Source: Candidatus Hodarchaeum mangrovi (GTDB taxonomy: Archaea > Asgardarchaeota > Heimdallarchaeia > Hodarchaeales > Hodarchaeaceae). Taken from it: DNA of 10,958 nt. This document shows positions 1-10,958 of the stretch, piece by piece. The translations under genes were made by a program, and so were the position numbers. The notes below the pieces were generated by a model that was given only the letters and a program-made list of their open reading frames with translations, was not told where the DNA came from and made no database searches. Location: contig JAEOUE010000229.1 of the NCBI GenBank assembly GCA_016839515.1, forward strand, positions 1 to 10,958. The letters are read 5' to 3'. Numbering within the stretch: position 1 is the stretch's first letter; each line of letters begins with the position of its first letter.

Positions 1-2
1 AT

Positions 3-455
3 TTAGATAATAATAATGGACAGGAAAATACTGATGTTCATCCTGTTTCTTCACCTGCGACTGTTACTTTTACCCTCTCAAATCCGAGTGACGAAGTTGC
101 ATTAATCTATCTCGAAGCCCGACAAATAGGATCAGGGAATCTCTGGCCAGTCGAAATTCAACGTGATTACCCTCAAGTCCAGTCTCCTGGGGAGAATAAG
201 ACCATTAAAATCACTATAAATGCCCCCGAGGATGTCAAAGAAGGTGAGCGACGCATTTATGTGATCCATGCTTATATCAATGGGATTCTAATTGGTGGGG
301 TTGAAATTGACTTTGTGAAAAGTCAATATACCTCAACTAGTACCTCATCTCTTTCTTCCAGTACCTCGCTCCCAACCGCCAATATAACCACATTCTCAAT
401 TCCCTTTATCTTGCTTCCCACCTTATCCATCTATTTATGGAAAAAGAGGAAATAA
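3..455 (+). CDS. 5'-truncated membrane-anchored surface protein: Ig-like beta-sandwich + Ser/Thr linker + C-terminal TM helix + basic tail
   Basis: The frame of the 261..455 ORF is open back to the window edge (LDNNNGQENTDVHPVSSPATVTFTLSNPSDE...SPGENKTIKITINAPEDVKEGERRIYVIHAYING...). VTFTLSN...PGENKTIKITINAPED fits an Ig-like/CARDB-type strand pattern. It is followed by TSTSTSSLSSSTS, hydrophobic FSIPFILLPTLSIYLW and KKRK-stop. Confidence 0.75.
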   Translation, partial: LDNNNGQENTDVHPVSSPATVTFTLSNPSDEVALIYLEARQIGSGNLWPVEIQRDYPQVQSPGENKTIKITINAPEDVKEGERRIYVIHAYINGILIGGVEIDFVKSQYTSTSTSSLSSSTSLPTANITTFSIPFILLPTLSIYLWKKRK

Positions 456-478
456 TTTTCTTTTCTTTTCTTTTTTTT
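456..478 (+). terminator. Archaeal-type oligo-T terminator
   Basis: ttttcttttcttttctttttttt immediately follows the TAA stop at 453-455. Confidence 0.6.
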
Positions 479-660
479 AAAAAAATACTTAAGTAAGAGT
501 TAAAGAAATATATTTAATTAAATTTTCTGCATCTCTTAATCTGATCGATTTTTGAACTAATCCAGTTTATAATAATGTATTTTATGACATGATTTCAATA
601 GTTAAGTAATATACTTTAACATTGATTTTTCATAAAATAAACATGTAATATAAGAGACTC

Positions 661-737
661 TTTAATATAAAAAAAAACAATACTTAAATACTCAAAAGTC
701 CCATAAATAATTCTCTTAAAAGTAATTTCTTTGGAGC
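661..737 (+). promoter_or_regulatory. Putative BRE/TATA promoter and SD-like GGAG for the HMG-CoA synthase-like gene
   Basis: tttaatataa (661-670) and ttaaata (684-690), the latter preceded by an A-rich run. GGAG at 733-736 lies just before GTG 738, unusually close, so TTG 741 is an alternative start. Confidence 0.3.
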
Positions 738-2429
738 GTGTTGTTTTTCGCTGAAATAAAATCAATCGCCTCATTTATACCAGTTAACAGGTTAGAAATC
801 GAGGAGCTCGTTGATCACTATCACGCAATGTCGCAATTGAACTATAAAATTGCGCTAGGTATGATGAAACGTGCAGTGAATCGTTTTCGCGGGAAAGCAT
901 TAAGTTCTGTCAGGTGGATCTATAATCAACGTTTAATGTTAAATGAAAAAATTGTCCCTGGTCCAAATGAAGATGCTTTAACGGCTGGAATTCAATCTTT
1001 TAACTATGCTATTAAGAGAGCCGGCATTCAACCTCATCAAATTGATGCTTTGTTCGTTGTATCTGAATCATACCCCTACGCTGTTAAATCAAGCACTGCA
1101 CTAGCTGGAAAAACAGGTGTGACAAATCTAAGATTTGGAGTAAGGGGTGAGTTTGCGTGTAAACCCTTTGGTGAATTCCTAGAAATCGGGGCTGCATTAA
1201 TAGATTCTAAAAGATGTCGTTATGTAGCAATTACAGCTACTGATGCTTCTCAAGGTGCACCAGGAGACGATCTTGAGTTTTCAGCATCATTTTATTCAAC
1301 TACAATGATCCTCGGGGAAGATGGTGATGGGAGTATCGCAAAACTGCAGGGTAGGACTTCTATAAATTATGATTTTAGTGATTTCATTCGAAAAGAAGGT
1401 GAACCATTCCCCGAACATGAAGGGCAAGGAACAAGTCTTGCATTCCGTGGAATGATTCTTTCTGCGGTAAAGAAACACCTTGAACGTTATGAAATAGCTC
1501 CCGAGTGCCTTCCGAACAAAACTTGGGTTATCCACAGCCCCAATGGTTCTTTTCCTAATGAAGCCTTACTAGATGTTTCTGATTATTTTGGTATTAAGTT
1601 GGCTGAAAAGAAATTTGATGGGGACGGAAAAATGCTTGGGATTGAACCCCAGGTCAAGGTTTCAAACTTAGCTCCTCAAATTGCTAACGGTTATTCTGCA
1701 ACTGTTCCAACTGCTTTGTGTGCAGCAATGGAGAATAGTGCTAAAGGGGATGAGATTATGACCGTCCTTTATGGCTCAGGTGCAGGGTCTGACGTGATTA
1801 GTATCAAAATGAAAGTTAATGGTTTAATTGTAGCTAATAGTGAAGTACCAACAGTCCAAGAACAAATTGACTATAAACAAAAGATCTCAGTTGAGGATTA
1901 CATCAATTACCGGGACACTGCTGAAAAAATTGCCAAACATAGGGCGCTTTTGGAGGTAGAACCTCTATCAGAAGAGTATTATCAGGTTGAAGGATGTCCT
2001 GTGTGTGGAGCGGTTTACTTCGGGGATAGCTGGAATCCAGAGAATTTTCCAGATTTTTCACCACCTGAGAAATTCTTTGAATTACGAGGTAAATGTTTAC
2101 GGGGAATTCAAAAAGATAAAAGTGATACCAAGCGAATATGTAGTGCAGAATTACAAAAGATAAAAGTATTTAAGCGCGCTAAAATTACGAATGTCACTTT
2201 ATATGGCGGAAAAAAGCAGGTTGGTCATCCTGAGAACCCCTATTGGACAATGTTTGAACAGAAGATGATTCGAGCATTCAACTATAATCCTAAAATCTAT
2301 AATTTCATGGTTGGTCAAGAAGTGAAAGCAGTAATTGGTCGCTGGCGCCCCTCCCCGAAAGATTGGGTTCCTATCCTCTATGTTCCTATGTATGCACCTC
2401 TTCGACGGGACTATGCTAAAAAACAATAA
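738..2429 (+). CDS. Archaeal-type hydroxymethylglutaryl-CoA synthase (thiolase fold) fused to a C-terminal DUF35-like Zn-ribbon/OB-fold domain
   Basis: Archaeal HMGCS motifs: EKIVPGPNED, SESYPYAVK (Glu110), GEFACK (Cys141), SQGAPGDDLEFSA, DFIRKEGEPFP, HSPNGSFP (His266), ANGYSA, YGSGAGSD. After about aa 410: GCPVCGAVYF...PP...C...C and VGQEVKAVIGRW...ILYVPMYAP, resembling DUF35 proteins. Confidence 0.85.
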   Translation: MLFFAEIKSIASFIPVNRLEIEELVDHYHAMSQLNYKIALGMMKRAVNRFRGKALSSVRWIYNQRLMLNEKIVPGPNEDALTAGIQSFNYAIKRAGIQPHQIDALFVVSESYPYAVKSSTALAGKTGVTNLRFGVRGEFACKPFGEFLEIGAALIDSKRCRYVAITATDASQGAPGDDLEFSASFYSTTMILGEDGDGSIAKLQGRTSINYDFSDFIRKEGEPFPEHEGQGTSLAFRGMILSAVKKHLERYEIAPECLPNKTWVIHSPNGSFPNEALLDVSDYFGIKLAEKKFDGDGKMLGIEPQVKVSNLAPQIANGYSATVPTALCAAMENSAKGDEIMTVLYGSGAGSDVISIKMKVNGLIVANSEVPTVQEQIDYKQKISVEDYINYRDTAEKIAKHRALLEVEPLSEEYYQVEGCPVCGAVYFGDSWNPENFPDFSPPEKFFELRGKCLRGIQKDKSDTKRICSAELQKIKVFKRAKITNVTLYGGKKQVGHPENPYWTMFEQKMIRAFNYNPKIYNFMVGQEVKAVIGRWRPSPKDWVPILYVPMYAPLRRDYAKKQ

Positions 2430-2451
2430 ATATTAAATGTTTAAAATCCAT

Positions 2452-2461
2452 AATTTTTTTT
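2452..2461 (+). terminator. Oligo-T tract in the 48-bp gap between convergent genes
   Basis: T9 run about 25 nt after the HMGCS stop codon. Confidence 0.4.
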
Positions 2462-2477
2462 AGAAAGTCAGAGAAAA

Positions 2478-5249
2478 CTAAAAACCATCTATCTTTTTCC
2501 GCTTCTCGAAGAGTTTATCCGTAAGAAAGTTACCTACACTTTCCAATTTCTTATCAATTTCTACTGCTTTTGTTTTCACATGCTCTTTCTCAGGTTTTGG
2601 AACACTAAAGATTGATAGTGTTCCTACGATTTGGTGTTCCTGATTTATGACAGGAAGTATAGATTCTCCCGTAATAGAAAATATTCCCCAAGCTTCTTTC
2701 AGCTTTTGATCAAGACTAAAGGTATAACTGATGGGAAAGGCCACCTCAAAGACTTGAATATTCTCTAGTTTACTTCTTTCTTCAACCATGTTGAATGGAA
2801 TAAAACCAGTTGGAATTCCATCTTGTGTAATAATCCATGTTTCTTTATCATTAGGATTTACTTGGATATTTGAGCAGAATTGATCCCATTCAAGTAGCTT
2901 GAAATTTTTTTGGACATATTCATCAATTGATTCCTCAGCATTGGTAATTCCAACATATTCTTCGCTAATCTTTTCCAGATTGATATCAAATGTAACTGGT
3001 AATTTTATTAGTTCAATTTGAGCTTTATTTATCAAAATTGCTGAAAATGATTTACCAATTGTGCCATTCGCATAAAATCCCAATTTATTTTCGTCATAGA
3101 TCCGATGATTATGCCCCACAATGATTATTTGATTCATTAGGGTATTATCTGTCTTAAATTTAGTAATATATTGATCGAGAGGAGGATTATAGCTACGCCA
3201 AAAATCTTGGTCGCCATGTGCAATCCAAATGTTTTCGTCTTGATAATAATCACCAATAAAATATATCCCTAATTCTCGTTCTAGTTTTAAACGAAACTTA
3301 TCCCAAAATTCTTCTGGGTCATGATTCCCTGAAATTATGTGAATTCTTTGATCCCCAAGAGAATTCTGGATTTGAGACAATTCATCAAGGATGGAAATCC
3401 CCTTTTTGTCAGCTTCAGAGAGTTCATTAACACAATCAATATTGAAAACATCTCCCGCAATTAAAATTGATTTAACTCGATGTGTCTCACATGTCTTCTT
3501 GATTTCTTCCAAACATAATTTAGCTAATTTATTATTAAGTCCCCAGTGAAGATCCGAAAAGACCAGAAGGGGGTATGCAATTTTATATTCAGTCCCAATT
3601 GGTTCTTGAGGTTCTAATTTTTGTAAAATATCATTGTAAACATCTTTTATAATGGTTTTGAGTTCCTCATTAATAAATTCCACCATATTAATAGGCATTT
3701 CTCTTGTTAGCTTATATTTCGTATCTGCAAAACAATTATATCCTTGAATAAGCTTATTTCCTTGTTTTTCCGAGATTAAATTTTGTTCGATGGCAATTTT
3801 AAGGCGGTCACTAGTTGAAGTAGTAAAAGTAGTCTCACTGAGGATCGCTAAAATAGTACTAATATCCTGTAAAGCTGTAAGAACAGAATATGTCTTAAAT
3901 ATTGAATCATAGAGGAAAGGTTGACAAATGCGTAAATTTTCCCCTAAAGCATTACTTTCATCCTTGAGGGATTCTGTGATACGAAGAAGAATCGGAATTA
4001 TATCAGGAAGTGCTTTTTTGGTAATTTTTGTAATTTCCTCTCGTAGAACTTGCCCTTTTCCAATAGGTTTCTCATATATCGGAACCATATTTATTATTGA
4101 TTTGTAGATAGACCAGCAATATTTTCTAATACCATCTTTACGGTCTTCGTCAGAGATAGGGGTGTTTCGAAGGGATTGGATAGAAGAAAGCATTTTTTCC
4201 AGTTCTTTTTTCTGATTTTGTTCTAAGAAACCTTCATCTCCGTAAAGAAAAGCCTTTAGGATGTTTGTTATTGACTCTTCATGGAAATTAAGATTCACCA
4301 GATTTTCTAATTTACATAATTCGAGATTAGGAACATGCTGCAGAACTTGGTCAAGAGCCTCACCTACCTGCAAAAATTGCTTTTCACTCCCCTCATGAAT
4401 CAATAGCATATCTAAGTCTGATGTGTCTGAATATTCTCCTCTCCCATACCCGCCACAGATTCCAATGATGAAATTACTAGGGATGCCTACCATCCTTTTC
4501 TCTTCCTTATTAACCTGAAGGATTTTGTTAAAAACCTCAATTTTCTCTACCAATAGTACAGAACTCTCAAGAAGAAGATTAATGCGCGAAAGAACAGTGG
4601 ATGGGGTTCTTTCATTCCATATTGATCCTAAATATGCTCTAATTTGATTCATATCCCAAGTGAGTTTGCTTGCCTTTGATAATTCCCGATATGACAAAAA
4701 ATGTTCTATACGTGGTGGAATGGCATGGGGTGTGGTTTGGTAGGTAAATTCAGTAATTTTTTTTATAGAATTCATAAACTCAGGGAGAATAGAGGATTTC
4801 TTATTCATAGGTCCTTTGACGATTAGGAGTTCTTCAAACTCTGATATTTCAGGGGTCGATTTCAAGATAAGGATACTGTCTTCTAATTTGATATCTTTAC
4901 ACTTTTCAAATAGATCCCAATAACCTGATTTAATCATCTTATTTTCTACTAAATTATTGAAAAGGTCGATTGAGGATTTAATGATTTGATGTTTGGTAAA
5001 ACGATCCTTATTCCAGATCCGTTCTTTGGATATTGACTCGAGGTCTACCCAATCGTCATTTAAAAAGAAGATTCCTTTTTTAAATAGGAGGTCTTCTGGA
5101 AGATAGAAGACATTTCCTGCGTGTGTCAATAATAGGCTGATGGCTGGAGTCTGTACATGTTTAAGATCTTCAAATGACGTAATCTTCTGTAAATAGCTTT
5201 GTTCGCTTAAATAAAATCGTAAGGTTTTAATTGCACCGTTGAAATCCAT
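2478..5249 (-). CDS. Multidomain protein (~923 aa): unknown N-terminal region + GlnD/GlnE/DUF294-type nucleotidyltransferase + helical substrate-binding domain + calcineurin-like metallophosphoesterase + CBS pair
   Basis: NTase motif IGICGGYGRGEYSDTSDLDMLLIH (~4400-4465). GlnE/DUF294_C-like TSTSDRLKIAIEQNLISEKQGNKLIQGY (~3735-3820). All five MPE motifs: SDLHWG, AGDVFN, SGNHD, AHGD, VGHNH (~3100-3570). CBS-like C-terminus LDQKLKEAWGIF...ILPVINQEHQIVGTLS. Start reassigned from 5294 to ATG 5249, which is 2 nt after the upstream stop and preceded by the SD-like GGTGGAGGG. Confidence 0.8.
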   Translation of the reverse strand: MDFNGAIKTLRFYLSEQSYLQKITSFEDLKHVQTPAISLLLTHAGNVFYLPEDLLFKKGIFFLNDDWVDLESISKERIWNKDRFTKHQIIKSSIDLFNNLVENKMIKSGYWDLFEKCKDIKLEDSILILKSTPEISEFEELLIVKGPMNKKSSILPEFMNSIKKITEFTYQTTPHAIPPRIEHFLSYRELSKASKLTWDMNQIRAYLGSIWNERTPSTVLSRINLLLESSVLLVEKIEVFNKILQVNKEEKRMVGIPSNFIIGICGGYGRGEYSDTSDLDMLLIHEGSEKQFLQVGEALDQVLQHVPNLELCKLENLVNLNFHEESITNILKAFLYGDEGFLEQNQKKELEKMLSSIQSLRNTPISDEDRKDGIRKYCWSIYKSIINMVPIYEKPIGKGQVLREEITKITKKALPDIIPILLRITESLKDESNALGENLRICQPFLYDSIFKTYSVLTALQDISTILAILSETTFTTSTSDRLKIAIEQNLISEKQGNKLIQGYNCFADTKYKLTREMPINMVEFINEELKTIIKDVYNDILQKLEPQEPIGTEYKIAYPLLVFSDLHWGLNNKLAKLCLEEIKKTCETHRVKSILIAGDVFNIDCVNELSEADKKGISILDELSQIQNSLGDQRIHIISGNHDPEEFWDKFRLKLERELGIYFIGDYYQDENIWIAHGDQDFWRSYNPPLDQYITKFKTDNTLMNQIIIVGHNHRIYDENKLGFYANGTIGKSFSAILINKAQIELIKLPVTFDINLEKISEEYVGITNAEESIDEYVQKNFKLLEWDQFCSNIQVNPNDKETWIITQDGIPTGFIPFNMVEERSKLENIQVFEVAFPISYTFSLDQKLKEAWGIFSITGESILPVINQEHQIVGTLSIFSVPKPEKEHVKTKAVEIDKKLESVGNFLTDKLFEKRKKIDGF

Positions 5250-5251
5250 AA

Positions 5252-7222
5252 TTAGCCCTCCACCATCTGTTTTAAGCCTAATAAAATTATCCAATCTGAC
5301 CTATCTGTTAAAATTGATTCTTCCTTTGGCTTATAATTAAGATCTCTCAGTGTTTCAAAAGCCTCCATTCGTATGAAAGTAGATTCTTCTTGATCTTTGA
5401 ATATATTAAAGAGTAAATCAAGACTTTTTTCGTCAATACTGTGTTTTCCAAGGGCTTCTAGTGCAGCCTGTCTCATACGTTCATCATTCGATTTATCAAT
5501 AGCAAAATTAAGCAAAAATTTGGTGACTTCAGGATCGAGATATGTTTGCATATTCCGTAACGCAATAATTTTGATTTTTATGGCAATATCATCATTTATT
5601 GCCATCTGAAGCAATAAATCTTTTTCTGTTCCTTGTCTTGCGATAAAATCTATAACCGATCGCTTAATTGGATCAGGAAGCCTAATGAAATCATTGAAAG
5701 TATTGTATAATTGAGGTAATTTACTTGTAAACCATGCTAGTGAGTCAATTGCTCTTCCTCTTAAAAATTGGTTGTCCTGTTCATTTTCAGCAACCGATTT
5801 AAGGAAAGGTACTAGTTTACTTCCCACCCTGCTAATGAGAATGCGAAGTGCCAGTTCACGGAGTTGGAAATCTTGATTTGAGTCCTCAAAAATCTTGAAG
5901 AATTTTTTTACAATCGGATCCATAGAGATTATAGGATTAATAGCTGAAATACCAGAATCAGGAAATTGATTGATAATTTTCTTTCGTAAAAGCTGAATGG
6001 GTTCTTTAAGTTTGTATTCGGGGATTCCTCTTCCATATGCTTGTATAGATATTTTTCCTCTGTCTAAAGATTGTGCTTCAAAGGAAATATTTGGATATTT
6101 TTGACGAAATTCTTCTAATAATCCTGTGTCTAATTGTAATTCGTCAATTTCTTCTGCTTCAAAGCCAATTCTAGCTGAAAAGTGATATTGTAAGTAGTTA
6201 AGACATACCCACTTAATAGAGGCATGTTCATAGGGATGGTCAAGGATATCGGAGATTAATCGGTTGATCTTCTCTTCCTTGAGATTGAGGGGCAAATTTT
6301 GGATGATTTTAGATCTTTCTTCTTTGGATAATTTCCGATTGAACAATTTTTTCCATTCTTCATGCCTTTGATAGCTGGCAATATTCCCATATACTGGTTC
6401 TTCGTTTACAGTCGAAAATTTAATCCCTGGATGGTTTTTTATGAGGTCTATAAGTTTAACCACATCGTAAAAATCAATAGAAGCATCAAATCCTTTTTCT
6501 CTAATCTCTTGTTTAGTTAACATCTCCTCAGAATCATCAACAATCTTCAAAAATGTAAAAATACTATCAATAACTAGATTCTCTGAAAATTTTTGTTTGA
6601 TATTGTAATATCTGAATGTACATCGTTTATATCCCTCTGCAATTGTCTCTTCTCGCTCAAATCTCACCCAGTTAGTAATATTATCAGCCATAATAGAATC
6701 ATATTCACACATAATAAAACCTAGATCTTCACGTTTGAACTGTTTGAAGACTTCATGATAGAAACATCGATTGATATCAAATGCAAATTCCTTTTCAGTA
6801 ACGTTAATTTCCTTTACTTGAAAATATTCATTATCATAGATTCTTTGATTACCTTTTCGAGCATCTTCCACAAAAATAGTCCATGGATCCTTAGAAGAAG
6901 CCATGTACCGTCGTTGGGGTTCTAAAACTAATTCTTCAAGCATAATTTTATAGATAGCTAATACGAGCCTTAGAATAATGGTGGTATCCTTTTTTCCTTC
7001 CTCTCCAGGGAGTGATTCCTCAAGAGCTATAACAAAAATAGGATTAATACCATGAAAAAGCTGAGTTTCGTTAAAAGATTCTTTAAGAGTTTCATAAAGC
7101 TCTCGAAAACGAGTTGCAAACGAGGATAAGATCGTATCAGCTTCCTCTAGGTCAAAGGCCTTTTTAAGCTCATTTGAAGTTAATAATACAAAATAATCAA
7201 ACATTTGGTCCAGACTTGACAT
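5252..7222 (-). CDS. L-2-amino-thiazoline-4-carboxylic acid hydrolase-like (V4R-related) domain + wHTH-like domain + HEAT/PBS-lyase repeat protein
   Basis: FAFDINRCFYHEVFKQFKREDLGFIMCEYD...RFEREETIAEGYKRCTFRY matches the ATC-hydrolase family pattern with three conserved Cys. The C-terminal ~30-aa repeats (DSNQDFQLRELALRIL, ENEQDNQFLRGRAIDSL, DKSNDERMRQAALEALG, DQEESTFIRMEAFETL) are HEAT-like. Start taken at ATG 7222; GTG 7231 is possible. Confidence 0.75.
   Translation of the reverse strand: MSSLDQMFDYFVLLTSNELKKAFDLEEADTILSSFATRFRELYETLKESFNETQLFHGINPIFVIALEESLPGEEGKKDTTIILRLVLAIYKIMLEELVLEPQRRYMASSKDPWTIFVEDARKGNQRIYDNEYFQVKEINVTEKEFAFDINRCFYHEVFKQFKREDLGFIMCEYDSIMADNITNWVRFEREETIAEGYKRCTFRYYNIKQKFSENLVIDSIFTFLKIVDDSEEMLTKQEIREKGFDASIDFYDVVKLIDLIKNHPGIKFSTVNEEPVYGNIASYQRHEEWKKLFNRKLSKEERSKIIQNLPLNLKEEKINRLISDILDHPYEHASIKWVCLNYLQYHFSARIGFEAEEIDELQLDTGLLEEFRQKYPNISFEAQSLDRGKISIQAYGRGIPEYKLKEPIQLLRKKIINQFPDSGISAINPIISMDPIVKKFFKIFEDSNQDFQLRELALRILISRVGSKLVPFLKSVAENEQDNQFLRGRAIDSLAWFTSKLPQLYNTFNDFIRLPDPIKRSVIDFIARQGTEKDLLLQMAINDDIAIKIKIIALRNMQTYLDPEVTKFLLNFAIDKSNDERMRQAALEALGKHSIDEKSLDLLFNIFKDQEESTFIRMEAFETLRDLNYKPKEESILTDRSDWIILLGLKQMVEG
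5255..5264 (-). promoter_or_regulatory. Shine-Dalgarno site (GGTGGAGGG) within the end of the upstream gene, consistent with translational coupling
   Basis: The minus strand reads ...ATGGTGGAGGGCTAATTATGGAT...: SD, upstream TAA stop, 2 nt, ATG. Confidence 0.7.
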
Positions 7223-7267
7223 ACAATCCACACATTAATACTTGAAGATTCATCACAAAAAGATAAA

Positions 7268-7300
7268 AGTATACATAAATATATACATTTATATATGGAT
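7268..7300. promoter_or_regulatory. Divergent promoter with back-to-back TATA-like boxes
   Basis: tttatata at 7288-7295 lies about 25 nt before ATG 7320, a leaderless geometry. tacataaa at 7272-7279 reads tttatgta on the minus strand. The intergenic region is 97 bp between divergent starts. Confidence 0.55.
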
Positions 7301-7319
7301 AAAATATGATAATGTACTA

Positions 7320-7676
7320 ATGACAATAAATAAGAATAGAGCACCTCGTTCAATGCTTGATCGTGCCCAAGCAATATTCAAAATCATCAATGATATAGAT
7401 AGTCCATTTGCCAAAACGAAATTGACAAAAGCTAAAATAAGTCCAAAGGCCGCAGAAAATTGGTTAGACCTGATAGTATTTATTCAAAATCAACCTAAGA
7501 TTAGGGTTACAAAAACAGAAAGAAATACTTTTGTTGAGAAAGTAGGAGGCAAGTTCTCCCAAATGAGTTTGAATTTCTTTTTAGATGAGAACCAACCAAT
7601 TGAAAAAAGACTTCAAAGTTTGGAAGCTTATGCACAATCGATTTTTGTACAACAGCGGTTAGCAAAACGAGATTAA
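7320..7676 (+). CDS. Small (118 aa) basic protein, putative winged-helix DNA-binding regulator
   Basis: The first 26 codons of the 7242 ORF are AT-rich promoter sequence, so the likely start is ATG 7320 (MTINKNRAPRSMLDRAQAIFKII...). The helix-helix-helix-beta-hairpin pattern (AQAIFKII / KTKLTKA / PKAAENWLDLIVFIQ / KIRVTK..NTFVEK) is compatible with a wHTH. Confidence 0.65.
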   Translation: MTINKNRAPRSMLDRAQAIFKIINDIDSPFAKTKLTKAKISPKAAENWLDLIVFIQNQPKIRVTKTERNTFVEKVGGKFSQMSLNFFLDENQPIEKRLQSLEAYAQSIFVQQRLAKRD

Positions 7677-7682
7677 AAATGC

Positions 7683-7690
7683 TTTTTTTT
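7683..7690 (+). terminator. Oligo-T terminator
   Basis: T8 run starting 6 nt after the stop at 7676. Confidence 0.5.
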
Positions 7691-7853
7691 AAGATTATCT
7701 AAAATATTATCTTATTTAGGAAATAAATGGGTCTAAATATGATGGTACTGATTAATCAGCATATATTCTCCTTTTTTTTGTTACAATAAAAATGATTTTA
7801 TAGGAGAAATTCGATGCGCAATAAGATATAAGTTTTTCAGGAGAATAATCCAA

Positions 7854-8495
7854 ATGAATATAAGACAAAAAGTGCTTCTTGTATTTTCTTGGTTCTGCAT
7901 TCTCCTCTCCATTAGCATTTTAGTCTCTTTAATCGCCGCGAATTCGCAAAATATAGCAGTAATTTCCTTCATACGTACAATGCATGGTAATACTACAGGT
8001 AACTTCGGTGAAAATGGACGTGCAAGTTTTTCTTTCTATGGTGGGGGACTTTCGGCTTGGAATGACACCGCAATGGTCCCAGTAAAGTATGAGTATAGTT
8101 TCTATGATTCTACTGTCAATCGTAGTGCTTATTATTGGCTAGCATTTGTTGTTGAGTTTATTAACCCAGAAGGAGAAGTTATCTTCAATGCTACTCGAAA
8201 AATCTTTACTTATCAGAATACAGGTTATGAATTTTTTGATCAATTTGAAACAGATTTAAACTGGTATCTTCCAACTGAAATGAGTGAAATCTCTAATGGT
8301 GAGGTATGGCATGGCATTGCGTATATGATTGGTAAAGTGACCTATGATCAACTTATATATAGTAATAGCAGCAATTTTTGGGATATTACATATACCACTT
8401 CTAACTTTTCTCACTCTAGTGTTTTAACCGTTCTTCCCATAATTCTAGCATTGAATACACTAATTATGTTTTCACGCAAAAAAACATCCAAATAA
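7854..8495 (+). CDS. Hypothetical cell-surface glycoprotein (N-terminal signal/TM, beta-rich ectodomain, C-terminal TM + basic tail)
   Basis: N-terminal RQK followed by a hydrophobic stretch. Six N-x-S/T sequons (NTT, NDT, NRS, NAT, NSS, NFS). C-terminal VLTVLPIILALNTLIMFSRKKTSK. SD-like AGGAG at 7839-7843. Confidence 0.7.
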   Translation: MNIRQKVLLVFSWFCILLSISILVSLIAANSQNIAVISFIRTMHGNTTGNFGENGRASFSFYGGGLSAWNDTAMVPVKYEYSFYDSTVNRSAYYWLAFVVEFINPEGEVIFNATRKIFTYQNTGYEFFDQFETDLNWYLPTEMSEISNGEVWHGIAYMIGKVTYDQLIYSNSSNFWDITYTTSNFSHSSVLTVLPIILALNTLIMFSRKKTSK

Positions 8496-8510
8496 CTTTT
8501 CAACCATACA

Positions 8511-8530
8511 CTTCTCTCTTTTTTTTATTC
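8511..8530 (+). terminator. Pyrimidine/oligo-T terminator
   Basis: cttctctcttttttttattc about 15 nt after the stop at 8495. Confidence 0.45.
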
Positions 8531-8683
8531 TGTTCCCTGACTCTCGTTATCTTTTCCCTTGGATTTCTTAAAAAAATTATTTAGTTTGAGAAGTATTGAA
8601 ACAGCAATTTTACCTAGTGTCTAATTAGATATTTTTAAATCATTAAAAAATCACTCCTATTTACAAAACTGGAGATTTTCTTC

Positions 8684-9667
8684 ATGGAAACCAAGTTGGT
8701 TCATTCCTATAGTGCTTTAATTCTTGCTGGAGTAGCATTTGGTACAGTTCCTATTTTCTCTGCTATTTTACGAGATTTACAAGTCTCTAGTATTGAACAA
8801 AGCTTCATGCGTCTGTTAATTGGATTTATTGCAGGTGGATTTCTAATATGTAAATATATATGGGATTCTCCTGAGAATGTTGGTCTTAGTGGAAGATTTT
8901 TACACCAAAAATCTTATATTATTCAAGGATTTCTATTATCCTCAGCATTAAATTGCTATTTAGCTTCAATTGCTCTAAACACGCCAATTGGAACAGCTGC
9001 TTTTTTAATTCAGATTCACCCTTTAGTCACTTTTTTTCTGGGATATTTTCTATTAAATGAAAAAATAAATAAGAATAAAGTTCTTGCATTGTTCTTTGCC
9101 CTTTTAGGAGTGATAATTCTTACAAAACCATGGGAGTATTCTCTTTTCATTAACTCTTTTCCAGGAGTCGTTTTAGCTGGCATCTCAGGATTATCATATG
9201 GGCTTTATTTAATTATGGGAAAATTAGTTCAAGACCAAAGATCGATGATACCTCAATCCATTTCTTTTGGATGGATTTTAATCTGGGGATTCATTATGTG
9301 GTTTCCTTTTCTAATTTTTTCAAAGACTTTTCTAACAGCTCCTCAAATTAATTTTTTCAATATATGGACGTATTTTAATCCTTTACATCTTACATTTGGT
9401 ATTTGTCTTGGTGTAATCGGGAATGTTATTCCTTTTGGATTAATTATAGTGGCAATAAAACATGTTTCATCATTCAAAGCATCAGTTTTTTTACTAATTG
9501 AACCACTAGCAGCAATTATTCTCGCAACAATGGTACTTCATGAGCCGATTTCAGTTTGGTATCTCTTAGGAGGATTTTTCATTCTAATAGCTTCTTTCCT
9601 AATGTTAAAGCCTTATGTTTCTCCTCCATTAACAAAATCAAAGGAAATTATTCTTGAATTACCTTGA
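8684..9667 (+). CDS. EamA/DMT family transporter
   Basis: About 10 hydrophobic segments in two repeats. Motifs GVAFGTVPIF, TPIGTAAFLIQIHPLVTFFLGYFLLNEKI and ASVFLLIEPLAAIILATMVLHEPIS are typical EamA signatures. GGAG at 8671-8674. Confidence 0.92.
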   Translation: METKLVHSYSALILAGVAFGTVPIFSAILRDLQVSSIEQSFMRLLIGFIAGGFLICKYIWDSPENVGLSGRFLHQKSYIIQGFLLSSALNCYLASIALNTPIGTAAFLIQIHPLVTFFLGYFLLNEKINKNKVLALFFALLGVIILTKPWEYSLFINSFPGVVLAGISGLSYGLYLIMGKLVQDQRSMIPQSISFGWILIWGFIMWFPFLIFSKTFLTAPQINFFNIWTYFNPLHLTFGICLGVIGNVIPFGLIIVAIKHVSSFKASVFLLIEPLAAIILATMVLHEPISVWYLLGGFFILIASFLMLKPYVSPPLTKSKEIILELP

Positions 9668-9806
9668 CCAACCAAATGAACTGAAAAATTTTTTCATATA
9701 TTTTTTATTATAAGACAATCAATTATAATTGTATGAATATGGACTTTATTAACCAAAACATAATAAAAAAGAATTATAATTTGTTTATAATTCCAGGTGA
9801 CCATCA

Positions 9807-10958
9807 GTGAAGATTCTTTACTCAAAAGAAGAAATTAGACATCTACCTTATAGGAAAAGCGACCTACCTCTGGATGATCGAATAAAAGATATTTTAAAAC
9901 GATTAACTTTAGATGAAAAGATCCGATTATTGTCTGGCCATCGCATATTCAACACTGCTCCTATCCCCCGATTAGGATTACCACGGTTTCGAATGACTGA
10001 TGGCCCATTAGGAGTTTCTATGCTTTCAAGTGGATTAACCAAAAATACACGATTTCCATGTACAAAAGCCCTTGCTTCAACATGGAACAGAGAGTTAACT
10101 CGACAATTTGGAGAAAGTGTAGCAAAAGAGGTGGTAGCAGTAGGGAGACATTGCTTATTAGCACCTGGGATCAATATCGATCGAACCCCTTTTAATGGTC
10201 GGACATTCGAGTATTTTAGTGAAGATCCTTTTTTAATTAAAGAACTGGTCATCCCTCTTGTAAAGGCCGTTCAAGCTAATAGAATTGCCACCTGTGTAAA
10301 GCATTATGCAGCAAATAACCAGGAAACTTTTCGAAAGGAGATCGATGCACAAATCGATGAGAGAACCCTTCATGAAATTTATTTACGAGGATTTGAATCT
10401 ATTGTCAGAAATGCTGATCCTTGGTCTATTATGACCTGTTATAATAAGGTAAATGGAATATATGGTAGTGAACATCATTATCTTCTTCGAGATGTGCTAA
10501 TTAATAAATGGGGATTTAGTGGATTTATTGTCTCAGATTGGGGTGCTACTAAACATGATGAATTAACCACTGAGAAGTGTCTTGAGGCAGGGCTCTCCTT
10601 AGAAATGCCTAATGCCTACAAATATAAAAAGGATTTAGTGAAAGACGCCTTGTTAAAAGGAACCATTTCCGAAGGGCAGATAAATGATGTTTTACGACCG
10701 CTTTTAATAGTTATGGGAAAAACAGGATTATTTGATGAGTCTAAAACAGAATCAAAAGGTGAAAGGAACACTCTAGATCATCAGATATTAGCTAGGGAAA
10801 TTGCAGAAGAGGGAATTGTATTATTAAAAAATGATAATATATTACCCCTAAAATTGGAAAAACTTTCGTCAATTGCTGTTCTAGGGCCAAACAAGGATAC
10901 ACAGTTTGGAAAGTTGCTTTATGGAGGTAGTTCAGCAGTAAAGGCACCATATGAAGTA
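9807..10958 (+). CDS. Glycoside hydrolase family 3 (beta-glucosidase/BglX-like), 3'-truncated by the window edge; absent from the ORF track
   Basis: GTG 9807 follows the SD-like AGGTGA (9795-9800) and the frame is open to the end: MKILYSKEEIRHLPYRKSDLPLDDRIKDILKRLTLDEKIRLLSG...IPRLGLPRFRMTDGPLGV...LAPGINIDRTPFNGRTFEYFSEDP...KHYAANNQE...IMTCYNKVNG...WGFSGFIVSDWG (catalytic nucleophile Asp)...GLSLEMP...AEEGIVLLKNDNILPL...IAVLGPN. Confidence 0.95.
   Translation, partial: MKILYSKEEIRHLPYRKSDLPLDDRIKDILKRLTLDEKIRLLSGHRIFNTAPIPRLGLPRFRMTDGPLGVSMLSSGLTKNTRFPCTKALASTWNRELTRQFGESVAKEVVAVGRHCLLAPGINIDRTPFNGRTFEYFSEDPFLIKELVIPLVKAVQANRIATCVKHYAANNQETFRKEIDAQIDERTLHEIYLRGFESIVRNADPWSIMTCYNKVNGIYGSEHHYLLRDVLINKWGFSGFIVSDWGATKHDELTTEKCLEAGLSLEMPNAYKYKKDLVKDALLKGTISEGQINDVLRPLLIVMGKTGLFDESKTESKGERNTLDHQILAREIAEEGIVLLKNDNILPLKLEKLSSIAVLGPNKDTQFGKLLYGGSSAVKAPYEV

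Follow-up and report, generated by a model that had tools for sequence, protein, structure and literature searches.

A gene in the window, which is the whole stretch of 10,958 nucleotides of Candidatus Hodarchaeum mangrovi DNA that was analysed, raises the question of what an archaeal polypeptide that carries a nucleotidyltransferase (NTase), a metallophosphoesterase (MPE) and a CBS pair may do. Only a few writer-eraser pairs are known for reversible nucleotidylylation, namely GlnE, GlnD, FICD and DrrA/SidD. To our knowledge none is known from archaea, and the Hodarchaeales are regarded as near relatives of eukaryotes. RNase Z has lately been proposed as a deAMPylase in the abstract of PMC12663964. 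If the reading that we tentatively favour below is true, an enzyme that unites NTase, MPE and CBS pair in cis and has a constant HEAT-repeat partner would add a new eraser fold and represent a compact, experimentally tractable switch in archaea publicly labelled Hodarchaeales.

A conserved fusion protein and its distribution

The features of the locus are summarized in Table 1. The open frame on the minus strand spans 2478..5294, and the target product of 923 residues is counted from the ATG within it; the M-D-F start thus counted is also found as the first residues of homologues. The target is a genuine, conserved protein with an NTase, an MPE and a CBS pair, arranged in the order N-domain (residues 1-184), NTase and helical domain (185-546), MPE (557-753) and CBS pair (767-888). 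The NTase, helical, MPE and CBS domains, all four of which were named in the preliminary description of this DNA, are supported both by sequence profiles and by fold comparison of an AF2 model (pLDDT 71.5). When Pfam matches with E<=0.05 are tallied over 32 family members, NTP_transf_2 is detected in 30 of them, Metallophos_2 in 29, Metallophos in 23, DUF294_C in 11, CBS in 5 and DUF294 in 2. Residue conservation is counted over 31 members.

Table 1. Positions of the target gene, its domains and the adjacent genes in the window
Feature	Position	Strand	Remarks
Target gene	2478..5249	-	923 codons and TAG stop (2478-2480); ATG at 5249
Shine-Dalgarno-like GGTGGAGGG	5256..5264	-	6 nt ahead of ATG, within 3' end of upstream gene
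N-terminal alpha/beta domain, residues 1-184	4698..5249	-	~184 residues; no known family
Pol-beta-type NTase core (GlnD/GlnE/DrrA kind), residues 185-400	4050..4697	-	Profiles, motifs, fold
All-helical domain (KNTase_C / DUF294_C / GlnE-like 'substrate-binding'), residues 401-546	3612..4049	-	DUF294_C matches, fold
Linker, residues 547-556	3582..3611	-	pLDDT <50 at 547-554
Calcineurin-like MPE, residues 557-753	2991..3581	-	Five metal/catalytic motifs, all present
Divergent CBS pair (Bateman module), residues 767-888	2586..2951	-	Profile and fold
Linear motif S879-I-F-S-V-P-K-P-E-K-E-H-x-x-T893	2571..2615	-	Near-invariant; segment predicted disordered
C-terminal helix, residues 899-921	2487..2555	-	DSSP of AF2 model
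Upstream partner gene, 659 aa	5252..7231	-	ATC_hydrolase 129-208 (Pfam), unassigned middle part, C-terminal HEAT repeats ~445-630
Small divergent protein, 118 aa from M at 7320	7320..7676	+	Transcribed divergently from operon

The family is confined to a few Asgard archaea: 13 matches are detected among 1.84 billion representative proteins, and they are labelled Heimdall/Hodarchaeales or carry no label. The public database names of its members are only generic, and a literature search yields no paper on an NTase-MPE-CBS family, and no characterized protein with this architecture was found; the preliminary description likewise knew of none. The target is matched in 12 of the 21 other genomes of the genus. 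Six of these (G013, G009, G014, G019, G020 and G002) contain full frames of 929-960 aa, with alignments to the query that reach residue 920; those of G020 and G002 consist of two pieces inside one frame. G009 is a single-contig genome with a complete orthologue, and G003 contains merely a broken fragment of the target. For one full-length homologue (P0003, 35 % identity), no locus was found among genome contigs or metagenome contigs.

The possibility, raised earlier, that the fusion is a misassembly with no full-length homologues is ruled out by the complete orthologue frames, by the lengths of the public clusters (912-960 aa in 37 of 46) and by junction-bridging contigs. The fusion junction is spanned without indels by contigs from two of four runs of other studies, and the other two runs are gapped there, which carries no weight either way. 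Full-length orthologues exist and the fusion is real. In a related genome, G171, the two halves are encoded by adjacent genes with consecutive accession numbers, and the break lies at the linker: P0008 stops and P0005 starts there. The N-domain remains with the NTase half, and the CBS pair remains with the phosphoesterase half. This arrangement suggests that the two halves work together (Rosetta-stone evidence).

The operon partner and the gene neighbourhood

An obligatory operon partner with HEAT repeats is missing from the preliminary description. The TAA stop of this upstream gene lies at 5254-5252, with 2 nt between it and the target ATG, and the target is, as judged from this gene arrangement, always translationally coupled to it. 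The HEAT-protein gene is located directly beside the target in all 11 module-bearing genomes of the genus, and no full-length orthologue of it is detected in the 10 other genus genomes searched (nine without a target match and G003), these co-occurrence counts being taken from kin genomes that are not independent. In G171, a HEAT-only homologue, which is similar to the HEAT part of the partner (BLASTP 8e-10), precedes the split genes. The small divergent gene adjoins the operon in 4/4 loci compared and in 11/11 module-bearing genus genomes. Its product is assigned to no family, with PDB phmmer rows at chance level and Pfam matches only at E>0.008; it is possibly a regulator.

It is very improbable that the module is an accessory conflict module for anti-virus defence. 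Such a role would account for the patchy occurrence inside one genus, in which the target is missing from several genomes that are at least 90 % complete, and the three module genes alone are common to the four loci compared, the flanks of which differ. However, PADLOC yields no significant match (the top one, with E 0.0023, is short and covers the NTase motif), the four neighbourhoods contain transport and metabolic genes and no mobile or defence genes, and the orthologue divergence of 60-70 % looks vertical. A defence system was therefore dropped from consideration.

The catalytic and CBS domains

The hG[GS] and [DE]x[DE] motifs of the Pol-beta superfamily are located on neighbouring strands of the NTase domain, and the Pol-beta NTase fold is followed by a helical domain of the KNTase_C clan. 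The signature consists of GGYGRGE at 266-272 and YSDT-SDLD (D278 and D280). G266-G267, S277, D278, D280 and the HEG motif at 285-287 are kept in 31/31 members, and a YEKPIGKG motif at 392-399 is conserved. The nearest relative of the NTase by sequence is GlnD, a protein uridylyltransferase: comparison of the family with E. coli GlnD by hhalign gives a probability of 85.6-92.5 % and E-values of 5.6e-6 to 5e-7, with 261 columns aligned at E 5e-7. By fold comparison of the AF2 model, the NTase resembles GlnE and DrrA, and the fold alignments to these proteins extend to residue 539-546. The Pfam matches of the target itself are under the cut-off both for NTP_transf_2 (E 0.0083) and for DUF294_C (E 0.034 and 0.0088; PF10335, 14.4 bits vs 22.5).

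The third catalytic carboxylate of Pol-beta NTases sits on the next strand, in the motif h[DE]h. By profile alignment and conservation, no residue of the target is assignable to this carboxylate. The hhalign alignment places a 7-residue deletion of the target family where GlnD has 'LLWDVKL', a stretch that corresponds to 'YEVDARLRP' of GlnE in a weak GlnD-GlnE alignment. D300 of the target lies at the deletion site, and among the 31 members this position is Asp in 17, His in 7 and Asn in 7. Because this stretch appears to be deleted and D300 is variable, the NTase could be non-canonical or inactive. This result favours an explanation in which the NTase-like module has no catalytic activity and instead binds a nucleotide or mediates interactions. 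The MPE would then be the sole enzyme, and the CBS pair together with the NTase-like domain would regulate its phosphodiesterase or phosphatase activity. That only the MPE reaches a Pfam cut-off in the target also agrees with this explanation. However, the E393-K394 motif, G266, G267, S277, D278 and D280 are kept in 30-31 of the 31 members even at 26-35 % identity, as are Y392 and H285-E286-G287 (invariant or nearly so), and such invariance would scarcely be expected if there were no active site. In addition, acidic residues are available as candidates for the third ligand, namely E315 (30/31), E324 (29/31) and E393 (30 E and 1 D, acidic in 31/31). We regard a dead NTase as unlikely.

The MPE motifs are D566-x-H568, G599-D600, G641-N-H-D644, H678 and G712-H-N-H715. 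Its metal ligands are kept in 31/31 members, with H715 in 30/31. The target is matched by Metallophos (PF00149) with E 4.9e-8 and 34.1 bits (cut-off 21.5) and by Metallophos_2 (PF12850) with 33.6 bits (cut-off 27). The closest folds are those of LpxH, MJ0936 and SbcD, which hydrolyse nucleotide pyrophosphates or phosphodiesters, and the substrates of the best fold matches are small molecules or DNA rather than proteins, which counts against a protein-directed eraser. The target MPE has the fold and the five-motif binuclear centre in common with LpxH, MJ0936 and SbcD-Mre11, but differs from them in sharing its polypeptide with an NTase and a CBS pair. No LpxH model matches the target at E<=0.1, and lipid A is not expected in archaea. 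The scores for SbcD (30.6 bits vs 77.65), sbcd_Bac (20.1 vs 750) and PdeM (17.6 vs 150) are below the respective cut-offs.

Two alternatives that assign other substrates to both catalytic domains are to be weighed at this point. According to one, which we consider rather unlikely, the common substrate of both domains is a small nucleotide: an NMP-containing metabolite or messenger (for example NDP-X, a short oligonucleotide or a dinucleoside polyphosphate) would be made by the NTase and degraded by the LpxH-like MPE, with the CBS pair setting the balance. However, the closest relatives of the NTase, GlnD, GlnE and DrrA, all modify proteins, there is no fold match to messenger synthases of the cGAS/OAS/CD-NTase type among the matches listed, and the obligatory HEAT-repeat partner suits a protein-directed system better. 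According to the other, which is improbable, the enzyme processes nucleic-acid ends: the NTase would add tails to the 3' ends of RNA or DNA, while the trimming of ends, or the healing of 2',3'-cyclic or 3'-phosphate ends, would fall to the Mre11/SbcD-like MPE. However, no likeness to NTases of the CCA/poly(A)-polymerase type was found, the matches being GlnD, GlnE and DrrA. Moreover, no nucleic-acid-binding domain was found with Pfam and NCBIfam, and the SbcD score is far under its cut-off.

Two tandem CBS motifs with the pair fold, by which membership of PF00571 is defined, are present in the C-terminal region, in which the confidence of the AF2 model is moderate. Pfam CBS does not match the target even at E<=10 when the C-terminal piece is used. 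The top match of the family profile among PDB sequences is the CBS-pair protein ST2348 (2ef7; E 0.0043), aligned over the full length of ST2348. The ribose motif of CBS domains that bind adenosyl ligands is G-h-h-[ST]-x-x-[DN]. In the alignment with ST2348, CBS2 contains G876-T-L-S879-I-F-S882, with Ser in 31/31 members at the position of the canonical ribose-binding Asp, and CBS1 contains G815-F-I-P818-F-N820, with N820 at the position where the ribose-binding Asp is usual. These substitutions count against the reading favoured below, and adenylate sensing by the pair, as proposed in the preliminary description, is a candidate function.

A possible protein-nucleotidylylation switch

The target resembles GlnD in its logic, by which a single polypeptide combines domains for NMP transfer, for metal-dependent hydrolysis and for the sensing of small ligands. 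The signature GGYGRGE ... SD[LV]D is identical, and the alignment enters the helical region, where 'VRTLEECMLEGL' is matched to 'VPNLELCKLENL' and 'LLIGD' to 'FLYGD'. In contrast to GlnD, the target has an MPE in place of the HD domain, a CBS pair in place of the ACT domains and an extra N-domain, and lacks seven residues at the putative third-carboxylate strand. The GlnD model TIGR01693 gives 22.4 bits vs a cut-off of 519.4 and matches residues 264-306 alone. No HD or ACT family is present among the Pfam and NCBIfam matches (E<=0.1) of the target or in the 32-member tally. A gene for PII (PF00543) is found in 0/5 carrier genomes, namely the genome of the target (91 % complete) and four more, including the single-contig one, with the control positive in 13/14. 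Because PII is absent from the carrier genomes searched, the target is not a GlnD that acts on PII, and this candidate was dropped. The GlnD analogue suggested at first does not hold in the sense of an enzyme that acts on PII, but a protein-NMP 'writer' beside a hydrolytic 'eraser' remains reasonable, since the NTase is GlnD-like by sequence and GlnE/DrrA-like by fold.

The sequence likeness to GlnE spans 16 columns (E 0.048). GlnE removes AMP by its second NTase domain and DrrA depends on SidD, a PPM-fold enzyme, whereas in the target a calcineurin-like MPE on the same chain is the candidate eraser. The deAMPylating folds named in the excerpted text of a 2025 review (PMC12409994) are FIC, the ATase and the SidD phosphatase fold, with no calcineurin-like MPE among them, a point against an eraser role of the MPE. 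According to the same excerpt, the genes for the AMPylase DrrA/SidM and for SidD, a deAMPylase with a binuclear-metal phosphatase fold, are adjacent, an arrangement that is mirrored by the split halves in G171. The target also has an NTase, a helical C-domain and a CBS pair in common with DUF294 proteins (cNMP-binding / CBS pair / DUF294 NTase / DUF294_C), and the closest Atlas structure cluster for the orthologue P0032 is a bacterial CBS-DUF294-DUF294_C cluster (TM 0.52, 334 residues aligned), whereas a comparison of P0032 by features gave no usable match. It differs from them in that its CBS pair is C-terminal, with the MPE inserted between the NTase and the CBS pair. The DUF294 family is defined by PF03445 and PF10335 over their cut-offs and by a CBS pair N-terminal of the NTase, which is not the arrangement of the target. 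PF03445 matches neither the target nor any protein of its genome, and only weakly 2 of the 32 members. A literature search yielded no functional study of DUF294.

We tentatively favour the possibility that the target is a self-contained enzyme for reversible protein nucleotidylylation that acts with its HEAT-repeat partner. From the features described above, we infer a mechanism in which the NTase and the helical domain would take NMP from NTP and attach it to a side-chain hydroxyl of a substrate protein, and the fused binuclear MPE would hydrolyse the resulting protein-O-P-nucleoside phosphodiester. The CBS pair would bind a small ligand and chiefly gate the removal. The co-translated HEAT-repeat protein may be this substrate or a scaffold that presents it. 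A narrower version of this reading is more doubtful, namely that the protein is a Heimdallarchaeia-specific, cis-fused NMPylation switch in which the MPE is a dedicated de-nucleotidylylase acting on or through the HEAT partner. Should the substrate prove not to be a protein, the two genes would still form a well-delimited, conserved module of two components that is directly expressible and assayable.

The N-domain, which contains a disordered loop at 63-87, probably docks a partner in the mechanism that we favour. Homology of this domain to Gelsolin (PF00626) was considered but is not supported by sequence profiles, and the fold scores do not rise above background. It is most improbable, as a bolder extension of the narrower reading, that a weakly gelsolin-like N-domain targets the enzyme to actin filaments of the Asgard cytoskeleton. 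Both this domain and the near-invariant, disordered motif near the C-terminus are additional features of the protein that had escaped the preliminary description.

Domain architecture and active sites of P0001

The reading frame 2478..5294 (−) is uninterrupted. The ATG at 5249, assigned as the start of P0001 in the preliminary description, is the right start, because the Shine-Dalgarno sequence GGTGGAGGG is located 6 nt 5' of it, the TAA stop codon of the upstream gene finishes 2 nt ahead of it, and an M-D/N-F start is common to all homologues. All sequence motifs named previously are found in P0001 (table). The calcineurin-like metallophosphoesterase (MPE) is its only domain over Pfam's curated cut-off (Metallophos, 34.1 bits vs 21.5, E 4.9e-8). 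NTP_transf_2 (E 0.0083) and DUF294_C (E 0.034) stay below their thresholds, and CBS gives no Pfam match in P0001 itself. Weak domain matches recur across the 32 family members scanned: NTP_transf_2 in 30, Metallophos_2 in 29, Metallophos in 23, DUF294_C in 11, CBS in 5 and DUF294 in 2. Judged by the Pfam models, P0001 does not belong to the DUF294 family. The 32-sequence family profile (A2) is aligned with E. coli GlnD over 68 columns by hhalign (probability 85.6 %, E 5.6e-6), and over 261 columns when the local alignment is greedier (probability 92.5 %, E 5e-7; family residues 200-507 paired with GlnD 40-319). The top match of an 11-sequence profile (A1) against all PDB sequences is the CBS-pair protein ST2348 (2ef7, E 0.0043, chain residues 3-122). 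The AlphaFold2 model of P0001 from A1 has pLDDT 71.5 and pTM 0.48, with high confidence at residues 320-545 and 560-750 and values of 50-63 in the CBS region; it was compared with PDB by Foldseek, and the top matches were re-scored by VIA-align (994 chains aligned). The structure cluster nearest to the Atlas model of the orthologue P0032 is bacterial CBS-DUF294-DUF294_C (TM 0.52, 334 residues aligned). The profile matches, the fold comparisons and the Atlas cluster therefore confirm the four domains described earlier, namely the nucleotidyltransferase (NTase), the helical domain, the MPE and the CBS pair.

G266, G267, R270, E272, S277, D278, D280, H285, E286 and G287 are invariant in all 31 members covering the NTase. 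In both hhalign runs, a 7-residue deletion in the family is located exactly at GlnD 'LLWDVKL', which a weak GlnD-GlnE alignment equates with GlnE 'YEVDARLRP', presumably the carrier of the third Asp according to the Pol-beta motif h[DE]h. D300, the family residue at this place, is Asp in 17, His in 7 and Asn in 7 of the 31 members. Nearby conserved acidic residues are E315 (30/31), E324 (29/31), which adjoins the invariant N321-F322-H323 strand, and E393 (Glu in 30, Asp in 1), which lies within 'YEKPIGKG', a motif resembling the 'DIKxxxGG(L/I)' common to GlnD and both GlnE domains. Thus, the NTase motif reported as intact is so at GG and DxD, but the third catalytic carboxylate, a criterion set in the preliminary description itself, is not assignable in these alignments. 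It is therefore a real possibility that the NTase is inactive or works in a non-canonical way. The same feature favours the alternative that the NTase-like domain is dead and merely regulatory, attached to a phosphodiesterase under CBS control. The remaining site, however, is strictly conserved down to 26-35 % identity, which speaks for function, and we consider a dead domain rather unlikely.

The five MPE motifs are conserved throughout the 31 members (H715 in 30), and a binuclear metal centre is expected from this conservation. The MPE is predicted to be complete as a hydrolase of phosphodiesters or pyrophosphates. It reaches no specific family (SbcD, 30.6 vs cut-off 77.65; PdeM, 17.6 vs 150), and no LpxH model is among the listed family matches of P0001. 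The CBS pair has the canonical topology. Its ribose-binding Asp positions, located by the ST2348 alignment, are occupied by N820 in CBS1 and S882 in CBS2 (31/31). Because the usual Asp is replaced in both motifs, adenylate sensing is something we only infer. A near-invariant stretch, S879-I-F-S-V-P-K-P-E-K-E-H-x-x-T893, follows C-terminal to CBS2 in a predicted disordered segment, and a terminal helix follows it in the model.

Residues 1-184 give no family match at E<=10. When residues 1-255 are modelled alone (pLDDT 67.4), gelsolin-type domains are at or near the top of an exhaustive VIA comparison (48,161 chains) and of Foldseek, where they match weakly (E 0.17-1). Gelsolin-domain proteins are expected in an Asgard archaeon; the window's own genome (G000) encodes at least five in which the domains exceed the Pfam cut-off, some of them single-domain proteins of 114-123 aa.

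Features in the window, motifs of P0001, and related loci in other contigs and genomes
Feature	Position	Strand	Remarks
P0001 gene	2478..5249	−	ATG at 5249; 923 residues
NTase motifs	P0001 residues 266-272 (GGYGRGE), then YSDT-SDLD (D278, D280)		
MPE motifs	P0001 residues D566-x-H568, G599-D600, G641-N-H-D644, H678, G712-H-N-H715		
HEAT-repeat partner gene	5252..7231	−	659 aa; ATC_hydrolase E 3.7e-16
Small protein gene	7320..7676	+	Divergent from the operon in 11/11 module-bearing genus genomes
HMG-CoA-synthase-like protein	738..2429	+	563 aa; NCBIfam PRK04262 E 2e-58, 198 bits, below cut-off 244
Two predicted proteins	3..455; 7854..8495	+	No Pfam match
EamA-type transporter gene	8684..9667	+	Unlinked to P0001
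Glycoside hydrolase family 3 gene	9807..10958	+	Cut off by window end; unlinked to P0001
Bridging contigs	2400-4667 (run X3); 3441-3744 (run X16)		
Gelsolin-domain genes	G000 contigs C344, C148, C70, C179, C34		Loci L020-L025; Pfam
Stand-alone ATC_hydrolase homologues	G029:C151:8568-9197; G031:C99:10170-10763		
Partial small-protein copies	G013:C17:16898-17107; G002:C32:6275-6391		

Distribution of the fusion and its HEAT-repeat partner

Among 41 genomes searched (40 relatives and G000), P0001 is matched in 12 of 21 other genomes of the genus and in 0 of 19 genomes of other families of the class. Six genus genomes have the whole frame, and one of these genomes is a single contig of 4.9 Mb; the other genus matches are cut by contig ends, apart from a mere fragment in G003. 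This fragment (G003:C127:2973-3464, residues 756-918), the sole match there, contains two TAA stops in frame and may be a copy in decay; no HEAT partner is found in that genome. When 300 further genomes of the phylum are sampled, P0001 is detected in 11/20 of the genus, 1/11 of family f5 and 0/269 others. Exhaustive phmmer against 1.84 billion representatives gives 13 proteins at E<=0.001, and a word-indexed search gives 46 clusters, 37 of them of 912-960 aa. The homologues bear generic source names ('metallophosphoesterase', 'predicted nucleotidyltransferase' or 'hypothetical') and mostly Hodarchaeales or Heimdallarchaeota labels, with single Thorarchaeota, Promethearchaeota and Kariarchaeaceae; a partial record 99 % identical to P0001 carries the label Candidatus Hodarchaeum mangrovi. 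Positions 2478-7231 are present in 20 sequencing runs of 7 studies, and contigs of two of the four runs examined span the NTase/MPE junction with neither indels nor joints. The complete frames and these contigs rule out a misassembly; the single polypeptide is real and narrowly distributed. Literature searches, which covered the papers themselves, found none on this architecture or family, in agreement with the earlier statement that it is not known from any characterised protein.

G171, of family f5, encodes the counterpart of P0001 as two adjacent genes, one for a 533-aa N-domain, NTase and helical protein and the other for a 376-aa MPE and CBS protein, split at the low-confidence linker 547-556. 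This pair has consecutive accession numbers in the database records (P0008, P0005). The split form indicates that the two halves belong together and that the CBS pair goes with the phosphoesterase. Directly 5' of the NTase half is a gene for a 300-aa HEAT-only protein homologous to partner residues 445-630 (BLASTP 8e-10, 21 % identity, 188 residues), and the HEAT module is thus a constant companion.

HEAT repeats make up the C-terminal part of the partner, with E 3.2e-11 when the whole protein is scanned and 1.3e-12 when the C-terminal piece is scanned alone. Its full-length orthologues (E<1e-250) are present in 11 genus genomes, always immediately beside the P0001 gene, and in none of the other 10 searched, of which nine lack P0001 and G003 has the fragment only; the kin genomes behind these counts are not independent. 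Four of these genomes without a full-length orthologue, G001, G007, G010 and G016, give just weak matches to the ATC_hydrolase region. At least 20 of the 45 clusters of the partner family are on contigs of the same size as those of P0001 clusters. An ATC_hydrolase module and a HEAT module seem to have been fused in the partner, because the former, at its N-terminus (residues 6-215), has stand-alone homologues of 40-42 % identity in family f4, in genomes without P0001.

Possible function of P0001

The architecture and the operon are solid, and every function discussed here is one that we infer. P0001 is not GlnD: HD and ACT domains are absent, its score is 22.4 bits where the GlnD cut-off is 519.4, and no PII gene is found in its own genome and four other carriers by a search positive in 13 of 14 control genomes. 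The proposal of a GlnD analogue with exchanged modules holds for the modules, the hydrolase being an MPE instead of HD and the sensor a CBS pair instead of ACT, but does not extend to an action on PII. We rate P0001 as a putative GlnD/GlnE-type bifunctional NMP-transferase/remover with exchanged hydrolase and sensor modules and a new fixed partner.

The proteins closest to the NTase unit, GlnD in sequence and GlnE and DrrA in fold, each transfer NMP to other proteins. Because these relatives modify proteins, the complete MPE is fused or adjacent, and the HEAT protein is translationally coupled, we favour, at somewhat less than even chances, a reversible protein-nucleotidylylation switch. The NTase would write a nucleotide on a protein, the MPE would erase it, the CBS pair on the eraser half would be the gate, and the HEAT protein would be the target or scaffold. 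A small-molecule nucleotide cycle is somewhat unlikely by comparison, and nucleic-acid end processing is improbable. A defence module is highly improbable; PADLOC gives no significant match for P0001. The closest precedent for the gene logic of the switch is the DrrA/SidM gene neighbouring that of the binuclear-metal deAMPylase SidD. The deAMPylating folds listed in a 2025 review are FIC, ATase and the phosphatase fold of SidD (PMC12409994), and RNase Z has since been proposed as a further deAMPylase (PMC12663964). A calcineurin-like eraser, if true, would be new.

Other neighbouring genes

The small-protein family is also found where the module is absent, including in further families of the class. 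In G013 and G002, partial copies are located just past the 3' end of the P0001 gene, one with a TGA stop, so that related sequence stands on both sides of the module in these two genomes. The remaining genes on the flanks differ between loci and have ordinary roles in transport and metabolism. At one of four loci, a Ras-family small GTPase gene (L015:10702-11262 (−) of G019; Pfam Ras E 2.8e-45) adjoins the small divergent gene, which is worth noting because DrrA-type AMPylases target Rab GTPases, and is probably a coincidence. The HMG-CoA-synthase-like gene is convergent with the P0001 gene and is not conserved beside it in other genomes. Its product has an extra C-terminal extension of ~165 residues with a CPVCG motif and no Pfam match, and may be fused to the zinc-ribbon/OB partner of archaeal HMG-CoA synthase. 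In the predicted proteins encoded at 3..455 and 7854..8495, a Ser/Thr-rich stretch is followed by a hydrophobic segment and then by a basic tail at the C-terminus (...LWKKRK, ...FSRKKTSK). Such an end looks like the signal by which surface proteins are sorted or anchored in the membrane.

What the first reader, a model, noticed from the sequence alone, without database searches (positions are those of the whole stretch)
2478..7676. Three-gene cluster forming a possible undescribed archaeal signalling system
Seen: the ATC-hydrolase/V4R-wHTH-HEAT gene and the NTase-MPE-CBS gene are 2 nt apart with an internal SD, and share a 97-bp divergent promoter region with a small wHTH-like gene. No PII (glnB/K), glnA or amtB, the usual targets or neighbours of GlnD/GlnE-type enzymes, is in the window. 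Inference: a ligand-sensing HEAT scaffold controls, or is modified by, the bifunctional enzyme, and the small wHTH protein gives transcriptional output or autoregulation. A stress or defence role is an alternative.
Basis: inference. Interest (0 to 1): 0.8.

Follow-up and report, generated by a model that had tools for sequence, protein, structure and literature searches.

The report
Hodarchaeales sensor-scaffold and nucleotidyltransferase-phosphoesterase operon
A three-gene block found almost only in one group of Asgard archaea probably encodes an enzyme that attaches and removes a nucleotide tag on a still unknown target, together with a ligand-sensing scaffold protein and a small local DNA-binding regulator.

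Summary
g1 (5252-7222, -) and g2 (2478-5249, -) lie 2 nt apart, with GGAGG 7 nt before the g2 ATG. g3 (7320-7676, +) diverges from g1 across 97 bp. The ATC_hydrolase, HEAT, metallophosphoesterase (MPE) and Pol-beta NTase labels hold. The CBS label in g2 and the wHTH label inside g1 were not confirmed.

The order g3<->g1->g2 is the same in 12 of 12 genomes of the genus that carry g1, and the flanking genes differ. The g1 and g2 families are tiny: 46 hits each among 5.8 billion proteins, and 7 among 1.84 billion representatives, all named Heimdall/Hodarchaeales-type. One other genus has a split form: HEAT-only protein, NTase, then MPE.

A low-confidence g2 model aligns best with GlnE and DrrA, which are protein AMPylators. 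P-II was not found in 6 cluster-bearing genomes. g3 folds as a winged helix and sits behind a conserved TATA box and TACA-N4-TGTA palindrome. Its family also pairs with unrelated long EutA genes elsewhere, so it looks like a local regulator and not the system's specific output.

Best reading (0.4): a reversible protein-nucleotidylylation switch on a ligand-sensing HEAT scaffold. No interaction or modification was tested.

The parts
7320..7676 (+). g3: 118-aa basic protein (pI 10.1), predicted winged helix plus two C-terminal helices
   Evidence: ORF and start. AF2 model with pLDDT 88.9 and topology H-H-H-beta-beta-H-H. Fold hits are nearly all wHTH regulators but weak: Foldseek E>=0.088 and VIA Z<=6.2. 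pI. No Pfam, NCBIfam or PDB sequence hit.
7223..7319 (.). 97-bp divergent promoter region between the g1 and g3 start codons
   Evidence: Sequence. Compared across 7 orthologous regions.
7283..7295 (+). ATACATTTATATA: conserved block containing the TTTATATA TATA-like box (7288-7295) about 25-32 nt before the g3 ATG. This spacing suggests a leaderless or near-leaderless g3 mRNA.
   Evidence: ATACATTTATAT is present in 7 of 7 g1-g2-type intergenic regions. Coordinates. The TATA and leaderless reading is inference from the archaeal promoter consensus (recalled).
7307..7318 (+). TGATAATGTACT: degenerate copy of the TACA-N4-TGTA palindrome that lies just upstream of g3 in the relatives; candidate g3 operator
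   Evidence: The palindrome matches 8/8 in 7 of 12 g3 upstream regions and >=7/8 in 9 of 12. Random 76-nt windows of the same loci give 15/4800 and 151/4800. In the window, the scan's 7/8 best match is the ATACATTTATAT block at -36, not this element. The motif was defined after seeing the data.
5252..7222 (-). g1: 656-aa ATC_hydrolase(V4R-like)-linker-HEAT protein
6584..7222 (-). g1 residues 1-213: ATC_hydrolase-type small-molecule domain with Cys triad C153/C172/C201
   Evidence: Pfam 3.7e-16. The Cys are invariant in 25 of 25 family members and aligned in 5 of 5 ATC_hydrolase proteins compared. The Atlas model of orthologue P0083, residues 1-213, matches an ATC_hydrolase cluster with TM 0.74 by row.
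6380..6583 (-). g1 residues 214-281: short unassigned linker domain
   Evidence: No Pfam hit at E<=1 for residues 204-282. Only weak Spx-like hits (E 0.033; E 0.35).
5255..6379 (-). g1 residues 282-656: HEAT/ARM-type solenoid
   Evidence: HEAT_2 at residues 537-625. Orthologue model residues 282-654 match HEAT proteins with TM 0.72 by row. Residues 442-627 align with the HEAT-only protein of the split locus, E 3e-9.
5257..5261 (-). GGAGG Shine-Dalgarno-like box inside the end of g1, 7 nt before the g2 ATG
   Evidence: A GGAG(G)/GGAA box 7-10 nt upstream is present in 8 of 8 fused loci and at both junctions of the split locus.
2478..5249 (-). g2: 923-aa multidomain enzyme (N-terminal domain, GlnE-like NTase plus helical domain, metallophosphoesterase, C-terminal domain)
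4710..5249 (-). g2 residues 1-180: alpha/beta N-terminal domain with no assigned family
   Evidence: Model pLDDT about 80 over residues 20-175. No Pfam hit at E<=1.
3627..4697 (-). g2 residues 185-541: Pol-beta NTase core (GGYGRGE...SDLDMLLIHEG, residues 263-287 = 4389-4463) plus helical substrate-binding-type domain
   Evidence: Invariant G266, G267, D278 and D280. NTP_transf_2 in 23/23, DUF294_C in 16/23 and DUF294 in 3/23 members. GlnD models hit residues 264-306, E 3.1e-5. VIA: GlnE N-domain Z 10.2, DrrA Z 9.6, GlnE C-domain Z 9.5, with 275-291 residues aligned. The model is of low confidence.
3105..3572 (-). g2 residues 560-715: calcineurin-like metallophosphoesterase with all metal-binding motifs
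   Evidence: Pfam Metallophos 4.9e-8, above cut-off. D566xH568, G599D600, G641N642H643D644, H678 and G712H713xH715 are invariant in 23 sequences and kept in the 33%-identical and split forms.
2481..2972 (-). g2 residues 760-923: conserved C-terminal domain (LKEAW..FS.TGE..LPV......VG.LSIFSVPK) plus terminal helix. It resembles CBS only by eye.
   Evidence: Conservation. CBS not confirmed. Model pLDDT is below 50 here.

Best explanation
g1 and g2 form an operon for a reversible nucleotidylylation switch, and g3 is its local transcription factor.

g2 carries two catalytic modules on one chain. One is a GlnE/GlnD/DrrA-type nucleotidyltransferase with its helical substrate-binding-type domain, the proposed 'writer' that puts AMP or UMP on a protein hydroxyl. 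The other is an intact metallophosphoesterase, the proposed 'eraser', taking the place of GlnD's HD domain. A conserved C-terminal domain may set the balance between the two.

g1 is made together with g2 by translational coupling. It supplies a V4R/ATC_hydrolase-type ligand-binding domain with a Cys triad, fused to a HEAT solenoid. The solenoid would dock g2 and/or present the substrate, so that a small molecule decides which activity prevails.

g3 is a basic winged-helix protein. It would bind the TACA-N4-TGTA palindrome between the back-to-back TATA boxes and so regulate itself and the operon.

Shown here: gene order, coupling signals, conservation, domain content, catalytic motifs, and that P-II was not found in 6 cluster-bearing genomes. 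Inferred: protein (rather than nucleic-acid or small-molecule) substrate, the eraser role of the MPE, g1-g2 contact, the ligand, and DNA binding by g3.
For: Gene order and coupling:
- The order g3<->g1->g2 is identical in 12 of 12 genomes that hold full-length g1 (coordinates). The flanks are unrelated in 6 fetched loci.
- A 2-nt gap plus a GGAG(G) box is present in 8 of 8 fused loci.
- The split variant in another genus keeps HEAT-only (288 aa), NTase (533 aa) and MPE-C-terminal (376 aa) genes with overlapping ends.

Catalytic signatures:
- The NTase signature and all MPE metal motifs are invariant in 23 sequences. They are kept at 33% identity and in the split form.

Sequence leads:
- GlnD UTase models hit residues 264-306, E 3.1e-5.
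- DUF294_C hits 16/23 members and DUF294 3/23.

Fold:
- The three longest top matches of the g2 model are GlnE N-domain (Z 10.2, 275 aligned, rmsd 4.2), DrrA (Z 9.6, 282 aligned) and GlnE C-domain (Z 9.5, 291 aligned).
- From my own knowledge, the characterised members of this class modify protein tyrosines. The passages seen in PMC3710099 place the GlnD/GlnE and DUF294_C helical domains in one clan and list DrrA.

g1:
- ATC_hydrolase is above its cut-off and the Cys triad is conserved.
- A passage of PMC5847659 links the ATC hydrolase, V4R and HNOB sensor domains and their three Cys.

g3:
- Confident wHTH-type model and pI 10.1.
- Conserved TATA block and enriched palindrome.
Against: - No curated GlnD, GlnE or DUF294 model reaches its cut-off (22.4 bits against 519 for TIGR01693). 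PF08335 and PF03445 find nothing in the genome at E<=0.01.
- A profile of g2 residues 1-549 finds no relative outside the family in 1.84 billion proteins.
- The g2 model is poor: mean pLDDT 56.7, and below 50 across the NTase core 241-288 and most of the MPE and C-terminus. Z of about 10 is under the tool's own caution line for helical folds.
- The helical part also matches HEPN partners of MNT toxin-antitoxin pairs at Z 8-9.8.
- The best MPE sequence matches are SbcD-type nucleases, not protein phosphatases.
- No substrate is known, and no Tyr is invariant in the HEAT part of g1.
- Distribution is patchy: 13 of 22 genomes of the genus have g2, and it is missing from genomes 94-99% complete. 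This suits an accessory function.
- The g3 family also accompanies unrelated genes.
- No interaction, modification, ligand or expression data exist.
Confidence: 0.4

Rival explanations
1. An accessory conflict or defence module. The NTase with its HEPN-like helical domain and the Mre11/SbcD-like phosphoesterase would act on invading or host nucleic acids, or on a toxin partner as in MNT-HEPN pairs. g1 would be the sensor and g3 the repressor.
For: - Patchy presence: 13 of 22 genomes of the genus, with a decayed remnant carrying 2 stops in G003.
- The flanks differ in every locus.
- The helical domain matches HEPN toxins and MNT partners at Z 8-9.8.
- The best MPE sequence hits are SbcD, E 2.8e-7.
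- Faint sub-threshold hits to defence models: HEAT-ARM_XIII 3.4e-5 and PDC-S09 0.0023; EruA 0.0011 and DS9 phosphoesterase 0.02.
- A SAVED protein lies about 4 kb away in 1 of 6 loci.
Against: - No PADLOC or NCBIfam defence model comes near a full match.
- The flanks are mostly transporters and metabolic genes, not defence islands.
- No H follows the invariant R482 within 4-6 residues, so no HEPN RNase motif is visible there. The GlnD/GlnE-type helical domains are listed as lacking it (passage of PMC3710099).
- The Asgard defensome paper has no mention of metallophosphoesterase, nucleotidyltransferase or HEAT in its main text (supplements not seen).
Confidence: 0.15
2. A synthase and phosphodiesterase for a nucleotide second messenger. 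The NTase would make a signalling nucleotide, the MPE would degrade it as class III cNMP phosphodiesterases do, and the g1 ligand domain would be the receptor or regulator.
For: Both catalytic sites sit on one chain and are conserved. From my own knowledge, MPE-fold enzymes include cyclic-nucleotide and glycerophosphodiester phosphodiesterases; GpdQ appears at Z 6.5. A ligand-binding domain is encoded in the coupled gene.
Against: The top long fold matches are GlnE and DrrA; no cGAS, OAS or CD-NTase appears among the 50 rows shown. The one SAVED protein near a locus is in 1 of 6 loci. No known receptor or effector domain is encoded in the module.
Confidence: 0.12
3. A nucleic-acid end-processing or repair enzyme. 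The NTase would add nucleotides to RNA or DNA 3' ends, and the MPE would trim ends or open 2',3'-cyclic phosphates.
For: Generic Pol-beta NTase hits: NTP_transf_2 in 23/23, DNA_pol_B_palm in 9/23 and Polbeta in 8/23 members. The MPE resembles SbcD, Mre11 and the MPE nuclease.
Against: No RNA- or DNA-binding domain was detected in g1 or g2. The helical domain is of the GlnE/DUF294_C type and not that of CCA-adding or poly(A) enzymes. Pairing with a ligand sensor and HEAT scaffold is unusual for repair.
Confidence: 0.1
4. Small-molecule nucleotidylylation, as by aminoglycoside or lincosamide nucleotidyltransferases. The compound sensed by the V4R-like domain would be adenylylated, and the operon would be induced through g3.
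For: NTase plus helical domains of the same clan occur in kanamycin nucleotidyltransferases (table passage of PMC3710099). V4R domains of PoxR and MopR sense phenols (passage of PMC5847659).
Against: No aminoglycoside-NTase chain is among the 50 rows shown. A 107-kDa enzyme with a second hydrolase and a HEAT partner is far more elaborate than known resistance enzymes. No transporter or catabolic gene is conserved beside the module.
Confidence: 0.08

Closest known systems
GlnD, the bifunctional [protein-PII] uridylyltransferase / uridylyl-removing enzyme
   Same: One chain carries a Pol-beta NTase with a helical domain, a metal-dependent hydrolase, and a C-terminal regulatory region. GlnD models give the best NCBIfam hits to the NTase motif.
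   Different: The hydrolase is a metallophosphoesterase, not an HD domain. The C-terminus is not ACT (and was not confirmed as CBS). There is an extra 180-aa N-terminal domain. P-II was not found in the own genome or in 5 other cluster-bearing genomes. The score is far below the family cut-off (22.4 against 519 bits). A HEAT/ATC_hydrolase partner gene is present.
GlnE (glutamine synthetase adenylyltransferase) and Legionella DrrA/SidM (Rab1 AMPylator)
   Same: These are the best structural matches over 275-291 residues of the NTase and helical region: Z 10.2, 9.5 and 9.6.
   Different: Identity is 10-13%. The removal activity would be hydrolytic, by an MPE, and not a second NTase domain (GlnE) or a separate enzyme. 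The three glutamine-synthetase-like genes of the genome lie on other contigs. No GEF or P4M domains are present.
DUF294/DUF294_C nucleotidyltransferases fused to cNMP-binding and CBS domains (architecture recalled; function untested as far as I know)
   Same: These are the closest Pfam families to the NTase and helical region: DUF294_C in 16/23 members and DUF294 in 3/23. They too are signalling-type multidomain proteins.
   Different: All hits are below cut-off. Neither family is found in this genome at E<=0.01. There is no cNMP domain, and the MPE fusion and HEAT partner are absent from that family as I recall it.
MntA-HepT (MNT-HEPN) toxin-antitoxin pairs, in which the NTase AMPylates the HEPN toxin
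   Same: NTase next to a HEPN-fold helical domain. An AMPylated HEPN toxin (8xdj, Z 9.3) and MNT-HEPN complexes are among the fold matches.
   Different: Here the two are fused, as in GlnE. No Rx4-6H motif follows the invariant R482. The protein is about 5 times larger, with an MPE and a partner scaffold.
V4R / ATC_hydrolase / HNOB sensor domains (for example the phenol-sensing domains of PoxR and MopR)
   Same: g1 residues 1-213 pass the ATC_hydrolase cut-off and carry the three-Cys cluster described for these domains.
   Different: The domain is fused to a HEAT solenoid, not to an AAA+ activator or a kinase. Whether it is catalytic or only binds a ligand is unknown.
Divergently transcribed archaeal wHTH autoregulators (MarR, TrmB and Rrf2-like)
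   Same: g3 has the wHTH topology, is basic, and sits behind a TATA box followed by a palindrome near its start.
   Different: It has no sequence-family match. Two extra C-terminal helices are present. The family (76 proteins) was recovered only from Heimdall-type MAGs, wherever a name was given.

Membership tests
GlnE/GlnD/DrrA-class protein nucleotidyltransferases | Pol-beta NTase signature hG[GS]-x9-13-DxD | tested here: met
   G266, G267, D278 and D280 are invariant in 23 of 23 sequences. NTP_transf_2 hits 23/23 members at E<=1, best 4e-6. The window protein scores E 0.0083, below cut-off.
GlnE/GlnD/DrrA-class protein nucleotidyltransferases | Reaches a curated family model (TIGR01693, PF08335, PF03445 or PF10335) | tested here: not met
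   TIGR01693 scores 22.4 bits against a cut-off of 519.4. DUF294_C scores 14.4 bits against 22.5 for the window protein. PF08335 and PF03445 give no match in the genome at E<=0.01.
GlnE/GlnD/DrrA-class protein nucleotidyltransferases | NTase plus helical domain superposes on solved members | tested here: inconclusive
   1v4a Z 10.2 (275 aligned, rmsd 4.2), 6yx5 Z 9.6 (282 aligned) and 3k7d Z 9.5 (291 aligned) are the top long matches. The model has mean pLDDT 56.7, with the NTase core below 50.
GlnE/GlnD/DrrA-class protein nucleotidyltransferases | Transfers AMP or UMP to a protein side chain | not testable with these tools
   Needs biochemistry.
GlnD specifically | P-II substrate encoded in the genome | tested here: not met
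   PF00543 gives 0 matches in the own genome (91% complete) and in 5 other cluster-bearing genomes, including a one-contig genome. The control found it in 13 of 14 genomes.
Calcineurin-like metallophosphoesterases (PF00149) | Passes the Pfam cut-off and keeps DxH, GD, GNH[DE], H and GHxH | tested here: met
   34.1 bits against 21.5. All five motifs are invariant and kept in divergent forms.
CBS pair (PF00571) | Sequence or profile match to CBS | tested here: inconclusive
   The window protein has no hit, and 4 of 23 relatives hit at best E 0.011. A genome scan finds 19 CBS matches, none in g2. hhalign gives probability 1.25%. The model is unreliable in this region.
ATC_hydrolase (PF14196), V4R-like | Passes the Pfam cut-off; three conserved Cys | tested here: met
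   60.7 bits against 28.1. C153, C172 and C201 are invariant in 25/25 members and aligned in 5/5 ATC_hydrolase proteins. The Cys cluster is described in PMC5847659 (passage).
HEAT repeat proteins | Passes HEAT_2; solenoid fold | tested here: met
   43.8 bits against 27.7. Orthologue model residues 282-654 match HEAT clusters with TM 0.72 by row.
Winged-helix DNA-binding proteins (g3) | H1-H2-H3 followed by a beta-hairpin wing | tested here: met
   AF2 model, pLDDT 88.9: H12-25, H32-38, H42-56, E61-65, E70-74.
Winged-helix DNA-binding proteins (g3) | Significant match to a known wHTH family or structure | tested here: inconclusive
   No family reaches E 0.001 in Pfam or NCBIfam, and the PDB profile search gave no hit. 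Foldseek best E is 0.088. VIA best Z is 6.2 (ScpB, 55 aligned, rmsd 3.0), with most rows being wHTH domains.
Known anti-phage defence systems (PADLOC-DB 2.0) | Match of the proteins to a system's models | tested here: not met
   Only partial, weak hits: HEAT-ARM_XIII 3.4e-5 over 67 residues and PDC-S09 0.0023. g3 has none.

The most novel reading that the evidence does not exclude
Hodarchaeales, reported as the closest archaeal relatives of eukaryotes (abstract in the listing), may have invented a self-contained writer-eraser enzyme for protein AMPylation or UMPylation. A GlnE/DrrA-like NTase and a metallophosphoesterase sit on one chain, docked on a HEAT scaffold that carries a V4R-type ligand sensor. 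The target would be a host regulatory protein other than P-II. One candidate class is the roughly 50 Ras-superfamily GTPases of this genome, by analogy with DrrA acting on Rab1.
Probability: 0.12. Interest if true: 0.85.

Novelty: new variant of a known kind. Interest (0 to 1): 0.6.

Why it matters
Reversible nucleotidylylation by GlnD, GlnE and DrrA-type enzymes is, as far as I recall, known only from bacteria. Here an enzyme of that class appears in a new architecture, with an MPE in place of the HD or second NTase domain, an unassigned N-terminal domain, and a HEAT/V4R-like partner. P-II, the classical target, was not found in the genomes searched, so a new substrate must exist.

The family is very narrow: 46 proteins among 5.8 billion and 7 among 1.84 billion representatives. 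It belongs to Hodarchaeales and their kin, a lineage studied for the origin of eukaryotic regulation. The prediction can be tested with three recombinant proteins.

My searches found no paper describing the module. That does not show that none exists.

Tried and rejected
Complex prediction:
- The job paired g2 residues 1-770 with g1 residues 430-656.
- The queue was full every time and the job never ran, so there is no result on g1-g2 binding.

Structure and sequence look-ups that gave nothing useful:
- Whole-protein model of g2: poor, pLDDT 56.7. Foldseek found only weak MPE rows with E>=1.1e-3.
- PDB sequence searches with g1, g2, g3 and their profiles: nothing useful.
- Atlas for g3: no usable hit.
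I used a stored orthologue instead.

CBS test: hhalign against own-genome CBS pairs gave probability 1.25%.

A shared domain between g3's two kinds of partner:
- Long EutA against g1: probability 0.7%.
- Long EutA against g2 residues 1-549: probability 0.35%.
- Rejected.

Context of the divergent fused form P0094: the search for related loci returned no locus in genome contigs or metagenome contigs.

Expression: no RNA holder was listed.

PADLOC: no system.

Rejected idea that GS is the target through linkage: the three Gln-synt_C genes are on other contigs.

Rejected idea that g3 is the specific output of the system: its family pairs with long EutA elsewhere.

Full report
1. WHAT IS IN THE SEQUENCE

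On the minus strand, g1 runs 5252..7222 (656 aa from the ATG at 7222) and g2 runs 2478..5249 (923 aa from the ATG at 5249). The g1 stop TAA and the g2 ATG are 2 nt apart, and GGAGG (5257-5261) lies 7 nt before the ATG. On the plus strand, g3 runs 7320..7676 (118 aa). Ninety-seven bp (7223-7319) separate the g1 and g3 start codons.

The other genes of the window are an HMG-CoA-synthase-like ORF, an EamA transporter, a GH3 glycosidase and two unassigned membrane-anchored ORFs. There is no P-II, glnA or amtB.

2. DOMAINS

g1
- It passes the Pfam cut-offs for ATC_hydrolase (residues 126-205, 3.7e-16) and HEAT_2 (residues 537-625).
- An Atlas model of a 59%-identical orthologue splits into three parts. 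Residues 1-213 match an ATC_hydrolase cluster (TM 0.74 by row). Residues 282-654 match HEAT proteins (TM 0.72 by row). About 70 residues between them stay unassigned.
- Three cysteines (C153, C172, C201) are invariant in 25 of 25 family members. They align with cysteines in all 5 of 5 ATC_hydrolase proteins I compared.
- A passage of PMC5847659 states that the HNOB, V4R and ATC hydrolase domains are similar. It also states that a cluster of three conserved Cys is shared by V4R phenol sensors and ATC hydrolase. This is the basis for calling the domain V4R-like.

g2
- It passes Metallophos (residues 560-715).
- The NTase is weak in this single sequence (E 0.0083). Over 23 family members, NTP_transf_2 hits 23/23 (best 4e-6), DUF294_C 16/23, DUF294 3/23, Metallophos_2 21/23 and CBS only 4/23 (best 0.011).
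- GlnD models hit the NTase motif, best E 3.1e-5, far below their cut-offs.
- In the alignment the NTase G266-G267...D278-x-D280 and the five metallophosphoesterase metal motifs are invariant. They are kept in a 33%-identical fused form and in a split form.
- The CBS label was not confirmed. A PF00571 scan of the genome finds 19 matches, none in g2. hhalign of the g2 C-terminus against three CBS pairs of the same genome gives probability 1.25%.

3. FOLD OF g2

The AlphaFold model made from 23 sequences is poor: mean pLDDT 56.7, with the NTase core 241-288 and most of 667-899 below 50. Foldseek gave only weak phosphoesterase rows.

The search that does not rely on Foldseek ranked these matches on top:
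- GlnE N-terminal domain: Z 10.2, 275 aligned, residues 185-539.
- DrrA: Z 9.6, 282 aligned.
- GlnE C-terminal domain: Z 9.5, 291 aligned.
- HEPN-type helical domains: Z 8-9.8 for residues about 404-547.
- Phosphoesterases: Z 6-8.

These values are below the tool's caution line for helical folds, and the model is weak, so I treat the result as a consistent lead and not as proof. It agrees with the DUF294_C and GlnD sequence leads. It also agrees with passages of PMC3710099, which place the GlnD/GlnE and DUF294_C helical domains in one clan, fused to GlnD/E-like NTases.

4. HOW WIDE THE FAMILIES ARE

- g2 has 46 relatives at E<=0.001 among 8000 scored candidates from 5.8 billion proteins. All named ones come from Hodarchaeales or Heimdall-type MAGs, with lowest identity 53%. 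g1 also has 46.
- A profile of g2 residues 1-549, read against 1.84 billion representatives, found 7 proteins, all family members or fragments.
- In whole genomes, g2 is in 13 of 22 genomes of the genus (own included) and in 0 of 19 relatives outside it.
- A profile search of 400 genomes of the phylum found it in 14. These are the same 13 plus one genome of another family.
- It is missing from genomes of the genus that are 94-99% complete. One genome holds only a 169-aa remnant with two stops. The module is therefore accessory and can be lost.

5. LINKAGE

- In 12 of 12 genomes with full-length g1, the order g3<->g1->g2 is the same on one contig. Where the contig ends, only the start of g2 is seen (coordinates).
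- In six loci with enough flank, none of the window's other genes recurs. The neighbours are unrelated transporters, acetyltransferases, oxidoreductases and the like. One SAVED protein and one transposase lie a few kb away in single loci.
- The 2-nt gap and a GGAG(G)/GGAA box 7-10 nt before the g2 ATG are present in 8 of 8 fused loci.
- In the one genome outside the genus, the enzyme is split. A 288-aa HEAT-only protein is followed by a 533-aa NTase protein and a 376-aa MPE-C-terminal protein, with overlapping ends. There is no ATC_hydrolase domain and no g3 nearby.
- That HEAT-only protein aligns with g1 residues 442-627, E 3e-9.
- The conserved core is thus HEAT plus NTase plus MPE. The ligand domain and g3 are additions in this genus.

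6. g3

It has no family in Pfam, NCBIfam or PADLOC and no PDB sequence match. Its family has 76 members.

A model from 38 sequences is confident (pLDDT 88.9) and shows H-H-H, a beta hairpin, then two helices. Foldseek and VIA rows are almost all winged-helix DNA-binding domains (ScpB, IscR/Rrf2, MarR, NiaR, IclR, Z-alpha). They are weak, with E>=0.088 and Z<=6.2. The protein is basic, pI 10.1, against 5.2-5.3 for g1 and g2.

The family is wider than g1-g2:
- Strong matches occur in five genomes of other genera that have no g2 match and no full-length g1 match.
- In 5 of 6 such loci fetched, and in one genome of the genus by coordinates, g3 lies next to a 652-711-aa EutA-family gene (PF06277, E 1e-131 to 1e-141). 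It is divergent in five cases and tandem in one.
- The sixth locus sits at a contig start beside a TetR-like ORF.
- Three further genomes hold a long EutA but give no g3 match at E<=1e-5.
- Long EutA shares nothing detectable with g1 or with g2 residues 1-549.

In a tree of 51 g3 sequences, all 26 copies labelled g1-g2-linked lie in one half and 4 of 5 EutA-linked copies lie in the other. Seven of the 26 are linked by locus and 19 by matching contig length, which is a proxy. One long-branch EutA-linked copy sits inside the first half, and the basal split is weak (68/84). A single recruitment is therefore likely but not shown.

7. PROMOTER REGION

- All 7 of 7 g1-g2-type intergenic regions contain ATACATTTATAT, with TTTATATA 25-32 nt before the g3 ATG in the window. 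Most have a reverse-oriented TATAAAAA-like box just beside it, facing g1.
- A palindrome TACA-N4-TGTA lies upstream of g3. It matches 8/8 in 7 of 12 regions (4 of 7 g1-g2-type, 3 of 5 EutA-type) and >=7/8 in 9 of 12. Random 76-nt windows of the same loci give 15/4800 and 151/4800.
- Caveats: I defined the motif after seeing these sequences, the regions are related, and the window's own copy is degenerate.
- The position between and just after the TATA boxes is where archaeal repressors usually act (my own knowledge). This fits autoregulation and control of the divergent operon.

8. POSSIBLE TARGETS

- P-II was not found in the own genome (91% complete) or in five other cluster-bearing genomes, one of them a single contig. 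The control genomes gave 13 of 14.
- PF08335 and PF03445 find nothing in the genome.
- Three glutamine-synthetase-like genes exist on other contigs, and there are 52 Ras-family matches.
- No invariant tyrosine lies in the HEAT part of g1. This mildly favours g1 as a scaffold or regulator over g1 as a Tyr-modified substrate.

9. READING

The best-supported mechanism is a reversible nucleotidylylation switch. A GlnE/GlnD/DrrA-type writer and a metallophosphoesterase eraser sit on one chain. They are tuned by a conserved C-terminal domain and by a co-translated partner that joins a V4R-like ligand domain to a HEAT scaffold. A divergently transcribed winged-helix autoregulator sits beside them.

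The architecture parallels GlnD (NTase, hydrolase, small regulatory domains), but every accessory part is different and the known target was not found. I put this at 0.4.

The rivals are:
- an accessory conflict or defence module (0.15);
- a second-messenger synthase and phosphodiesterase (0.12);
- nucleic-acid end processing (0.10);
- small-molecule nucleotidylylation (0.08).

PADLOC gave no system.

10. LIMITS

- No binding, modification, ligand, DNA-binding or expression evidence exists.
- The complex prediction never ran.
- No RNA run holding the locus was listed.
- The genomic context of the divergent fused form P0094 could not be fetched.
- Papers were seen only as search listings and as passages. 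Their supplements were not read. The defensome tables of PMC13700489 could bear on the defence rival.

11. VERDICT

This is a real, conserved, lineage-restricted module. It is a new variant of a known kind of enzyme system, with an unknown target.

Noticed in passing
L023 5465-7934; L024 7556-10092; L025 3303-5840; L026 4008-6459; L027 7718-10949: In other Heimdall-class genera, the g3-family winged-helix gene is paired with a long EutA-family gene (652-711 aa). The pairing is divergent, or tandem in L027. The EutA protein has a roughly 210-aa N-terminal extension holding a conserved CxxC. The same TACA-N4-TGTA palindrome lies before g3 in 3 of 5 of these loci. This looks like a second conserved regulator-target pair.
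   Followed up: partly
window 738-2429 (+): An HMG-CoA-synthase-like ORF of 563 aa. Residues 63-394 match archaeal HMGCS models below their cut-offs. A 170-aa C-terminal extension contains a CPVC motif and has no Pfam hit at E<=1.
   Followed up: partly
window 3-455 (+) and 7854-8495 (+): Two ORFs without any family. Each ends in a hydrophobic stretch followed by a basic tail (KKRK and RKKTSK), and the first has a Ser/Thr-rich stretch just before it. They look like C-terminally anchored surface proteins.
   Followed up: no
L013 10908-11108; L017 6272-6394: A second, partial g3-like stretch lies just downstream of g2 in two loci, one copy with a stop inside. It is probably a decayed duplicate.
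   Followed up: no
G003:C127:2970-3467: A 169-aa remnant of the g2 C-terminus with two TAA stops, in a genome where no g1 was found. This suggests loss of the module in that species.
   Followed up: no
L028 7126-7776; L029 6754-7740: Stand-alone ATC_hydrolase proteins, 39-41% identical to g1 residues 1-225, occur in another genus with no NTase, MPE or HEAT gene beside them. The sensor domain appears to move as a module.
   Followed up: partly
protein P0092 (429 aa, partial): An alpha/beta-hydrolase domain (residues 1-272) runs in one frame into the start of a g1 homologue (from residue 296, 59% identical). This is either a merged gene call or a real fusion at a contig end.
   Followed up: partly
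L016 113-1312 and 10702-11217: In one orthologous locus, a SAVED-domain protein lies about 4 kb from g2, and a Ras-family GTPase gene lies directly beside g3. Neither was seen in the other five loci.
   Followed up: no
L024 6018-6744 and 12612-12998: A minimal nucleotidyltransferase and HEPN gene pair, plus a second HEPN gene, flank the g3/long-EutA pair in one genome.
   Followed up: no
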